A stretch of DNA of 64,000 nucleotides from NCBI GenBank assembly GCA_035515435.1, contig DATJBI010000067.1, forward strand, positions 32,788 to 96,787, read 5' to 3'. Made by a program: the position numbers and the translations under genes. This document shows positions 1 through 64,000 of the stretch, piece after piece. The notes beneath the pieces were generated by a model, which saw nothing but the letters and a program-made list of their open reading frames with translations, did no database searches and had not been told where the DNA came from. The first letter of the stretch is position 1; the number at the start of each line of letters is the position of its first letter. Source of the DNA: Anaerolineales bacterium. GTDB taxonomy: Bacteria; Chloroflexota; Anaerolineae; Anaerolineales; Villigracilaceae.

Positions 1-138
1 CAAAGAATCGGCGATGTTCGATTTGCCGGAGCCGTTCGGCCCGACAATCGCGGTGATCCCGCCCGCAAATTCAAACACGGTGCGGGATGCAAAGGTCTTG
101 TATCCGTGGAGTTCGAGGGATTTTAGACGTAATGGCAT
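1..138 (-). CDS. smc: Chromosome segregation protein SMC, N-terminal fragment (runs off left edge)
   Basis: Own minus-strand translation from ATG at 138: [46 protein letters not shown]. Walker A GPNGSGKS in an SMC-type N-terminus. Lies directly downstream of rnc. Confidence 0.8.
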
Positions 139-187
139 TTGTGCAGAAAACTCAGATTATGTTCTTGACCGCCAGACAAAAACCCTG

Positions 188-904
188 TTATTTGGAAAGC
201 CCAAGCGCTTCAAGCGTGGTCTGCGCTGCGATCTGTTCGGCGATCTGTTTGCTCGGTCCCTTGCCTCGGCCATACGCCGCGCCTTTGATGCAGACTTCAA
301 TTTCAAAGACCTTGGCATGGTCCGGCCCGCTCGCAGAGACGGTGATATATTGCGGCGTTCCCAGTCTTTCGGCCTGGGCCCATTCCTGCAGGCGGCTCTT
401 TGGATCATAGATCTCCGCACGCTGAATGACGCGTTCCTTAACGCTATCCAGCAGCGGTTCCATGAATTTTTCAACGGCGAGCACGCCCTGGTCCAGATAG
501 AGTGCGCCGATCACCGCTTCAAAGGTCGAGCCGAGCAGGTTATCCCGGCTGCGCCCGCCCGAGGCAGACTCGCCGCGTCCCATCCGCATCGCCCGCCCCA
601 ACTCCAGGTGACGGGCGAATTCGGCAAGCTGTTCGTTGCGCACCAGGGCGGAACGCGAACGCGTCAACTCACCCTCCTTCATTTCGGGACAATGGTGATA
701 GACCCACGCGCCAACCAAAAATCCCAAGACGGCATCGCCCAGGAACTCCAGCCGTTCATTATCTTCAAGCGCATCGGAATTTTCGTTGAGATACGAACGG
801 TGCGTCAAGGCCCTCGTCAACAGGGAAATGCTTGTGAAGGACAGGCCCAGCCGCGCGGCCAGTTGCATCGGCGACTCGGACACACCATCTGAATTCGAGG
901 CCAC
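188..904 (-). CDS. rnc: Ribonuclease III
   Basis: 238 aa ORF with the RNase III signature NERLEFLGDAVLG and a C-terminal dsRNA-binding-like region. Confidence 0.93.
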   Translation of the reverse strand: MASNSDGVSESPMQLAARLGLSFTSISLLTRALTHRSYLNENSDALEDNERLEFLGDAVLGFLVGAWVYHHCPEMKEGELTRSRSALVRNEQLAEFARHLELGRAMRMGRGESASGGRSRDNLLGSTFEAVIGALYLDQGVLAVEKFMEPLLDSVKERVIQRAEIYDPKSRLQEWAQAERLGTPQYITVSASGPDHAKVFEIEVCIKGAAYGRGKGPSKQIAEQIAAQTTLEALGLSK

Positions 905-1085
905 AGTATCCTCTTCTGAACTCAGGGAGCGCCAAGCCCTACCCAGGCCCGGGCAGGGCCTCGCGGCCCATCAGTTCGATATGATTTGCGCACCGGATTG
1001 TAACCTGAATCGTGACGGCTGGCTACAAGAGCCCGATATTTTAAGATACAATGATCGCTGTAATCCGGAGGAACGCTTGAACAGC

Positions 1086-2012
1086 ATGGTTAGCAATGAA
1101 ACTCGTTTTTTGCACGCGATCGAAATGGGATTGGGCGCTTGGCAGTGGGGAGACCGCTTTGTCTGGCAGTACGGACAAGGCTTTGACGATGAAGACATCC
1201 ATCAGGTGTTTCTCACCTCGATTGCCGAGGGGATCCGCTTCCTGGACACGGCCGAAGTGTATGGTTCGGGACGCTCCGAACGAATGACCGGAAAATTCCT
1301 GAAGGAAACTGATCAACCGGTTCTGGTCGCGACCAAGTTCTTTCCGCTGCCGTGGCGCTTGACGAGTGATTCGGTCCCGGCCGCGCTCAAGCGGAGTCTG
1401 GAACGTCTTCAGATGGAGACCGTGGATCTCTACCAGGTCCACATGCCAAGTCCCCTGTTCAGTCCGGAAACAGCCATGGAAGGCATGATCAAGTGCGTCA
1501 ACCAGGGCTGGACACGAACGGTCGGCGTGTCGAACTACAATCAGTCACAGATGATCCGCGCCTATTCCACCCTTGAGCGCAACAGCATTTCCCTGGCGTC
1601 AAATCAGGTTCACTTTAGCCTGCTCAACCGGGAAGTGGAAAAGAATGGGCTGCTGGCCCGCTGCAAAGAACTCGGCGTGCGGCTGATCGCGTACAGTCCG
1701 CTCGAGATGGGATTGCTGACCGGTAAGTACACTTCGAAGAATCCTCCGCCCGGGAACCGCGGCGGACGCTACGCGAACCTGCTGAACAAGATTGAGCCCC
1801 TGCTCAAGCTGATGAACGAGGTCGGACAGGAACACGGCGGCAAGTCAAACCCGCAAGTAGCCTTGAACTGGGTGATCTGCAAGGGGGCGCTGCCGATCCC
1901 CGGTGCCAAGAAGGCCTCCCAGGCCCTGCAAAATGCCGGGGCGCTCGGCTGGAAGTTAAGCGAAGAAGAAGTTGCCAGGCTGGATGAAGCCAGCGACCGG
2001 GTCCTTCAATGA
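1086..2012 (+). CDS. Aldo/keto reductase family oxidoreductase
   Basis: Track ORF 786..2012. AKR-like sequence starts at internal ATG 1086 (MVSNETRFLHAIEMGLGAWQWGD...FLDTAEVYGSGRSE...). The upstream 100 aa overlap rnc on the other strand. Confidence 0.85.
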   Translation: MVSNETRFLHAIEMGLGAWQWGDRFVWQYGQGFDDEDIHQVFLTSIAEGIRFLDTAEVYGSGRSERMTGKFLKETDQPVLVATKFFPLPWRLTSDSVPAALKRSLERLQMETVDLYQVHMPSPLFSPETAMEGMIKCVNQGWTRTVGVSNYNQSQMIRAYSTLERNSISLASNQVHFSLLNREVEKNGLLARCKELGVRLIAYSPLEMGLLTGKYTSKNPPPGNRGGRYANLLNKIEPLLKLMNEVGQEHGGKSNPQVALNWVICKGALPIPGAKKASQALQNAGALGWKLSEEEVARLDEASDRVLQ

Positions 2013-2047
2013 AGCCGACCGGGGGTTTCTCCATTCCAGATTCTTTA

Positions 2048-2056
2048 TGCTATAAT
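2048..2056 (+). promoter_or_regulatory. Extended -10 promoter element TGcTATAAT
   Basis: Sequence tgcTATAAT at 2048-2056. An A at 2063 lies 7 nt downstream as a possible TSS. The -35 is weak. Confidence 0.4.
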
Positions 2057-2065
2057 ACCCCCACC

Positions 2066-2155
2066 TTGAAGAGCAAACTCAACTTCGCCGGCAACAACCC
2101 TGACAACGACAACGATAATCCCGCGCGGGCCGTTGGGCGAAGCGTTGCAACTTGA
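2066..2155 (+). CDS. Candidate Asn/Asp-rich leader peptide upstream of aspS-asnS (start uncertain: TTG 2066 or ATG 2009 overlapping the AKR stop as ATGA)
   Basis: Own translation: (M/L)KSKLNFAGNNPDNDNDNPARAVGRSVAT*. Codons 2093-2119 are AAC AAC CCT GAC AAC GAC AAC GAT AAT. Stop TGA at 2153-2155. Below the 60 aa cutoff of the ORF track. Confidence 0.45.
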   Translation: MKSKLNFAGNNPDNDNDNPARAVGRSVAT

Positions 2156-2187
2156 TCCATAACTCCGGTCAAACCAATCGCCCGACG
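2083..2187 (+). promoter_or_regulatory. Candidate attenuator: mutually exclusive helices 1:2 and 2:3
   Basis: Segment 1 (2083-2089 CTTCGCC plus 2092-2095 CAAC) pairs with segment 2 (2132-2142 GTTGGGCGAAG). Segment 2 (2131-2140) can instead pair with segment 3 (2178-2187), giving 10 bp including one G-U. Segment 3 is also the 5' arm of the terminator. Confidence 0.5.
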
Positions 2188-2211
2188 CAAAAGCGCAGGG
2201 CGATTTATTTT
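2176..2211 (+). terminator. Intrinsic terminator (segments 3:4 of the candidate attenuator)
   Basis: AATCGCCC (2176-2183) pairs with GGGCGATT (2198-2205). An inner CGC/GCG helix is capped by AAAA, followed by TTTATTTT. Confidence 0.7.
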
Positions 2212-2321
2212 GTATGCACTCTCACCACGGAGCCACCCCGAACAGCAGGGACCGCTTTGTATCCACAAGGAAGAAACACTGCGTGCCGGGCGCCCGGTGG
2301 TGAACATCTCGGAGGCGCAAT

Positions 2322-4091
2322 ATGTACAAAACTCATACGTGTGGGGAACTGCGGCCGGCCCATATCGGCCAGGCGGTGACATTGGCCGGCTGGGTGCATC
2401 GCCGCCGCGACCATGGAGGCGTGGTTTTCCTTGATTTGCGCGACCGGTATGGAATCGTCCAAATCACGATTAATCCGAGTTTATCCCCCGAGACATTGAA
2501 GACTGTCGCGGATATTCGCTTTGAATGGGTGCTGCAGATCGCCGGCACGGTCCAAAAACGGCCGCCAGGCATGGACAACGCCAACATGGCGACCGGGGAA
2601 GTCGAAGTGATCGCCAGCGAGATCAAGGTGCTCAACCCGGCCAAGACGCTGCCGTTCATGGTCAACAACGGCGACACCAATGAGGCCGACGAAAACACGC
2701 GCCTCAAATACCGCTATCTGGACCTGCGCCGCGAACGGATGAGGGAAAACATGATCCTGCGCCACCGCGTGACCAAGTTCATGCGCGATTATCTCGATCA
2801 ACAGGGCTTCATTGAGATCGAAACCCCCATCCTTTTCAAAGCCACCCCGGAGGGGGCGCGCGATTATCTCGTGCCCTCGCGCGTTTATCCGGGCCAGTTC
2901 TATGCCCTGCCCCAGTCGCCGCAACAACTCAAACAATTGCTGATGGTGGCAGGCATGGATCGCTATTTCCAGATTGCGCGCTGCTTCCGCGACGAAGACC
3001 AGCGGGGCGACCGCCAGCCCGAGTTCACGCAGCTCGACCTGGAAATGTCCTTTGTTCAACGCGACGATGTGCTGGCCATGGTCGAGGGCCTTTACAGCGC
3101 GCTGATCCCTGCCGTCACGCCGCACAAGCGCATCCCGGCCTCGCCGTGGCCGAAGCTGTCCTACACGGAAGCCATCGAGAAATACGGATCCGACAAACCC
3201 GACCTGCGCTTCGGGATGGAACTGATCGCGGTCAGCGACCTCTTTGCCGGAAGCGACTTCCGCGTCTTTCAATCGGCACTTGCCGGGGGCGGTGTGATCA
3301 AATGTCTGGTGGCAGGCGGTTGTGCGGAGTACAGCCGCCGCGAGCTGGACGAGCTGACCGAAATTGCGAAGTCGTTCGGAGCCGGGGGCCTGGCCACCTT
3401 GGCCCTGACCGCCGAGGGCCCGAAAGGATCCGCCGCGAAATTTATCAAGCCCCAAGAGATCGAAGCGGTCAAATCGAGGGTCGGTGCGAAACCAGGCGAT
3501 CTCATCCTATTTGCCGCGGATCAACGCGCGGTGGTCAATAAGGCCCTGGGCGGTTTGCGCCTGGCATTTCGCGATCGGCTCAATCTGGCGGATCAGGACG
3601 TGCTGGCCTTCGCCTGGGTCGTGGACTTCCCGATGTTCGAGTGGAACGAGGAAGAAAAGAAATGGGACGCCGCACACCATCCTTTCACGATGCCCAAGCT
3701 GGAAGACCTGGTGAAGTTCGAGACGAACCCCGGCGAGGTTTTCTCGGACGCCTACGACATGGTCTGCAACGGCTTCGAGATGGCGTCGGGTTCGATCCGC
3801 ATTCATCGCCGCGATATTCAATTCAAGATCTTCCAATTGCTCGGTCTGAAAGAGGCAGAAATCCAATTGAAGTTTGGACACATGCTGGAGGCCTTTGAAT
3901 ACGGCGCGCCGCCGCACGGCGGCATGGCCCCGGGCATTGACCGGCTGGTGATGCTGCTGGCGGACGAACCAAACATTCGCGAGGTGATCGCCTTCCCCAA
4001 GAATTCGACCGCCCGGGATGTGATGGCCGATGCGCCATCGTCCGTGGAACCCAAGCAGTTGAAGGAACTGCATATCAAGATCGTGGAATAA
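2322..4091 (+). CDS. aspS: Aspartate--tRNA ligase (bacterial type)
   Basis: 589 aa. N-terminal OB fold (HTCGELR...GWVHRRRDHGGVVFLDLRDRYG), class II motifs (FQIARCFRDEDQRGDRQPEFTQLD, GGMAPGIDRLVMLL). GGAGG SD at 2311-2315. Confidence 0.97.
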   Translation: MYKTHTCGELRPAHIGQAVTLAGWVHRRRDHGGVVFLDLRDRYGIVQITINPSLSPETLKTVADIRFEWVLQIAGTVQKRPPGMDNANMATGEVEVIASEIKVLNPAKTLPFMVNNGDTNEADENTRLKYRYLDLRRERMRENMILRHRVTKFMRDYLDQQGFIEIETPILFKATPEGARDYLVPSRVYPGQFYALPQSPQQLKQLLMVAGMDRYFQIARCFRDEDQRGDRQPEFTQLDLEMSFVQRDDVLAMVEGLYSALIPAVTPHKRIPASPWPKLSYTEAIEKYGSDKPDLRFGMELIAVSDLFAGSDFRVFQSALAGGGVIKCLVAGGCAEYSRRELDELTEIAKSFGAGGLATLALTAEGPKGSAAKFIKPQEIEAVKSRVGAKPGDLILFAADQRAVVNKALGGLRLAFRDRLNLADQDVLAFAWVVDFPMFEWNEEEKKWDAAHHPFTMPKLEDLVKFETNPGEVFSDAYDMVCNGFEMASGSIRIHRRDIQFKIFQLLGLKEAEIQLKFGHMLEAFEYGAPPHGGMAPGIDRLVMLLADEPNIREVIAFPKNSTARDVMADAPSSVEPKQLKELHIKIVE

Positions 4092-4176
4092 CGATATTCG
4101 ATCATTGGGAATCAGGGACCCGGGAGCGCGTTGTCCCGGACAGCCAGGAACGATTTCCGGGGCCCGAGGAGCGCTT

Positions 4177-5517
4177 ATGCCAATCATTCGTGTCGATCAA
4201 ATTTCAAAATACGACGGTCAGGACGTAACCGTTCAAGGCTGGGTCTACAACCGCACCGACAAAGGCAAGCTGGTCTTCCTGCTCGTGCGCGACGGAACCG
4301 GCTTTGCGCAATGCGTCGCCTTCAAGAGAGACCTCGACCCAGGGCTCTTCGATCAGGTGATGCGCCTGCCGCAGGAGTCGGCGGTCATCATCACGGGCCC
4401 CGTCCGAGCCGACAAACGCGCGCCCGGCGTCCCCGGCGGGTACGAGATCGGCGTGAAGAAAATCGAGATCGTGCAGACCGCCGGGGCCGATTACCCGATG
4501 TCGCTCAAGGATCACGGCGTGGACTTCGCGCTGGACAATCGGCACTTGTGGATCCGCATGCCGAGCCAATGGGCGATCCTGCGCGTCCGCGCCACGGTGA
4601 TGGCGGCAACCCGTGAATGGCTGGATACCAACGGCTTTATCGCGATGGACACACCGATCCTGACCCCGGCCGCGGCCGAAGGCACCACGACCCTCTTCGA
4701 GACCGAATACTTCGACGAAGGCAAGGCCTACCTGGCGCAGACCGGCCAACTCTACAACGAAGCCAACATCTTTGCGTTTGGAAAAGTCTATTGCTTTGGC
4801 CCCACCTTCCGCGCCGAGAAATCAAAGACCCGCCGCCATCTGACCGAGTTCTGGATGCTCGAACCGGAAATGGCCTTTTGCGATCTCGACGGGTTGCTGG
4901 AAATCGAAGAGCAGATGATCACGCACATTGTCCAGCGCGTGCTGCGTGACCGCCGGCCCGAACTGCTTTCGCTCGGACGCGATCTGACCAAGCTTGAAAA
5001 TGTCAAAGCGCCATTTCCGCGCATTTCCTATGATGATGCGGCAAAAATGCTGAAGGAGCTCTACGAAAAGGAGAGCGACCCCGAAAAGAAGGACTTGCTC
5101 AAGTTCGATTGGGGCATCGACTTCGGCGCACCGCACGAAACCGCGATCACGAATCAATATGACAAGCCGGTGTTCTGCTACGGCTATCCGACCGCGGTCA
5201 AGGCATTTTACATGGAACCGTGGCCCGGCCGCCCGGAGGTATGCAAGTCGGTGGATCTGCTGGCGCCCGAAGGCTACGGCGAAATCTGCGGCGGCTCGGA
5301 GCGCATCAGCGATCACGACCTGCTGCTGAAGCGCCTCCACGAACAAGGCCTTCCCGAAGACGCCTTCAAGTGGTATCTCGAACTGCGGAAATATGGTTCG
5401 GTTCCGCATTCGGGATTCGGCATGGGCGTGGAACGCGTCACTTCATGGATCTGCGGCATTGAACACATCCGCGAGGCAATTGCATTTCCGAGGACGATCA
5501 AACGAGTGTACCCTTAG
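4177..5517 (+). CDS. asnS: Asparagine--tRNA ligase
   Basis: Track ORF 4105..5517. ATG 4177 is preceded by GAGGAG. MPIIRVDQI...GWVYNRTDKGKLVFLLVRDGTGF, FRAEKSKTRRHLTEFWMLEPEMAF, GFGMGVERV. Confidence 0.95.
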   Translation: MPIIRVDQISKYDGQDVTVQGWVYNRTDKGKLVFLLVRDGTGFAQCVAFKRDLDPGLFDQVMRLPQESAVIITGPVRADKRAPGVPGGYEIGVKKIEIVQTAGADYPMSLKDHGVDFALDNRHLWIRMPSQWAILRVRATVMAATREWLDTNGFIAMDTPILTPAAAEGTTTLFETEYFDEGKAYLAQTGQLYNEANIFAFGKVYCFGPTFRAEKSKTRRHLTEFWMLEPEMAFCDLDGLLEIEEQMITHIVQRVLRDRRPELLSLGRDLTKLENVKAPFPRISYDDAAKMLKELYEKESDPEKKDLLKFDWGIDFGAPHETAITNQYDKPVFCYGYPTAVKAFYMEPWPGRPEVCKSVDLLAPEGYGEICGGSERISDHDLLLKRLHEQGLPEDAFKWYLELRKYGSVPHSGFGMGVERVTSWICGIEHIREAIAFPRTIKRVYP

Positions 5518-5535
5518 GCCCCCTAAACCTGGCAT

Positions 5536-5561
5536 CCTGACAAATGTCAGGTTTGTTTTTT
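5536..5561 (+). terminator. Intrinsic terminator after asnS
   Basis: CCTGAC-aaat-GTCAGG followed by TTTGTTTTTT. Confidence 0.8.
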
Positions 5562-5616
5562 GCCCTGCTGTGATCTACCATGTTGGGAGCGGCCTGCTTC
5601 CCCGAGGAGGTGTACA

Positions 5617-8016
5617 TTGGATCAAAAAAATAATGTCCATGATGATCTTTCGAACGCCGTCGGAGCAGAGGCCGTTGCGGGCCGCGCTGGGAGCGCACGC
5701 CGCAGGGATACAGAACTGCAACAACATGCCCTATATCTGTTCATCGCCCTGGTCGGCATTTTCTTTGGACTTCAAGCGTTGAATCTGGCGGCCAGGGCGC
5801 GGCAACAGGCGGCAGCCGCCCGCGCCGGGGAACTGGCAGTGCAGTCTATTTCAGTTCAAGACACAAATTTCCCACTCGCGATGTTGCTGGGAATAGAAGC
5901 CGACCGAACTGCCGATACCAGTCTGGCGCGAATCGATCTATTGGATAATGTTGCAACTCGTCCGGCGCTCCTCCAATTTCTTGACGGCGATACTTCTGAC
6001 GTAGAAAGCGTGGCCTTCAGCCCGGATGGCAAAACGCTGGCCTGCGCCCATGCGGATGGCACCATCATTTTGTGGGACGTAACCACCCGCAGCCCCATCG
6101 GTCGGCCGCTCGCCGGACATGCCCAGCAGGTCAACAGCGTGGCTTTCAGCCCCGATAGCAAAACGCTCGCCGCCGGAAGCAGCGACGGTACGATCATGCT
6201 GTGGGCCGCGGCCACCGGCCAGCCCATTGGTCAGGTGCTCACCGGACATTCTGAGCAGGTAAACAGTGTGGCTTTCAGCCCGGATGGCAAGACGCTCGCC
6301 TCTGGAAGCAATGACGGCATCGTGGTCTTATGGGATGCGGCCACCCGCCAGCCCATCCATGAGCTGACGGGACTTTATCCTAACGTCAGTAGTGTAGCCT
6401 TCAGCCCGGATGGAGAGACCCTGGCCTCTGCCAGCGGGGACACGATTAACCTCTGGATCGCGCCCAGCCTCCAAGCAAATGGTCAACTGCAAACGGGAGA
6501 TGTCTCTGGAGTTAACAGCATTGCCTTCAGCCCGGACGGAAAATATCTTGTCTCCGGCAACGGCAATGGTACCGTCGATACCTGGAATACCGCCACCCGC
6601 CAGCCCATCATCGGGCGGGCGCTCAACACGGGACAAAGTTCCATTCGAAGCGTAGCCTTGAGCCCGGTCAGCTTAAGACTCGCCACGGGCAGCGCGGACC
6701 ATACGATCACCGTGTGGACCGCGGGGGTTTCCGGCTCCCCCGGCCCAGGGTATGGCACCCTCGCGTGGGTGCCATTGTCCACCCCCAACAGCGTGCTCAT
6801 CACAGGGCATACCCGGCAGGTCAACAGCGTGGCCTTCAGCCCCGATGGAAGAATGCTCGCCTCCGGCAGCAGTGACGGTACCGTCGTCTTGTGGGATATG
6901 CCCACATTGTTTGGGATAAGAGAAATTGAGAACCACCTTGGTCGTCTCATCGAAGATGTTCGTCAAATCTACGAGGGAAATGATTTGATCCATATGACCT
7001 TCAGCCCGGCAACCGGTGATGGGCAAAAGGAGGAGATATGGTGGGATGTGACCACACGCCAGCCCATCGGTCAGTGGGTCAAGCCGAATACGAGTCCGGT
7101 ACCAGCCAGCGTGGCCCTCAGCCCGGATGGCAAAACGCTCGCCTCCAGTGGTTATGACGATACTGTCATCTTGTGGGATGTGGCCACCGGCCAGATGATC
7201 GGTCAACCTCTCACGGGACATACTGGCAGCGTTATCAGTATTGCCTTCAGCCCGGATGGCAGAACGCTCGCCTCCGGCAGCAGCGATGAAACCATCATCT
7301 TATGGGATGTGGCCACCCGTCAACCCATCGGCCAGCCGCTCATGGGTCATAGCAATTTTGTATCCAGCGTAGCCTTCAGCCCGGATGGCAGAACATTAGC
7401 ATCGGGCAGTGAAAATGCCATCATCCTCTGGAATGTGGCCACCCGGGAGATGATCGGTCAGCCTCTCAGGCCTTTTAAGAGTCTGTTGAATTATTATTTT
7501 CCCTCGTGGACGTTCACGGTGACCAGCGTGGCATTCAGCCCGGACGGCAAAATGCTCGCCTCTGCTGCCAACGGCTACGATGCCGTTTTCCTCTGGGATG
7601 TGGCCGCCCGGGAGATGATCGGTCAGCCGCTCTTGGTAGATCCGCCCTATTCCGAGGCGGGCGCCGTGGCATTCAGCCCGGACGGTAAAATGCTCGCATA
7701 TGACAATAATAACGGTACCATCGCGTTGTGGGATGTAGCCACCCGCCAGATGATCGAGCCGCTCGGCTATAATGAGCCGTACTCGTCATTTAGCGGAGAT
7801 TACTGGGTACCCAAAATGGCATTCAGCCCGGACGGCAAAACACTGGTATCCGAAGATTATAACTATATGATTATTCAATGGGATCTGGATCCGGGGTCAT
7901 TGATCGAGGAAACCTGCCAGCGGGTCGGACGCAACTTAACGCAGGCGGAATGGGAACAGTATTTTCCAGATGAACCTTATCGGGTAAGCTGCCCACAATG
8001 GCCGGCCGGGCAGTAA
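5617..8016 (+). CDS. Membrane-anchored WD40-repeat protein (about 14 blades)
   Basis: Track ORF 5560..8016, but 5560 lies inside the asnS terminator. In-frame TTG 5617 follows GAGGAGG. One hydrophobic helix (LYLFIALVGIFFGLQALNLAA), then repeated VAFSPDGKTLASGSxDxTIxLWDV units. Confidence 0.9.
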   Translation: MDQKNNVHDDLSNAVGAEAVAGRAGSARRRDTELQQHALYLFIALVGIFFGLQALNLAARARQQAAAARAGELAVQSISVQDTNFPLAMLLGIEADRTADTSLARIDLLDNVATRPALLQFLDGDTSDVESVAFSPDGKTLACAHADGTIILWDVTTRSPIGRPLAGHAQQVNSVAFSPDSKTLAAGSSDGTIMLWAAATGQPIGQVLTGHSEQVNSVAFSPDGKTLASGSNDGIVVLWDAATRQPIHELTGLYPNVSSVAFSPDGETLASASGDTINLWIAPSLQANGQLQTGDVSGVNSIAFSPDGKYLVSGNGNGTVDTWNTATRQPIIGRALNTGQSSIRSVALSPVSLRLATGSADHTITVWTAGVSGSPGPGYGTLAWVPLSTPNSVLITGHTRQVNSVAFSPDGRMLASGSSDGTVVLWDMPTLFGIREIENHLGRLIEDVRQIYEGNDLIHMTFSPATGDGQKEEIWWDVTTRQPIGQWVKPNTSPVPASVALSPDGKTLASSGYDDTVILWDVATGQMIGQPLTGHTGSVISIAFSPDGRTLASGSSDETIILWDVATRQPIGQPLMGHSNFVSSVAFSPDGRTLASGSENAIILWNVATREMIGQPLRPFKSLLNYYFPSWTFTVTSVAFSPDGKMLASAANGYDAVFLWDVAAREMIGQPLLVDPPYSEAGAVAFSPDGKMLAYDNNNGTIALWDVATRQMIEPLGYNEPYSSFSGDYWVPKMAFSPDGKTLVSEDYNYMIIQWDLDPGSLIEETCQRVGRNLTQAEWEQYFPDEPYRVSCPQWPAGQ
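5995..7895 (+). repeat. Tandem coding repeats (WD40 blades) with nucleotide-level similarity
   Basis: The motif gccttcagcccggatggcaaaacgctcgcctc recurs with few changes about a dozen times. Confidence 0.8.
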
Positions 8017-8026
8017 TCCACGATAA

Positions 8027-8058
8027 AAGTCTCCGAGTTCTCTGGAACTCGGAGACTT
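8027..8058. terminator. Bidirectional hairpin terminator between convergent genes
   Basis: 14 bp perfect stem AAGTCTCCGAGTTC / GAACTCGGAGACTT with loop tctg. A-rich upstream, T-rich downstream. Confidence 0.75.
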
Positions 8059-8061
8059 ATT

Positions 8062-8988
8062 TCAGGAAGGTATCACCAGCACCTGTCCCACCCGAATCAA
8101 GTTTGGATTGGAGATGTTATTGGCCGCGGCGATCGCCTGGACAGTTGTCCCATATTTGACCGCGATTGCATAAAGTGTATCGCCCGGCCGGACGGTGTAG
8201 GTTGGGCGCGCTGCAGGCGGGGGCGGAGCAGCCGGGGGTGGAGGGGCTTGCGGCGCACTTTGAGCGGCAGCGGGCTGCGCCGCAGCCAATGTGACCGCCG
8301 ATGCAAAATTCAGAAGGTCATTGGGAGAGCCGTTGAAGTAGTTGAAATCCAGGAGTTGGGACGGCGAAAATCCAGCCAGTTGCCCCTTCGAGGAATACTG
8401 CCAAAAGATCCATGGCTGAAAGCCTGCGGGTTGTTGAGGCATTCCCGGACCCGGCATCGGCATGGCCGCCGCGCTGCTATATTGCTGATTTGAACCCGGC
8501 AGATACGGATATTGCGCGATCCACAATGGATAGTTGAACAACCACGGCGCATTCACCCCCTGCTGATTCAGGAAAAAGGCGCTGGCATAAATCATCGGTT
8601 TGCGGCCAAACGCGCTTTCCACGGGATCAAGCCATTGTTTGATCATGGCAAGCATGGCCTCACCGGTGGGCAGTGCAACCGGATTCCCGTTCACATAGAC
8701 CTGTTCGAGATCCAGGACGGGCGGAAGTTCACCGCGATCGGCTCCAACCGCCTGAATGAACGCGCTGGCTTGCTGCGCCGCGTTATTGGCTTCCGGATGA
8801 AAGAAATGGTATGCCCCTCGCAACATCCCGACGCTTTTGGAACCCTGCCAATGTTGCGAGAACTTTGAATCAGCAAAAGTGTTTTCCGAAGCTTTGACGA
8901 AAACAAACTTCACGCCCTGACTACCCACGGTATTCCAATCTGGGGTATCCACCCATCCGGAAACATCAATGCCGAATACAGATGCCAT
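8062..8988 (-). CDS. GH25 muramidase (lysozyme) with Pro/Ala linker and C-terminal LysM domain
   Basis: GIDVSGW...[11 protein letters not shown]...GAYHFFHP is GH25-like. The C-terminal [44 protein letters not shown] is LysM. Confidence 0.85.
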
Positions 8989-9330
8989 CCTTTGCCTCCT
9001 TAAATTGCCTGGTTGCCATGGTAGAGATCATTTATCGGGTTTGGTCGGCCCGATAACGGATTAAGCTTAGCATAGATTTAAGACAATTGCAATGCCGCCC
9101 CAGTTAATTTTCCTCTCCCCACGCTCATGCGATTATGGTATAAGAATCATGCCCTGCCGTGTTCGTGATGTTGCACTCTCGGTTTTGAGCCAACACCAAT
9201 TCCATCGGGCATCTGTCTCACAGAAATAACGCGATAGGCCTGAGCCAAGGCGGCGTTTCTGAGTCGGGGCCCACCTGCGAAAGCAGGTTCAAAACTCCGC
9301 AATACACGGCATGTGCGGGGCATTTTTACC

Positions 9331-9360
9331 TTGACGGTTCTTACACACCGCGTGTAAAAT
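9331..9360 (+). promoter_or_regulatory. Candidate sigma70-like promoter inside the gene-free region
   Basis: TTGACG, 18 nt spacer, TAAAAT. No annotated gene for about 440 nt downstream. Confidence 0.35.
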
Positions 9361-9805
9361 CACGCCCAAGTTAAAAACTGAACAACGGAGAATTAGCGGC
9401 TGGGTCTCATACCAACGAGATCACGAGGTGGAGGTTCCGTCCCGCGAAGGACGCGCTAAAGACTTTTTGAAAGACAGAAGTCCAAAAATCGGATCGATCA
9501 GCGGATGCCTCTGGAGTCTGTCCCAGGCTCCTTTCTCCCTTCCAGAATAGCGCTAGGAGCGTCGAGTTTAAAAAAACTCTATTGCTCGCCATCGAAAACC
9601 ACACGGCAATGTGTGAGACAAGATGGAGGCGCGGTGACACAAACCTGTTCCGGTGTTTGTTTGGTTTATGGAAGGGCTTTCTTTTTAATGGCGGTTCGCA
9701 TTAAACGGGTATGCCCAGGCATACCTGTTCTATTTAAAGCAAGAATCGGGTGTGCGGAACTGAGAGAGGTTCCTAAAATTGAGAAACACTGCATAAGGAG
9801 AAATC

Positions 9806-10669
9806 ATGAACAACTCTCTCGTTCAATACAAACAGCTTTCCGAGGATTACCTGCGCATCGAACAGGCGATCCAGTACCTTGAAAACCACTATCGGGACCA
9901 GCCAAATCTAGATCAGGTGGCCTCCAGCATCGGATTGAGCGAATATCATTTTCAGCGGATATTCACGCGCTGGGCAGGCGTCAGTCCGAAACGATTTTTG
10001 CAGTACTTGACCAAGGAGGGCGCCAAGCAATTGCTCGATCGGTCCGAGAACCTGCTGGATACCACCTATCAGATCGGACTTTCGAGTCTGGGCCGCCTCC
10101 ACGATCTTTTCGTCACGACCGAGGCGATTACGCCCGGCGAATACAGATCACGCGGCGCGGGCCTGACCATCCGCTATGGCTTCCATCCGACCCCGTTCGG
10201 AAAATGCCTGATCGGCGCCACCGAGCGCGGGATCTGTCATCTCAGCTTCGTGCAGGGGGGCGAAGGCGCTGCGCTGGATGGACTGGTCTCCTATTGGAAG
10301 GAAGCCAAGCTGATCGAAGACCATCGCAGCACGGCCCCGCTCGTCACGTCCATTTTCGATTGGAAGGGGCGCGAGCAGACCCCCTTGCGCCTGCATTTGA
10401 GCGGGACCAACTTCCAGCTGAAGGTGTGGGAAGCGTTGCTCCAAATACCGGTCGGGGCGGTGACCACCTACGAACACATCGCCTCCGAGGTCGGCAATCC
10501 AAGGGCAACCCGGGCCGTCGGCACAGCGGTTGGACATAATCCGATCGCCGTGTTGATCCCGTGCCATCGAGTCATCCGCAAGGTCGGCGGATTCGGGAAT
10601 TATCGTTACGGCGTGCCGCTCAAAATGGCATTGCTGGGTTGGGAAGCAAGTCGAACGCAGAGTTCATAG
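9806..10669 (+). CDS. AraC-type HTH fused to methylated-DNA--protein-cysteine methyltransferase (Ada-like)
   Basis: N-terminal AraC HTH (LDQVASSIGLSEYHFQRIFTRWAGVSPKRFLQ). C-terminal MGMT active site IPCHRVI. Confidence 0.88.
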   Translation: MNNSLVQYKQLSEDYLRIEQAIQYLENHYRDQPNLDQVASSIGLSEYHFQRIFTRWAGVSPKRFLQYLTKEGAKQLLDRSENLLDTTYQIGLSSLGRLHDLFVTTEAITPGEYRSRGAGLTIRYGFHPTPFGKCLIGATERGICHLSFVQGGEGAALDGLVSYWKEAKLIEDHRSTAPLVTSIFDWKGREQTPLRLHLSGTNFQLKVWEALLQIPVGAVTTYEHIASEVGNPRATRAVGTAVGHNPIAVLIPCHRVIRKVGGFGNYRYGVPLKMALLGWEASRTQSS

Positions 10670-10681
10670 CACTGGAGAGAA

Positions 10682-11623
10682 GTGAGAACAAAAATCTGGA
10701 CCGCATTGATCGCGTTATACATCGTCTGGGGTTCGACATACCTTGCGATTCGATTCGCCGTCGAGACCATCCCCCCGTTCCTGGCAGCGGGTCTGCGCTT
10801 TCTGATCGCCGGCACCATCCTATTCACGTGGCGGCGCCTGGCGGGCGATCCCACGCCGAAGGGGAAACAATGGATCTCTAGTGCAATCGTGGGCGCTGCG
10901 CTGCTGCTGGGCGGCAATGGGCTGGTCTCCTGGGCAGAACAACGCGTCCCTTCCGGCATTGCGGCGCTGATGGTCAGCACATCCCCGATGTGGCTGGTTT
11001 TGTTCGAAGCCTTGCGACCGGGCGGTGTTAAACCTGGCTGGCGCGCCATCCTCGGGCTGGTGATCGGCTTCGGCGGCGTTTTTCTGCTGATCGGACCGGC
11101 GGAGTTCAGCGGACAATCCGCAACTCAGTTCGATACCCTTGGGACGATCGCATTGCTTTGTGCTTCCCTGCTGTGGTCGCTCGGTTCGATCTACAGCAAA
11201 CATGCCGACATGCCGAGCTCCTCGCTGATGAGCACAGGAACGGAGATGCTGGCGGGCGCCGCCGCGTTATTCATCGTCGCCGCGGGAAGCGGCGAGCTAA
11301 GCGGATTCCACCTGGCCTCGGTTGCGATGAGCTCGTGGCTCGGATTGGCATTCCTCATCGCAATCGGTTCCTTGGTGGGTTTCGTTTCATACGGCTGGCT
11401 GCTACAAAACGCTCCGATCTCCCTGGTATCCACGTACGCTTACGTCAATCCGGTAATAGCCGTCCTGCTTGGAAGCTGGCTGGCGAGTGAACCATTGACG
11501 CCCCGCATTCTCCTGGCGGCGGCCATCATCATCGGGTCTGTTGTCTTCATTAATAGCGGGCACAGACCACTTTCCAAACGAACGGGAGCCAAGAAGGAGG
11601 CAGATGAAGCGATCCGTGCCTAA
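10682..11623 (+). CDS. EamA/DMT family transporter
   Basis: 313 aa, about 10 hydrophobic helices, LYIVWGSTYLAIRFAVE start typical of EamA. GTG start. Confidence 0.85.
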   Translation: MRTKIWTALIALYIVWGSTYLAIRFAVETIPPFLAAGLRFLIAGTILFTWRRLAGDPTPKGKQWISSAIVGAALLLGGNGLVSWAEQRVPSGIAALMVSTSPMWLVLFEALRPGGVKPGWRAILGLVIGFGGVFLLIGPAEFSGQSATQFDTLGTIALLCASLLWSLGSIYSKHADMPSSSLMSTGTEMLAGAAALFIVAAGSGELSGFHLASVAMSSWLGLAFLIAIGSLVGFVSYGWLLQNAPISLVSTYAYVNPVIAVLLGSWLASEPLTPRILLAAAIIIGSVVFINSGHRPLSKRTGAKKEADEAIRA

Positions 11624-11674
11624 TGATCATCCGTCCGTCCCAGTTATTATTCATCCAGCGAAAGGAAAAAGGAA

Positions 11675-13015
11675 ATGGAAGCAAAAGACTTGCTCGCACG
11701 TGTGAAGGAAGATAAGGTCAAGTTCATCTCGCTGCAATTTTCAGATGTGACCGGAGCCATCAAGAGCGTGGACATGCCGGTCAGTGGCTTGGAGGGCGCG
11801 CTCGAAGACGGCGTGTGGTTCGACGGATCATCCGTGGAGGGCTTCGCCCGCATCCAGGAAAGCGACATGCTCTTGCGGCTCGACCCCGCGACCTATGCCG
11901 TCCTGCCGTGGACACCGGCCGAACTCAAACGCGCCCGGGTGTTCTGCGATATCTTTACCCCGCAGGAAAAACCGTTCGAAGGCGATCCGCGCGGAACCCT
12001 GAAGCGGATGCTGGCCAAATTGGATGAACGCGGCTGGGTCTACAATGTCGGTCCGGAGCCGGAATTCTTCCTGTTCAAAGGCACCGATGGCGGCGGGGTG
12101 CATCCGGTCCCGCACGACACCGGCAGTTACTTTGATTTTTCTGCGTTTGACGAAGCCGCGGTCGTCCGCAACGCATTGATGGACGCGCTGGATGCCATGG
12201 GCCTCGAGGTGGAGGTGGGACACCACGAAGTGGCGCTTGGCCAGCACGAAATTGACTTCCGTTTTGCGAATGCCCTGAAAACCGCCGACAATGTGTTCAC
12301 CTTGAAATACACGGTCAAAGCCATCGCGGCACAGCATGGCCTGACCGCTTCGTTCATGCCCAAGCCTGTTTTCGGCATCAATGGTTCCGGCATGCACTGC
12401 CACCAGTCCCTGTTCGATAAAAAGAGCGGCACCAACTTATTCTTTGACGCGAACGATGAGGCCCATCTGTCCAGAACGGCTTATTCGTTCATCGCCGGAC
12501 AACTGGCGCATGCCCGCGCTTTGGCCGCGGTGGTCGCCCCGACGGTCAACTCGTACAAGCGCCTCGTCCCGGGATTTGAAGCGCCGGTCTATATTGGCTG
12601 GGCGCAGAAGAATCGCTCGGCTTTGATCCGTATTCCGCGCTATACCGAAGGACGCGATAAAGCCGTGCGGGCCGAATTGCGCTTCCCTGATCCATCTTCG
12701 AATCCGTATCTGGCGTTCACCGTCATGCTCGCGGCGGCCTTGGATGGCATTGAGAAGAAACTGGAAGCGCCCAAACCACTTAACAACATCAACCTCTATC
12801 ATCTCGATCCGAAGGAACGCAAGAAGCTGGGCGTGAAGGAACTGCCCGGTTCGCTGGCGGAAGCTCTGGTCGAACTTGAGAAGGATGAAGTTGTCAGGTC
12901 TGCGCTTGGAGAGGAGACCTACGAAGCCTTCGTCAGCGCCAAGCGCCAGGAATGGAATGATTACCGCCTGAGCGTCAGCGATTACGAGATCGAGCGATAT
13001 CTGGAGACAGCATAG
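11675..13015 (+). CDS. glnA: Glutamine synthetase, type I
   Basis: 446 aa; KFISLQFSDVTGAIKSV, GSGMHCHQSLF, NRSALIRIP motifs. Confidence 0.95.
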   Translation: MEAKDLLARVKEDKVKFISLQFSDVTGAIKSVDMPVSGLEGALEDGVWFDGSSVEGFARIQESDMLLRLDPATYAVLPWTPAELKRARVFCDIFTPQEKPFEGDPRGTLKRMLAKLDERGWVYNVGPEPEFFLFKGTDGGGVHPVPHDTGSYFDFSAFDEAAVVRNALMDALDAMGLEVEVGHHEVALGQHEIDFRFANALKTADNVFTLKYTVKAIAAQHGLTASFMPKPVFGINGSGMHCHQSLFDKKSGTNLFFDANDEAHLSRTAYSFIAGQLAHARALAAVVAPTVNSYKRLVPGFEAPVYIGWAQKNRSALIRIPRYTEGRDKAVRAELRFPDPSSNPYLAFTVMLAAALDGIEKKLEAPKPLNNINLYHLDPKERKKLGVKELPGSLAEALVELEKDEVVRSALGEETYEAFVSAKRQEWNDYRLSVSDYEIERYLETA

Positions 13016-13024
13016 GCCCCTCCC

Positions 13025-13061
13025 GGCCCTCCCCAAATTCCAAAGGAAATTGGGGAGGGCC
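13025..13061. repeat. GC-rich palindrome (12 bp stem) right after glnA; REP-like or terminator-like
   Basis: GGCCCTCCCCAA...TTGGGGAGGGCC. Shares a TTGGGGAGGG core with 55321-55361. Confidence 0.5.
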
Positions 13062-13204
13062 GCCCACAATGACGGGTGGGGTGAGCTCCGCCGGTTGAAG
13101 GGCGGGGTTTGCGCCCGGCTGGGCCGGCAATGGGCCCGGCCTCTTCGCCGAGGATTTCATACGCCACCCTTCCGCATATTTTTTGCAGCGTTCAATTCCA
13201 TGGA

Positions 13205-13500
13205 TCACCCCCCCATAGGGTTCTGCAAACCGATGTTCGACGCTTGCGAATAGCCGAGCACGGCAGGCGGGACGCGGGCGTCTTCGATCTCCATGATTTC
13301 AGCCCGGCTGAGCTGGATGGAGGGAGCCGCAAGAGCCTCAACCAGTGCTGAGGCTGGTTCGCGCCGATGATCGGCCCCTGCCTGCCTCGTCGAGCACCCA
13401 TTGGAGAACCCCGCGCGCTGCCTCCCCCAACCCCATGCAACCGAGGCGGATGCGCGAGACCTTCATCCCGGTTGATCCCAATCGGGCGTATTCCATTGTT
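13205..13500 (-). pseudogene. Relic of an aldo/keto-reductase C-terminus (frameshifted fragment)
   Basis: Own minus-strand translation gives PIIGANQPQH in one frame and ALVEALAAPSIQLSRAEIMEIEDA...G* in another. These resemble the conserved AKR C-terminal region. No intact ORF. Confidence 0.4.
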
Positions 13501-13507
13501 TTTCGCA

Positions 13508-13891
13508 CTAACGTGCGAGCGGCACCAGCCGGATGGTCGCGGCCCGCGCGGTGGGGGTGATGATGCTATCGACGATACTTGCCGCGTAACGGCGGTACTA
13601 GGCGCGGTAGGCCGCGTCGATCTGGTCGTTGATCCCAGGATCGGCCTCGTCCACAAAAACAACATCTTTGTCTACGCCGCCGGCCCGGATGTGACCCTCA
13701 TGTCGCTTCTGCACCCCGCGGAACCAGGCAGAGCTGCGCCCCTTCACGGACCGGACGTACAGATCGTCGCCGAGGCGGACGACCCAGATGATCACCGGCT
13801 TGCGGAGCGTACCGTCGGTGCGCAGGGACGCGATCAGCAGCTCTTCCGCGTTGCCGATCGTATTGAGATCCGCGCTCGTCCAGGTGTTCAT
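13508..13891 (-). pseudogene. DUF2255-family gene interrupted by an in-frame TAG
   Basis: Track ORF 13598..13891 ends ...IDAAYRA*. The same frame continues YRRYAASIVDSIITPTARAATIRLVPLAR* to 13508. The TAG (13598-13600) sits where a sense codon is expected. Confidence 0.7.
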
Positions 13892-13906
13892 CGCGGCCCT
13901 CCTTTC

Positions 13907-14941
13907 CTAGAATTCGATCAGGGCCTTGATCGCCTTGCGGTCATTCATTGCTCGGTAGCCGTCCGGAACCTGGTCGAGGGTGCCGACCCAATCGAAGACG
14001 CGGCCCGGTTCGATCCTGCCTTCGAGCACGTCGGGCAGCAATTCCTCGATGTAAGCACGGGCCGGGGCGGGACCGCCCGAGATGGTGACGTTATTAAAGA
14101 ACGTTGCCAGCGCCGCCGGCAACAGCTCGCCCTGGGGAATGCCCACGCGGCCCACCGCGCCGCCCGGGCGCGCGATGCTGAGCGAGGTGAGCGTCGACTC
14201 TTCATACCCTACGCACTCAAGAGCCGAGTGCACGCCAAAGCCATGGGTGAGCTCACGCACCCGCGCAACCGCCTCCTCCCCGCGTTCACTGACTATCTCG
14301 GTCGCGCCGAATTCTCTGGCGAGTGCGATCCGGTCGGGATGACGATCCAGCAGGATGACCTGCTCAGCACCCAGCCGGCGGGCGGCGAGCACGCCGCACA
14401 GGCCAACCGCACCGCCGCCGACCACGGCCACGCTCTTGCCAGGGCCGACTCTGGCGGAGACGGCTGCGTGATGGCCGGTCGCCATGACATCGGTCAAGGT
14501 GAGCAGTGAGGGCATCAGGGCATGGTCTTTGCCGACCGGCAGGCGTACCAGTGTGCCGTCGGCCTGCGGCACGCGTACCGCCTCGCCCTGGCCTCCATCG
14601 ACGCCATTGTAGCCATACCTGCCTCCGTGCAGGCAAGAGCTGGGCAGCCCTTCCTGGCAGAAGATGCAGGTTCCATCGGAATAGAGGAAAGGCGAGGCGA
14701 CGAGGTCGCCGACCTTGATCTTGCGGACATCGGCGCCCACGGCCTCAATCGTGCCAACGAACTCATGTCCCATGCGGCGGCCGTTCTCATCCGCTGGCAT
14801 ACTCCGGTAGGGCCAGAGATCGCTGCCGCAGACGGCGGCGCGGCTGACGACGACCAGGGCGTCAGTCGGCTCAATCAGCCGAGCGTCGGGGACGTTCTCG
14901 ATACGGACATCGCCGGCACCATGCATTACAGTTGCGCGCAT
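13907..14941 (-). CDS. Zinc-dependent alcohol dehydrogenase family protein
   Basis: 344 aa; VCGSDLW, GHEFVG, Cys cluster CIFCQEG...C, GxGxxG-like VVGGGAVG. Confidence 0.9.
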   Translation of the reverse strand: MRATVMHGAGDVRIENVPDARLIEPTDALVVVSRAAVCGSDLWPYRSMPADENGRRMGHEFVGTIEAVGADVRKIKVGDLVASPFLYSDGTCIFCQEGLPSSCLHGGRYGYNGVDGGQGEAVRVPQADGTLVRLPVGKDHALMPSLLTLTDVMATGHHAAVSARVGPGKSVAVVGGGAVGLCGVLAARRLGAEQVILLDRHPDRIALAREFGATEIVSERGEEAVARVRELTHGFGVHSALECVGYEESTLTSLSIARPGGAVGRVGIPQGELLPAALATFFNNVTISGGPAPARAYIEELLPDVLEGRIEPGRVFDWVGTLDQVPDGYRAMNDRKAIKALIEF

Positions 14942-15049
14942 TTTGGCTCAGCCCCAGTTTTCGGCAGCGGGCATGGACCGACCATAAGTATGCCCAGTCC
15001 ATCTCGGGCGCGCGGGATCTACATGCTTTGGTTGCGATTTTTTCATCGT

Positions 15050-15460
15050 TTATCCAGTCTTTCGTCCACCCGGATACTGTTCGTCACTGACGTGTTCCAG
15101 CCAGTCCGCGGACTTGCCGTCGACCTGCTCCACAATGGAGATATGCGTCATCGCGGTGGTTGGGGCGGCACCATGCCAATGCTTCTCGCCTGGTGGACAC
15201 CAGACCACATCGCCTGGCCGGATCTCCTCGACCGGGCCGCCCCAGCTCTGGGCAAGTCCACAGCCAGAGGTCACGATCAGGGTCTGACCTCGCGGGTGCG
15301 TGTGCCATGCTGAGCGGGCCCCCGGCTCGAAGGTCACGCTGGCGCCGGAAGCCGGCCTGGAAACACCCGGCTGGAACAAAGGATCAACGCGCACATTGCC
15401 GGTAAAGTTCTCGGGGGATCCTTTCCCCGAGGGCTGTGAGCCGCTTCGTCTGATTTCCAT
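15050..15460 (-). CDS. Cupin domain protein
   Basis: 136 aa; [10 protein letters not shown]...GD...[10 protein letters not shown] cupin motifs. Confidence 0.8.
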
Positions 15461-15490
15461 TTTCTGAACTCCTTTCCTCTTTCGACTTGC

Positions 15491-16953
<1,463 letters not shown>

Positions 16954-16971
16954 AAATTCACCTCGCCGGAT

Positions 16972-17002
16972 AGTGTATCATCTGGAGTCGACTCCAAGTC
17001 AA
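16972..17002 (-). promoter_or_regulatory. MerR-type promoter with 19 nt spacer containing a perfect dyad operator
   Basis: Minus strand: TTGACT, 19 nt spacer, TACACT. The spacer holds the 14 bp palindrome TGGAGTCGACTCCA (16983-16996). Lies about 20 nt upstream of the merR ATG. Confidence 0.6.
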
Positions 17003-17157
17003 GGGTCCGGTTCCGAGAAGGGCCGGCAGAAATCCTGATCCAAAATAAAGTGACGAGCGGGATTCAGGGAGGGAGATAGCCCCAGCAAAAATTGGTAACG
17101 CTTCTTTGGATAATTGGAAATTGCCAGCCCGGGCACAGCCATGCCGCGTTGCTTTCT

Positions 17158-18438
17158 TCATTCCACAACAACCTCGGAGACGTGCTTGACCGCAGCCTTC
17201 ACTTTTTTCTGCAGGGTCGGCGGATGAATTGCCGAAATGTTCAGCCTGTGCGCCTGGGCAAATCTGGCAAAGCGCGCCAGTCCTCTGGCCAGGGCGCCGG
17301 CAAAGTCCGTCTCTTTCACGGGCGCGTCCTCTTCGATCCAAAAACCTTTGATCTGCAGGGTCCGGGACTCGCGATCCAGCTTCGGGTCCAGCCGCGCCAC
17401 CAGATCATCGCCGTACAGGATCGGCAGCACATAATATCCCCAGCGGCGTTTGGGTGCGGGGACATACACTTCCCATTTGTATTCGAAATCGAACAACTTC
17501 TGGGCCCGGCCGCGTGCGCTGACAATGTCCAGCGGTGAAAGGAATGTAACTTCTTCCAGCGTGGTCGTTTCCTTGGGCTTCCATCCGGCGGGGACCTTTC
17601 CCTTTTCCAGCGACTCCAGGGCCGGAACATCCTCCGCCAGAACCAGATGGGTTCCGCGTCCGCCCTGGATCTGAACCTGGGCCAACATGCCGGCCTCCTT
17701 CCACCTCGCGAGCAGACTCTTCATCTCGGCCGGAGAATAGTTGCGGCGCAGATATCCATGCAATTCGCCGTTCATCTGTGATTCGCTCTTCAACCCCATG
17801 AGCGCGACCGTCTTGTGCGCGAAGAATTCCTCCGCTTCTTTTTCGGTCGCCAGGTAATCGTATTCCTTCGGCACAATATGCTCGCGGAAATCATAAACGC
17901 GATCAAAACCGTTGCGGTGGTGCAGCATCAACTCGCCCGAAAGCCACATATCGTACATCGCCAGCGACGTTTCCTTGCGTCCGCGATAATTCCAACCCCC
18001 GAGCGATGCCCCTTCGAAATCCCGGTTCCCAAGCGGACCGCGCTCCCTCAACACTGCACGCACCTGCTCGAACAACTCGGCGTTCGATAGCACAAAATCT
18101 TCCACGCGCCTGGGGTGGCGGCGTTTCTCCATATGCACACGCCAATACGGAAACTCTTCCATGGGATACATCGCCAGCCAGCCGCCGTAATCAAAGAACC
18201 GACGCTCGCCGTAGGCCACCTGATACAGGTACTCAGGCTTGTAATCCAGCACGCGGCTGTGCAAAACAATATCCTGGCTGCGGCCCACAACACTTAACGG
18301 ATCGAGTTGCACCGCCTCGCATGCCCGCAGGGCGTCAATGGTTCCCCGCTTGCCCTGCCAGCGCCGTCCCGGCCACAAGCCCTGCCGGCCGAGAACGAAT
18401 CTTCGCGCGGTTTGCTTTGAAATCGCAAAGGGATTCAC
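17158..18438 (-). CDS. Winged-helix DNA glycosylase-like protein (YcaQ/DUF1006 family)
   Basis: Track ORF to 18570 overlaps queF. In-frame GTG 18438 follows GGAGCTGAGAG. ISKQTARRFVLGRQGLW...AVQLDPL resembles the YcaQ family. Confidence 0.7.
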   Translation of the reverse strand: MNPFAISKQTARRFVLGRQGLWPGRRWQGKRGTIDALRACEAVQLDPLSVVGRSQDIVLHSRVLDYKPEYLYQVAYGERRFFDYGGWLAMYPMEEFPYWRVHMEKRRHPRRVEDFVLSNAELFEQVRAVLRERGPLGNRDFEGASLGGWNYRGRKETSLAMYDMWLSGELMLHHRNGFDRVYDFREHIVPKEYDYLATEKEAEEFFAHKTVALMGLKSESQMNGELHGYLRRNYSPAEMKSLLARWKEAGMLAQVQIQGGRGTHLVLAEDVPALESLEKGKVPAGWKPKETTTLEEVTFLSPLDIVSARGRAQKLFDFEYKWEVYVPAPKRRWGYYVLPILYGDDLVARLDPKLDRESRTLQIKGFWIEEDAPVKETDFAGALARGLARFARFAQAHRLNISAIHPPTLQKKVKAAVKHVSEVVVE

Positions 18439-18470
18439 CGGACTCTCAGCTCCAACCGCGCTCCAGGTCC

Positions 18471-18896
18471 TTAACGCACGGCTTTTTTGGCAGCGGGTGT
18501 CTTCAGCTTTTCGGACTCGACGGTGATGCCGATCCCGCCGCGCACCCCGAACACGCCGGTCACTTTGCAATAGTGCGGATTCAGGATCTTGACGAGATCA
18601 TCCAGAATGGTGTTGATCACATGCTCGTGAAAGACCCCCTCATTCCGATACGACCACAAGTACAACTTGAACGATTTCGATTCAAGGATCTTCTGATCCG
18701 GCACATATTCCACCTTGATCGTGGCGAAATCAGGCTGACCCGTTGCGGGACACACACAGGTGAATTCATCGGTCTCAAGTTTGACCAGATAATAACGATC
18801 CGGGTTGTGATTCGGAAACGCCTCGAGCTTCTTGCCGGGCTGAGACCGGTGACCCAGCAGGGTCAGGTCTTTCAGATCAGAGGATCGGGTAGGCAT
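18471..18896 (-). CDS. queF: NADPH-dependent 7-cyano-7-deazaguanine reductase
   Basis: 141 aa; EFTCVCPATGQPDFATI...ESKSFKLYLWSYRN motifs. Confidence 0.93.
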   Translation of the reverse strand: MPTRSSDLKDLTLLGHRSQPGKKLEAFPNHNPDRYYLVKLETDEFTCVCPATGQPDFATIKVEYVPDQKILESKSFKLYLWSYRNEGVFHEHVINTILDDLVKILNPHYCKVTGVFGVRGGIGITVESEKLKTPAAKKAVR

Positions 18897-18930
18897 AGGA
18901 AGATCTCCTTCCAGCAGGGCCCCTGGAAAT

Positions 18931-19878
18931 TCATAGATTACTGATGAGCGGCACTTCCGCCGCCAGCTTTTCGATCATCCGGCAAAACGAGCATAAGCCC
19001 GGGGCGGAGGTGGGTTGTCCGCAATTGGGGCAGGGGTGCAAATTGAGGGCCGCCTCGTTCCGTTCGGCAAACAACCCGCTGCGACGCGCCTCCAGGAAAC
19101 GCAGATAGAACGTCAGCTTTGCGCCGGGACGATCGCTTTCCAGTTGGTTGAGCACCTCCTTATAGTAAATCGAAGTCGAGCCTGCGGCGAATGGGCATTC
19201 TTCATAAATGTATTCAATGCCGCGTAAAAGCGCGTACGCCGTCATTTCGCGTTCGTAGAAGCGACAGAGCGGCTTGACCTTGCGCGCCAGACCCTGCGCC
19301 GAGGGAAGGACGGGACCTTGCCGCAGCAAGTAATCACCGGACCAGGCCAGGGTATTCCCGAAAAGCACTGCAGCTTCATCATCAAGATTATGACCGGTTG
19401 CCAGAACATCATAATCCAGATCGCGCGCAATGCGGTTCATCACATGACGCTTGGTCAATCCGCAGACCGCGCACGGTTTGCCATATCCGCGATGCGAGAT
19501 TTCGGAAAGGACCGGAATGGGCTGGCCATATTCTTTTTCGACATCCACGAGATGAAGCGTGAGATGGTGTTCGTTCGCAAATTTATCGGCGAGCCGGTGC
19601 GACTCGCTTGAATAATTTATCCCCGCCTCAATGCCGAGGCCGATATAAAGTCCGTCCGCTTGATAGCCCAGCCGGACGAGGATGTCCCACAAAGACAGGG
19701 AATCTTTGCCGCCAGAGACCGCAACCAGAATCTTTTCGTCGTGGCTGAACATCTCATATTTCTTGATGAAGCGTTCGGTCTGTTCCGGAACCCATTCGAG
19801 GTAGTGTTCCTTGCACAACGCCAGCTTATGCTGCCGCATGTTGACCGAAGCTTTCTCTCCGCATTTACGACATTTCAT
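18931..19878 (-). CDS. ttuA: TtuA/TtcA-family tRNA 2-thiolation PP-loop ATPase
   Basis: N- and C-terminal CxxC zinc fingers, PP-loop SGGKDS, central CAVCG. Adjacent small GG-terminated carrier. Confidence 0.8.
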   Translation of the reverse strand: MKCRKCGEKASVNMRQHKLALCKEHYLEWVPEQTERFIKKYEMFSHDEKILVAVSGGKDSLSLWDILVRLGYQADGLYIGLGIEAGINYSSESHRLADKFANEHHLTLHLVDVEKEYGQPIPVLSEISHRGYGKPCAVCGLTKRHVMNRIARDLDYDVLATGHNLDDEAAVLFGNTLAWSGDYLLRQGPVLPSAQGLARKVKPLCRFYEREMTAYALLRGIEYIYEECPFAAGSTSIYYKEVLNQLESDRPGAKLTFYLRFLEARRSGLFAERNEAALNLHPCPNCGQPTSAPGLCSFCRMIEKLAAEVPLISNL

Positions 19879-19959
19879 GAATCACCTTTATCTCCACGCA
19901 GCGGACGGGAGGGACGCGCCCGAGGCGCGCCGCGCCCCCGGGCTGTCCTTCGTACGGGA

Positions 19960-20154
19960 TCAACCACCCGAGATCACCGCGACCAGCCTGACCACATCGC
20001 CGTCCTTCAGAATCTCATCCTCGAGGATCATCTCGGACCCCCGCGTCGCAATAACCGACTCAGGCAGGACATTGATCTTGTGGAGAGCTGACAGCAACGT
20101 CATGCCGGGTTTGACTTCATATTCCTTATCGCGCAGGACCAGTTTGACGCTCAT
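19960..20154 (-). CDS. ttuB: MoaD/ThiS-family ubiquitin-like sulfur carrier (TtuB-like)
   Basis: 64 aa ending in ...VAVISGG*. Lies immediately upstream of ttuA. Confidence 0.7.
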   Translation of the reverse strand: MSVKLVLRDKEYEVKPGMTLLSALHKINVLPESVIATRGSEMILEDEILKDGDVVRLVAVISGG

Positions 20155-20225
20155 CGGTGCCCGGATATCTGGATTTTATCATATCCAATTTTCCGCTCCT
20201 CCTTCCTATTTTCTTCCCGGTCGTC

Positions 20226-20254
20226 TTGACACCGCGCCGGCTTGCCTGTACCAT
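20226..20254 (+). promoter_or_regulatory. Promoter giving a leaderless mRNA for the glycosyltransferase
   Basis: TTGACA, 17 nt spacer, TACCAT, then 6 nt to ATG 20261. No SD. Confidence 0.55.
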
Positions 20255-20260
20255 GTACTC

Positions 20261-21463
20261 ATGCGCATCGCCATGATGGCCGACGTTTACCGGCCGCACG
20301 TCAGCGGCATCACGAATTACATTGGTTTGAACAAGCGCTACCTTGAAAAAGCGGGGCATGAGGTCTTTGTGTTCACCTTCGGCGATCAGGATTACCACGA
20401 CCAGGAGCCGCGCGTCGTCCGCTCTCCGGGGTTGCCGCTGGTGGACACAGGCTATTATCTGTCTTTCCGGCATACGGTGGCTGCCAAGAAATTATTACAG
20501 ACCATGGACGTCATTCATGTCCACCACCCGTTCCTAAGCGGCCGCCTGGCCCTGCGCTACTGCCAGCCTCTGCACATTCCGATCATCTTCACCAGCCACA
20601 CCCGCTATGATTTATACGCGCAGGCCTACTTTCCGATCGTGCCCGAAGAGATCAGCGATGGATTGCTTCAAGCCTACATGCCCCCCTTCTGTGAAGCCAT
20701 GAGTTTGGTGATCTCCCCCTCGGCGGGCATGGCGAAGATCCTGCGCGGCATGGGCGTGACCGCTCCGATCTCGATCATTCCGAACGGCGTGGAACTCGAG
20801 AGTTTCTATCAGGCCGAACCATTGCCGCGCCCGGATTTCGGATTTAAGCCGAGCGATGTGCTGATCGTTTACGCGGGGCGCATCGCAACCGAAAAAAATC
20901 TGGTCTTTCTGCTTCAATCTTTTGCGGGACTGGCGCAGGCCTACCCCCAGGTTTATCTTATGATCCTGGGCAGCGGACAACGGCAGATCGAGGAAGAAAC
21001 GAAACAACTTGCGGCAGAACTCCATCTCAATCAGCGGGTGCGCTTCACCGGTTTGATCCCGTACGAAAAGCTTCCAGCCTATCTCGCCATGTGCGACGCG
21101 TTCGCGACCGCCTCGGTTACGGAAGTCCATCCGCTTTCGGTCATCGAAGCCATGGCGTCCGGGCTGCCGGTGATCGGAATCGATTCGCCCGGCGTTGGCG
21201 ATACGATCGAGGACGGCAAGACGGGATTTCTTGCGACGCAGGACCTGGCATCGTTCACGGCAAAGCTCACGCGGTTGTGCCTCGACGCCCCCCTGCGCAG
21301 GCAAATGGGCGAGGCGGCGCGCCGGGCTTCCATCCGTTACGCCATCGAACGGACAACGCAAACGATGCTGGAACAGTACGAGCGGCTGGTGTATGCTTCA
21401 CGCCCGCGCCGAGAAAACTGGGAAGTCCGTCTGCGCGGGCTGCTGGAGAGATTCTTGCAATGA
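20261..21463 (+). CDS. Glycosyltransferase family 4 (GT-B, group 1)
   Basis: Track ORF 19811..21463. GT-like sequence starts MRIAMMADVYRPHVSGITNY. C-terminal E(x7)E-type region SVTEVHPLSVIEAMASGLPVI. Confidence 0.85.
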   Translation: MRIAMMADVYRPHVSGITNYIGLNKRYLEKAGHEVFVFTFGDQDYHDQEPRVVRSPGLPLVDTGYYLSFRHTVAAKKLLQTMDVIHVHHPFLSGRLALRYCQPLHIPIIFTSHTRYDLYAQAYFPIVPEEISDGLLQAYMPPFCEAMSLVISPSAGMAKILRGMGVTAPISIIPNGVELESFYQAEPLPRPDFGFKPSDVLIVYAGRIATEKNLVFLLQSFAGLAQAYPQVYLMILGSGQRQIEEETKQLAAELHLNQRVRFTGLIPYEKLPAYLAMCDAFATASVTEVHPLSVIEAMASGLPVIGIDSPGVGDTIEDGKTGFLATQDLASFTAKLTRLCLDAPLRRQMGEAARRASIRYAIERTTQTMLEQYERLVYASRPRRENWEVRLRGLLERFLQ

Positions 21464-22560
21464 GCCGCCCTGAGCAGATGAGGCCATCGGGCGGCACGAT
21501 GGTCTCAGCCTCTCCCGAGGTCGAAGCGCACGAACCGAGTTCGCCCCGGCCTCAGCAAAACGGGATGGATTACCCTGGGAGCGAGACAGTGGCTGTCCAA
21601 GAAATGAACGGCACTACGCCAATTAAGCCACCATTAATTCTCCTCGTGGGTCCGACGGCCGTAGGCAAGACCGGGATCGCCGTTCAGCTCGCCGAAAAAA
21701 TCCGCGGCGAGATTGTCTCCGCGGACTCACGGCTCTTCTACCGCGGCATGGACATCGGCAGCGCCAAGCCTACGCCTGAGGAACAGGCGCGCGTCTCCCA
21801 CCATTTGATCGACATTGCAGATCCCAACCAGATCGTGTCGCTGGCAGTCTTCCAGCGAATGGCAACGGAGGCCATCGCCGCTGTCTGTGCGCGCGGCAGG
21901 CTGCCCCTGCTGGTGGGCGGGACGGGACAATATATCCGCGCCCTCACCCAGGGTTGGAGTCCGCCCGAAGTGCAGCCGGATGAAGGCTTGCGAAGCGAAC
22001 TGGAAAGACAGGCGGCCGAGGAAGGAAAGGACTTTCTTCACCAGAGGCTGAAAACGCTCGACCCCGAGGCGGCGGACAAGATTGACCCCCGCAATGTCCG
22101 CCGGACCATCCGGGCCCTGGAGGTGATTCTCGCAACCGGCAGGAGATTCTCCGAGCAACGCGGACAGGTGGAACCACCCTATCGCATGCTCACGATCGGG
22201 CTGGCCCGCCCGCGGGCTGAGCTGTACGCCCGCATTGATGCACGCATCGAGTCCATGTTTGCAAACGGATTATTGGATGAAGTCCGGGATTTGCTGGCCA
22301 AGGGCTATTCCGGCGATCTGCCAACGATGTCGGCGATCGGGTATCGCGAATGCGTCCGCGTGGTTGAAGGCAAATTAAGCCCGGCGCAGGCTCAAATCGC
22401 GATGCGACGCGCCACGCGCGCCTTCGTCCGCAGACAGGGCAATTGGTTCAAAGAGTCGGATCCGAACATTCGTTGGTTCTATGCGGGCGACGAAGGGATC
22501 ATCGCAAAGATCATTGCCTGCATTCGCCAAACCATTCCCGAATCTCAAGTTGACTTTTGA
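21460..22560 (+). CDS. miaA: tRNA dimethylallyltransferase
   Basis: P-loop GPTAVGKTG, SADSRLFYRGMDIGSAKP. Start uncertain: ATG 21460 overlaps the upstream stop as ATGA, while ATG 21604 would give a typical 318 aa. Confidence 0.88.
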   Translation: MSRPEQMRPSGGTMVSASPEVEAHEPSSPRPQQNGMDYPGSETVAVQEMNGTTPIKPPLILLVGPTAVGKTGIAVQLAEKIRGEIVSADSRLFYRGMDIGSAKPTPEEQARVSHHLIDIADPNQIVSLAVFQRMATEAIAAVCARGRLPLLVGGTGQYIRALTQGWSPPEVQPDEGLRSELERQAAEEGKDFLHQRLKTLDPEAADKIDPRNVRRTIRALEVILATGRRFSEQRGQVEPPYRMLTIGLARPRAELYARIDARIESMFANGLLDEVRDLLAKGYSGDLPTMSAIGYRECVRVVEGKLSPAQAQIAMRRATRAFVRRQGNWFKESDPNIRWFYAGDEGIIAKIIACIRQTIPESQVDF

Positions 22561-22606
22561 TTTCATTTTGTTATATACTCTAGATAACTAGCAAAGGAGG
22601 AGCGCC

Positions 22607-24319
22607 ATGAGTGATCGCCCGTGGATCGCACACTACGACAAAGGTGTGCCTGCAGCGATTGATTACCCGAAGGAGCCGTTGTTCCACTTTCTGGAAGAAT
22701 CGGCCCACAAATATCCCGACCGCGCCTGCACGATCTTTAAGGGCGCGGTTATTTCATACCGCCGTATGAACGACCTGACCGACCGGCTTGCGGCGGCACT
22801 TGTCGACCTGGGTGTAAAGAAAGGCGACCGGGTCGGGATCTTCATGCCGAACACACCGCAGTTTGTCGAGGCGTATTTTGGGATCCTGAAGGCGGGCGGG
22901 GTGGTGGTGGCCATGAATCCGCTTTACACGCCGTCGGAGATCGCACACCAGGCCAACGACGCCGGCCTCGAGATCATGTTCGTCATGACCAACTTCTACA
23001 AGACCATCAAGGCCGCCCAGGCGGAGACGAAAATCAAGAAGCTGATCGTCACCAATATCAAGGAAGCGCTGCCCCCCCTCACGAGCCTATTGTTCACGCT
23101 GGCGCGCGAGAAAAAGGGCGGCTTCCGGATCGAGGGCGGGCTGTCGCAGGGCGACCTCTGGATGCAAGATCTATTTGCGAAGTATCAGCCGTCGCAACGC
23201 CCCAAGCTGGACATCGGCCCGGAGGACACGGCCCTGTTCCAATACTCCGGCGGGACCACGGGCACCTCGAAAGGCGCGGTGGCCCTGCACCGCAATGTGG
23301 TTGCGAACACCCTGCAGATGAAGGAATGGATCACCACCGCCCAGGAGGGAAAAGAAACCGTATTGATGGCCATCCCGCTCTTCCATGTGTATGGCATGGT
23401 GGCGGGCATGAACTTCGGGTTGGTCACCGCGGCCAGCCTGGTGATGATCCCCAACGCCCGCGACATCCCGGATGTCCTGGAAAACATCAACAAATTTCAC
23501 CCGACCATTTTCCCGGGTGTGCCCACGCTTTACAATGCGATCAACAACCATCCCGCAGTGAAAGAGGGCAAAATCAACCTGCGCACGATCAAGGCCTGCA
23601 TTTCAGGTTCCGCGCCGCTCATGCGCGAAACCAAGGAAAAGTTCGAGGAGCTGAGCGGCGGAGTGGTATTTGAGGGCTACGGGCTGTCCGAAGCGCCGAC
23701 CGCCACACACTGCAACCCGCTGCTGGGCATCAACAAGACCGGCTCCATCGGCATGCCGATGTCGGATGTGGATTGCAAGATCATCAGCCTCGACGACGGC
23801 GAGACGGAAATGCCGATGGGCGAGATCGGCGAACTTGTGGTCATTGGTCCGCAGGTGATGAAGGGTTATCACAATATGCCCACCGAGACAGCCAATGCGC
23901 TGCGCAAGTTGAAGGATGGAAGGACCTGGTTATTCACGGGCGACATCGCCCGCATGGATGAAGACGGTTATTTCTATATCGTCGATCGCAAGAAGGAACT
24001 CATCAAACCGGGCGGATTCCAGGTCTGGCCGCGCGAAGTGGAGGAAGTCATCGCGGCGCATCCAAAGGTCCTGGAAGTCGGCGTGGCAGGGATTCCCGAT
24101 CCGTATCGCGGGGAGACCGTCAAGGCCTGGATCGTGCTCAAGCCGGGACAGCAGGCCAGCCCCGAAGAAATCAAAGCCTGGTGCAAGCAAAAATTGGCCG
24201 CGTATAAAGTCCCGACGCATTACGAATTTAGAACCGAGCTGCCCAAGACCACGGTCGGAAAGATCTTAAGGCGTGAGCTCGTGAAACAGCATAAGGAAAC
24301 GGAAAGCGCGCAGACTTAA
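22607..24319 (+). CDS. Long-chain-fatty-acid--CoA ligase (AMP-binding family)
   Basis: 570 aa; YSGGTTGTSKG AMP-binding motif, GDIARMDEDGYFYIVDRKKELIK. Strong SD AAAGGAGGAG. Confidence 0.9.
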   Translation: MSDRPWIAHYDKGVPAAIDYPKEPLFHFLEESAHKYPDRACTIFKGAVISYRRMNDLTDRLAAALVDLGVKKGDRVGIFMPNTPQFVEAYFGILKAGGVVVAMNPLYTPSEIAHQANDAGLEIMFVMTNFYKTIKAAQAETKIKKLIVTNIKEALPPLTSLLFTLAREKKGGFRIEGGLSQGDLWMQDLFAKYQPSQRPKLDIGPEDTALFQYSGGTTGTSKGAVALHRNVVANTLQMKEWITTAQEGKETVLMAIPLFHVYGMVAGMNFGLVTAASLVMIPNARDIPDVLENINKFHPTIFPGVPTLYNAINNHPAVKEGKINLRTIKACISGSAPLMRETKEKFEELSGGVVFEGYGLSEAPTATHCNPLLGINKTGSIGMPMSDVDCKIISLDDGETEMPMGEIGELVVIGPQVMKGYHNMPTETANALRKLKDGRTWLFTGDIARMDEDGYFYIVDRKKELIKPGGFQVWPREVEEVIAAHPKVLEVGVAGIPDPYRGETVKAWIVLKPGQQASPEEIKAWCKQKLAAYKVPTHYEFRTELPKTTVGKILRRELVKQHKETESAQT

Positions 24320-24339
24320 TCGGCAGCGAAAACGAAAAA

Positions 24340-24374
24340 CGCAATTCCCTGGATCGGAATTGCGTTTTGTTTTT
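24340..24374. terminator. Bidirectional intrinsic terminator
   Basis: CGCAATTCC-ctggatc-GGAATTGCG flanked by an A-run and TTTTGTTTTT. Confidence 0.75.
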
Positions 24375-24384
24375 GCGTTTGGCT

Positions 24385-26241
24385 TCAGGCCGGCTGCGGT
24401 GTGCCGCTCTTCTTGGGGAAAGGCGGCGGGAAGATCACCTCGAATTCTTCACGCGTGATGGTCTCCGCCTCCAGCAATTTTTTCGCGACGGCATCCAGCT
24501 GGGCGCGATAACTGGTCAGCAGGTTCCTGGCAAGCTTGTACGCCTCGTTCACGAGGTTGCGGACTTCATCGTCGATCTTTTCCGCGATGGCTTCCGAATA
24601 ATCGCGCTGCTCGGAAATCTCCCGTCCGAGGAAGATCAATTCTTCCTTTTGGCCGTAGACCATCGGGCCCAATTCGTCGCTCATCCCAAGGCGGGTGACC
24701 ATGGCGCGCGCCATGCGCGTCACCTGCTCGATGTCGTTCGAAGCCCCGGACGTGATGTCATCAAAGACCAGTTCCTCGGCCACGCGCCCGCCGAGGGCGC
24801 CGGCCAGGGTCGCGATCATTTTCTTGCGCGAGAACAACAAGCGGTCATCATCCGGACGGTACCAGGTCGCCCCGCCGGCCTGTCCGCGTCCGACAATCGT
24901 GATCTTCTGCACCGGATCCGCTTCGGGGATGGCATTGGCCACAACCGCGTGACCCGCTTCATGGTAGGCGATGATGCGTTTCTCCTCATCGGAGATCAAC
25001 CGGGATTTTCGTTCGGGCCCCATCACGACGCGTTCGATCGCCTCTTCCAGCTCCGGCTGACCGATGGATTTCTTATTGCGGCGCGCCGCGAGAATGGCGC
25101 TTTCATTAATCATATTCTCGAGGTCCGCACCGACAAAGCCCGGCGTGCCGCGCGCCAGGGAGGCCAGGTCAACATTTGGTTCGAGCGGTTTGCCCTTGGC
25201 ATGAACTTTCAAAATGGCCTCGCGGCCCTTGACATCCGGACGATCAAGCGTCACCCGGCGGTCAAAACGACCCGGTCGCAACAGGGCCGGATCCAAGATA
25301 TCGGGGCGGTTGGTCGCGGCAATGATGATGACGTTGGTGTCGGTGTCGAAGCCGTCCATCTCGACCAGCATTTGATTAAGCGTTTGCTCGCGCTCATCGT
25401 GTGATCCGCCCAAACCCGCGCCGCGTTGCCGCCCGACCGCATCAATCTCGTCCACGAAGATAATGCAGGGCGAATGACGCTTGGCTTGATCGAACAAATC
25501 GCGAACGCGGCTGGCACCCACGCCGACGAACATTTCAACAAATTCAGAGCCGGAGATCGAGAAGAACGGCACACCGGCCTCGCCCGAAACGGCTTTGGCA
25601 AGCAAGGTCTTGCCGGTGCCCGGAGGTCCAACCAACAAGACGCCTTTCGGAATGCGCGCCCCGAGCTGAATGAACTTCTGAGGCTCTTTCAAGAACTCGA
25701 CGACTTCCGCCAGTTCCTGCTTGGATTCTTCGATGCCGGCCACATCCTGAAAGGTCACCGTGGGATGCTCGCCGCTGAACATGCGGGCGCGGCTTTTCCC
25801 GAAAGCCATGGCGGCGTTGTTCGACCCCTGCGCCTGGCGGAAAATGAACCACAACACGCCCGCCATGAATATCACCGGCAGAATATACAGCAGGCTGCTC
25901 AAAATACCCGCCCAGGGGGAGGGCGGCTGGACCTCGACGATCACGTTATTGGGGGAGAGCTGCGCCGGCGTCACCCCCAGGCTGATCAGCTGGTCCACCA
26001 GCGTGGCACTCGATTCCTTATTCGAGTCCGCTTCCTTGCCCGACTTATAAACAATATGGATCTGAGTATCGCTTTGAATGATGACTCGGGCCACTTCGCC
26101 ATTTTGGATGGACTGCGCTACCTGATTGATCGTCAGCGGTTGGGGTGTATTATTGTCCTGCCGGAAGCCGACATAGAGCATCGCACCGACGGCCACGATC
26201 AATAAGAAGTAGATAATAAACGACTGAGTACGTGAATTCAC
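24385..26241 (-). CDS. ftsH: ATP-dependent zinc metalloprotease FtsH
   Basis: 618 aa; Walker [12 protein letters not shown] region, HEAGH zinc site. Confidence 0.97.
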
Positions 26242-26397
26242 AGATTTTCCTCCGAACAGTGGAAATTATACCAACCTACCCGCCCGGCGAATAGCCCCAA
26301 GCAATTATTTATATGATTTTCTAATATATTATTCATCGTAATCATTTTCATCTATCATTGAATCTTGCATTCATGGTAAACTTGGCAAAAGTCAGCC

Positions 26398-26796
26398 ATG
26401 GAAGAGAAGGCCGCAAAACGAATCCTTTGTATTGAAGATGAACCGGAGATGATCGATTTGATTCGGCTCATCCTGGGACGCCGGGGTTTTGAGGTTTCCG
26501 GCGCCGCCGGCGGGAACGCCGGCATTAAAGCCGTGCGCGAGCAACTGCCCGATCTCGTCCTGCTCGACTTGATGATGCCCGATATGGACGGCTGGGAAGT
26601 ATATCAACAAATGAAGGCCAATGAATCCACGCGCAACATCCCGGTCATTGTCGTTACCGCCAAAGCGCAAAACATTGATAAAGTTCTCGGCCTGCATATT
26701 GCCAAAGTGGATGATTACATTTCCAAACCGTTCAGCCCGCAGGAATTACTGAACAGCGTTGAGAAGGTCATCAATCAGAAAAAACCGGTCTCCTGA
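26398..26796 (+). CDS. Stand-alone response-regulator receiver domain
   Basis: 132 aa; ILCIEDE...DLVLLDLMMPDMDG...KPF. Confidence 0.88.
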   Translation: MEEKAAKRILCIEDEPEMIDLIRLILGRRGFEVSGAAGGNAGIKAVREQLPDLVLLDLMMPDMDGWEVYQQMKANESTRNIPVIVVTAKAQNIDKVLGLHIAKVDDYISKPFSPQELLNSVEKVINQKKPVS

Positions 26797-26872
26797 ACCC
26801 ACCGGATCCCGATCTTGACGGGGCGTGTTCCTTGGCGAGCATCCAAAAGGAACGCCCCGTTTTCATTAGACG

Positions 26873-27244
26873 ATGCCATCGGATATTTTTATACAAAACC
26901 CCAACAAACCCATCGACCGCCCGGCCCGCGTCAAATTCTGCGATTCCTTCTTCTGCCGACTCCGCGGTTTGATGTTCCGATCGGTCCTGGCGCGGGACGA
27001 AGGCCTGGTTCTCGTGATCGGAAGAGATTCGCGCCCTGACTCGTCCATTCACATGTTGTTCGTGTCTTTTGACCTGGCAGTGTTCTGGATCAACTCCGAG
27101 ATGGTGGTGGTGGACAAAGTCATGGCCAGATCCTGGCGCCCGGCCTACTTCCCTGCCAAGGCCGCGCGTTACATACTGGAAATCCACCCCAGCCGGTACG
27201 GCGATTATGAGATCGGCGATAAAGTGGAGTTCAAAAATGCGTAG
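26873..27244 (+). CDS. DUF192 domain protein
   Basis: 123 aa; RGLMFR...IHMLFVSFDLAVFWIN pattern resembles DUF192. Confidence 0.65.
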   Translation: MPSDIFIQNPNKPIDRPARVKFCDSFFCRLRGLMFRSVLARDEGLVLVIGRDSRPDSSIHMLFVSFDLAVFWINSEMVVVDKVMARSWRPAYFPAKAARYILEIHPSRYGDYEIGDKVEFKNA

Positions 27245-28661
27245 GCGCCTGGGGGTCTGGGTTCTTTTGGTTTTCATCCTATATCCGGCGCGGCCCGTTT
27301 CCGCCCAGACGCCCACGCCCCCGGCCACATCCGCCCCGGCCACCGGTCCAACCTATATCATCCAACCCGGCGATACCCTTTCCTCCATTGCGGATCGCTT
27401 CAACGTCTCGTTGACCGACCTTCTGGCAGCCAACAGCATCACAGATCCAAACACAATTCAAGCGGGTCAGCCACTCGTCATTCCAGGATTGGAGGGCCTG
27501 AGCGGGACGCTCAATACCGTCGTGGTCGGCTTCGGAGACTCCTATCACAGCCTTGTCCGCCAGACGCAGGTCTCCGCGACACTGCTTGAAAAGCTGAACC
27601 ACCTTGTCAGCCCGAGCGAGTTCTACGTGGGCGCCAATATGATCGTGCCCAGCCAGGCCAACGCTTCAGATTTAACAAATCGTGCGGCGCCTCAGGCCGG
27701 GGAATCGCTTCTCGAGATGGCCGTCAAACAAAACACGGACCTGTGGACCCTGGTGAGTCTCAATGGGCTCAGCGGTAGTTGGGATGCCTTGCCCGGCGAC
27801 ATGCTGTATGCCCCCGGTTCTGCATCCGCCTCCGGCCAAACGACCAGCGGCCTGCCATCTGCTTTTCTCAATGTTCAGATCCCGCATCTGCCCTTCAAAC
27901 AGGGCGGAACGGCCGAGATCCTGGTCAAGCCGGTGGTCGGTGCGACCCTCGGCGGCCTGCTTGTGGATAAACCACTGCACTTTTTCGCGGTGGGCGATGG
28001 AAACTTCGCGGCGCTGCAGGGAGTATACGTTTTGCTCGATCCCGGGGTTTATCCATTGGAACTGGATGCCGCCCTGCCAGATGGCACGAAGCAATCCTTT
28101 CAGCAAATGGTATTGGTCGGGCTCGGCGATCAACCCACCGTGGCGGTTCCGGTGCCTCCCGAGGACCCCACCGACATGGTGTCGGAGGACAAGCAGGTTG
28201 CGTCTATTGTTGCACCGGCCACCGCGACCAAGGCCTGGCAGGGCAAATTCCGCCTGCCGGTTGGTCTGCCTTTTTGTATCAAGGACTGGTTTGGAACCCC
28301 GCGGACGCTTACCTTCAATGGAAGCCCGTACAGCTACTTTCATGGCGGTGTGGATTATGGCGTCTGTTCAACGGATCACCCTCTGGATATTTATGCTGCG
28401 GCGCCCGGTAAAGTGGTCTTCACGGGCATGCTGACCACGCGCGGAAACGCCACGATCATCGACGATGGCTGGGGAGTCTACACCCTTTATGCTCATCAAA
28501 GTGAAATTGGCGTGACGGTGGGTCAGCAAGTTCAAGCCGGACAGCTGATCGGCCAGATTGGTGCGACTGGGCATGTCACCGGACCGCATCTCCACTTCGA
28601 GATGTGGGTTAATGGAGTACAGGTAAATCCGCTTGATTGGCTGAACAACGCCTTTCCCTAG
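27237..28661 (+). CDS. Secreted LysM + M23 family metallopeptidase
   Basis: Track ORF 27069..28661. ATG 27237 gives signal-like MRRRLGVWVLLVFILYPARPVSAQ, LysM YIIQPGDTLSSIADRF, and C-terminal M23 HGGVDYG...GATGHVTGPHLHFEM. Confidence 0.88.
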   Translation: MRRRLGVWVLLVFILYPARPVSAQTPTPPATSAPATGPTYIIQPGDTLSSIADRFNVSLTDLLAANSITDPNTIQAGQPLVIPGLEGLSGTLNTVVVGFGDSYHSLVRQTQVSATLLEKLNHLVSPSEFYVGANMIVPSQANASDLTNRAAPQAGESLLEMAVKQNTDLWTLVSLNGLSGSWDALPGDMLYAPGSASASGQTTSGLPSAFLNVQIPHLPFKQGGTAEILVKPVVGATLGGLLVDKPLHFFAVGDGNFAALQGVYVLLDPGVYPLELDAALPDGTKQSFQQMVLVGLGDQPTVAVPVPPEDPTDMVSEDKQVASIVAPATATKAWQGKFRLPVGLPFCIKDWFGTPRTLTFNGSPYSYFHGGVDYGVCSTDHPLDIYAAAPGKVVFTGMLTTRGNATIIDDGWGVYTLYAHQSEIGVTVGQQVQAGQLIGQIGATGHVTGPHLHFEMWVNGVQVNPLDWLNNAFP

Positions 28662-29084
28662 TTCACCACTTCCGGGTTCCGCGCAGCCTGAGGCCGGACC
28701 TCGGCCGCTCAGGATGAAAGTCTGGACGCACTCTGTCAATCAGACGGATAACGTGGATCAGATCTCACCAATTCGGAGGGAGCCGCTCGCGAATTTCTGT
28801 GCAGAGGGCAGCTTTCAGGCGGGATGGATCATCTTTGAACAGAGCAGGTCCCTGCAGGACGTCTATGTCATTACGCCGGGCGGGGCTCAATTGACGATCA
28901 ACGCCAGCCCCGCGGCCTCACAGGAAGAAACGGGGATGGATCCGACGGACCGGCCGGCCGGGGCGATCGGCTGACCATGCTCCCCGAGGGCTCCCGCGGT
29001 TCGCTTACCGTAATGCGGACATCCGTATCCGAAATACATTGCTGGATGCTCCGGTACCGAGAGTCCGGGTCTAAAAGTCGGCTC

Positions 29085-29113
29085 TTGACCATAATTCAAA
29101 ACTACTTTACTAT
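29085..29113 (+). promoter_or_regulatory. Candidate promoter of the LIV-type transporter operon
   Basis: TTGACC, 17 nt spacer, TACTAT in an AT-rich patch. Implies a 5' UTR of about 230 nt. Confidence 0.45.
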
Positions 29114-29352
29114 TGGCTTTTAATTGTAAAAAGTGAGCAGCGTTTCATTTTTCTTATTCTCTGACAGCCGTGAGAAAATCCATTCGCCAGACATGGACAA
29201 TTTCTCCGGCTTTGTATTAGATGGCAACTCTAGGAACCCTTCACTGAAGGAGGTGATGTAGACAAAGCAGAGTCTTGTCGACTTGGTTGTCACACCCGCA
29301 CTATGGGCGGGCTGTCATTCATGAACAATAATAATATTCGGAGGAGCAAGAA

Positions 29353-30603
29353 ATGTCTAAACGCTTGTTTGTGTTAGTTTCGCTTGTGATCGCTACAAGC
29401 ATGGTGCTGGCGGCCTGCGGCGGGGGTGGCGCTGCCTCGGCAAAGACGCTGAAAATTGTTTCCAGTTTGCCTATGACGGGTTCATCCTTGACCCAGACCC
29501 AGACCATCGTCAATGCAGAAGAATTGCGCCTGGCCCAGGCCAACAATCAGGCTTGCGGTGGCAAGTATGCGCTCTCCTACGAGGCATGGGATGATGCTTC
29601 TGCAGCCCAAGGTCAGTGGGACCCGGCGGTAGAGACCTCCAACGGCAACAAGGCCGCCGCTGATCCTTCCATTATCGCATACCTCGGTACCTTCAACTCG
29701 GGGGCTGCCAAGCTGTCCATCCCGATCCTCGATCAGGCTGGTCCGCTGGTCATGATCTCGCCCGCCAATACTTATCCCGGATTGACCAAGCCCGGGTACG
29801 GACCGGGGGAACCGGACGTTTATTATCCTGCAGGTATCCGCAACTATGCTCGCGTGGTGACCGCGGATGATGTCCAGGGCAAGGTGGACGCCAACTTCAT
29901 GTCCAGCCAGCTCGGTGTGAAGAGTGTCTACATCCTGGATGACCAGCAACTGTACGGCAAGGGCGTTGCGGACGTGTTTGAGGCCACCGCCAAATCGCTG
30001 GGCATGACCGTGCTGGGTCACGACGGCATTGACACCAAGGCCGCGGATTACAAGGCCCTGATGACCAAGATCTCCACCAGCAACAACGGCAATCCCCCGG
30101 ATGCTATTTTTGTCGGCATGGTCATTGACAGCAATGCCACCCAGCTGCTGAAGGATAAGGTTGCCATCATGGGCGATAACACCAAGGTCAAGTTCATGGG
30201 CCCGGATGGTATTCAGACCCAGGCCATGATTGATGGCGCTGGCGCCTCGGTCGCGGAAGGCATCTATGCCTCGGTCGCCGGTCTCCCGTTCGATAAATTG
30301 ACCCCGGCTGGCCAGAAATTCCTGACCGACTATCAGGCCAAGTATGGCAAGTTGACCGAACCCTATGCCATTTACGGCTATGAGACGATGAACGTTCTCC
30401 TGGCCGCCATTGAGAGTGTCTGCGCAAGTGGCGGCGATCCCAGCAACCGCAAGGCTGTGCGGGATGCCGTTTTTGCCACGAAGAATTTCAATGGCGCACT
30501 GGGAACCTGGTCGTTCGACGCCAATGGCGATACGTCTCTGACTGATATGAGCATCTATCAGGCCCAGAGTGGAGCATACGTCGCCGTAGGGACATTCCAT
30601 TAG
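29353..30603 (+). CDS. Branched-chain amino acid ABC transporter substrate-binding lipoprotein (PBP1 family)
   Basis: Lipobox VLAACGG; LIV-binding-like fold motifs. First gene of a five-gene transporter operon. Confidence 0.88.
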   Translation: MSKRLFVLVSLVIATSMVLAACGGGGAASAKTLKIVSSLPMTGSSLTQTQTIVNAEELRLAQANNQACGGKYALSYEAWDDASAAQGQWDPAVETSNGNKAAADPSIIAYLGTFNSGAAKLSIPILDQAGPLVMISPANTYPGLTKPGYGPGEPDVYYPAGIRNYARVVTADDVQGKVDANFMSSQLGVKSVYILDDQQLYGKGVADVFEATAKSLGMTVLGHDGIDTKAADYKALMTKISTSNNGNPPDAIFVGMVIDSNATQLLKDKVAIMGDNTKVKFMGPDGIQTQAMIDGAGASVAEGIYASVAGLPFDKLTPAGQKFLTDYQAKYGKLTEPYAIYGYETMNVLLAAIESVCASGGDPSNRKAVRDAVFATKNFNGALGTWSFDANGDTSLTDMSIYQAQSGAYVAVGTFH

Positions 30604-30685
30604 AGCTTCAGCGCTTTCACAGGGGCGGCATTTTGCCGCCCCTGCTTTTTATGCCCGAAGAGCAGCAGAACAATAAGGAGCAAGA

Positions 30686-31798
30686 ATGTCCGATCAGACC
30701 AAAACCGTTCTCAGGCGGACCCTCATCGCGTTTGTGGCTTTATATATTGTTTTTCTAGTCGGCCCGACTGCGGGGTTCGATGTTCCCGCCATCGCCAAAC
30801 AGATCCAGGCTGGTCCCATTCAGTTGATCCAATTTTTAATCGTTGGTATTTCTAATGGTGCGATCTTGGCGATTATTGCCCTTGGCTACACCATGGTATA
30901 TGGCATTATCGAGTTGATCAATTTTGCACACGGCGACCTGTACATGTGGGGGGTTTTCTCCTCGCTGACGATCCTTTCCCTGACGGGAACCCTGACCACC
31001 AACAATCCAACCCACCTGATTTGGGGCATTGCGGTGGCTCTCGTGTTCGCGGTCGTTTTCTGTGCCAGCGTCAATGTGGTCATCGAACGGCTCGCCTACC
31101 GGCATCTGCGGCATTCCGGGCGTTTGGCGCCGCTCATTTCTGCAATCGGCATGTCGTTCACCCTGGAGAATTTGGGCCTGATCTGGGCCCAACAGTCCTG
31201 GTTGGTGCCCTCCTTCGGCACGACGGGAGGGGCTTCCCAGAAGGATTATCCGGATCTGCTCAGCCGCCTGTTCCAGGGTCTCGGGTACAACGTCAATTTG
31301 CTGGCATCCACGGGGATTGGGCTGAGGTTCACGATCAAGGATTTGCTGGTGATCGTCATTGCAGCCGTCCTGATGATCGGTCTGCGCCTGTTCATCCAGA
31401 ATACAACGCTGGGCAAAGCCATGCGGGCGACCGCTCAAAGTCACGATGCCGCCAGAATGATGGGAATTGATATCGACCGCGTCATTTCCGCCACTTTTTT
31501 GATCGGCGGAGGCCTGGCAGGGGCGGCCGGTTTAATGGATGGCTTATACAACGGCACGGCCTGGTGGTTCATGGGATTCCGGGTCGGCTTGTTCGCCTTC
31601 ACGGCGGCGGTTTTGGGAGGCATTGGCAACATTACTGGCGCCATGGCGGGTGGATTCATAATCGGCCTGATGGCCTCCTTCAGTGATGGTTACCTGAACG
31701 CCCGCTGGACCGAGGCCTGGATCTTTGCAGTCCTCGTGTTGATCTTGACGCTGAAGCCTACCGGTCTATTCGGCGAGCAAGTGGGCGAAAAGGCATAG
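30686..31798 (+). CDS. livH: Branched-chain amino acid ABC transporter permease (LivH-type)
   Basis: 370 aa polytopic; GISNGAILAIIALGYTMVYGIIELINFAHGD. Confidence 0.88.
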   Translation: MSDQTKTVLRRTLIAFVALYIVFLVGPTAGFDVPAIAKQIQAGPIQLIQFLIVGISNGAILAIIALGYTMVYGIIELINFAHGDLYMWGVFSSLTILSLTGTLTTNNPTHLIWGIAVALVFAVVFCASVNVVIERLAYRHLRHSGRLAPLISAIGMSFTLENLGLIWAQQSWLVPSFGTTGGASQKDYPDLLSRLFQGLGYNVNLLASTGIGLRFTIKDLLVIVIAAVLMIGLRLFIQNTTLGKAMRATAQSHDAARMMGIDIDRVISATFLIGGGLAGAAGLMDGLYNGTAWWFMGFRVGLFAFTAAVLGGIGNITGAMAGGFIIGLMASFSDGYLNARWTEAWIFAVLVLILTLKPTGLFGEQVGEKA

Positions 31799-31808
31799 GA
31801 GGCAGGAC

Positions 31809-33377
31809 ATGCTAAAGAATAATTTTAGGTTGGGCATCCTCTTTGGAATCATCGCCGGACTGATGACGTTCATCTTCGGAGGATGGTCAGTCGGGATCAT
31901 CGGAGTGCTTTATGGGGTGGGACTCGGATTGGCGCTCAGCGGACGGCTGAAGCGGGAAGCGCCTCTTAACATGGCACGGCAGGCGCTGCCCCTGGCAGCC
32001 ACTGCCAGTGCGGTCCTCCTGGTCATGAGCCTGCTGCAGAATTATGTGATCGCTCCGGCCATCGGCCAGAGCAGTGCCGGGTCCGACATCGTGATCCCGG
32101 CCAACCTGGCAGGCATCTTGGGCGGTCTCCTTTTCACTTTAATCACGGCCGCTTTGCACGGTCTGCCCGACCGGCAGGAACAGATCGGCAAACTGATCCT
32201 GCTGGCGGCAATCATCGTCGCCTTCCCGTTCGTAGATACATTCACGGGGCTGTTCTGGCTCGCTCAGGTGATCTTCGCGTTGATCTTTGTGATCCTGGGT
32301 ATGGGACTGAACATCGTGGTCGGCTATGCCGGTCTGCTGGATCTGGGATATGCAGCCTTCTTTGCCATTGGCGCATATACCACAGGCATTCTTTCTTCAC
32401 CCCTGCACCACATTTTCCTGAATTTCTGGCTGGTAATCTGGATCGCCGCCGGCATGGCGGCCATATTTGGTCTGATCCTGGGCACTCCGACGCTGCCTCT
32501 GCGCGGGGACTACCTGGCCATCGTTACGCTCGGATTTGGCGAGATCATCCCCGTCGTGTTCAGAAACCTGATCGATGTGACCATCGAGGAACCCTTTAGC
32601 TGCTGGATCGTTCCAGGAATACAAAGGTTGTTCGGGGGGACCTCCACGCTGTCCTGCATTTACATCGCGCAGCATCTGAACCTGACCGCCGGGGAACAAG
32701 GCATCAACCCCATCGGCCGTCCCTCTCTGCCAGTGCTCGGGTTGTTCACGAATGCCCATCCCATTCCGTGGTATTTCCTGATCATCGCGATCATCCTGAT
32801 GTCTATTTTCCTGATTAACCGTCTGCGCGAGAGCCGTCTCGGACGCGCCTGGATGGCAATCCGCGAGGACGAACTGGCCGCCTCGCAGATGGGAATCGAT
32901 CCAGTACGCACAAAACTGCTGGCCTTCGCGATGGGTGCAACCTTCTCCGGCTTTGCCGGCGCATTCTACGCGGCCTATATCTCCGGCATCTTCCCGGATG
33001 TATTTGATTTCAGCGCCTCCATTCTCATCCTGTGCACGGTGATTCTGGGCGGCATCGGAAACATTTATGGTGTAATTGTGGGCGGGCTTGTGCTGATCAA
33101 TGCAGACCGGCTGTTCCTGCCCGCGCTCAAGGACTTCCTGACCGGCCTGCTCAAGTCCACCATTCTGCCTGCCCTGGCACACAACCCAACATTGCAGGCC
33201 GCGGTGGCCGAAAATGCCAACCCGATCTTATATCGTTACTTATTGTTCGGTTTGACGCTGATCATTATGATGGCCGTGCGGCCCGAGGGCCTCATACCCA
33301 ATGCCCAGCGGCGAATGGAATTACACGAGGCAGACGAGGCACCCAACGTCACCGCCACCGCTTCGACGAGGAACTAG
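31809..33377 (+). CDS. livM: Branched-chain amino acid ABC transporter permease (LivM-type, extended N-terminus)
   Basis: 522 aa; GLNIVVGYAGLLDLGYAAFFAIGAY. Confidence 0.88.
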   Translation: MLKNNFRLGILFGIIAGLMTFIFGGWSVGIIGVLYGVGLGLALSGRLKREAPLNMARQALPLAATASAVLLVMSLLQNYVIAPAIGQSSAGSDIVIPANLAGILGGLLFTLITAALHGLPDRQEQIGKLILLAAIIVAFPFVDTFTGLFWLAQVIFALIFVILGMGLNIVVGYAGLLDLGYAAFFAIGAYTTGILSSPLHHIFLNFWLVIWIAAGMAAIFGLILGTPTLPLRGDYLAIVTLGFGEIIPVVFRNLIDVTIEEPFSCWIVPGIQRLFGGTSTLSCIYIAQHLNLTAGEQGINPIGRPSLPVLGLFTNAHPIPWYFLIIAIILMSIFLINRLRESRLGRAWMAIREDELAASQMGIDPVRTKLLAFAMGATFSGFAGAFYAAYISGIFPDVFDFSASILILCTVILGGIGNIYGVIVGGLVLINADRLFLPALKDFLTGLLKSTILPALAHNPTLQAAVAENANPILYRYLLFGLTLIIMMAVRPEGLIPNAQRRMELHEADEAPNVTATASTRN

Positions 33378-33387
33378 GAGACAGGAC

Positions 33388-34164
33388 ATGAATCTCTTTG
33401 AAGCTCATAAAGTCACAAAAGTGTTCGGCGGCCTGACTGCGGTCAACAACGTGGATTTTGTCATCGAAAAAGGCATGATCGCCGGGCTGATCGGTCCGAA
33501 CGGCGCTGGAAAAACCACCTTCTTCAACGGGATGACGGGCATCTACCATATCACCAGCGGGGAGATGGCCTTCGACGGGAAGGATATTACGAAACTCAAG
33601 CCTTTCCAGATCACCGGACTCGGGATCGCCCGCACCTTCCAGAACATTCGTTTGTTCGCGAATATGACGGCCATCGAAAACGTCCTGGTCGGAGAACATG
33701 TACGTCTGCATTCCAACCTGGTCGGGCAGATCATCCGCGATCCAGGGACGGTCAAGGAAGAAGCGAATGCCCGCGCCAAAGCGTTGGATCTCTTGGAATT
33801 CGTCGGGTTGAAACGTTCCGATGCAGGTGTGACTGCGAAGAATCTCCCCTACGGTCTGCAGCGCCGGCTCGAAATCGCGCGCGCCCTGGGGACCGATCCG
33901 AAGCTGCTCCTGCTGGACGAACCGACCGCCGGCATGAATCCCAACGAGACCCTGGATCTCACAAATTTCATCCAGCGCCTGCGAAAGGAACTCAGCCTGA
34001 CAATTTTGCTGATCGAGCACCATATGCGCGTGGTCATGGGAATTTCGGACCGTGTCTCCGTGCTCGATTACGGAGAAAAAATCGCGGAGGGCAGTCCAGC
34101 GCAGGTCCAGCAGAACCAGCGGGTGATCGAGGCATATCTCGGCAAAGGTACCACAACCAAGTAA
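33388..34164 (+). CDS. livG: ABC transporter ATP-binding protein (LivG-type)
   Basis: Track ORF 33301..34164. ATG 33388 follows AGGAGACAGG. Walker [25 protein letters not shown]. Confidence 0.92.
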
Positions 34165-34178
34165 AGGCGAGGACCATC

Positions 34179-34886
34179 ATGCTTGAATTAAGAGAAGTTC
34201 ACACGTATTACGGAAACATCCACGCCTTGAAAGGTATCTCGCTCAACGTGGAAAAGGGCGAGATCGTGACGCTGATCGGCTCAAACGGCGCGGGAAAGAG
34301 CACTACGCTTCGCACCATCCAAGGCATCAATCGTCCGCGCTCCGGCACCATCCTGCTGGAAGGCACGGCTCTGGAATCTCTCCCACCGCATGAAATCGCG
34401 ATGCGGGGCGTGGCTCAAAGCCCGGAGGGCCGCCTCATTTTCCCACGCATGAGCGTGCTGGAAAATCTGGAGATGGGTGCATACGCCCGGAAAGACAAAA
34501 CCGGCATGAAGGATGATCTCGAGCGGGTTTTCACTTTGTTCCCGCGCCTGAAGGAACGCATCGGCCAAAAGGGTGGAACGCTTTCCGGCGGCGAACAGCA
34601 GATGCTGGCGATGGGCCGTGCGCTCATGGCGCGTCCGCGCATTCTCCTGCTGGACGAGCCCTCGATGGGTCTTTCCCCCATCCTGGTCGAGTTGATCTTC
34701 GATACGATCGTTTCCATCAACAAGGAAGGCACCACCATCCTGCTCGTGGAACAAAACGCGTTGATGGCACTGTCGATCGCCAACCGCGGCTACGTGATTC
34801 AAACCGGTGAGATCCTTCTCACCGATACCGCGGCGAATCTGAAGAATAACGAGATGGTGCGCAAATCCTACCTGGGCATCGAATAA
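34179..34886 (+). CDS. livF: ABC transporter ATP-binding protein (LivF-type)
   Basis: Walker A GSNGAGKST, signature LSGGEQQML. Confidence 0.92.
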   Translation: MLELREVHTYYGNIHALKGISLNVEKGEIVTLIGSNGAGKSTTLRTIQGINRPRSGTILLEGTALESLPPHEIAMRGVAQSPEGRLIFPRMSVLENLEMGAYARKDKTGMKDDLERVFTLFPRLKERIGQKGGTLSGGEQQMLAMGRALMARPRILLLDEPSMGLSPILVELIFDTIVSINKEGTTILLVEQNALMALSIANRGYVIQTGEILLTDTAANLKNNEMVRKSYLGIE

Positions 34887-34908
34887 GCGACCGAAGCCAA
34901 ATCGTTCA

Positions 34909-34937
34909 AGACCCGTGGCGTGCCACGGGTCTTTTTG
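34909..34937 (+). terminator. Intrinsic terminator after livF
   Basis: AGACCCGTGG-cgtg-CCACGGGTCT followed by TTTTT. Confidence 0.75.
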
Positions 34938-34955
34938 CAAAAGAAGAGAGAACGG

Positions 34956-37535
34956 ATGATCAACCGCTGCCTGGCTCGACCGGGCCCCCGCCAAAGGGTG
35001 CTTTATGTTATGGGCCTGCTGGCTCTGCTCCTCACGGCATGTTCTTTCGGAACGCAGACGGCAACTCCCGCGCCGCCTGTGGTAGCCGCGCCCGCGGGTC
35101 CCTTCGATGGCGTGTGGAGCGGCGGAGGCAGGGCACAAGATGGGCGAGTCATCACAATCAAGTTCAAGATAGAAAACGGGGCGATTTCCTCCTTTACGTA
35201 TTCCTATCCCAAGCAGGAGGGTAGTCTTTCGTGCACCTCCCTCGATTACACGGCGATCCCGGTGGCTGCCCGCCCCAGCATCCAGGCGGACGCCTTCTCA
35301 AAAACCTTCGGCTCGGACCTGACCGCAGATGGAACGTTCTCATCGCCAAGTTCCGCCGCCGGGCATATTTCGATTGCGTGGCAGGGACGGTACACCGAGG
35401 GCTGTGTCGCCAATCTGCAGGCGCCGTGGACGGCGGTGAAGGAAGGACAGCTCAGCCCCGCGATTGTGGCTGCGCCGGTCACAGCAGCCTGGTGCGGCAG
35501 GAATACGAACTGCACGGACCTGCTCATTCAGCTGCTGATCTTTGGCCTGGTCAATGGCGCCATCCTGGCCTTGAATGCGATCGGCATTACGGTCATCTAC
35601 AGCACGGTGCGCACGTTGAATTTGGCACACGGCGACATCTTTGCGCTCACGACCGCATTTGTCACATCGACCATCAACATCATCGGCTTGAATCTCGATT
35701 GGCCTGCCGCGAGCCGCGTTTGGATCCTGGCGCTCATTTTTATTGGAGCCCTTGCCTTGGGGGCGCTGCTGAGTGTCATGGTGGATGCCTTGGCGTTTCG
35801 TCCTTTCCGTGGACGTTCCAGGCTCGCCCCATTGATTGCATCGCTGGGCATCTCGTTCATTCTGTTTCAAGGTTCGCTCGTCTGGCGAACATATCAAAAA
35901 TCATTCATTCGCGGCGAGCACCGCAGCGTGCCCGGTCTTAACGAGGTTCCCACCGACGGCATCCCAAACTTCCTGCCTGCAGGAAATGTGTTATTCAGCA
36001 AAGTTGTACTCCAGTATTCGGATGTGTTCGTGCTCGCCGCGGGAATTATGTTCGTGCTGATCACCACTTTGATTCTCCAACGTACCCCCCTGGGACGTTC
36101 CATCCGCGCCATCGCACAGAACGAAGAGCTGGCTCAGATCGTCGGCGTGAACCGCGACGGCGCGATTCGACGGGCGTTCGCATTAGGGGGTGCACTGGCA
36201 GGCGCGGCCGCCTTTGTGTTTGCCTTGTACTACTCGCGCCCGTTCGGGCAGGCCGGTCAGGAGAGCGGTCTGCTGGCATTTGCCGCGGCGCTGATGGGCG
36301 GGATCGGCAGTCCCAGCGGTGCCATGGCCAGCGGGGCCATCCTGGGCGTGGTCGGCGCATTGAGCGATTATTTCCTCGCCTCACAATGGACCCCGGTCTT
36401 GCTGCTGGGTCTGCTCACGGCGATCCTCGTCTGGCGACGCGGCGGATTGTTGAACCACGATGACGACACGAATAGATCCGAGACGCGCGATTCGGTGGTT
36501 CTAACCGCGCCGGCCCAAAGTCAGAAGGCGAAGCGCTGGCTGATCATTTTATGCGCGGCGCTGCTTGCGCTTCCGGTCCTCAGCTCCGGATTTAAATTAA
36601 CGGACGATATCATTTTACGCGGACTTGGCATTTTTGTTTTGCTTACGTTTGGTCTCAACATTTTGCTGGGGCTGTCCGGAGTGCTGGACCTCGGCTACGC
36701 AATGAATTTTGCGATCGGGGCCTACACGGCCGCGATCCTGACCAACCGGTATGGCATTTTCGTTTTCCCGCCATTGGATTTCACGATTGTCCTGGCGGCC
36801 AGCGCCGCAACGGCGGCGTTATTCGGTGCGCTCAAGGGCGCGACCGCAACGCGTCTGCGCGGCGATTATCTGGCCGTGGCCACGCTGGCGCTTGGACTAT
36901 TAACCGAACAGGCGATTACCAACGGGGGGAACGTAACCGGCGGTTCAAGCGGCTTGAGCGCCTTGCCGCCGCCGCATCTGTTCGGCCTCACGCTGGCCAC
37001 GCCGTCCGCCCAATATTATCTCGTCCTGGTCTTCGTGGTGCTTGCCGCCGTGATCAGTGCCCGATTGATGGCATCCCGCACCGGTCGGGCGTGGATCGCC
37101 TCCTCCGAAGATGAGACCGCGGCGGTTTCATTTGGGATTGAGGTCGCCCGTTATCGTTTGTTGGCATTCGTGTTCAGTTCCGCATTGGCCGGGATCGCGG
37201 GTGCGCTGTACGCGAGCACATTCACATACATTGATCCGAGCCTGGCAGCTTTCGATGTCTCATCATTGCTGCTGGCCATGGTGATCCTGGGCGGCGCGGG
37301 AAGTGTGGGCGGCGCAGTGCTGGGGACGGCCCTGATCTACTTCTACGACAAGATCTTTGTGCCCCAACTGTTCGCGTGGCTGGCCCTGCTCTGGCCGCAG
37401 GGCGTATATATCGGCATGGTGCCCAATGTGCGCGGCACAAACTTCTTTGATTTTGGGATCGTGTTGTACCTGACCGTGCTGTGGCGGGCAAGAAGAGAAA
37501 GCCGGGCCCCCCAAAAAGACCGTCGCGGCCGATAG
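34956..37535 (+). CDS. Fused LivH-like + LivM-like ABC permease with N-terminal lipoprotein-type extracytoplasmic domain
   Basis: Track ORF 34920 starts inside the terminator. ATG 34956 gives MINRCLARPGPRQRVLYVMGLLALLLTAC (lipobox). An unassigned domain of about 170 aa follows, then LivH motif (GLVNGAILALNAIGITVIYSTVRTLNLAHGD) and LivM motif (GLNILLGLSGVLDLGYAMNFAIGAY). Confidence 0.8.
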   Translation: MINRCLARPGPRQRVLYVMGLLALLLTACSFGTQTATPAPPVVAAPAGPFDGVWSGGGRAQDGRVITIKFKIENGAISSFTYSYPKQEGSLSCTSLDYTAIPVAARPSIQADAFSKTFGSDLTADGTFSSPSSAAGHISIAWQGRYTEGCVANLQAPWTAVKEGQLSPAIVAAPVTAAWCGRNTNCTDLLIQLLIFGLVNGAILALNAIGITVIYSTVRTLNLAHGDIFALTTAFVTSTINIIGLNLDWPAASRVWILALIFIGALALGALLSVMVDALAFRPFRGRSRLAPLIASLGISFILFQGSLVWRTYQKSFIRGEHRSVPGLNEVPTDGIPNFLPAGNVLFSKVVLQYSDVFVLAAGIMFVLITTLILQRTPLGRSIRAIAQNEELAQIVGVNRDGAIRRAFALGGALAGAAAFVFALYYSRPFGQAGQESGLLAFAAALMGGIGSPSGAMASGAILGVVGALSDYFLASQWTPVLLLGLLTAILVWRRGGLLNHDDDTNRSETRDSVVLTAPAQSQKAKRWLIILCAALLALPVLSSGFKLTDDIILRGLGIFVLLTFGLNILLGLSGVLDLGYAMNFAIGAYTAAILTNRYGIFVFPPLDFTIVLAASAATAALFGALKGATATRLRGDYLAVATLALGLLTEQAITNGGNVTGGSSGLSALPPPHLFGLTLATPSAQYYLVLVFVVLAAVISARLMASRTGRAWIASSEDETAAVSFGIEVARYRLLAFVFSSALAGIAGALYASTFTYIDPSLAAFDVSSLLLAMVILGGAGSVGGAVLGTALIYFYDKIFVPQLFAWLALLWPQGVYIGMVPNVRGTNFFDFGIVLYLTVLWRARRESRAPQKDRRGR

Positions 37536-37542
37536 GAGTTCG

Positions 37543-38730
37543 TTGCTCACGATGCCTCATGAATCTTCAAGGGTCACGGAACTCCCCCCAAGGGCCGAAC
37601 TCGTCATCATCGGCGGCGGCGTGATGGGAGCGAGCGCAGCCTACCACCTGGCTGTGCGCGGCATGAAGAACATCGTCCTGCTTGAGAAGGAGGAATATTT
37701 GGGGCAGGGCGCCACCGGGCGCTGCGCCGGCGGAGTCCGTTGCCAATTTGGAACGGAAATCAACGTCAGGCTTTCCATCGAGAGCCTGCAAATGCTGGAT
37801 CGTTTTCAGGATGAAATTGGACAGGAAATCAATTATCGCAAGTGCGGATATCTTTTCGTCCTGACCACCGCTCAGGATGTGGAAGCATTTCGGCACCAGG
37901 TCGAACTGCAAAATCGGCTGGGCGTTCAGACGGAATGGCTGACGGGGGATGAGGTCCGAGGGCGATTGCCCTTGATGAGATTTGAAGGGGCCCTGGCCGG
38001 AACATTCCACGCGGGCGACGGATTGGTCGATCCAAATAGCGTGGTGCTGGGGTATGTCCGCGCCGCACAGCACCTGGGAGTCAAGGTCGTCCACCGCGCC
38101 GAGGCGCTGGGCATCGCCGTCAGCGGAAATCAAGTCAGCGCCGTGCAGACGGCGCGCGGCTCGATCCAGACGCGCCTGATTTTGAACGCGGCCGGCCCAT
38201 GGTCGGCACAGGTCGGACGAATGGCCGGAGTCGATCTCCCGGTGCGGCCGATCCGCCGGCAGATTTTTACGACCACCCCCCTGCCCGAGCTTCCGCCTGA
38301 CTTTCCCTTTGTGATCGACTTTGCCCAATCGCTCTATTTCCACCGCGAAGGCGAGGGGCTGCTCATCGGAATGAGCAACCCAGATCAGGGATCCGGGTAC
38401 GATCAATCGGTGGATGAATCTTTCGAACTGGTGAATCTCGAGGCCGCCATCGCCCGCATGCCCCTGGTCGAAAAAGCCAATCGGTCGGCGCATTGGGCCG
38501 GGCTTTATGAGGTCACACCCGACGCCCATCCGATCTTTGGAAGCACGCCGCGGAACGGCTTCCTGGTTGTAACCGGCTTTTCCGGCCACGGTTTCATGCA
38601 TGGACCGATCGCCGGCAAATTGATCTCGGAATTCATTCTGGATGGCAAATACACGACCGTGGATGTGAGCGTGCTCGATCTGGCGCGTTTTCAGGAAGGG
38701 CGATTGATTCAAGAGTACAATGTGGTTTAG
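37543..38730 (+). CDS. FAD-dependent oxidoreductase (sarcosine oxidase beta / D-amino-acid oxidase-like, DAO family)
   Basis: N-terminal dinucleotide fold VIIGGGVMGASAAYHLA. C-terminal GFSGHGFMHGP. Start is TTG 37543 or ATG 37552. Confidence 0.85.
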   Translation: MLTMPHESSRVTELPPRAELVIIGGGVMGASAAYHLAVRGMKNIVLLEKEEYLGQGATGRCAGGVRCQFGTEINVRLSIESLQMLDRFQDEIGQEINYRKCGYLFVLTTAQDVEAFRHQVELQNRLGVQTEWLTGDEVRGRLPLMRFEGALAGTFHAGDGLVDPNSVVLGYVRAAQHLGVKVVHRAEALGIAVSGNQVSAVQTARGSIQTRLILNAAGPWSAQVGRMAGVDLPVRPIRRQIFTTTPLPELPPDFPFVIDFAQSLYFHREGEGLLIGMSNPDQGSGYDQSVDESFELVNLEAAIARMPLVEKANRSAHWAGLYEVTPDAHPIFGSTPRNGFLVVTGFSGHGFMHGPIAGKLISEFILDGKYTTVDVSVLDLARFQEGRLIQEYNVV

Positions 38731-38754
38731 TATTGGGCAGTCAAAAGGAGATTT

Positions 38755-39945
38755 ATGAAAAAGCACTCTCTCTCCGTGTTCACGGCCTTGGGCATGATGA
38801 GTCTCTTGATGGCGGGTTGTCTAAGAAAGCCCTATGTTTGCAGTGACCCACTCGGTTGTGTGGAGGTTGGTAACGCGGAAAGCATCCAGCTGGGGATCTT
38901 ATTAACCTTAAGCGGATCAAACAGTGTTTTGGGAAACGATGCTTTGCAGGGGGTGAGCATCGCGATCGCGGACAAGAAACAGGTTTTTGGTCATTCGGTT
39001 GTATTGGTCAAGGAAGACGATCAATGCTCCCAGGCGGGCGGACAACAGGGAGCCAGCCAACTGGCTGCCAACCCGAAGATCGTCGGCGTGATCGGTGCAA
39101 CCTGTTCCAGCGCATCGGAGCCTGCGGCGAAGATCCTTTCCGGTGTGGGCCTGGTGCTGGTCTCTCCCTCCAGCACGGCGCCCTCTCTGACCGATCCCGC
39201 CACTCATCAGCCCGCATTTCTGCGGACGATTTACAATGACAAGGCGCAGGGCGAGGCGGTTGCAAATTTCGCTTTCAATGTTTTGGGGGCGCGTTACATG
39301 GCAACCATCCATGATGGCACGCCGTACCCGAAACAATTACAGGAGGTCGCCTGCCAGAGCTTCGAACAATTCGGCGGCCAGTGCGTGCGCCAAGTTGCGA
39401 TCACGAGCGGACAAGATATGGCGGCGGCCCTGCTATCCATTGCAGCCAGCAGGCCGGATGTGATCTACTATCCGGTCTATACGGCAGACGGCGTGAAGAT
39501 CACCCAGGAAGCCGCGGCCGCGGGCCTGGCGAATGTGACGCTCATTAGTTCCGATGGGCTGTTTAATGCCAGCTTCATTCAACAGAGCGAACCGGCTTCC
39601 GAGGGCATGTACCTGTCGGGCCCGGCGGGGGTCCAGGAATCCCAGGATTTTCTTGCCAAGTTCAAAGCGCAGTTTGGAGGCGAGCCCGCCGCCTCTTACC
39701 ATCTCCAGGCCTACGATGCTGCCATGATGCTGTTCAACGCCATCGAGAAAGTGGCCGTGCCCGTCTCTTCGAACTCCAACGGGATCTCGATCCCGCGCCA
39801 GGCACTTCGCCAGGCGCTCTACGCAACGCAGAACATGCAGGGCCTGAGCGGCATGATCAGTTGCTCACCGACCGGCGACTGTGCGCAGCCGAACATCGAG
39901 ATCTTTCAAGTCGTCAACAGCCAATTCAAACCGATCTATCCGTAA
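38755..39945 (+). CDS. ABC transporter substrate-binding lipoprotein (LIV-binding PBP1 family), second copy
   Basis: Lipobox LLMAGC; VGVIGATCSSAS..., YPVYTADG motifs. Confidence 0.85.
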   Translation: MKKHSLSVFTALGMMSLLMAGCLRKPYVCSDPLGCVEVGNAESIQLGILLTLSGSNSVLGNDALQGVSIAIADKKQVFGHSVVLVKEDDQCSQAGGQQGASQLAANPKIVGVIGATCSSASEPAAKILSGVGLVLVSPSSTAPSLTDPATHQPAFLRTIYNDKAQGEAVANFAFNVLGARYMATIHDGTPYPKQLQEVACQSFEQFGGQCVRQVAITSGQDMAAALLSIAASRPDVIYYPVYTADGVKITQEAAAAGLANVTLISSDGLFNASFIQQSEPASEGMYLSGPAGVQESQDFLAKFKAQFGGEPAASYHLQAYDAAMMLFNAIEKVAVPVSSNSNGISIPRQALRQALYATQNMQGLSGMISCSPTGDCAQPNIEIFQVVNSQFKPIYP

Positions 39946-39961
39946 AAAGCTGGATTGAAGA

Positions 39962-41089
39962 ATGCCTTCGGCAGAAATCATCACCATCGGAACCGAGATC
40001 CTGCTCGGTGAAATTGTGGATACCAACACCCGCCACATCGCGCTGACCTTGCGTGAGCTGGGGGTGGACCTGTATCGTACCATCACCATCGGCGATAACG
40101 TGGAACGCATTGCCTCGGCCATTCGCGACTCGATGGCGCACGCCGAGATCATCATCACCACCGGCGGGCTTGGCCCGACCGTGGATGACCCCACGCGGGA
40201 AGCGGTCGCCAGGGCCGCCGGCGTTGAAACCGAATTTCGAGAAGAGCTCTGGGAACAGGTGACGGCGACGATTGCAAAATATGGCCGCCCTCCGGCGGAA
40301 AATCAGAAGCGCCAGGCGGTGGTGCCAAAAGGGGCCCGCGGGGTGCGCAACCCGGTCGGCACGGCGCCAGCGTTCATCATGGAGAGCGAACACAATGTGA
40401 TCATCTCGCTGCCCGGCGTGCCCCACGAGATGGAACATATCCTGCACGAGTCCATTGTTCCCTATCTCCAAAAGAGATTCAACCTGCATGAAGTCATCAA
40501 AGTGCGCGTGCTGCACACCTCGGGGCTTGGCGAGGGAACCGTGGACGAGAAGATCGGCGACCTCGAAACTCTGGCCAATCCGACCGTGGGCCTGGCCGCC
40601 CACACCGGCGTAGTGGATGTTCGCATTACCGCCAAAGCCGAGAGTGAATCGGATGCCGACCAAATGATTGCGAGCATTGAGAAACAAATCCGCGAGCGGA
40701 TCGGCCGGGCGGTCTTTGGCGCGGATGAGGACAAACTCGAAGAAGTGGTTTGGGATCTGGTTGCCAGGCGCGGCTGGACGTTGACCGCGATTGAATCAGG
40801 ATTGGACGGCCTGCTGGCCCGCAAGCTTCCGCACGTCACATCGATTCCCGGTCTGAGCGCGGCTGCCCTGATGGAGGCCTTACGGACCGCCCGCCGCGCC
40901 TCGCAGGCCGAGGTCGCGCTCGGCGTGACGGTTCACCCGGAGGACCATTCCGCGGATATGGCGCTCATTACGCCGCGCGGCGAAAAGACTCACCGCATTA
41001 CCTATGGCGGGCCGCCCCGCAGCCTGCCGCGCTGGGCGATGAACCTGGCGTTAAACTGGCTTCGAACGACAGCCCAAGAGTCGGATTGA
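39962..41089 (+). CDS. cinA: CinA-like competence/damage-inducible protein (MoCF-binding domain)
   Basis: MPSAEIITIGTEILLGEIVDTNTRHIA...IITTGGLGPTVDDPTREAVA. Confidence 0.85.
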   Translation: MPSAEIITIGTEILLGEIVDTNTRHIALTLRELGVDLYRTITIGDNVERIASAIRDSMAHAEIIITTGGLGPTVDDPTREAVARAAGVETEFREELWEQVTATIAKYGRPPAENQKRQAVVPKGARGVRNPVGTAPAFIMESEHNVIISLPGVPHEMEHILHESIVPYLQKRFNLHEVIKVRVLHTSGLGEGTVDEKIGDLETLANPTVGLAAHTGVVDVRITAKAESESDADQMIASIEKQIRERIGRAVFGADEDKLEEVVWDLVARRGWTLTAIESGLDGLLARKLPHVTSIPGLSAAALMEALRTARRASQAEVALGVTVHPEDHSADMALITPRGEKTHRITYGGPPRSLPRWAMNLALNWLRTTAQESD

Positions 41090-41090
41090 G

Positions 41091-42062
41091 ATGCACACGC
41101 GACGTCGGACAGAACACCGGTTATTAAACGTCCTGGTCTGGGCAGTAAATATCATCGGCGGAATCAGCCTGCTCGCGGTGCTGATTGTTTACTGGTCGGA
41201 ACCCTCGGCCAAGGCCTCACCCCGGGCAGCCGCGGCTACGCCGGCCGCGCCCGAGCCGACGTTGACGATGGTGCCGACCCGATACTATCTGCCGTCGGTT
41301 ACACCCAATCCCCTTTCAACACAGGTTCTCGAATCGACGGCCACTCCCTTCTACCTGCCCGACGGAACCAAGCCGGTGATCATCGGTTTTTCCGCCGAGG
41401 GCCGCCCGCTCGAAGTGTATACGTTCGGCCAGGGCGAAAAACAGGATATGATCATCGGCGGAATTCACGGCGGGTATGAATGGAATACCATTGCCCTGGC
41501 AGACCAGCTCATCACGTACGTTAACGGAAACCCGAACACGATCCCCAGCGATGTGACCCTGTATATCTTGCCTGACATGAATCCCGACGGCGATGCGCGC
41601 AGCCACGACGAATGGGGACGCGTCAACGCCAACGGGGTGGACTTGAATCGGAACTTCCCGATCGGCTGGGCGCCCACCTGGAATCGGAGCGGCTGTTATG
41701 ATCTCACGCTCACCACGAGCGGCCGGGGACCCGGTTCCGAACCGGAGACCAGACTGGTGATGAACTTCATTGCCTCGCATAGGATCCAGGCGCTGATTGA
41801 TTATCATTCCGCCGCGCTGGGAATCTTCCCCGGCGGCACGCCCGCGGATGCGGCCTCGCTCCAGCTGGCCCGCGCCCTGGCCGCGGTAACGACCTATCCA
41901 TTTCCGCCTGTCAACACGGGTTGCGTATACTCCGGCACGCTCCCCGACTACGCGGTCTCCCAGGGCGCGGCCGCGGTAGATATGGAACTGACGAATCATC
42001 AAGATACTGACTTCGCGATGAACCTGCGCGCGCTCAGGGTGTTGGTGAGTTTCACGAAATGA
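41091..42062 (+). CDS. M14 family zinc carboxypeptidase, membrane-anchored
   Basis: TM helix at the N-terminus; GGIHGGYEWNT, NANGVDLNRNF, GSEPETR motifs. Confidence 0.85.
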   Translation: MHTRRRTEHRLLNVLVWAVNIIGGISLLAVLIVYWSEPSAKASPRAAAATPAAPEPTLTMVPTRYYLPSVTPNPLSTQVLESTATPFYLPDGTKPVIIGFSAEGRPLEVYTFGQGEKQDMIIGGIHGGYEWNTIALADQLITYVNGNPNTIPSDVTLYILPDMNPDGDARSHDEWGRVNANGVDLNRNFPIGWAPTWNRSGCYDLTLTTSGRGPGSEPETRLVMNFIASHRIQALIDYHSAALGIFPGGTPADAASLQLARALAAVTTYPFPPVNTGCVYSGTLPDYAVSQGAAAVDMELTNHQDTDFAMNLRALRVLVSFTK

Positions 42063-42072
42063 TGGAGACGGC

Positions 42073-44052
42073 ATGACCAAGATCGCTGACATTTTGTTTA
42101 CGAATGCCCACGTCCTGACGATGGACGAAAAAATGAACCAATACAATCCCGGTGCGGTGGCTGTGACCGGCGGAAGCATCGCCGCGGTCGGGCCGGAATT
42201 TGAAATGGAGGAGGAGTATTCCGCTCAGGAGCGGATCGACTGCGGGCGAAGAATTCTGATGCCGGGCCTGATCAATGCGCATACCCATGTGCCCATGACC
42301 CTGCTGCGGGGCCTCGCCGACGACCTGCGGCTCGATGTGTGGCTGATGGGATACATGATGCCGGTCGAACGCCAGTACGTATCCCCGGAGTTCGTCCGGC
42401 TGGGAACATCCATCGCCTGCGCCGAGTTGATCAAGAGCGGCGTAACGACCTTTAACGATATGTACTACTTCGAAGAGGACGTTGCCAAAGCGACCGCCCA
42501 GGCGGGACTACGCGCAGTCTGCGGGCAATCGGTGCTGAAGTTCCCAACACCGGATGCGGCCTCCTATGAGGATGCCCTGGAAACGGCGCGCGATTACATC
42601 CGGCGCTGGAAGGATCATCCCCTGATTGTCCCGTCCATCGCACCCCACGCGCCCTATACGACCACGCCGGAAATCCTGCATGAGGCGGCAGAACTGGCCA
42701 AGGAGTTCGATGTACCGCTTCACATTCACATCGCCGAGACAGCCTTTGAAGTCGAGAACATGCGCAACGAGAACGGGATGCCGGTTGTGCCCTACATCAA
42801 GAAGCAGGGCCTGCTGGAAGCGAAGGTCATCGCGGCGCATTGTGTCCACATCGATACCGGCGAGATGCGCACGCTGCTTCACGCCGGGGCGGGTGTGTCG
42901 CACAACCCATCCTCAAATCTTAAACTGGCATCCGGCTTCGCCCCGGTGACCAAGATGCTCGAAAGCGGACTCAATGTGGGCATAGGCACGGACGGTCCGG
43001 CCTCGAACAACGATCTGGACATGTTCGAAGAAGTCCGCCTCGCGGCGTTCATCGCCAAGGCCGTCACGAACGATCCGACCTCCCTGCCCGCTTCCGCCGC
43101 GCTGACGATGGCGACCCGTCTCGGTGCGCAGGCGCTCCATATCGGGCACCTGACCGGCTCACTGACCGCGGGCCGCCGCGCCGACCTGATCCTGATCGAT
43201 CTCACGCCGCTCCACAACTCACCGTCCTTCCGGCGGGTGCACGACAACGCCTACGCGCAGATCGTGTATGCCAGCAAGTCCACCGACGTAAGCGACGTAA
43301 TGGTCAACGGCAAATGGCTGATGAGGGATCACAAACTCCTCACCGTAAACGAGGAAGAACTGCTCGCCCAGGCCGCCGACATTGCCAAGCAGATCGATTC
43401 GTTCCTCATCGAGCGCGAACAATCGGTGTTGTCGAAATTGATCGCCCTGGGCGGCTCGATGGAAGAGGAATCGTTTGAAGTGCAGATCAAGGTCAAAATA
43501 ACAAACCGCCAGCCCATCCTCGAGGCGCTCCAGCGGGATGAAATCGAGATCATCCGGCATCGTCATTACAGGGAACACGATGCCTACTTCGCATTCGATG
43601 ATCCGGCTCAGGGCCGCTTACGTTACCGCGAGGATGATTTTATCAACGAACAAGGCGGTGTCGCTATGACCCGCGCCCGCTTGACCCTGTTGGGTCAAAA
43701 ACGCGAGGGTGCGCTTGCGCCGAACGTATTGCTGTCCCGCAGCCGCTTCCTGGCGCCCGCCACGCAGAGCCTGCGTTTCTATCGCGAATACTTCAAGCCC
43801 AAAGAGGAGACTTCGATCACAAAGGACCGCGAACGATGGCTGATCAAGTTCGAGGATACGGAATTCTTTGTTAACGTGGATGACATGCTCGAGCCGGCGA
43901 TCGGCAATTTCGTCGAGATCAAATCACGAACCTGGAGCCGCCGGGATGCCGAACACAAAGCCGCCCTGGCGAATGAATTGCTGACCGCGCTTGGAATCTC
44001 AAGCGCCGAGACGATGACCAGCGACTACATCGAGGTCGTAAATTCAGAATGA
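42073..44052 (+). CDS. Amidohydrolase (MtaD/5-methylthioadenosine-SAH deaminase-like) fused to a C-terminal CYTH-like domain
   Basis: N-terminal about 430 aa: PGLINAHTHVPMTLLRG, HCVH, GTDGPASNNDLD. C-terminal about 200 aa: FEVQIKVKI...RHYREHDAYF...RLRYRED...FVEIKSR resembles the CYTH beta-barrel pattern (ExExK). Confidence 0.75.
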   Translation: MTKIADILFTNAHVLTMDEKMNQYNPGAVAVTGGSIAAVGPEFEMEEEYSAQERIDCGRRILMPGLINAHTHVPMTLLRGLADDLRLDVWLMGYMMPVERQYVSPEFVRLGTSIACAELIKSGVTTFNDMYYFEEDVAKATAQAGLRAVCGQSVLKFPTPDAASYEDALETARDYIRRWKDHPLIVPSIAPHAPYTTTPEILHEAAELAKEFDVPLHIHIAETAFEVENMRNENGMPVVPYIKKQGLLEAKVIAAHCVHIDTGEMRTLLHAGAGVSHNPSSNLKLASGFAPVTKMLESGLNVGIGTDGPASNNDLDMFEEVRLAAFIAKAVTNDPTSLPASAALTMATRLGAQALHIGHLTGSLTAGRRADLILIDLTPLHNSPSFRRVHDNAYAQIVYASKSTDVSDVMVNGKWLMRDHKLLTVNEEELLAQAADIAKQIDSFLIEREQSVLSKLIALGGSMEEESFEVQIKVKITNRQPILEALQRDEIEIIRHRHYREHDAYFAFDDPAQGRLRYREDDFINEQGGVAMTRARLTLLGQKREGALAPNVLLSRSRFLAPATQSLRFYREYFKPKEETSITKDRERWLIKFEDTEFFVNVDDMLEPAIGNFVEIKSRTWSRRDAEHKAALANELLTALGISSAETMTSDYIEVVNSE

Positions 44053-44067
44053 ATCCGCCCTGGCCGG

Positions 44068-45171
44068 CTACGGGCACAGATTTCGGAGTTGCTCCTGAAA
44101 GGTCTGTGCAAAATTGTGATAGCCGGAGTCGTCGCACTGCGCACTGAAATAGTAATAGGATGAATCCGCCGGGAAGGCGACCGCGCGCAGGGCAGCCAGA
44201 CCCGGATTGGAGATCGGCGTGGGCGGCAGGCCATCCGCCAGATAGGTGTTGTAGGTGGAATCGATCTTCAGCTCCTCCACGCTCAATGGATCCGTCCACC
44301 AGGTTGCCTGGGCCGGATTGTAGCCGATCGCATATTGCACGGTCGGATCGGCCTCGAGCTTCATGCCGATCCGGATGCGGTTCAGATAAACCGATGCAAT
44401 CATCGGAGCTTCCTCCGCATGGACCGCTTCGCGCTGGACGATCGAGGCCAGCGTCACCGCCTGATAAACGCTCAAACCGTGACGGCTGAATTCGTCCCGC
44501 AGATCGCCCGTCAGGTGCAGGTTGAAATTTCGGACGAGGACTTCAACCAATTCGGCCCCACTGGTGAGGCGCGGCAGGATGTAGCTGTCCGGGTAGAGGA
44601 AGCCCTCCGTGGAAACCGCCCCCGCCAGAAAATCAAAGGAAGGCCGCGGCTTCTTCGCCTCAGCCAGAAACGCCTGCGGCGTGATATTCAAGCCGGAGGT
44701 TGGAAGGGAGGCGGCAATTTCTTCCATGCGCCAGCCGGGCAAAACAACAAAGGTCACCTGGGCCGGAGTGGCATTCTGCAGCCTGGCTGCAACATCGACC
44801 ATGGACATCGCCGGGCTCAGATCATAGCTGCCCGCCTGAATGGAGGTATCCAGCCCCGTGTAAATCAGATAATCGCGAAACATGCCCGCATCGCGGATCA
44901 GGTGGTCCTGTTGAAGGCGATCGGCCGCCGACCCCGCCGATTCCCCCGGCTGAACCGTGAAGGACCGGATGGGCGCGTTCGGATCAAGCGGCTTGGTCAA
45001 CAAGCCGTCATCCCAGACAAGTTTTGCTGAATATTGAATGACTTGAAGGAACGACAGGCGTCCCGAAGGCGGCCCGTAGGTTTGCGCGACCGTGGCTGGA
45101 AAGACAAGAACCAGCAACAGGCCGCCCAGCAGAATTAAGAGGAGGCAGAGGTGCGGAAGGAAGCGGCGCAT
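44068..45171 (-). CDS. mltG: Endolytic murein transglycosylase MltG (YceG-like)
   Basis: N-terminal TM; ASIVQREA, YLNRIRIGMKLEADPTVQYA, YNTYLADGLPPTPISNPG. Confidence 0.92.
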   Translation of the reverse strand: MRRFLPHLCLLLILLGGLLLVLVFPATVAQTYGPPSGRLSFLQVIQYSAKLVWDDGLLTKPLDPNAPIRSFTVQPGESAGSAADRLQQDHLIRDAGMFRDYLIYTGLDTSIQAGSYDLSPAMSMVDVAARLQNATPAQVTFVVLPGWRMEEIAASLPTSGLNITPQAFLAEAKKPRPSFDFLAGAVSTEGFLYPDSYILPRLTSGAELVEVLVRNFNLHLTGDLRDEFSRHGLSVYQAVTLASIVQREAVHAEEAPMIASVYLNRIRIGMKLEADPTVQYAIGYNPAQATWWTDPLSVEELKIDSTYNTYLADGLPPTPISNPGLAALRAVAFPADSSYYYFSAQCDDSGYHNFAQTFQEQLRNLCP

Positions 45172-45180
45172 TGCGTTCCC

Positions 45181-45591
45181 TTATTTTTGCCGGTCGAGAT
45201 ACGACTGCAGGATGACCGTGGCCGCCAATTCATCGAGATGCCCCCTGCGCTTTCCGCGCGGGACCCCCAGCGCGATACGCGCCGCCCGGGCGGATTGGGT
45301 GCTGAACGCCTCGTCCCAGAGCACAATGGGGATGGGCGTTTGCGTTTTGATCGCCTCAGCAAAACGCGCCGCCCGCCGACCCGCCGGATTCGGCGCGCCC
45401 TGTTCGTCAAAGGATTGGCCGATGACAATCAGTTCAACCTGGTTGAGGGCGGCAATCTCCGCGACTTGCGCCGCATCCGTCAGGCGGGAATTGTGCTCGA
45501 TCACCTTCAGCGGATTCGCGATGGTGCCGGTCGAATCTGAAATGGCAAGGCCGATTCTTTTTTCGCCATGATCCACAGCAAGGATTCGCAT
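45181..45591 (-). CDS. ruvX: Holliday junction resolvase-like RuvX (YqgF)
   Basis: Track ORF to 45642. ATG 45591 gives MRILAVDHGEKRIGLAISD and abuts the upstream stop. Confidence 0.9.
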   Translation of the reverse strand: MRILAVDHGEKRIGLAISDSTGTIANPLKVIEHNSRLTDAAQVAEIAALNQVELIVIGQSFDEQGAPNPAGRRAARFAEAIKTQTPIPIVLWDEAFSTQSARAARIALGVPRGKRRGHLDELAATVILQSYLDRQK

Positions 45592-45593
45592 TT

Positions 45594-47111
45594 TTATTGG
45601 ACGGTGATCCGAAATGGAATCAAGGGCATCCACGGCCACCACGAAGGACTCATTTCAATGGTTGGCGGCGCAGCCAGCGGGAGTTTCGACTGCAAGATCT
45701 GTTTTGCGCCTGCGGGCGAAAGTCCGCGCACCAAAAAGACTACTTGCGCAGCGGGGATGCCTCGGACCAAAACGCGCCCGGCCTGCAGGTTGAAATGCGT
45801 CGCGCCGGACGGATCCGCGGTAAACGTATTCGTTGAGCTGAACTCGAGGGTATCCGGCTCGGAGACAAAACCCGCAGGCCGGGATGCATCCAGGATGCTC
45901 TGAGCCAGCCGCTCCAAATCGGCCGCGCGCACATATTGTGCACCATATTGAATGCTCATGGTCAGCTTCAGGGTATCACCCGGCTGTCCGGCAGGCGGAT
46001 CATAGATTTCCTGCGAGGGCGTGTTCGCGGTGAGTGTGTTCGGCAGCAGCAGATCATGGGCGCCGATCGAAGCATTGATCTCCTGCCTGGCCTGTTGATC
46101 CAGCGCCGACCTCACCATCTCCTGCAAATGCTGACGGTCCGCATCCACCGCCTCCGTGGCGGTTAGATCGGTCCCGCCGGCAGTCGGATCGGGGTTGCTG
46201 ACCGAGGCCGAAAGCGCAAGGCTCCCGTCGATGGCCTGGATCGCGCCCGCGGCCACATTGCCGGATGAACCGGCCTGTACCGCCACGATCGGCACCTCCA
46301 CAAATTTCTTCGAGCCGCCCGCCAGGTGGGTGATGTTCACGGTTTGAAACCTGACCGCTGGAGAATCGGTCGTGTAGATCACGGTCCCGGCCGGGATCGT
46401 CAAATCGGTTTGTGTCAGATTGGTGAAGCGTGCGATCCCCTCGGCCTTATCGTTCGGTACCACGCCCTGCGAGGTGATCGCCATCGTCTGGGTGGCCGTG
46501 ACCAGAACGCTCGTCTGATGGGCGGGCACACTGCCCGAGACGAAAACGGATTCCGTGCCCGGATTTGCGGAGACCGGGATCGTGATGGATTGCTGTTGGG
46601 AGATGGGAGTCAACTTGATCGCGGCCCGCGGCAGGAATAAAGCGGCCACGGCCAAGACAGCCAGCACGCCCACGGAGAAGAAACCGACGCGTACGATCCA
46701 GATGGATCTCCACGGCGCTTCTACGACCCTGCTCTGCTTCTTCATCTGCTGCAAGGCGCCCCCGGAGGACCGGCGATGCCTTTCCAGCCGGGGAGGTCTG
46801 GATGGCCAGGCTTCGCGCTGGGCCTCCGCAGTCGTCGCGAAGACCGGGATGCTGAATCCCAGCGCGTTGCGTCTCACATTTGGAATCCGGGTCACCAGCC
46901 CCAGTTCCGCGCCGAGGGTGCGTGCATGACTCTGCAGGACGCGCAGGTCGACCGATCGAAGGGTGATGCGTTCGAATTTGGGCCACACCAGCAAAATACG
47001 CGGCGATTTAGCCCACGACATGCGGTCGCGCACCGAGATCAAATCGTCATGCGATTCAAGCGTGATGATCTGCGTTCTCATCAAGTTGCAATTATACAGC
47101 ATGCTTGACAC
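45594..47111 (-). CDS. Conserved hypothetical single-pass membrane protein
   Basis: 505 aa, one TM (VGFFSVGVLAVLAVAALFL), large Thr/Ser/Ala-rich ectodomain. No family assigned with confidence. The start may be ATG 47081 (MRTQIITLE), downstream of a minus-strand TATAAT. Confidence 0.6.
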   Translation of the reverse strand: MSSMLYNCNLMRTQIITLESHDDLISVRDRMSWAKSPRILLVWPKFERITLRSVDLRVLQSHARTLGAELGLVTRIPNVRRNALGFSIPVFATTAEAQREAWPSRPPRLERHRRSSGGALQQMKKQSRVVEAPWRSIWIVRVGFFSVGVLAVLAVAALFLPRAAIKLTPISQQQSITIPVSANPGTESVFVSGSVPAHQTSVLVTATQTMAITSQGVVPNDKAEGIARFTNLTQTDLTIPAGTVIYTTDSPAVRFQTVNITHLAGGSKKFVEVPIVAVQAGSSGNVAAGAIQAIDGSLALSASVSNPDPTAGGTDLTATEAVDADRQHLQEMVRSALDQQARQEINASIGAHDLLLPNTLTANTPSQEIYDPPAGQPGDTLKLTMSIQYGAQYVRAADLERLAQSILDASRPAGFVSEPDTLEFSSTNTFTADPSGATHFNLQAGRVLVRGIPAAQVVFLVRGLSPAGAKQILQSKLPLAAPPTIEMSPSWWPWMPLIPFRITVQ

Positions 47112-47133
47112 GCGTTTGCTTTACCAGTATAAG
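47105..47133 (+). promoter_or_regulatory. Consensus-like promoter giving a leaderless mRNA for the SLT gene
   Basis: TTGACA, 17 nt spacer, TATAAG, then 7 nt to ATG 47141. Confidence 0.6.
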
Positions 47134-47140
47134 CAACGCC

Positions 47141-49591
47141 ATGAAGCGAATTGCCCGAATCGTTTTCGGGACTGCATTTACGATCAGCTTGCTGGGCTGT
47201 GCGGTGTCTTCAAGCCTCCCGTCCGTTCTGCCGAGCCGGGCCAGCCCCACCCCCAGCGAGACCTCCACGCCGGCCGCCTCGCCAACTCCGGCTCCAACCT
47301 ATACACCCATCCCCAGCCTCCGGATCGAAAACGCCGATCACGCGTTGTTTGATGGAGATCTTGCAGCGGCCACGGCCGATTATCGCGCGGCCTATGCCGA
47401 CTCAAGCGATCCGGCCCTGAAGGCCGCCGCGCTGTGGGGTTTGGCGCGCACCCAATATACCGATGGCCGCAACGCGGAGGTTTTGGCCACGCTCCAGCAA
47501 CTGAATTCCACTTATCCTGACTCGCCGTTTGCGAAGGGTCCCTCCTATTTTTTGCAGGGCCAGACCTATTCCCAGATGAAAGACTATACCGACGCCGCCC
47601 AGGCCTATCAGATGTATCTGAGCCTGCGCCCGGGCGTGCTCGATTCCTATGTTCAGGAACTGCGGGGCGATGCGCTCAATGCAGCCGCCCAGTACTCCGA
47701 GGCGCTCGTCGCCTACCAAGCCGCGCAGGCCGCCCCCCATCTCGACGATGCCTTTGCCCTGCAGATCAAGATTGCACAAATGCGTGCGCAGATCGGAGAT
47801 TTTGCTGCCGCGATTTCGATCGATGGCACGGTCTTGTCAAGCACGGACGACGATTACACCAAATCTGAAATGGATTATTTCCTGGGCGAGGCGAATCTCC
47901 GCTTGAACAAGACCGATGCGGCCTACGGCTTTTTCCGCGACGCGATCGCCAATTATCGATTTTCGTCCTGGTCCTGGCTCTGCCTGAATGAATTGGTCAA
48001 TGCCCAGGTCCCGGTGAACGATCTCGACCGCGGCCTGACAGACTACTTCGCCGGTTATTATCAATACACCCCCAGCCCCACGGAGACCCTGAGCGCGGCC
48101 CTGAATGCCTTGGACCGCTATATCGCCGCCAATCCCGGCAACGATGGGACCGCGCACTATTACCGGGCGCTGACATTGCGTGAAATGCAGAACTACACGG
48201 AGGCCGTCAAGGAATTTACCTACTTCATCCAGCATTATTCCACCAATCCCCATTGGGCGGACGGCTGGACTCAAGAGGCGGATACCCAATGGAACAACCT
48301 GGACGATTCCCAGGGGGCCGCCGATACGCTGCTCGGTTTTGTACAGGCCGCGTCCGCTTCCGACCAGGCACCGGATGCGCTCATGAGCGCGGCGAGTATC
48401 CTCGAACAGGATAACAAACTTGAAGCGGCCGCCCAGGTCTGGGAACGCGTCGCCAATGAATATTCGGGCAGCGCTCAGGCACCGACCGCGGTGTTCGAAG
48501 CCGGCATCCTGCGGTACCGGGAATCCAAATACAGCGATGCGCTGCAGGATTTCCAGCGCAGCCTTGCCATCGCCACCCAGGCCGAGGATCAGGCCCGCGC
48601 GAATTTATGGATCGGCAAAACGGATCAACAACTGGGCATGGCCGCTGAGGCGCAGGCGGCCTGGCAGCAGGCACAGGGCATCGACCCCGGGGGGTATTAC
48701 AGCCTGCGGGCCCGCGATATTTTGTTGGGACTGGAGCCATTTGCGCCATCATCGCAGACCCAACTCGATTTTGATCTGACGCAGGAGCGCAGAGATGCCG
48801 ACTCGTGGATGCGCCTGACCTTCGACCTCCCGGCCGGGACCGACCTGACGGGCCCTGGCCCGCTGGCCCTCGACCCGCGCTTTGTGCGCGGCACCGAATT
48901 GTGGGAGTTGGGGCAATTGAGTGAGGCGCGCCTGGAATTCGAGGATCTGCGCAACTCGGTCAGCGCGGACCCGGTGCTGACGTATCGCCTGGCGAACTAT
49001 CTGCTTGGCATCGGCCTGTACCGCTCGGGCATCTTCGCGGCGCGCCAGGTATTGACCCTGGCGGGTAAGAACGACAATCAGTCGTCCTTGCTGGCTCCGG
49101 CCTATTTCAATCATGTTCGTTATGGGTTGTATTACAGTGATTTGATCGTGCCTGCCGCGCAGACCAACGGCCTCGATCCATTGTTCTTGTCAAGCGTGGT
49201 GCGGCAGGAGAGTCTCTTCGAAAGCTTCGCCGGCTCAACTGCGGGAGCCGTCGGCTTGATGCAGATCGTTCCCAGCACGGGTGCCAGCATTGCCGCTGCG
49301 CTTGGCAGGCAGGCGAACTACGGCTCGGATCAGCTCTACCTGCCTGAAGTCAGTATTCTGTTTGGCGCGCATTATCTTGCAGCCAACCGGCATTTGTTCA
49401 AAGGCGATTTATATGAAGCCCTGGCCGCTTACGACGCCGGGCCGGGAAACGCCTATCAATGGTCACAGCTTGCAGGCAGCGACCCGGACTTGTTTCTCGA
49501 AACCATTCGCTACAGCGAACCGCGCCAATACATTCAAAGCATTTATGAGATCTATGCGATCTACCGCATGTTGTACAGTCCCACCCCTTAA
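47141..49591 (+). CDS. TPR-repeat lipoprotein with C-terminal soluble lytic transglycosylase (SLT) domain
   Basis: MKRIARIVFGTAFTISLLGCA lipobox, TPR-like repeats, SLT motifs ESLFES...GLMQI...AYDAGPGN. Confidence 0.88.
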   Translation: MKRIARIVFGTAFTISLLGCAVSSSLPSVLPSRASPTPSETSTPAASPTPAPTYTPIPSLRIENADHALFDGDLAAATADYRAAYADSSDPALKAAALWGLARTQYTDGRNAEVLATLQQLNSTYPDSPFAKGPSYFLQGQTYSQMKDYTDAAQAYQMYLSLRPGVLDSYVQELRGDALNAAAQYSEALVAYQAAQAAPHLDDAFALQIKIAQMRAQIGDFAAAISIDGTVLSSTDDDYTKSEMDYFLGEANLRLNKTDAAYGFFRDAIANYRFSSWSWLCLNELVNAQVPVNDLDRGLTDYFAGYYQYTPSPTETLSAALNALDRYIAANPGNDGTAHYYRALTLREMQNYTEAVKEFTYFIQHYSTNPHWADGWTQEADTQWNNLDDSQGAADTLLGFVQAASASDQAPDALMSAASILEQDNKLEAAAQVWERVANEYSGSAQAPTAVFEAGILRYRESKYSDALQDFQRSLAIATQAEDQARANLWIGKTDQQLGMAAEAQAAWQQAQGIDPGGYYSLRARDILLGLEPFAPSSQTQLDFDLTQERRDADSWMRLTFDLPAGTDLTGPGPLALDPRFVRGTELWELGQLSEARLEFEDLRNSVSADPVLTYRLANYLLGIGLYRSGIFAARQVLTLAGKNDNQSSLLAPAYFNHVRYGLYYSDLIVPAAQTNGLDPLFLSSVVRQESLFESFAGSTAGAVGLMQIVPSTGASIAAALGRQANYGSDQLYLPEVSILFGAHYLAANRHLFKGDLYEALAAYDAGPGNAYQWSQLAGSDPDLFLETIRYSEPRQYIQSIYEIYAIYRMLYSPTP

Positions 49592-49630
49592 ACGCAGCCG
49601 GGGCGGACGGGGCCCGCGCAATCTATGGTC

Positions 49631-49942
49631 TCAATCCATGTGGGCCAACAGGCGCTGCTGAACCGTTTCCAGATCGATATCGAGGATCGATACCAATTTA
49701 TCCCGTCCGGTTGCGCCTGCGACGATCTCGATGCGGGACTTGGCCACGCTCAGTACGTCCGAAAGAAAGGCAATCAACTGCTCATTGGCCTCATTGTCCA
49801 CGGGCGGGGCGGCTAAATGGATCTTCACGGTTCCATCGTCGAGCACCTCGGTAATCTTGTTCCCGCTGGCGCGCGGCGTGACGCGTACGGCAATGGCCGA
49901 ACCTCGTTTCCCGTCGTGTAAATGAAAATCTCTTCTGGGCAT
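49631..49942 (-). CDS. DUF167 (YggU) family protein
   Basis: 103 aa; VRVTPRASGNKI...PPVDNEANEQLIAFLS. Confidence 0.85.
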   Translation of the reverse strand: MPRRDFHLHDGKRGSAIAVRVTPRASGNKITEVLDDGTVKIHLAAPPVDNEANEQLIAFLSDVLSVAKSRIEIVAGATGRDKLVSILDIDLETVQQRLLAHMD

Positions 49943-49952
49943 ACGGACCTCA

Positions 49953-50210
49953 TTATAAACGCAAGAAGATACTGGTCAACACTTGATCGATCAGGCCGAT
50001 CAGGACGATCAAGATCAGCGGGCTGAAGTCAAAACCGCCTACGCTGGGTACCACGCGCCGGATGGGTGCCAGCAATGGATCCACGATGCGGTCGATGGCC
50101 TCGCGCAGCGGATGATACGGCGACATGAAATAGGACAGGATGGCTGAGACGATCACCAGCAGGATCAGTATTTGCGCCACCACATGAACAAATTCAGCAA
50201 CAAGAAACAT
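49953..50210 (-). CDS. yggT: YggT family membrane protein
   Basis: 85 aa, two TM helices, PIRRVVP...GGFDFSPL motif. Confidence 0.85.
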   Translation of the reverse strand: MFLVAEFVHVVAQILILLVIVSAILSYFMSPYHPLREAIDRIVDPLLAPIRRVVPSVGGFDFSPLILIVLIGLIDQVLTSIFLRL

Positions 50211-50945
50211 TCAATCTCCGCGTCCGGGCCTCTGGCCCAAAATGGCCTGCCCGACTCGAACCAGGGTTGCACCCTCCTCCACTGCGACGGGGTAGTCCGC
50301 GCTGGTGCCCATCGAGAGTTCCCGCCACTCGACGTGCGGCACATGCCTTGCGAGAAAATCCTGCAGGCGCCGCAAGCGCTGAAAATATGGACGCGCGGCT
50401 TCCGGGTCGGGGACCAGAGGCGGCATCGTCATCAAGCCGCGCACCTGCAGGTGCGTCAGCGCGGCGACCGCCCGGACCTCGTCCAGCCAAGCCGTCCAGC
50501 GCGTCTCATCCGAAGCGGGCCAGCCGGATTTGCTGGGCTCCTCGCCGACGTTGAACTCCAGCAAAACGGGCAGCCGGCGGTTGAATTCGGCGGCAAAGCG
50601 GTCAACGCGTTCAGCCAGCTTGAGGCTGTCGAGGGATTGGAAAAGGGCAAAGTGCTCGGCCACGAGGCGCGCCTTGCGGCTCTGCACGTGGCCAATGATA
50701 TGCCATTCTACCGCAGTTTGAGATTTCAAGTCCGTTATCTTTTGAACAGCTTCTTCAGGATAATTTTCGCCGAGGATCTGCGCACCGGCTTCGATCGCGG
50801 CCCGGACCACCTCCAGGGGCTGAAGTTTGGTCACCACCACCAGCCGAACGGAGTCGGGCGCGCGCCCGGCGTTGTGCGCCGAGGCGGCGATCGTATCCAG
50901 GGTTTGCTGATAACGGGCACGGATGGATGGGACCAGGCCGGACAT
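50211..50945 (-). CDS. yggS: YggS-family pyridoxal-phosphate homeostasis protein
   Basis: Track ORF to 51014. ATG 50945 gives a typical 244 aa: VRLVVVTKLQP, HIIGHVQSRK, LSMGTSADY. Confidence 0.9.
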   Translation of the reverse strand: MSGLVPSIRARYQQTLDTIAASAHNAGRAPDSVRLVVVTKLQPLEVVRAAIEAGAQILGENYPEEAVQKITDLKSQTAVEWHIIGHVQSRKARLVAEHFALFQSLDSLKLAERVDRFAAEFNRRLPVLLEFNVGEEPSKSGWPASDETRWTAWLDEVRAVAALTHLQVRGLMTMPPLVPDPEAARPYFQRLRRLQDFLARHVPHVEWRELSMGTSADYPVAVEEGATLVRVGQAILGQRPGRGD

Positions 50946-51437
50946 CGAATTGATTATATCCAATGCAAAGGGCAAAAGGCTATGGGGCTGCGGGCGTTCT
51001 GCTTTCTCCAACAACTCTTTCCGACAGGTTTTTGGATTGCACGTGGCTGAAAATGCGGGAGGCGTTCAAAGCCAAGACCACCGGTTTGACATTGGCGCCC
51101 GCAGGTTCCCAACATCCTCAAATGGATGGACGGGACAGCCATGCAGGCGGTCGAAACCTCAAACAGCAGAAGCTCTATGAATGGCCCTGTTCGGCCGGCC
51201 GGGCATATTTGGGAGAGCAAAATCACGGCCGGCAGTTAAACACATGGCGGGGATCGGAATCAGGCCGGGTGACAGACGCCCCTGCCCAGCGGGCCGGATA
51301 CTGCCAGCGGCGCCCGGTTTCCGTCTCTTTCAAATGCGTAATTGCATAGGCAGGGATCATATACGCGAAGCTGCCGGCACCGGGCATGCCGCTTGCTGAG
51401 CGCAAGGAAAGAAGTGAACTCCTATCTGCCAACTTCC

Positions 51438-52220
51438 TCATGGTTGCAATCCAATTAACGCCCCGAATCGCCCTGTCTTGCCCCGCTCAGCGCGGTGGGA
51501 AAACCAATCGTCCAGGTGACAGGCGGTGCACAGCCCGGCCACCTCGATCTTTTCCACGCCGGATTTCTGCAACTGCATGAAGTTCGCAGACCATAGATCA
51601 AGATACGTTTTGCCGTTCCGGGTCTCGATCAGGCGTTCGGCCTCCGGCCCGAACGAGCTCTGCACCTGGGCAATCACGTCCGGGCCGACCTCGTAATGAT
51701 CCACACCGATCGCAGGGCCGATGGCCGCCAGGATATTCTCAGGCTGCGAGCCGTAATGGGCGCGCATCTTCGCGACCGCCGCGGCGGTCATGCCGCGCAC
51801 CGTTCCGAGCCAGCCGGCATGGGCCAGGCCGACCACGCCTTTCCTTGGATCGCAAAACAGGATCGGGACGCAGTCCGCGAAACGCATATACAAGGTGACT
51901 TCGGGTTTATCGGTGAAGATCGCGTCCGCTTGCAGCAACGGGTCCCTGGGATCGCGCGGCGCGTCCGCGATGACCGCCTGCGCCGAGTGAACCTGCCAGA
52001 CATCGTAGAGCGAGTCGATCCTGCGCCCGAGGGCGGCGAACGAGCGATAACGATTCTCGCGCACGCGCTGCACTTCATCGCCCACCGTCCCGCCGACGTT
52101 CAGCGAAGCCCACGGCTGCGGGCTGACGCCGCCCTGCCGCGTCAGGACCGCCTGCGTCACTTCGCGCGGAAACAGATCAAAAGTGTAATAACGAATTCCG
52201 TGGGTATGAGCAAAAGGCAT
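51438..52220 (-). CDS. pgeF: Peptidoglycan editing factor PgeF (YfiH/DUF152, laccase-domain protein)
   Basis: 260 aa; RFADCVPILFCD, GLAHAGWLGT, CTACH...FSHR. Confidence 0.9.
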   Translation of the reverse strand: MPFAHTHGIRYYTFDLFPREVTQAVLTRQGGVSPQPWASLNVGGTVGDEVQRVRENRYRSFAALGRRIDSLYDVWQVHSAQAVIADAPRDPRDPLLQADAIFTDKPEVTLYMRFADCVPILFCDPRKGVVGLAHAGWLGTVRGMTAAAVAKMRAHYGSQPENILAAIGPAIGVDHYEVGPDVIAQVQSSFGPEAERLIETRNGKTYLDLWSANFMQLQKSGVEKIEVAGLCTACHLDDWFSHRAERGKTGRFGALIGLQP

Positions 52221-52271
52221 GGGTCGGTTCCGTTGTCACGGCGGGTCTGCGGGAAGGAATGACGGGATATC

Positions 52272-53273
52272 TTATTTCGCCACCGCGAACTTCTTGATCA
52301 GGACTTCGCGGGTATCCTTGATCGACTCTTCAAGTGCGGGGAATGCAAACCAGGCGGTCATGAAACCGAACAGGCCGCCGGTCAGCACGCGCATGAACGG
52401 CGTGCTTTCGTAATAGGGCAGATACGTCGCCAGCCACGGCCAGTTGAACTGGCTGAGCAGTTGATAGAAACCATCAATACCGATCGGGACGATGCCGATC
52501 AGGAACCATAATATCCAATGCAGTGCGGGGAGCCAGCGTCGCGCGACTCCGTAGATCAGGCCAAAGAGAACGATGGCCGCGTAGATCGCCACATCGCGTT
52601 CGCAGAACGCAACCTTATAGCCGAGCGCTGCATTGCCGATGAACTGGCGCGCGTACAGGCGCGAGACACTGAAGGGGTTGGCCAGATCCTGAAATCCGGT
52701 CACCTGTTCAAGCGTCTTGACCCCGGCCACGCCGGCTTCCTTCAGCGGATAATACGGCTGTTCGCCAAATAGGAAGAACGAACGGAATGCGAACTGATGG
52801 CAGAGCGGGCTGTAAATGGTGTAAATGATTTTCGCCGGAAGCTCGGCGCCGATCTTCATCAGAGTGGGCGCCAGGAAGGGCAGGCCGACATAAATGAAAA
52901 CAATCCCATTGATGAGGGCCAGATAGTGCTGGGTGATCCAGAAATAAATGCGGTCGCTCCTGGAAATCGTCTCCCCCTTGCGAAGGCGCTCCTGATATTT
53001 TTCACCGCCCATTTTTTCCAGCTGGCCGCGGCGGTCATTGGCCGCCCCCAGGGTCATTTCCAGGGCCTGGGGCGTGATCGGCGCCCTGAGTTTATACGGG
53101 CCGATCTCCAGCACCGGAATCTGATCGCCGTATTTTTCCTTTAATGCGGGATCCGAATCAATATCCACTTCGGCCAGATGATGCGGAAATCTATGCTCCA
53201 GCTCTTGCAAATCCTTTTTTGCTTGATCACACAATTCACAGTGTTCGCGCCGATAAAGAGTTACGTTGAGCAT
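52272..53273 (-). CDS. Glutaredoxin-like (CxxC) domain fused to DUF2085-like membrane domain
   Basis: ATG 53273: MLNVTLYRREHCELCDQAK...IPVLEI (thioredoxin-fold), then polytopic region SPLCHQFAFRSF. Confidence 0.7.
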   Translation of the reverse strand: MLNVTLYRREHCELCDQAKKDLQELEHRFPHHLAEVDIDSDPALKEKYGDQIPVLEIGPYKLRAPITPQALEMTLGAANDRRGQLEKMGGEKYQERLRKGETISRSDRIYFWITQHYLALINGIVFIYVGLPFLAPTLMKIGAELPAKIIYTIYSPLCHQFAFRSFFLFGEQPYYPLKEAGVAGVKTLEQVTGFQDLANPFSVSRLYARQFIGNAALGYKVAFCERDVAIYAAIVLFGLIYGVARRWLPALHWILWFLIGIVPIGIDGFYQLLSQFNWPWLATYLPYYESTPFMRVLTGGLFGFMTAWFAFPALEESIKDTREVLIKKFAVAK

Positions 53274-53283
53274 GCTGCCTCGA

Positions 53284-54009
53284 TCAGATCCCAAAGTTGA
53301 AATAGAAGAATTGACCGCGCTGAGCGATCAACTCGAACAGGCCCGTCAATAGCATTACGCCCACCACCACCAGGATCACGCCCATCGCGATCTCCACATA
53401 ATGCATGACCTTGTTGTATCTCCGCAGGACCGCGGTCACCCAGCCGATGCCCAGCGCCGCGGCCAGAAACGGAATGGCCAGGCCGGCAGAATAGGATGAA
53501 AGCAGTTTTACGCCCAGGGAGACCGAGCCGCCGTTGATCGCAAACGTCAGGATCGTGCCCAGCACCGGACCAACACACGGCGACCACCCTGCCGAGAAGA
53601 ACACGCCCATCAGCGCGGAGGAGAGATAGCCCAGCTTCGGATCGGGCAGTTCATGGACGCGGGCATCGTATTCCAAAAACGGAATGCGAAAGACTCCGAT
53701 CATGTGCAGGCCGAATATAATGACGATCACTCCGCCGATCTTCGCCAGCCAGCTGCGGATCTCAAAAAGCAATCCGCCTGCCGCGGAGGCGGCCACCCCC
53801 AAGACAATGAAGACCACACTGAAGCCCAGCACAAAAGCCAGGCCATGGCTAAACGTGATCCAGCGATTCGAGGCGTTGCTTTCGCCGCCGGCGGCCCGTC
53901 CACTGAGATACCCGATATAGGCCGGGACCAGGGAAAAAACACAGGGGGAAAGAAAAGAGGCAAGTCCGGCCAGGAATGCCAGGCCAATCGTGACTTCCGA
54001 AATATCCAT
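53284..54009 (-). CDS. ccdA: Cytochrome c biogenesis / thiol-disulfide electron transfer protein CcdA (DsbD-family)
   Basis: 241 aa polytopic; FLSPCVFSLVP and GWSPCVGPVLG conserved Cys motifs. Confidence 0.9.
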   Translation of the reverse strand: MDISEVTIGLAFLAGLASFLSPCVFSLVPAYIGYLSGRAAGGESNASNRWITFSHGLAFVLGFSVVFIVLGVAASAAGGLLFEIRSWLAKIGGVIVIIFGLHMIGVFRIPFLEYDARVHELPDPKLGYLSSALMGVFFSAGWSPCVGPVLGTILTFAINGGSVSLGVKLLSSYSAGLAIPFLAAALGIGWVTAVLRRYNKVMHYVEIAMGVILVVVGVMLLTGLFELIAQRGQFFYFNFGI

Positions 54010-54017
54010 CGCGGCAC

Positions 54018-55172
54018 TTATCCTGTCTTCGTTGTATACAGATCACTGACCGCTACCGGCGTGCCGACGTTGGGCCACTGCATCTGGATCTCGCTTTGGT
54101 CCAGGGAAACAAACGGCGAGGTCCAGCGGAAGATCCATTGCGCATCCTGGGGGGTCACGTTGATGCAGCCATGCGATTTCTGGCTGCCAAAATAGTTATG
54201 CCAGAAGACCCCGTGGATGGCTGCGCCCACGTTCAGATTGAAAAACGTCGGCCACGGAACCGCCATCGTATCATAGCCGTTATCGCTGCCTCCTGCTTTT
54301 CCCAAACTGGCGGACATGTGGATAGAGAACATCTTTCTGGCCACATCCTGATCGCCGACGGGCGTGGAATACTGAGCCTGGTCATCGCCGCTCGAAATCC
54401 TGCAGAAGTAGACCTCGTTCTTGCCCTCGAAGCAGGAAAGGGTTTGATGCTGCGGGGTGGCGTCCACGGTGATCTTCTTGGTGGCCGGATCGACATTGGG
54501 GTTGATCGGTGAAACATCGTCCGCCGTCAGCGGACGGAATGCAGCCGCGTCGGCCAGGAACACATCGCCGTATCCGTAGCCATGACCGGGTGACTCATTA
54601 AAGCGATAAACGACTTTGCCGGTCGAATCCGTGCCGACCTGATCCAGCCAGACCACCTGACTATAATACAACCGCACCGGCTGAGCGTGCTCCATCAGAA
54701 ATTTTATGGCCGGGGCGATCGGCTGATTTTGGATCTTCAAGTCAACGTAGGGAACCGTCACCTCGGCCCAAAAGCCCCCCTTGCCTGCCGGAACGGAGGA
54801 GAGGGGAGTGTTCGGCAGATTGCGAACAGGCTGAACGTGCGGCAGATACAGATATCCATCCGGTGTCTCCACCCACTGCCGGCTGATGCCTCCCGTGTCT
54901 GTCGTGCCCACGACCTCCCGCAGCCAGACCACAACTTCATCCTGCCCGACATTTCGAACGGCCGCAGCATTTTCGTTCGGGCTTGTCCGCAGCACCGTGG
55001 AATTGAAATAGGGGGTCACCGCAATCCTGCCCAAATGATCTCCGGGCGGAAATTGTGCCAGGGCCGGAACGCCCAATTCGCGCGCCCCCGCAAACGGATT
55101 GAAGACAAGGGTGCCCGCGCTGAAACCAGCCAGTTTCAGGAAGTCGCGGCGCGACAAGTAATCAAATTTCAT
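54018..55172 (-). CDS. L,D-transpeptidase (YkuD) with Tat signal peptide
   Basis: SRRDFLKLAG twin-arginine motif. Catalytic HGVFWH...SHGCINV. Confidence 0.88.
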   Translation of the reverse strand: MKFDYLSRRDFLKLAGFSAGTLVFNPFAGARELGVPALAQFPPGDHLGRIAVTPYFNSTVLRTSPNENAAAVRNVGQDEVVVWLREVVGTTDTGGISRQWVETPDGYLYLPHVQPVRNLPNTPLSSVPAGKGGFWAEVTVPYVDLKIQNQPIAPAIKFLMEHAQPVRLYYSQVVWLDQVGTDSTGKVVYRFNESPGHGYGYGDVFLADAAAFRPLTADDVSPINPNVDPATKKITVDATPQHQTLSCFEGKNEVYFCRISSGDDQAQYSTPVGDQDVARKMFSIHMSASLGKAGGSDNGYDTMAVPWPTFFNLNVGAAIHGVFWHNYFGSQKSHGCINVTPQDAQWIFRWTSPFVSLDQSEIQMQWPNVGTPVAVSDLYTTKTG

Positions 55173-55320
55173 GTTCCTTCACCTTTGCTGCTTCTTGGAA
55201 TGGTCTTGAATGCGGTGTGACGGGTCAAAGGCATCAAAGACTTTCGCGGATTCAGATCAGCTCGACGTGCTCCGTAAAAAGATTGAGCAAGGATACTCGT
55301 AAAGAGGCGCGCCGTCAAAC

Positions 55321-55361
55321 CCCTCCCGCCCTTCCCGCCTTGCAAGGGGATTTGGGGAGGG
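55321..55361. repeat. Imperfect GC-rich palindrome sharing the TTGGGGAGGG core with 13025-13061
   Basis: CCCTCCCGCCCTTCCCGCCTTGCAAGGGGATTTGGGGAGGG. Confidence 0.35.
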
Positions 55362-55385
55362 TGCGGCGCGGCCGAGCCGCAGGGG

Positions 55386-56060
55386 TCATTCAAAAAATTC
55401 CTCCAGCGCACGCAGGCAATTCGCGCTGAGCTTGTGCCCGACTTCATCTTCACAGAATGTGACGGAGGCACCTGCACGTTCCAGCATTTCGACGGATCGC
55501 CGCGCCTGTTCGATCTGGACCATTTCATCCAGCGTTCCATGGGCGACGAAAAACGGCCTGCCGCTCAACGGACGTTTCTCGATCAACGGTTCTGATCCGG
55601 CCGGAAGGAAACCCGCCAGGACACCCGCGCGGCGGATGCGTTCGGGATGGAGCAAAGCGATGGCATTGGTCAACGCCGCGCCCTGACTGAAGCCGATCAC
55701 ATCGAATCGATGCGCATCGAGTTCATTTTGCGCGGCGTACTCATCAACGAGCGCGATCAGGGCCTCGGCGGAAGGACGAAAATCTTCGAGGCGGGGTGCG
55801 CGGCGCCCGCCGGGCTGCGCGTGTTGAGGGGCCGCCGGCCCACGCCAGGAATATCCTCCCGGCTGACCGGCATGAGGCGCGCGCGGTGCGATGGTCCAGT
55901 AATCCAAAGCCAGGTTCCGCATGAAAACCCACATCGAATTTTCATCGCCGGTCCAGCCATGCAGGAGAAGCAATACACGCGCAGGTTTCTGCGCCGCGGG
56001 TCGCACGCGCAGCGTCCAGTTCCCGAACCCGATCAATTGCGTATCATTTGGAACCCGCAT
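55386..56060 (-). CDS. Alpha/beta hydrolase (phospholipase/carboxylesterase family)
   Basis: 224 aa; LLLHGWTGDE, nucleophile elbow GFSQGA, HGTLDEMV. Confidence 0.85.
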   Translation of the reverse strand: MRVPNDTQLIGFGNWTLRVRPAAQKPARVLLLLHGWTGDENSMWVFMRNLALDYWTIAPRAPHAGQPGGYSWRGPAAPQHAQPGGRRAPRLEDFRPSAEALIALVDEYAAQNELDAHRFDVIGFSQGAALTNAIALLHPERIRRAGVLAGFLPAGSEPLIEKRPLSGRPFFVAHGTLDEMVQIEQARRSVEMLERAGASVTFCEDEVGHKLSANCLRALEEFFE

Positions 56061-56313
56061 TCTTCACAATCCAATCCATGCCAAATAACACCAGCAAAAT
56101 AAGGACGATCGGCACCAGCGCACCCAGCAGGCACAACAGGCCCATGACTGCCGCGCCCGGGCCGTAGATCAGCCAGATCAATCCAAGCCCCACGACAAAC
56201 AACAGGCCGAACGCACCCGCGGCAAGCTGAATGTTGGTTCGTCTCGCATATTGCCGCAGATCGCGTTTCAGGTTCCATCTCCAAGCAGCTGGCGGCGCAG
56301 GCGGTTCGGCCAC
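56044..56313 (-). CDS. Small hypothetical membrane protein (2 TM)
   Basis: 89 aa with two clear hydrophobic helices. Overlaps both neighbours, so the start is uncertain. Confidence 0.45.
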   Translation of the reverse strand: MAEPPAPPAAWRWNLKRDLRQYARRTNIQLAAGAFGLLFVVGLGLIWLIYGPGAAVMGLLCLLGALVPIVLILLVLFGMDWIVKNAGSK

Positions 56314-57167
56314 GTTGTAATGCGTTTGAGCTCGGGCAAAACCGCATCCATTGCGATCTCGCCGCGCCTGGCCACCTCATGCACATCCACGACATCCAAT
56401 AATCCAATATCCGCGACCTCAGGACGAATGATCACATCGGGCTTGTCAATCTTCAAGCGCAGGTCGGTCAACAGACGGTCGGACACATCCAGGGAGCGGA
56501 CGAACACGCTCAGCGCCTGCGTGATGCGCAGGTGGGTCAGCTGCTGAACGATCGGTTGAGGGATGGGCAGGCGAATGGAAGGCATGCGCGCCGGTTCGCC
56601 GAGGGGATCGGCCAAAACCACGGCCACGACGGGCAGATGAGGCGCAAGGGAGCGGGCGACCGAAACCGGGACCGGATCGAACGTGCCGCCATCCACCAAT
56701 TCCATTCCGTCCGCCCGAAACGGTGAGAAGATCGTGGGGATCGCGATCGTCGCGAGAATCGCGTCGCGCACGCGGCCCTCGGACAAGATCACCTCCTGGG
56801 CGCTGTTCAGATCGATGGCCGCCACCGCGAACGGAATCTTCAGATCGGCAAAGGTACGATCGCCAAGTGCGTCAATCAGCCATTGTTCAACGCCTGCCAG
56901 GCCATACAACGAGGCGTTATCCTGGGGGCGGCGCCCATACAAATGGTGTTGATCGGCGCGCGCAAAGAGCCCCTCCAATTCATCGACGGAATAGCCGGCG
57001 GCATAGACCGCGCCCACCACGCCGCCAAAACTGGTGCCGGCGATGGCGCTTACGCGAAACCCATGCTTTTCCAGCTGGCGCAAAACCCCAATATGCGAAT
57101 TGCCTTTCGCACCGCCGGCGCCTAATGCCAAAGAAATATCCATGCCATCATCCTGATTGACCGCCAA
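56268..57167 (-). CDS. Patatin-like phospholipase
   Basis: GAGGAKG oxyanion motif, GTSFG nucleophile, DGG. Confidence 0.9.
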   Translation of the reverse strand: MAVNQDDGMDISLALGAGGAKGNSHIGVLRQLEKHGFRVSAIAGTSFGGVVGAVYAAGYSVDELEGLFARADQHHLYGRRPQDNASLYGLAGVEQWLIDALGDRTFADLKIPFAVAAIDLNSAQEVILSEGRVRDAILATIAIPTIFSPFRADGMELVDGGTFDPVPVSVARSLAPHLPVVAVVLADPLGEPARMPSIRLPIPQPIVQQLTHLRITQALSVFVRSLDVSDRLLTDLRLKIDKPDVIIRPEVADIGLLDVVDVHEVARRGEIAMDAVLPELKRITTWPNRLRRQLLGDGT

Positions 57168-57187
57168 ACAAAAAACTTACCTGCAAA

Positions 57188-58345
57188 TTATACGCGTTCT
57201 GAAAGCACGCGTTGCAGTGCATTAATCAAAGCCTTAATATCGTCCGGCGTGTTGTAGGCCTGCACGGAAACCCGGATCAGCTTTTTCCCATCCCATTCAT
57301 GAAGCGGCACCTCGATCCGGTATCTGTCATGAAGCCGTCTCTGGAGCTGAGAGACATTGATCGAATCGGGCAGCGGCGCCGCAAACATTTGAACATACCA
57401 ACTGTCATCGGGATAAAAGGATGGGAGCGCGGTGAGCTGCTCGATCTGTTCCAGCGCCTCGCGCGCCAACGCATGGCAGGCGGCCCGGCGGCGACCCCAG
57501 GCATGTCTCTCCTGAAATCGGATCGCGGCCGGAACCGACAAGAATGCGGACAGATCGCGCGTTCCCATCCATTCATGGTAGTCAACCAGCGCCGAGCCAG
57601 TGGGGGTCTCCGTCTCATAACCCCACGAAACGACCAGCGGCTTGAGCAAATGCTGAACCTGCGGCCGCGCATACAAAAATCCCGCCCCCTTGGGCGCGCA
57701 CAGCCACTTGTGCAGATTGCCTCCGTAGAAATCCGCGCCGAGCGCATCCAGATCGAGATCAATTTGTCCAGGGGCGTGGGCTCCGTCCAGGATGGTGAGA
57801 ATGTTGTTTTCGCGCGCCCGGCGCAGCACGGCCGCAGTCGGAAACAGAATCGCCGTCGGCGAGGTAATATGGCTGAGAAAGATCACACGGGTCCGCGGGG
57901 TGATGCCCTGCCAGAGGTCATCCACGAACCGCTGCTCGCTCGAAAGCGGCAAAGAGATTTTTTGACGGATATACTTGAAACCCCGTTCGCCGGATAAGAA
58001 TCTCCAGGTTCGATCCAGTGCGCCATATTCATGATCGCTGGTTAAGACCTCATCGCCGGGGCACAGTTCGAGGGAACGCGCCACGATATTCAGGGCGATC
58101 GTGACGTTCTGAGTGTAGACCAGATTATCCGCCGCCGTACCCAGATATTTTCCAAGTTCGAGGCGTGAGGCCGCCATCAGTTGCGGGGCGCGCCGGCCCA
58201 GAAATTCGACGGGCTGCCGTTCCAGTTCGCGTTGCCAGTGCTGATAATCTTGAAAGACCGGCCTCGGCGTCGCGCCGAACGAACCGTGATTGAGAAAATG
58301 GATCTTTGGATCCAGGAGAAACTGATCCTGCAGGGAAGACATCAA
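57188..58345 (-). CDS. Aminotransferase class V (isopenicillin-N epimerase / cysteine desulfurase-like)
   Basis: 385 aa; LNHGSFG, SHITSPT, GNLHKWL (PLP Lys). Confidence 0.85.
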   Translation of the reverse strand: MMSSLQDQFLLDPKIHFLNHGSFGATPRPVFQDYQHWQRELERQPVEFLGRRAPQLMAASRLELGKYLGTAADNLVYTQNVTIALNIVARSLELCPGDEVLTSDHEYGALDRTWRFLSGERGFKYIRQKISLPLSSEQRFVDDLWQGITPRTRVIFLSHITSPTAILFPTAAVLRRARENNILTILDGAHAPGQIDLDLDALGADFYGGNLHKWLCAPKGAGFLYARPQVQHLLKPLVVSWGYETETPTGSALVDYHEWMGTRDLSAFLSVPAAIRFQERHAWGRRRAACHALAREALEQIEQLTALPSFYPDDSWYVQMFAAPLPDSINVSQLQRRLHDRYRIEVPLHEWDGKKLIRVSVQAYNTPDDIKALINALQRVLSERV

Positions 58346-58446
58346 GTTATTATAAGCCTAAGGTCGGGCCATAAATTTCGGAGCGGGCCCGGCCGGCGCG
58401 GAAGGGCCCCCGCCGCGTTTTCGCTTGAAACAGTATAATCGTCCTC

Positions 58447-59721
58447 GTGCTCTCTCGATTCTTTCCAAGTACTCTTCCAAAAGAACATCGCAGGAATTTC
58501 ATTCATCTTTATTTCGATATTGGGTGGTACGGCATCCTGGCAGGTTCTTCCGTCAATTTTCTCAATATCTATGCCACACGGCTGGGCGCGAATGGATTTG
58601 AAATCGGCTTGCTCACCGCGATGAGCGCACTGGTGAGCCTGACGCTCGCCATTCCTGCCGGGCACTGGATCGAAGGCCGTCCCATCGGCAAAGCCGTCTT
58701 CTGGTCCTCCGTCATATACCGCATTGGTTTCCTGCTCTGGATCCCGCTGCCCTGGCTGTTTGGACCTTCAGCACAGATCTGGGCTTTGATCGTTCTGGCC
58801 CTGCTGATGGCGATCCCCCTGACGCCGCTCTCGGTGGGTTTCAACGCGTTATTTGCCTCGGCCGTCCCAAATGAATACCGGGCCCATGTGGTCGGCATTC
58901 GCAACATCGTGCTCTCGATCACCTATATGATCTCGTCGATCGGCAGTGGCTACCTGCTGGGGCGCCTGGCTTTTCCCATTGGATATCAGGTCGTGTTTGG
59001 CATCGGATTCCTGGGCGCGGCGATGAGCAGCCTGCATCTTTATTTGATCAGGCCGGTGGTGGAACCGAACGTCAATGCGCTTCATGCAAAACCGGGGCCG
59101 GCGCCAAGACCCGCAGGAACAAACAAACGCTCAAGCTTTTTCTCGGCGATCCGCGCCGACATCTGGCAAACGCCGTTCCGGGTCGTTCTGTTTGCCCTGC
59201 TGCTTTTTCATCTGACCCAGAATCTTCCGCTGCCGATCTTTCCATTGATTCAGGTGAACGTACTGCATTTGACGGATAATCAGATCGGCATCGGCTCGGC
59301 GATATTCTATTTTATTCTGCTGATCGGCTCAACGCAGCTGCGAAGCATGGTCCAGCGGATCGGAAATCAAAAGGTGACGGCCATCGGCATCGTGGGCATG
59401 GCGCTGTATCCGATCGGTCTGGCCCTGTCAAGCACTGCCCTGCATTTTTATATAACCTCGGCGATCGGCGGACTCGCTTCTGCCCTGGCAACCGGCGCAT
59501 ACGCAAACTACCTTCTCGAACACATCCCCGCCGACGACCGTCCCGCGCACCTGGCTTGGTACAACATGGTCCTGAATTTATGCGTGCTGGTCGGTTCGTT
59601 GGCGGGTCCGTTGATCGCCAACGTGATCGGCTTGACGACCGCCTTGTTCATTTTTGCGGCGGCGCGCATCCTGGCCGGCCTGGCGATCTTCAAATGGGGC
59701 ACGCCTCCTGCAAGCGCATAA
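58447..59721 (+). CDS. MFS transporter
   Basis: 424 aa, about 12 TM helices. GTG start. Confidence 0.8.
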   Translation: MLSRFFPSTLPKEHRRNFIHLYFDIGWYGILAGSSVNFLNIYATRLGANGFEIGLLTAMSALVSLTLAIPAGHWIEGRPIGKAVFWSSVIYRIGFLLWIPLPWLFGPSAQIWALIVLALLMAIPLTPLSVGFNALFASAVPNEYRAHVVGIRNIVLSITYMISSIGSGYLLGRLAFPIGYQVVFGIGFLGAAMSSLHLYLIRPVVEPNVNALHAKPGPAPRPAGTNKRSSFFSAIRADIWQTPFRVVLFALLLFHLTQNLPLPIFPLIQVNVLHLTDNQIGIGSAIFYFILLIGSTQLRSMVQRIGNQKVTAIGIVGMALYPIGLALSSTALHFYITSAIGGLASALATGAYANYLLEHIPADDRPAHLAWYNMVLNLCVLVGSLAGPLIANVIGLTTALFIFAAARILAGLAIFKWGTPPASA

Positions 59722-59772
59722 TCCTTAGGGGCCGACCCGGGCACGGAGGCCGGGCTTGGCAATCGTGTTAAA

Positions 59773-60243
59773 ATGAAATACATGTCCGAGGATGTCAAGG
59801 TCGTTGCCACCAACCGCAAGGCTGGCTTTGAATATTTTCTTTTGGAACGCTTCGAAGCAGGGTTGTCCTTGCGGGGAAGCGAGATCAAGTCCATCCGCGC
59901 CGGGCAAATGAGCATCGTTGAATCTTACGTGGATATAGAAAACGGCCGAAATGCCTTTCTGGTGGAGGCGCATATCGCCCCCTATGAGCAGGCCAATCGC
60001 TTCAATCACGATCCCAAACGCAGGCGCCGCCTGCTGCTGCACCGAAAGGAGATCCGCGAGCTGTGGAACGGCGTCCGCCTGAAAGGGATGACGATCGTTC
60101 CGACCCGGGTTTATCTGAAAAATGGGCGCGCCAAGATCGAAATCGCTTTGGCGCGCGGCAAGAAATTGCACGACAAGCGCGAGGCGATTGCCAGACGCGA
60201 TGCCGAGCGTGAGGCCAAGCGAGATGCACATCCAGGGGTGTGA
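59773..60243 (+). CDS. smpB: SsrA-binding protein SmpB
   Basis: ATNRKAGFEYFLLERFEAGLSLRGSEIKSIR...HDPKRRRRLLLHRKEI. The start may be ATG 59782. Confidence 0.95.
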   Translation: MKYMSEDVKVVATNRKAGFEYFLLERFEAGLSLRGSEIKSIRAGQMSIVESYVDIENGRNAFLVEAHIAPYEQANRFNHDPKRRRRLLLHRKEIRELWNGVRLKGMTIVPTRVYLKNGRAKIEIALARGKKLHDKREAIARRDAEREAKRDAHPGV

Positions 60244-60246
60244 CTC

Positions 60247-61026
60247 ATGAGGCCTTCCACGATCGGGGGCATCAATTTACTGGCCGAGCAAGAAAAGCGC
60301 AGGATCTATTATGGGTTGATCCCGCGCGAATTGCTGGAATATTTTCAGCTGCCGCGGATCAACACGCCACAATTCGACTCGCTTGCTCACTTTCGATTCG
60401 CGCCCGGTTCCAGCAACGTGGAAATGTCCTTATTTCATGAACCGCACTTCCCCGACCCGGTCCTTTACGGACATCTCACGGATACGATGAACGGACAGAT
60501 CCATATCCTTTTGTATATCGTGAATGATCCGGCTTCCGCCCGCTTTGACGTGGATAAAATGCCGGACGGGCGCCCCACTCAATTCGGCACACTGACGCGC
60601 AACATCGAGGCGGAGCAGGCGGCTCTCCAAGCCGGCCTCGCGCCGGGCCAGGTGCGGCGCGGGTTGCGAATGCTGCAGGCGGCTGTCATCGGGTTTGAAA
60701 ATTTCGTGGAAGGCCTTGGGCATGATCTGTATTTTGTCGAGCCGCTCTACTACCACAATGCCGTCATCTTCGAGCGTTATGGCTTTGCCTATCAGCAGGG
60801 CCGAAAGTTGATGGAACGCATCCACCAGGGATTCTCAGAAAGCGACGATCTGATCGGCAAATTGGACGGCTCCCCGTTTCGACCTACCGAGGCCAGGCAG
60901 AGCATCCGCCTGCGTTCGTGGGCGATTCACGATGGGATATTGGGTGAACCATTTACGAATGTGACCATGTACAAACGCATCGGCCGATCGGCTGGCATCA
61001 GTACCACCGCCGACACCCAATGGTAA
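60247..61026 (+). CDS. Hypothetical protein, apparently co-transcribed with smpB
   Basis: 259 aa; 3 nt gap after smpB. Only a weak GNAT-like hint (NAVIFERYGF). Confidence 0.6.
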   Translation: MRPSTIGGINLLAEQEKRRIYYGLIPRELLEYFQLPRINTPQFDSLAHFRFAPGSSNVEMSLFHEPHFPDPVLYGHLTDTMNGQIHILLYIVNDPASARFDVDKMPDGRPTQFGTLTRNIEAEQAALQAGLAPGQVRRGLRMLQAAVIGFENFVEGLGHDLYFVEPLYYHNAVIFERYGFAYQQGRKLMERIHQGFSESDDLIGKLDGSPFRPTEARQSIRLRSWAIHDGILGEPFTNVTMYKRIGRSAGISTTADTQW

Positions 61027-61054
61027 AAAAAGGACTGCCGAGGCAGTCTTTTTT
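61024..61054. terminator. Bidirectional intrinsic terminator
   Basis: AAAAAAA-GGACTGC-cgag-GCAGTCT-TTTTTT. Confidence 0.75.
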
Positions 61055-61057
61055 TGC

Positions 61058-61084
61058 GGGGCGGAGCGGGGACAGGACTCGAAC
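61058..61084 (-). other. tRNA 3'-end-like fragment (T-loop, T-stem 3' arm, acceptor 3' strand) without a 5' half
   Basis: Minus strand reads GGTTCGAGTCCTGTCCCCGCTCCGCCC. The 5' T-stem arm and the rest of a cloverleaf could not be built. Confidence 0.35.
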
Positions 61085-61091
61085 CGGAGAG

Positions 61092-61330
61092 CGGGGGCTA
61101 TGAGCCGGTACCCCGATTCGACGGGCGCCGAGCGCTCAACTTGCCTCCCAAGGGAGCTGCCGCCAGCTTGCTGTCGATCGATAAATTTGCCAGATGCAGC
61201 ACATTACTGCAATAGAATTGTTCTTTCCCCTTCTTTAGGCCGCCATATTTCAATCGAGTATCCAAAGTACAGCCGGTATTGCTTTTATACGTGGAACGAG
61301 ACTGGCGGAAGAACCACTTTTTTGGGTGAA
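61092..61330 (+). ncRNA. ssrA: tmRNA (ssrA)-like 5' domain; no matching 3' tRNA-like end found, so possibly truncated or misread
   Basis: GGGGGCT...GATTCGACGGGCGCCGAG resembles the conserved tmRNA 5' end (E. coli GGGGCUGAUUCUGGAUUCGACGGGA). Lies 850 nt downstream of smpB. No convincing tag ORF ending in a hydrophobic tail plus stop. Confidence 0.3.
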
Positions 61331-61339
61331 GCCCAAACC

Positions 61340-61437
61340 TACTCCTGCCCTTGCTTGACAATCTTCTCCTACGCAAGCGGGCCATCATTGAGGGTGTGAT
61401 TGACCAACTCAAGAACATTTCTCAAATTGTACACACT
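61340..61437 (+). mobile_element. Remnant of a DDE transposase C-terminus (IS982/IS4-like)
   Basis: In-frame [28 protein letters not shown] resembles the LLRKRx[14 protein letters not shown] motif of IS982-type transposases. Only about 30 codons, with no N-terminal part. Confidence 0.5.
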
Positions 61438-61505
61438 GACCAACCGGGTTCCATTTTGCGAGACCCCGGAGTGGCCACCTCACTGCCTCCGAATGGGGCT
61501 GGGGA

Positions 61506-61943
61506 TCACCGGCCCAATATTCTGAACTTCTGAGAAACATCTCGAGATTCGCCAAGCACAACCCCGTTGACCTCCACCCAGGCATGGGCATGGATCTCTG
61601 CCATGCTCTTATAGACCCCGATGCAAAGGTGTGCCGGGATGTTTCGCTCCACCAGCATTTCCTGTATAGCAAGCGATCTCATCAGACAGGTCATCGGGAG
61701 CAGATGCAGGCGCGCCGCATAGGCAACCAGCTGCTGTATTCTTTTCGCAAGGATCAAGGCCTGGGATGGATCGGATCTTTTGTCCATAGCTGGATGAGCC
61801 TGGATGGATAGGCGCTCATAACTCATCCAGCGCGAGGCCAGATGGTAGAAGAACAACAACGCCCACGCCTCGACCAGCCCCAGCCAATCGGGCACGGAAA
61901 GCTGCCTTGCAAGCAGCGCCTTTTGCTTAAGCGATTTCAACAA
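61506..61943 (-). CDS. Lasso peptide biosynthesis B2 protein (transglutaminase-like leader peptidase)
   Basis: 145 aa; ...[10 protein letters not shown]...[10 protein letters not shown]... Cys/His arrangement typical of the lasso B2 protease. Confidence 0.88.
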
Positions 61944-62202
61944 GCTTGTTGTCCAATAGTTGTCCCACCAGTTCCAAAATGTCCTGTTCGAGTTGCGCCG
62001 GCTGGACTTCGTATTCTGCCCGCAGGGACTGGCAGGCCTCCTTCAAGGGGGTGCCGTCTTTTAGCAGGGTCCATAGACGCGTGCCGACCTCCTGCAGGGC
62101 GAAATATCTGTTGGTGCGTGTGTTAAGCAAGAACGCATCCTGACCTACAACTGTGAATGTGACGTACGGCGGGATAAGCAGGGTCGAATCAAGCGTCAAC
62201 AT
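61927..62202 (-). CDS. Lasso peptide biosynthesis B1 protein (PqqD-like RRE)
   Basis: 91 aa; FLLNTRTNRYFALQEVGTRLWTLL...[11 protein letters not shown]. Overlaps B2 and the kinase. Confidence 0.85.
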   Translation of the reverse strand: MLTLDSTLLIPPYVTFTVVGQDAFLLNTRTNRYFALQEVGTRLWTLLKDGTPLKEACQSLRAEYEVQPAQLEQDILELVGQLLDNKLVEIA

Positions 62203-63107
62203 ATGGTTCTCAATATCTCCGCGATGCCTGGAAGCGCATCCCGGCGATGCGGGTAGGACAGCCTATGGAAAGATACCTGGGGCGCGGCCTGAGCGCAGAA
62301 CTTCAGGTGTCTGGCGAGCAGAGTCGAATCGAACATGCGTGTGCCCGCGATATGGCTGAGCAGGGCCTGAAGACCTTGCGCGGTTGTGATCGTTTGCAGC
62401 TCCGGATCCTGCTTTACCCCGATGCGTTCCAGAAGGCAGACATTTGTTAAAGGCAGGCGCTCGGCCAATCCAGTCGCGGGCTGGACATCCACGGCTAATT
62501 TGAGCTGGGGAAAGTGCGGCATGACCTGCACTCCACCTGCAGCCAGCCCCACGGGCAGGATATCATCCGCGACCAGACGCCAGGGGGCATTTTGCGAGAG
62601 ATAGGCCGCCAGCGTGGATTTGCCTTGACCCGATTCGGCGAGGAACGCGATGATGCTTCTGCCCCTCATCACCGCACTGGCATGCAGGCACCAGACGGCG
62701 CGCAGGGCGAGGGCGAATACCAGCGCGGGGCCAAGCAGGATTTGCCGGTCTGTTTCGTTCAACATGCCCGGAGGCTCTGTCCGGTTCAAGGATTGAACCG
62801 TCTGCCCGTCACGGCTGATGAAAAAGTCACTGCCCCCCGCCACGCGCAGCAGGAATCCACGAAAAGCCGACCAGGTTTCCACGCTGCGCTTTGCATCGGC
62901 CACCCAGCCGACAGTCTGACAGATCAAAACCGGCGGTACCAGGACAGAAAAGACCGCCTGCCACTCTTTTCTGAGGAACGAAGGAGAAATGAATGGGACA
63001 GCTCTGTTCGCGGTCCCATTTTTTCGTACGGCAATTTGGAATGGTGTCAATTCCCCGATCGGACAGTCAAAATAAAGTTCCTGCCCGGCCACGCGGTACC
63101 ATGCCAT
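62196..63107 (-). CDS. HPr-kinase-like serine kinase associated with lasso clusters
   Basis: 303 aa; LHASAVMRGRSIIAFLAESGQGKSTLAAYL (P-loop in an HprK-like context). Sits between the precursor and B1. Confidence 0.75.
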   Translation of the reverse strand: MAWYRVAGQELYFDCPIGELTPFQIAVRKNGTANRAVPFISPSFLRKEWQAVFSVLVPPVLICQTVGWVADAKRSVETWSAFRGFLLRVAGGSDFFISRDGQTVQSLNRTEPPGMLNETDRQILLGPALVFALALRAVWCLHASAVMRGRSIIAFLAESGQGKSTLAAYLSQNAPWRLVADDILPVGLAAGGVQVMPHFPQLKLAVDVQPATGLAERLPLTNVCLLERIGVKQDPELQTITTAQGLQALLSHIAGTRMFDSTLLARHLKFCAQAAPQVSFHRLSYPHRRDALPGIAEILRTIC

Positions 63108-63174
63108 GAATTTATCCTGCTGCGAATTCCGAAAGTCCCTTTCTTGCCCGGATACACCCGCTCCAGATGGGACG

Positions 63175-63408
63175 CTACGGCCGGGGTGTAGGGCCTCCAG
63201 GAGGAAAGCCCTTGAGGCCGCTGTAGCCGCCGCCCATCGTAAACCCGGTGTTATAGTTCCCTGAATCTCCAGTCGATGTAATAGATGGACCCAGCGTCAA
63301 TGTGCGCAGGTCGCCCAATTCCCGTAGAGTTGGTTTCGTGTAGGGTTTGCGTTTTGCAGCGGCATGGATCTTTGCTTTTTCAGCAGAATTCGGTTGCTTA
63401 GTGGTCAT
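63175..63408 (-). CDS. Lasso peptide precursor (A)
   Basis: 77 aa; leader motif YTKPTLRELGDLRTLT-L, then GPSITSTGD... (Gly1 to Asp9). Sits between the cyclase and the kinase. Confidence 0.75.
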   Translation of the reverse strand: MTTKQPNSAEKAKIHAAAKRKPYTKPTLRELGDLRTLTLGPSITSTGDSGNYNTGFTMGGGYSGLKGFPPGGPTPRP

Positions 63409-63433
63409 TTGGAATTCCTGTAATCATTTTTAA

Positions 63434-64000
63434 TTATAGCAGATTATGTCCGGTAATAGTATGTCGGTGCCAGGCTTCATAGGCAATACACAGCCAGGGC
63501 ACAAGCCGCTCAGCAACATCCTCTTCCGGTATCACATTCCAGCGGCTTGAGATCCACTTTTCATCCACAAACTCGCGCCAGGCGGCATGCGAATCCAGAA
63601 AACAGGCCTGCTGGATGGCCTTTTCGCGCTCCATGCCGCGCAGGAATAATGGAGTAAAAGAAGTGCCTGTGGGGCGAGCACGGATCATCTCGGGCAGGAT
63701 ACCCTGCATGGCATTCCGCAGGATATGCTTGTAATATCCACGATGAAAGAGCTGATGAGCCGGAATGGCCAGGACGAATTCCACCAGACGGCGGTCTCGA
63801 TAGGGATGGCGCAGCTCAATTCCGTTCCGGCTGGCATTGAAAGTTTCTCTCGAGCTATTTAGAGCATTCGACGTTCCGACCAGACCGGCCTGGCGTTCCG
63901 AGAGAATCGGGGCAGCGCCATCAGCGTCAGACCGAAGCAGCAGTCGGGCTGCCGCCGGTGTCAGCCAGGTGGGTATGGCACGTCTGCGAAGTGAGCGCGG
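63434..64000 (-). CDS. Lasso peptide cyclase (asparagine synthetase-like, C protein), C-terminal part; runs off right edge
   Basis: The track ORF starts at GTG 63784, but my translation shows the frame stays open to position 64000 (...NGIELRHPYRDRRLVEFVLAIPAHQLF...), an AsnB-like C-terminal region. Confidence 0.8.
   Translation of the reverse strand, partial: PRSLRRRAIPTWLTPAAARLLLRSDADGAAPILSERQAGLVGTSNALNSSRETFNASRNGIELRHPYRDRRLVEFVLAIPAHQLFHRGYYKHILRNAMQGILPEMIRARPTGTSFTPLFLRGMEREKAIQQACFLDSHAAWREFVDEKWISSRWNVIPEEDVAERLVPWLCIAYEAWHRHTITGHNLL

Follow-up and report, generated by a model that had tools for sequence, protein, structure and literature searches.

A conserved Asn/Asp-codon leader upstream of aspS in Anaerolineales with the predicted properties of a ribosome-mediated transcription attenuator

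The DNA analyzed here is a 64-kb window of contig DATJBI010000067.1 (assembly GCA_035515435.1) from a member of the Anaerolineales (Chloroflexota), in which a gene for a bacterial-type aspartyl-tRNA synthetase, aspS, is followed by the asparaginyl-tRNA synthetase gene asnS (Table 1). The predicted start of asnS lies 13 nt after the aspS stop codon, and relatives align to the protein only from about residue 24. The region upstream of aspS contains an extended -10 promoter, a short open reading frame (ORF) and four RNA segments that can pair in alternative ways, and a preliminary description of this DNA had proposed that it constitutes a leader-peptide attenuator. A long hairpin that separates the terminator from the ribosome-binding site of aspS probably lies outside the switch. 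For comparison, we assembled relatives from 15 Anaerolineales genomes found via AspS alone and from about 115 metagenome contigs, which together gave 125 unique leaders. The metagenome leaders were collected with a search pattern that held segments 2 and 3 fixed; pairing and alignment statistics refer to 117 sequences and the masked folding models to 121 leaders. Three pattern matches (L101, L140 and L165) were located within coding sequence and were discarded as chance matches. Two contigs (L122 and L168) carry the leader with aspS absent downstream, and in a third (L143) aspS is frameshifted. In the 15 Anaerolineales genomes the promoter, start codon, Asn/Asp run, segment 2, stop codon and terminator form a conserved unit 5′ of aspS, and the same unit is found on the metagenome contigs.

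Table 1. Features of the aspS leader region and the downstream operon in the window.
Feature	Position	Strand	Supporting observation
Extended -10 promoter TGcTATAAT	2048..2056	+	TGnTATAAT in 123/124 relatives, at a fixed distance to the leader start
Leader ORF, 29 codons, TTG to TGA (stop 2153-2155)	2066..2155	+	Homologous ORF in 125 unique sequences
Segment 1, anti-antiterminator 5′ strand, CUUCGCC GG CAAC	2083..2095	+	Core pairs with 2136-2142 in the minimum free energy (MFE) fold
Regulatory run AAC AAC cct GAC AAC GAC AAC GAT AAT, 8/9 Asn/Asp codons	2093..2119	+	
Segment 2, CGUUGGGCGAAG	2131..2142	+	Pairs with segment 1 or segment 3
Spacer hairpin UUGA.CC / GG.UCAA with the leader stop codon	2152..2172	+	MFE fold
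Segment 3, AAUCGCCCGACGC, terminator 5′ arm and antiterminator 3′ strand	2176..2188	+	
Segment 4, GCGCAGGGCGAUU, then U-tract UUUAUUUU, intrinsic terminator	2193..2211	+	MFE fold
Long hairpin, terminator to aspS ribosome-binding site	2222..2308	+	Unrelated palindromic inserts or nothing in relatives
Shine-Dalgarno sequence GGAGG of aspS	2311..2315	+	GGAGGCG-n-ATGTA conserved in relatives
aspS, bacterial-type aspartyl-tRNA synthetase	2322..4091	+	NF001750, 851 bits (cut-off 443)
asnS, asparaginyl-tRNA synthetase, operon gene 2	4105..5517	+	NF003037, 516 bits (cut-off 414)

The leader ORF of the window encodes (M/L)KSKLNFAGNNPDNDNDNPARAVGRSVAT*. Its counterparts in the relatives comprise 25-29 codons, apart from five outliers of 19-44 codons, and the distance from the start of the GTTG in segment 2 to the end of the stop codon is 24 nt in 116 leaders and 20 nt in 8. 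The family hence shares a short ORF with a start and a stop at conserved positions, as in classical attenuators. The eight Asn or Asp codons that had been counted among the nine codons at 2093-2119 were confirmed, and this is the only site in the six frames of the window at which at least seven of nine codons specify these amino acids. The conservation of the run in relatives, which the preliminary description had named as a check, is evident from the 125 unique leaders, in which the run is kept with synonymous variation. Each run contains on average 8.5 Asn/Asp codons (709 Asn, 349 Asp and 41 other codons), and Asn and Asp together make up about 96% of the run codons compared with 9.5% of the codons in the aspS coding sequences. 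The synonymous codons vary freely (AAT 487, AAC 222, GAT 191 and GAC 158), the run extends over 2 to 23 codons, and eight leaders read segment 2 in a different frame (...YRWAKHC*) while the RNA sequence and the position of the stop codon are kept. What is preserved in the codon cluster, as is typical of a classical attenuator, is therefore the identity of the codons rather than the nucleotide sequence. Judged from the third-position variation of the RAY triplets, the variation in length and the frame-shifted leaders, the run is probably sensed as codons and not as an RNA motif.

The extended -10 element reported in the preliminary description is present in the window and highly conserved (Table 1). 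It is preceded by A-rich DNA, and no recognizable or conserved -35 element was found in the window and the relatives. A strict two-hexamer promoter scanner reported nothing at 2048-2056 because a -35 element is missing. Transcription would start a few nt past the extended -10, and the leader ORF would therefore be leaderless or preceded by a predicted untranslated region of no more than about 3 nt. Two start codons had been considered for this ORF, TTG 2066 and ATG 2009. The former lies 9 nt after the -10 element and is the positional equivalent of the ATG found in 124 of the 125 unique leaders, so that the window leader is the only one with a TTG start. ATG 2009 was rejected, because it precedes the conserved promoter and none of the relatives has an equivalent codon; the upstream gene, too, differs among them. 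The leader start is found 7-11 nt past the -10 element in 96 cases, which classifies these leaders as leaderless, and 19-22 nt past it in 29 cases, 28 of which possess a GAGG-type Shine-Dalgarno sequence 5-6 nt before the ATG. The almost leaderless start had been regarded as a weak point; by the spacing seen in the relatives, a leaderless or near-leaderless leader is instead the norm of this family. Signals for translation initiation, a further property of classical attenuators, are thus found for the leader ORF, in the window copy in the form of a TTG. Leaderless initiation is generally thought to require AUG or GUG, and because of its TTG start the window copy may hence be poorly translated. 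In the same window, the ATG of smpB follows a TGnTAAAAT motif by 7 nt, a spacing that suggests that the leader can be translated.

All of the three mutually exclusive helices that had been proposed for the leader RNA are present. Helix 1:2 is formed by CUUCGCC[GG]CAAC (2083-2095) and GUUGGGCGAAG (2132-2142) through seven contiguous pairs and four more across a 2-nt bulge, with segment 1 overlapping the Phe and Ala codons as well as the first Asn codon. Helix 2:3 combines CGUUGGGCGA (2131-2140) with UCGCCCGACG (2178-2187) in 10 pairs including one G-U, and helix 3:4 combines AAUCGCCC (2176-2183) with GGGCGAUU (2198-2205), extended inwards by G2184-C2196 and by CGC/GCG at 2186-2188/2193-2195. 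Segment 3 can alternatively pair with 2131-2140 or with 2193-2205, i.e. the antiterminator shares the strand at 2178-2187 with the terminator, which is the arrangement of classical attenuators. Likewise in keeping with this class, a G+C-rich terminator stem (2176-2205) followed by UUUAUUUU, which ends at 2211, is located between the leader ORF and aspS. A simple terminator scanner did not report this hairpin on the + strand because it accepts loops of up to 8 nt only and the loop here is longer. The silence of the promoter and terminator scanners thus does not count against the two elements.

The support for the individual helices differs in kind. When the 110 nt upstream were dinucleotide-shuffled 2000 times, a 10-pair complement to the 5′ arm of the terminator arose only twice (P ~0.001). 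Since the 7-pair core of helix 1:2 was not significant in shuffles of the single sequence (P ~0.4), this helix is supported by its conservation: it is 92.6% paired over 117 sequences compared with 33-43% when the partner strand is slid. Helix 3:4 is 90.6% paired in the relatives, the value of 99.9% for helix 2:3 is uninformative because the search pattern fixed segments 2 and 3, and the spacer hairpin at 2152-2172 is paired to only 47.8% in the relatives that have these columns. Across 117 sequences GGGCGAUUUAUUUU hardly varies, and the apical pair of the terminator shows six CG-to-UA double changes. Of 108 leaders, 99 use GCC as the Ala codon of segment 1, compared with 35% in the aspS coding sequences, and on this comparison the fixation of this codon points to an RNA-level constraint on helix 1:2. 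Conservation and covariation of the helices had both been suggested as a check; the former was found, while covariation is sparse and lends little support, the helices being almost invariant across the leaders. Because the covariation statistics contribute little, we place weight on the codon-level arguments, on the frame-shifted subgroup and on L014 and L017, two leaders that were found via AspS alone and form helix 2:3 from different flanks (CGACUGGC with GCCAGUCG).

The folding of 2060-2215, which had also been recommended, yielded helices 1:2 plus 3:4 as the MFE structure. The regional energies in the window are -19.5 (1:2), -20.6 (2:3, the alternative state) and -19.0 kcal/mol (3:4), and the corresponding means of 121 leaders are -19.5, -22.0 and -19.1 kcal/mol. 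In the folding models of these 121 leaders, the free RNA forms helix 1:2 in 91% of cases and the 3:4 terminator in 93%. When a ribosome is masked mid-run and the 3′ arm is not yet made, 2:3 is adopted in 94%; in the model, a ribosome stalled on the run hence disrupts 1:2 and leaves segment 2 free, as in a classical attenuator. When the modelled ribosome is placed on the stop codon, 42% of the leaders still expose 7 nt of segment 2, and one leader (L017) folds into the antiterminator even as free RNA. The first Asn codon marks the end of segment 1, and in 115 of the 125 leaders the run ends 9-12 nt before the GTTG of segment 2; such distances are consistent with the footprint of a ribosome.

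Taken together, the sequence elements and their conservation, the alternative pairings and the associated genes lead us to infer the following course of events. The leader would be translated as a leaderless message. As long as both charged tRNAs are plentiful, the ribosome would pass the Asn/Asp run and segment 2 and reach the stop codon, so that segment 2 would be occupied while the polymerase synthesizes segments 3 and 4; the 3:4 terminator would form and transcription end near 2211. If no ribosome is loaded, 1:2 would form and 3:4 would again terminate transcription. Under scarcity of Asn-tRNA or Asp-tRNA, the ribosome would stall within 2093-2119 and cover or separate segment 1, segment 2 would remain clear of its front edge and pair with segment 3 once the latter is transcribed, and with 2:3 in place of the terminator aspS-asnS would be transcribed. 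The geometry of classical leader-peptide attenuation put forward in the preliminary description was borne out in every sequence-level expectation that we tested. We thus consider it very likely that the leader is a ribosome-mediated transcription attenuator of the trp/his/pheST type that senses the availability of Asn-tRNA(Asn) and Asp-tRNA(Asp).

In the relatives, the second gene of the operon is asnS, an archaeal-type Asp-tRNA(Asn) ligase gene, or absent, and copies of this leader are found before the asparagine synthetase A gene asnA (TIGR00669, 372.8 bits) in L094, L095, L150, L159 and L174. In L095 the asnA leader possesses nine Asn codons and no Asp codon, while the aspS leader on that contig contains both. 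The leader of L008 and the asnA leader of L094 are limited to two Asn codons each. The run had been described as encoding exactly the amino acids charged by the two downstream synthetases, which holds for aspS-asnS and is nevertheless incomplete, since the Asn:Asp ratio is about 2:1 also without asnS and the leader is found before asnA too. A dependence of the Asn versus Asp content on the presence of asnS is not supported, as the ratio of about 2:1 is seen in every class, whether asnS follows aspS or not. The AspRS shares the motifs RRRDHGG and RPpG with PDB chains named Asp-tRNA(Asp/Asn) ligase, and two anticodon-domain residues in these motifs (RRRDHGG, RPxG) are lacking in the discriminating E. 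coli and Thermus thermophilus enzymes. We take H31 and G83 to be the residues of AspRS discrimination, an assignment for which the full-text literature searched offered no support. By these motifs the enzyme may be non-discriminating, which could possibly account for the dominance of Asn codons even where aspS stands alone. It is conceivable, although we hold it to be the less probable case, that the attenuator is a regulatory hub of tRNA-dependent asparagine supply in which aspS is driven mainly by shortage of Asn-tRNA(Asn), because its AspRS would feed the GatCAB transamidation route. We know of no regulatory circuit described for indirect Asn-tRNA synthesis.

Covariation cannot distinguish a stalling ribosome from an RNA switch that is real but operated in trans by a RAY-binding protein or by uncharged tRNA, with the ORF being incidental. 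The run is indeed a RAY nucleotide repeat, comparable to the GAG/UAG repeats bound by TRAP, and aspS and asnS of Firmicutes are controlled by tRNA-binding T-boxes (PMC2494555). However, the triplets follow one another directly and always share the reading frame of a start and a stop at fixed positions, the start codon is located at the 5′ end or behind a Shine-Dalgarno sequence, and the frame-shifted leaders retain the stop position. Furthermore, no conserved protein gene accompanies the leader element, and a scan of 1700-2700 with the 4227 models of Rfam 15 matched neither a T-box nor any other family at E values up to 10. Control by a trans factor hence appears very unlikely to us. The conservation of the ORF, parts of which (FA...VGRSxAG) look conserved as peptide, would also suit a functional Asn/Asp-rich peptide whose small gene is ended by the terminator, with aspS being expressed from another promoter or by constitutive read-through. 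Yet the conserved C-terminus reflects an RNA constraint, with eight leaders reading the same nucleotides in another frame, the Ala codon of segment 1 is fixed as GCC, and the length of the Asn/Asp run is very variable. No conserved promoter-like motif is found from the terminator to aspS, a spacer that measures <30 nt in several relatives, and the genes associated with the leader are always aspS or asnA. These observations render a peptide function extremely improbable.

Even if the family as a whole attenuates by ribosome stalling, the window copy might be a decaying relic that acts as a constitutive partial terminator only. It has the sole non-ATG start among the 125 leaders, and its run is interrupted by Gly and Pro (FAGNNPDNDNDN) when compared with its close relatives L104 and L123. 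TTG is nonetheless a legitimate bacterial start codon, and the window copy retains all of its helices, its promoter and its stop position together with eight Asn/Asp codons. As aspS is essential, a terminator in front of it that cannot be relieved would moreover be costly, and we give little credence to decay of the window copy.

Ribosome-mediated attenuation thus remains our favored explanation of the leader, and its distribution was examined in other lineages. Neither the covariance model of the leader nor a search for Asn/Asp-rich ORFs upstream of aspS in other phyla gave a match in 63 genomes, and the aspS upstream regions of 14 other loci from Chloroflexota contained no T-box. A scan of the whole window at the gathering score returned 6S RNA as the sole Rfam match; the leader matches none of the 4227 models, which include the curated leader families for Trp, His, Thr, Leu, Phe and others. 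The preliminary description knew of no attenuation of an aspS-asnS pair; in the full-text literature searched we likewise did not find an Asn or Asp leader-peptide attenuator, which does not fully exclude an earlier description.

To our knowledge, almost no gene regulation has been studied experimentally in Chloroflexota. The predicted attenuator would extend leader-peptide attenuation to this phylum and would add Asn and Asp to the short list of amino acids sensed in this way. It would join aspS, asnS, the non-discriminating-type AspRS and asnA in one regulon, offering a handle on the balance between the direct and indirect routes to Asn-tRNA in mostly uncultured organisms. Since the mechanism needs a ribosome close behind RNA polymerase, the presence of the leader is indirect evidence for coupling in Anaerolineales, and it equally hints at efficient leaderless initiation; if correct, more than 100 leaderless attenuators would imply tight transcription-translation coupling from the extreme 5′ end. 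The more than 120 natural variants, including differences in run length, frame shifts, leaderless and Shine-Dalgarno-led starts and the Asn-only asnA copy (L095/L174), amount to a mutational series.

Among known systems, the pheST attenuator of E. coli and other gamma-proteobacteria is one point of comparison; its leader, pheM, has a Shine-Dalgarno sequence. Both elements precede an aminoacyl-tRNA synthetase operon and comprise a leader with cognate codons, the logic of helices 1:2, 2:3 and 3:4 and an intrinsic terminator, pheST attenuation being cited as known (PMC1262725). They differ in the codons (Asn/Asp instead of Phe) and in the phylum (Chloroflexota instead of Proteobacteria), and show no relationship in sequence or in Rfam. 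The attenuators of trpL, hisL and thrL rely on the same ribosome-stalling mechanism, hisL having a long uninterrupted run of regulatory codons and thrL using two amino acids, Thr and Ile, just as Asn and Asp would both be sensed here. In contrast, these three belong to biosynthetic operons and differ in amino acids, phylum and mode of initiation, whereas the leader described here precedes mainly a synthetase operon and also asnA.

Predicted leader-peptide attenuators before synthetase genes are also on record outside Proteobacteria. Seliverstov et al. 2005 (PMC1262725) computationally predicted classical attenuators for trpS and leuS of Streptomyces. For the pathways of other amino acids their survey reports that conserved structures are lacking, and its text mentions neither aspartate nor asparagine. 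The Streptomyces leaders concern other amino acids and another phylum. Mycobacteria possess polycysteine leaderless upstream ORFs, which are not known to be linked to a clear terminator switch of three helices. The leader peptide of ilvBNC in C. glutamicum is described, in PMC10272879 with citation of Morbach 2000, as being translated without a ribosome-binding site. These actinobacterial leaders resemble the present one in having an ORF at or near the 5′ end of the transcript, no Shine-Dalgarno sequence and codons matched to the pathway, and differ in that the codons are for branched-chain amino acids or Cys and the phylum is another. The same physiological task on aspS and asnS is carried out by the Asn/Asp-specific T-box leaders of Firmicutes, which raise aspS or asnS by antitermination when the cognate tRNA is uncharged (PMC2494555). 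A T-box, however, binds uncharged tRNA and needs no translation, and its features were not found here, whereas the leader of the Anaerolineales would measure the same shortage through a ribosome that stalls on its Asn and Asp codons.

The best reading of the leader in front of aspS-asnS is classical ribosome-mediated attenuation, as the preliminary description had proposed from the sequence alone. All the elements listed there, i.e. promoter, short ORF, run of Asn/Asp codons, helices and terminator, are present in the window (see table), and folding of 2060-2215 yields a minimum-free-energy state consisting of helix 1:2 (the anti-antiterminator) plus the terminator (3:4). The window leader starts with TTG and its run is broken by Gly and Pro, while the remaining parts are intact. 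Upstream, the longest ORF of the aldo-keto reductase gene overlaps a preceding 292-aa ORF, for which no NCBIfam match was obtained. Since the match to the reductase family does not set in before residue 113, the true start of this gene probably lies well downstream of 786.

Features of the window bearing on the aspS-asnS leader
Feature	Position	Details
292-aa ORF	14-892 (+)	
Aldo-keto reductase, longest ORF	786-2012 (+)	408 aa from TTG 786
Intergenic stretch	2013-2321	between aldo-keto reductase gene (end 2012) and aspS
Extended -10	2048-2056	TGcTATAAT, from sequence
Leader ORF	TTG 2066 to TGA 2153-2155	product (M/L)KSKLNFAGNNPDNDNDNPARAVGRSVAT
Segment 1	2083-2095	CUUCGCC[GG]CAAC, complement of GUUGGGCGAAG (2132-2142)
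Asn/Asp run	2093-2119	8 of 9 codons Asn/Asp
Segment 2	2131-2140	CGUUGGGCGA, complement of UCGCCCGACG (2178-2187)
Terminator hairpin	2176-2188 / 2193-2205	followed by UUUAUUUU
Spacer hairpin	2222-2308 (+)	between terminator and aspS Shine-Dalgarno
aspS Shine-Dalgarno	2311-2315	GGAGG, from sequence
aspS	2322-4091	NF001750, 851 bits
AspS N-terminal domain	2322-2700	
asnS	4105-5517	13 nt 3' of aspS; NF003037, 516 bits
6S / SsrS RNA gene	9148-9325 (+)	RF00013, 79.6 bits (gathering score 46.4)
smpB	59766-60243 (+)	NF003843, 202.9 bits

The AspS protein was searched against one genome per species and 450 nt upstream of each aspS were inspected; the search assigns the window to Anaerolineales (Chloroflexota), with 89% identity to the best match. 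The unit proved to be conserved in the related loci L001-L011, L015 and L016, of which L006 is incomplete at a contig end. It begins with TGnTATAAT and an ATG 7-11 or 20 nt later, continues with an ORF of 26-30 codons of the form ...FA-N/D run-...VGRSxAG*, and is followed by CGTTGGGCGAAGC and AATCGCCCRACG...GGGCGATTTATTTTG. Two further loci, L014 and L017, carry a variant unit with different helix sequences, and the unit is absent upstream of aspS in Anaerolinea thermolimosa and Pelolinea. In the other 63 genomes, neither a generic search for N/D-rich ORFs upstream of aspS nor a covariance model built from the leader family gave a match. A metagenome scan with the pattern GTTGRGYGAAGC-N22-52-ATCGCCCRACG returned at least 120 stretches (three of those listed are chance matches), and genomes and metagenomes together provide at least 125 unique leaders. 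Two contigs, L122 and L168, hold a full leader and terminator with aspS missing downstream, apparently followed by opposite-strand coding sequence in L168; these copies may be orphans, rearrangements or assembly artefacts.

The long spacer hairpin of the window is not conserved in relatives. The same spacer in L001-L011 holds unrelated palindromic elements, several of them GTCATTGCGAG...CTCGCAATGAC and others AACACAAAGGACAC...GTGTCCTTCGTGTT, and no such element lies there in L009 and L014-L016. Small palindromic repeats seem to insert preferentially in this spacer; the one hairpin arm searched for (12 nt, CACCACGGAGCC) has no further exact copy in the window.

Among the matches listed, 124 of 125 unique leaders start with ATG, the sole TTG being that of the window, and TGnTATAAT occurs in 123 of 124; no conserved -35 was found across them. 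The start lies 7-11 nt past the -10 in 96 of the listed leaders and 19-22 nt past it in the other 29; of these 29, 28 possess GAGG, GGAG or AAGG 5-6 nt upstream of the ATG. The ORF therefore has proper signals for initiation, either leaderless or led by a Shine-Dalgarno, which argues strongly for its translation. The ATG of smpB (59782) lies 7 nt past the extended -10-like TGTTAAAAT (59766-59774), which makes leaderless messages plausible in this organism; the smpB message, as another leaderless candidate in the genome, supports leaderless initiation of the attenuator ORF.

The run of the listed leaders comprises on average 8.5 Asn/Asp codons (range 2 to 23; in total 709 Asn, 349 Asp and 41 others). 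Its synonymous codons vary freely among these matches (AAT 487, AAC 222, GAT 191, GAC 158), with an AAT share of 69% compared to 39% in the neighbouring aspS genes. Of 108 listed leaders, 99 have GCC as the Ala codon of segment 1, where 35% would be expected from aspS. In eight of the listed leaders (L088, L098, L118, L131, L137, L154, L162 and L163) an indel changes the frame of segment 2, so that the peptide ends in ...YRWAKHC* instead of ...VGRSxAG*, while the nucleotides of segment 2 are the same and a TAG 4 nt earlier takes the place of the TGA. The run hence behaves like a codon set and not a nucleotide motif, and its flanks behave oppositely: segments 1 and 2 are constrained as RNA, the run as Asn/Asp codons and the leader stop by its position. 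In L099 (1067-1253) about 22 Asn codons, most of them AAT, follow one another without interruption, which looks like a triplet-repeat expansion within the regulatory run.

Covariation in the helices, which the preliminary description had named as a check, is sparse. In an alignment of 117 sequences, helix 1:2 is paired to 92.6% (33-43% with the partner slid) and the terminator to 90.6%; six CG-to-UA double changes fall on the apical pair of the terminator. The 99.9% pairing of the antiterminator 2:3 in this alignment carries no information, since both strands were set by the search pattern and double changes are absent. L014 and L017, found via AspS, support 2:3 independently: in them CGACUGGC (or GGGCGACUGGCG) can pair with GCCAGUCG(CCC), so that the terminator arm contributes its 5' flank and not, as in the main group, its 3' part.

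We folded the RNA of 121 leaders among the matches listed with a 27-nt ribosome mask. As free RNA, 91% are predicted to form 1:2 and 93% the terminator; with a ribosome in the middle of the run and the transcript ending short of the terminator 3' arm, 94% would form 2:3, decreasing to 79% and 64% for a ribosome at the first and last run codon, respectively. Mean regional energies of these leaders are -19.5 (1:2), -22.0 (2:3) and -19.1 (3:4) kcal/mol, and those of the window -19.5, -20.6 and -19.0 kcal/mol. In 115 of 125 listed leaders, 9-12 nt separate the end of the run from segment 2, about the reach of the leading edge of a ribosome. Weak points of the model are that 7 nt of segment 2 remain free in 42% of leaders when a ribosome sits at the stop codon, and that L017 prefers the antiterminator even as free RNA.

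Chance was weighed for the single elements. The run is the sole site with at least 7 of 9 consecutive Asn/Asp codons in six frames of the 64-kb window. When the 110 nt upstream were dinucleotide-shuffled 2000 times, a 10-pair complement to the terminator 5' arm arose twice. Taken alone, the 7 pairs at the core of helix 1:2 are not significant (P about 0.4). Rfam 15 gave zero matches over 1700-2700 even with the E-value limit raised to 10, which rules out a T-box. The 6S RNA is the sole Rfam family match in the window at gathering score.

To the observed anatomy, conservation and gene associations of the leader we add, by inference, transcription start, leader translation, stalling and termination. 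When Asn-tRNA and Asp-tRNA are plentiful, the ribosome would translate through segment 2 to the leader stop, segment 3 would pair with segment 4, and transcription would end near 2211; without a ribosome 1:2 would form, with the same outcome. A ribosome stalled within the run would cover segment 1 or keep it apart from segment 2, allowing 2:3 to form and aspS-asnS to be transcribed.

Among the matches listed, aspS follows the leader in nearly all contigs with sufficient sequence. The gene behind it is a close asnS orthologue in 25 listed cases and, in five (L088, L149, L162, L171 and L180), an archaeal-type Asp-tRNA(Asn) ligase (NF003483, 505.7 bits) in place of asnS after a bacterial-type aspS; in about 10 no gene follows on the same strand, and L007 has gatA 388 nt downstream (TIGR00132, 610.8 bits). 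Five listed contigs (L094, L095, L150, L159 and L174) carry a leader before asnA (TIGR00669, 372.8 bits, cut-off 292.8), and the four with long enough sequence (all except L159) a second copy 3' of asnA, before aspS. The asnA leaders of L095 and L174 have pure Asn runs (9 and 7 Asn, zero Asp), and their aspS leaders 1.2 kb downstream a mixed run (ANINDDHDN); in L094 the asnA copy is degenerate and has just two Asn codons.

The rationale of the preliminary description, that each amino acid of the run answers to one downstream synthetase, is incomplete, since N:D is about 2:1 among the listed leaders with or without asnS behind aspS. A possible explanation, to be taken as a lead, is a role of AspRS itself in forming Asn-tRNA. 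The window AspRS shares RRRDHGG and RPpG in its N-terminal domain with 4wj3 and 4rmf, solved chains named Asp-tRNA(Asp/Asn) ligase; E. coli AspRS has RRRDLGS and RDEK, and the T. thermophilus Asp-tRNA(Asp) ligase RRRDLGG and a gap, at the corresponding positions. Bernard et al. 2006 reportedly implicated both positions in the way the Pseudomonas enzyme recognises tRNA(Asn). Judged by these motifs, the window AspRS may be non-discriminating despite the asnS behind aspS.

A full-text literature search for the attenuator, whose scope did not extend to the 2010 survey by Lopatovskaya and colleagues, revealed no Asn or Asp leader peptide. Leader-peptide attenuators precede synthetase genes in pheST of gamma-proteobacteria, where the system is known, and in trpS and leuS of Streptomyces, where it is predicted (PMC1262725). 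The leader peptide of Corynebacterium ilvBNC, known in the work cited by PMC10272879 as one without a ribosome-binding site, resembles the leaderless members of the present family. Firmicutes aspS and asnS, in contrast, are under T-box control (PMC2494555), which the window leader is not. Hence the mechanism is old, whereas, as far as can be told, the amino-acid specificity, the phylum and the predicted regulon of aspS, asnS or Asp-tRNA(Asn) ligase, and asnA are new.

Follow-up and report, generated by a model that had tools for sequence, protein, structure and literature searches.

A probable lasso peptide operon with a dedicated kinase, and a candidate internal phosphosite, in an Anaerolineales genome

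What is made by the five-gene cluster at one edge of this stretch of Anaerolineales DNA, and on which residue would the kinase-like protein encoded in it act? A handful of Firmicutes and Proteobacteria are known sources of kinase-tailored lasso peptides, nearly all of which carry the phosphate on a C-terminal Ser. A first-pass annotation of the window (the whole stretch of 64,000 nucleotides analysed here) had placed such a cluster in a Chloroflexota host. This assignment was borne out by an AspRS that shares about 80% identity with many proteins carrying the name 'Anaerolineales bacterium', and by closest kinase homologues that come from Anaerolineales or 'Chloroflexi' MAGs. The annotation had also supposed that no lasso peptide had been characterised from this phylum, and our literature searches agreed, finding antiSMASH-type predictions only.

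The cluster consists of five co-oriented genes on the minus strand in the order C-A-K-B1-B2, and all five reading frames lie where they had been annotated:

63434 to 64000, minus strand: lasso cyclase gene C, C-terminal 188 codons plus stop, continuing past the window edge (Pfam, NCBIfam)
63175 to 63408, minus strand: precursor gene A, 77 aa (NF033521 leader match)
62196 to 63107, minus strand: kinase-like gene K, 303 aa (fold match, invariant motif residues)
61927 to 62202, minus strand: B1, PqqD-type RiPP recognition element, 91 aa (PF05402)
61506 to 61943, minus strand: B2, transglutaminase-like leader peptidase, 145 aa from the TTG at 61943 (PF13471, NF033537)

The description of these genes as mostly overlapping held for one half of the cluster, where K and B1 share 7 nt at the stop codon of K and B1 overlaps B2 by 17 nt if B2 starts at the TTG, whereas gaps of 25 nt and 67 nt separate C from A and A from K. 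An alternative GTG start at 61895, as called on metagenome contigs, would give B2 a 129-aa product. The GC of the cluster (0.564) is close to that of the window (0.582 +/- 0.02) and so gives no sign of recent import. A sigma-70 promoter scan returned no match above shuffled background.

The lasso reading, with its split B1/B2, AsnB-like cyclase and HPr-kinase-like protein, was supported by Pfam and NCBIfam matches, by the alignment of K and by a fold search. B1 is PqqD-like (PF05402, 1.1e-16, 61.4 bits against 23.4), its best NCBIfam models being the lasso PqqD chaperones NF033530 and NF033536, neither of which it matches above cut-off. B2 is transglutaminase-like, matching PF13471 (2.7e-21, 76.1 bits) and the lasso B2 model NF033537 (69.1 bits against 33), and it has Cys86 (TCLMRS) and His120 (HAWVE). 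The 77-aa protein annotated as the precursor matches NF033521 lasso_leader_L3 over residues 23-41 (23.6 bits against a cut-off of 19). The partial AsnB-like cyclase stays open to base 64000, matches Pfam Asn_synthase (5.8e-8) and has the lasso cyclase NF033535 as its best NCBIfam model (1.2e-19).

Exact-protein look-ups with K and A returned three short contigs only, two of which stop at one and the same base within C. Three independent metagenome assemblies contain the cluster intact and almost unchanged, with 0-3 differences from the window across its length. One of these contigs, L003, is identical to the window over the shared 567 nt of C and recovers most of the cyclase that the annotation had left beyond base 64000, lengthening it to 527 aa including the SGGLDS PP-loop; the first ~89 codons lie beyond the contig end, leaving it 89 residues short of full-length relatives. 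This 527-aa protein scores 306 bits with NF033535 and 202 bits with the Asn synthase model TIGR01536, both below the curated cut-offs; it is open throughout and can be aligned along its whole length with full-length relatives, with neither stop nor frameshift seen. Exact-match DNA scans of metagenome contigs with 28-30-mers from the 5' part of C on L001 gave no match.

The kinase-like protein K has no Pfam match above gathering and fails every curated family threshold; its match to TIGR04352 HprK_rel_A is sub-threshold at 30.8 bits against a cut-off of 200, and weak Hpr_kinase_C matches are carried by its homologues. A sequence-only PDB search with K returned no match, and a profile of its homologues gave marginal P-loop matches only (E 0.14-0.26), in which HPrK 1ko7_A residues 131-180 aligned to query positions 132-182, the segment from P-loop to Asp-Asp. 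Its annotation as HPr-kinase-like was upheld by structure: a Foldseek search of the AF2 model (pLDDT 86.6) against the PDB returned PEPCK and HPrK/P folds only. The residues of the putative active site map as follows:

62682 to 62684, minus strand: His142 of K (alignment of homologues)
62616 to 62639, minus strand: P-loop AESGQGKS of K, residues 157-164 (sequence)
62562 to 62567, minus strand: Asp181-Asp182 of K (alignment of homologues)

H142, K163, D181 and D182 are invariant across 22 homologues. The first P-loop Gly, seen in at least 90% of these aligned homologues, is replaced in the window by Ala157, which is identical in all three metagenome copies.

At E<=1e-30 a kinase profile search returned 631 sequence clusters; the family examined here comprises 80 loci from species-representative genomes, mostly Anaerolineae. 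The order C-A-K-B1-B2 recurs in most of the 80, so the arrangement in the window is not a matter of chance, and K always adjoins A and is coupled to B1. With members in dozens of Anaerolineae species-representative genomes, the cluster is also not rare in Chloroflexota. The window precursor is homologous to precursors adjoining K in 60 related loci, and the family core follows the consensus G-x-S-P-G-x-G-D/E-S-G. Judged from these sequences, the family is large and uncharacterised, with precursors that lack the C-terminal Ser on which kinases from clusters of C-A-K-B1-B2 order are known to act. We consider it very likely that the cluster in the window is a functional kinase-associated lasso cluster.

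The precursor divides into a leader of residues 1-39 (63292-63408) and a 38-aa core of residues 40-77 (63178-63291), GPSITSTGDSGNYNTGFTMGGGYSGLKGFPPGGPTPRP. The leader residues Y23, P26, L28 and T38 stand at -17, -14, -12 and -2 relative to G40, the canonical spacing, and Thr(-2) is found in nearly all family precursors, this one included. The core begins with Gly1 and has Asp9 as its sole acidic residue, in line with the small first residue (Gly/Ala/Ser/Cys) and the Asp/Glu at position 7-9 expected of a lasso core. It contains nine Ser/Thr residues and ends in ...TPRP, with Pro, not Ser, at the C-terminus.

From these features the locus is probably an operon that makes a class II (no-disulfide) lasso peptide and modifies it with a peptide kinase of its own. 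In the pathway that we propose, B1 would bind the YxxPxL motif in the leader of the 77-aa precursor, and K, as a P-loop kinase of HPrK/PEPCK fold, would phosphorylate the still-linear precursor with the help of B1, likeliest at core Ser3. B2 would then cut after Thr(-2)-Leu(-1) and free the 38-residue core; C would adenylate Asp9 and join it to the Gly1 amine, giving a 9-residue macrolactam ring through which the long Gly/Pro-rich tail of 29 residues would be threaded. The 7-nt overlap of K with B1 fits the published acceleration of BsfK, the kinase of Bradymonas sediminis FA350, by BsfB1 (PMC10368454).

The gene order would by itself suggest a true paeninodin-type cluster, in which K would (poly)phosphorylate the C-terminal residue as PadeK, ThcoK, SyanK and PsmK do. 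It had been likened to that of the firmicute clusters, and the order C-A-K-B1-B2 in the window is indeed the one published for them (PMC5067487), C-A-K-B1-B2(-D); K also carries the same His-Lys-Asp-Asp residues. However, the C-terminal Ser is the phosphorylation site and a conserved hallmark of paeninodin-type and SyanK-type systems, the characterised substrates PadeA, ThcoA, SyanA, PsmA, BaceA and PapoA all end in Ser, and their kinases are reported to recognise this Ser specifically, whereas a C-terminal Ser is found in only 2 of the 62 family precursors. B2 was dropped as a proxy for clade membership, being equidistant from all reference B2 proteins (26-33% identity) with no preference for PadeB2. 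With a precursor that ends in Pro and a B2 that has no special affinity to PadeB2, the window resembles paeninodin in gene order only; C-terminal phosphorylation was rejected outright, O-phosphorylation of Pro being chemically impossible, and we regard the paeninodin-type reading as exceedingly improbable.

If K acts on the peptide, as we infer, a residue inside the core becomes its candidate target. BsfK phosphorylates the internal core Ser3, not the C-terminus, with help from B1, and is strictly regioselective for position 3, the substitutions S10A and T11A having no effect (PMC10368454). Of the 62 family precursors, 51 have Ser and 9 have Thr at position 3, and by analogy with BsfK we put the chances that core Ser3 is the site of phosphorylation by K at about even. 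The Ser that follows the ring-forming acceptor is conserved as strongly (58/62), so Ser3 is not the sole candidate: K might instead target another conserved hydroxyl, foremost Ser10 after the ring Asp, or else Thr5, Ser6 or Thr7 in the ring, and nine Ser/Thr residues are on offer in the core. The sole experimental precedent for a kinase acting within the core is nevertheless strictly a position 3 enzyme, and we consider a target other than Ser3 rather unlikely.

Counting against the kinase-tailored model as a whole are the failure of K to reach any curated family threshold, the presence of Ala157 at a position whose BsfK equivalent, G163, diminished activity when substituted, and the length of the 38-residue core with its 29-residue tail, which is longer than the 16-23 residues commonly given for such peptides (PMC4289311). 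The sub-threshold scores and the Ala157 shared by the window and all three metagenome copies would also suit a K that is no active peptide kinase, serving as a binding or scaffold protein or acting on another substrate such as a surface glycoconjugate, with the lasso peptide left unmodified; the glycosylation and polysaccharide loci in which relatives sit lean the same way. All other catalytic residues are invariant, however, the gene never strays from A and B1 in the related loci, and the related kinases are proven peptide kinases, so that we judge an inactive or diverted K improbable. It is somewhat harder still to see the locus as a decaying remnant, without exporter, scarred by an insertion sequence (IS) and with a possibly truncated cyclase. 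An IS remnant does lie close to B2, no transporter is present, downstream modules of relatives are missing and the 5' end of C lies beyond the available sequence, but all five reading frames are intact with their catalytic motifs, and C shows no interruption over 527 aa aligned end to end with full-length relatives, the contigs simply ending there. The reading that we prefer remains a working operon for a lasso peptide that K would phosphorylate within the core.

The downstream flank contains two features of its own:

61354 to 61437, plus strand: transposase remnant of ~28 codons (PF13612 positions 123-150 of 155, 33.8 bits against a cut-off of 27)
61033 to 61048, no strand assigned: GC-rich hairpin between an A-run and a T-run (terminator scan and sequence)

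The IS remnant reported by the first-pass annotation was recovered in an ORF at 61351-61533 on the plus strand, residues 2-29 of which match the C-terminal end of PF13612 DDE_Tnp_1_3. It lies 69 nt downstream of B2, in a spacer that gave no alignment with the spacer of the closest syntenic relative. The hairpin has the look of a bidirectional terminator separating the cluster from a convergent 259-aa gene, for which a Pfam search found no match. Searches of the spacer and its surroundings for tRNA, tmRNA and Rfam families found none, despite a T-arm-like GGTTCGAGTCC and the adjacent smpB. The noted lack of a D exporter holds within the window, where B2 is followed by the terminator-like hairpin, the convergent gene, smpB and an MFS gene, and no exporter or immunity gene is evident at the locus. 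No ABC family recurs in the neighbourhoods of the relatives. The window has neither a nucleotidyltransferase N nor an exporter D; among the related loci, 10 contain PF14907 genes.

On the other side of the cluster, in at least 41 of 61 assessable relatives, a gene for a giant protein lies directly upstream of the cyclase on the same strand, with a spacing of ~30-90 nt in the loci checked. The linkage spans Chloroflexota, Acidobacteriota, Pseudomonadota and Planctomycetota. The protein, 2957 aa long in one locus and at least 3270 aa in another, combines adhesin-like repeats with a terminal PorU-like (type IX sortase-like) C25 cysteine peptidase domain in which His and Cys are kept. Relatives often carry glycosylation and polysaccharide genes next, including DUF4012, TMEM260/PMT-like glycosyltransferases, a Wzz-type tyrosine kinase and a phosphatase. 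In the closest syntenic relative of the window, L005, the giant protein also stands upstream of the cyclase; the same position in the window lies beyond base 64000, where by analogy the window would share this arrangement. A peptide that the C25 peptidase trims or attaches, or that regulates this peptidase, would fit a near-invariant ring with a variable Pro-rich tail, and the link to a giant PorU-like peptidase/adhesin across the family suggests a biological function different from antibiosis. That these kinase-tailored lasso peptides are components of a conserved cell-surface system, and not free antibiotics, is a tentative idea that we hold to be possible but doubtful.

Behind this locus there seems to be a much larger family of kinase-tailored lasso peptides, as yet untouched, with another, highly conserved core, a predicted internal phosphosite, unusually long proline-rich tails and no exporter. 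Successful expression would give what is, as far as literature searches show, the first characterised lasso peptide from Chloroflexota, and would test independently, for a second time, the Ser3-kinase chemistry observed in Bradymonas.

Among known systems, paeninodin (padeCAKB1B2D of Paenibacillus dendritiformis C454) and its firmicute relatives (ThcoK, PsmK) share with the window the order C-A-K-B1-B2, the split B protein and an HPr-kinase-like tailoring kinase with His-Lys-Asp-Asp. [quoted passage not shown] The window differs in a precursor that ends in Pro and lacks the obligatory C-terminal Ser, in having no D exporter, in the phylum of its host, in a B2 only 28% identical to PadeB2 and in a core of 38 aa against ~22 aa for PadeA, by a count on its sequence. 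The SyanK clusters of Proteobacteria (Sphingobium yanoikuyae; A-B1-B2-C-K-D) are likewise kinase-tailored lasso systems with a split B protein, but have another gene order, a substrate with a C-terminal Ser, polyphosphorylation and an exporter.

Outside the lasso peptides, HPrK/P and PEP carboxykinase provide the only folds on which the K model superposes; unlike HPrK, K has an N-terminal half unrelated to the HPrK N-domain and is encoded in a RiPP cluster, not in a setting of carbon catabolite control. Homologues of K carry precomputed weak matches to PF27840, named ScmC (SynChlorMet cassette protein) in the gene tables, whereas K itself has no recorded PF27840 match. ScmC is likewise encoded beside a PqqD-like protein, and the SynChlorMet cassette uses radical SAM/SPASM maturases, not lasso enzymes.

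A precedent for the chemistry that we propose is the bsf cluster of Bradymonas, itself bordered by a large repeat protein (FG-GAP). It differs at leader position -2, which is Ile/Val in the Bsf type and Ile in Bsf itself against Thr(-2) in the window precursor, in adding a nucleotidyltransferase (N) and an ABC exporter (D), in a BsfB2 only 28% identical to the B2 of the window and perhaps in gene order, the authors having placed promoters upstream of bsfC. The BsfK residues found important by mutagenesis, H148-G163-G166-G168-K169-S170-D186-D187 (PMC10368454), form a P-loop/His/Asp-Asp motif in the same register as that of K, a comparison made by motif only. The BsfA core starts G-T-pS-G-N-E-V-D, as derived here from the published b-ions, and has the same G1/S3/D8 layout as the family to which the window belongs; the window precursor combines Ser3 with a C-terminus other than Ser, and Ser or Thr occupies position 3 in 60 of the 62 family precursors.

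The stretch from base 61506 to the window edge holds five co-oriented ORFs, as the first-pass annotation had described:

63434-64000, minus strand, last 188 codons of the Asn-synthetase-like cyclase C, frame open up to base 64000
63175-63408, minus strand, precursor A, 77 codons
62196-63107, minus strand, kinase-like K, 303 codons
61927-62202, minus strand, PqqD-type B1, 91 codons
61506-61943, minus strand, leader peptidase B2, 145 codons from a TTG start

An alternative GTG start of B2 at 61895 gives 129 aa, the product called on the metagenome contigs. The description of these genes as mostly overlapping holds for K/B1 (7 nt) and B1/B2 (17 nt) but not for C and A or A and K, which are separated by 25 and 67 nt. 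The GC content of the cluster (0.564) lies inside the window's range (0.582 +/- 0.02).

HMM searches assigned B2 to PF13471 (2.7e-21) and to the lasso B2 model NF033537 (69.1 bits, cut-off 33), and B1 to PqqD (61.4 bits, cut-off 23.4), confirming the families proposed for both. For the window's C fragment the best model was the lasso cyclase NF033535. On L003, a metagenome contig with a near-identical copy of the cluster, C is identical to the window across the shared 567 nt and reaches 527 aa, SGGLDS PP-loop included; the end of the contig cuts off the further 89 residues that full-length relatives have. This version scored 306 bits with the lasso cyclase model versus 202 with Asn synthase, both below the curated cut-offs. 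In two independent assemblies (L001:1 and L003:1; ENA ERZ27256514, Logan SRR8881011) the sequence stops at one and the same base within C, 89 codons from its expected start; a repeat, or a junction that varies between strains, may lie just upstream.

Precursor A matched the lasso leader model NF033521 (23.6 bits, cut-off 19), and relative to Gly40 its Tyr23 (-17), Pro26 (-14), Leu28 (-12) and Thr38 (-2) reproduce exactly the spacing described for B1 recognition and B2 cleavage (PMC10368454). The core comprises 38 residues, GPSITSTGDSGNYNTGFTMGGGYSGLKGFPPGGPTPRP, with Asp9 as the sole acidic one, and therefore the ring can only be Gly1-Asp9.

K scored below every curated sequence threshold (for example 30.8 bits versus 200 for TIGR04352, HprK_rel_A), and a sequence search of the PDB gave no match. 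Across 22 aligned homologues there is no variation at H142, K163, D181 and D182, which sit within LHASA...GESGQGKST...LVADD. They make up the His-Lys-Asp-Asp motif known from lasso kinases (PMC9266682), in the register H148-G163-G166-G168-K169-S170-D186-D187 of BsfK, the kinase of the bsf cluster of Bradymonas sediminis (PMC10368454). In the PDB, the AlphaFold model of K (pLDDT 86.6, pTM 0.85) had no matches other than PEP carboxykinases and HPr kinase/phosphorylases (E 3e-7 to 1e-4), with a TM-score of 0.5-0.6 to the HPrK C-domain. The invariant motif, the BsfK register and the fold matches of the model support the prediction that K is a kinase. Codon 157 of K (62637-62639) encodes Ala, both in the window and in each of the three metagenome copies, where at least 90% of the 22 homologues have the first P-loop Gly (GESGQGKS); substitution of the equivalent G163 of BsfK diminished activity (PMC10368454).

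Many proteins named 'Anaerolineales bacterium' match the window's AspRS at about 80% identity, and all named matches are Chloroflexota, in agreement with the host type first suggested. Downstream of B2 the window contains:

61354-61437, plus strand, DDE_Tnp_1_3 transposase remnant, 28 codons (33.8 bits versus 27), first element 3' of B2
61033-61048, terminator-like hairpin, after the transposase remnant
60247-61026, plus strand, gene for a 259-aa protein, convergent to the cluster, no Pfam match
59773-60243, plus strand, smpB, beyond the 259-aa gene

An MFS gene follows smpB. No ABC exporter was found among the genes downstream of B2 in the window, and both the missing D-type exporter and the abutting IS remnant were as originally noted. 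The 259-aa protein is conserved, occurring also in L001, L002 (another metagenome copy) and L005, the closest syntenic relative. Between the IS remnant and the hairpin, near smpB, a T-arm-like string of tRNA/tmRNA type, GGTTCGAGTCC (61075-61085, minus strand), could be the remnant of an integration site; ARAGORN and Rfam called no tRNA, tmRNA or RNA family there, and no tmRNA gene was detected across the 9 kb of 55000-64000, although smpB is present.

A kinase-profile scan of species-representative genomes gave 116 relatives, with 80 loci kept. The top ~35 are Anaerolineales, Anaerolineaceae or 'Chloroflexi' MAGs, followed by Ardenticatenia, Acidobacteriota, Lysobacterales and one Planctomycetales; the highest identity to the window's K was just 61-64%, so its own lineage is absent from these representatives. 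Searching 1.84 billion representatives with the profile yielded 631 clusters with E<=1e-30, rising to 6216 with E<=1e-10. The order C-A-K-B1-B2 is retained in most loci. A precursor is recognisable in 60 loci, with the leader consensus RKPYxKPxLxxLGDLRxLTL and the core consensus G-[GAP]-S-P-G-x-G-[DE]-S-G before a variable, often Pro-rich tail.

Features of the family's precursors
Core position 3 Ser: 51/62
Core position 3 Thr: 9/62
Ser directly after the ring acceptor: 58/62
Ring of 8 residues: 52/62
Ring of 9 residues, window included: 10/62
C-terminal Pro: 33/62
C-terminal Ser: 2/62

An Arenicellales MAG carries a tandem pair of precursor genes whose leaders are nearly identical and whose cores differ (L061:2146-2631). 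The window's downstream synteny (orf259, smpB, MFS) recurs in L005 (7897-10522; MAG 'uncultured Chloroflexia bacterium MFD01231.bin.1.3'), whose K is nonetheless just 64% identical; frameshifts apparently split several genes of this MAG, as is typical of long-read assemblies.

Immediately upstream of C, on the same strand, lies a giant gene in at least 41 of the 61 assessable loci, in four phyla, with a gap to C of ~30-90 nt in the loci checked. Examples are:

L005:1-3774, giant gene in the syntenic relative
L084:880-9753, giant gene in a related locus
L085:1-7849, giant gene in a related locus

The protein, 2957 aa long in L084 and no shorter than 3270 aa in L085, combines SdrD_B, DUF7507, CARDB and GEVED repeats with a C-terminal Peptidase_C25 domain (1.2e-73), whose closest solved relative is the type IX sortase PorU (6za2, 1e-10). 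PorU is also the best NCBIfam model (148 bits, cut-off 420), and the GH...C catalytic motifs align, with His and Cys kept. From the synteny with L005, the window probably has this gene too, past base 64000. A literature search found no paper tying lasso peptides to C25 peptidases or to Anaerolineae. L084 (GCA_016219545.1, JACRMH010000013.1) reads giant-A-K-B1-B2 with no cyclase within 10 kb, and L085 (ENA k141_2236067) giant-C-A-K-PqqD with no B2 called; such members look incomplete as lasso clusters, and the set most consistently present appears to be A, K and B1.

The modules 3' of B2 in relatives vary as alternatives to one another, and none of them occurs in the window:

DUF4012 protein (~850 aa), unknown ~350-aa protein and TMEM260-like O-mannosyltransferase (L006, L011, L013, L014, L022, L023, L025, L033, L085)
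Wzz/GNVR tyrosine kinase and LMW phosphatase, after the DUF4012 module (L085)
GAF/SpoIIE phosphatase (other loci)
PF14907 nucleotidyltransferase (other loci), the kind of tailoring gene that adjoins PsmK and BsfK
ThrE exporter (other loci)

As proposed at first reading, the gene order agrees with that of paeninodin-type firmicute clusters, C-A-K-B1-B2-D (PMC5067487). The kinases of those clusters phosphorylate a C-terminal Ser, a conserved hallmark of such precursors (PMC9266682) that they are described as recognising specifically; the last residue is Ser in PadeA, ThcoA, SyanA, PsmA, BaceA and PapoA, whereas it is Pro in the window precursor. Identity between the window's B2 and the reference B2 proteins tested runs from 26 to 33%, PadeB2 not being favoured (E-values of 2e-8 for PadeB2, 6e-6 for BsfB2 and 1e-12 for an acidobacterial B2). 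Given the Pro terminus and this equidistance, the likeness to paeninodin is architectural only.

By analogy, the best precedent for the mechanism is BsfK, which phosphorylates core Ser3 of a precursor ending in Asp and acts on the linear precursor, strongly accelerated by B1 (PMC10368454). The BsfA core start derived from published b-ions, G-T-pS-G-N-E-V-D-G-S-T-P-A-D-R, has the G1/S3/D8 layout in common with this family's cores. Because of this precedent and layout, we propose that B1 would bind the leader, K would phosphorylate Ser3, B2 would cut after Leu39 and C would close Gly1-Asp9. The main alternative phosphosite is the conserved Ser after the ring acceptor; the Ser3 proposal has the BsfK precedent on its side.

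The kinase-containing lasso cluster recognised in the first-pass annotation is real, and the interpretation given there is supported. It stands for a large uncharacterised family whose tie to a giant PorU-like surface protein is conserved and so far without explanation, and among the known kinase-tailored lasso peptides it forms a new variant, set apart by its precursor class, likely phosphosite, tail length, phylum and the absence of an exporter.
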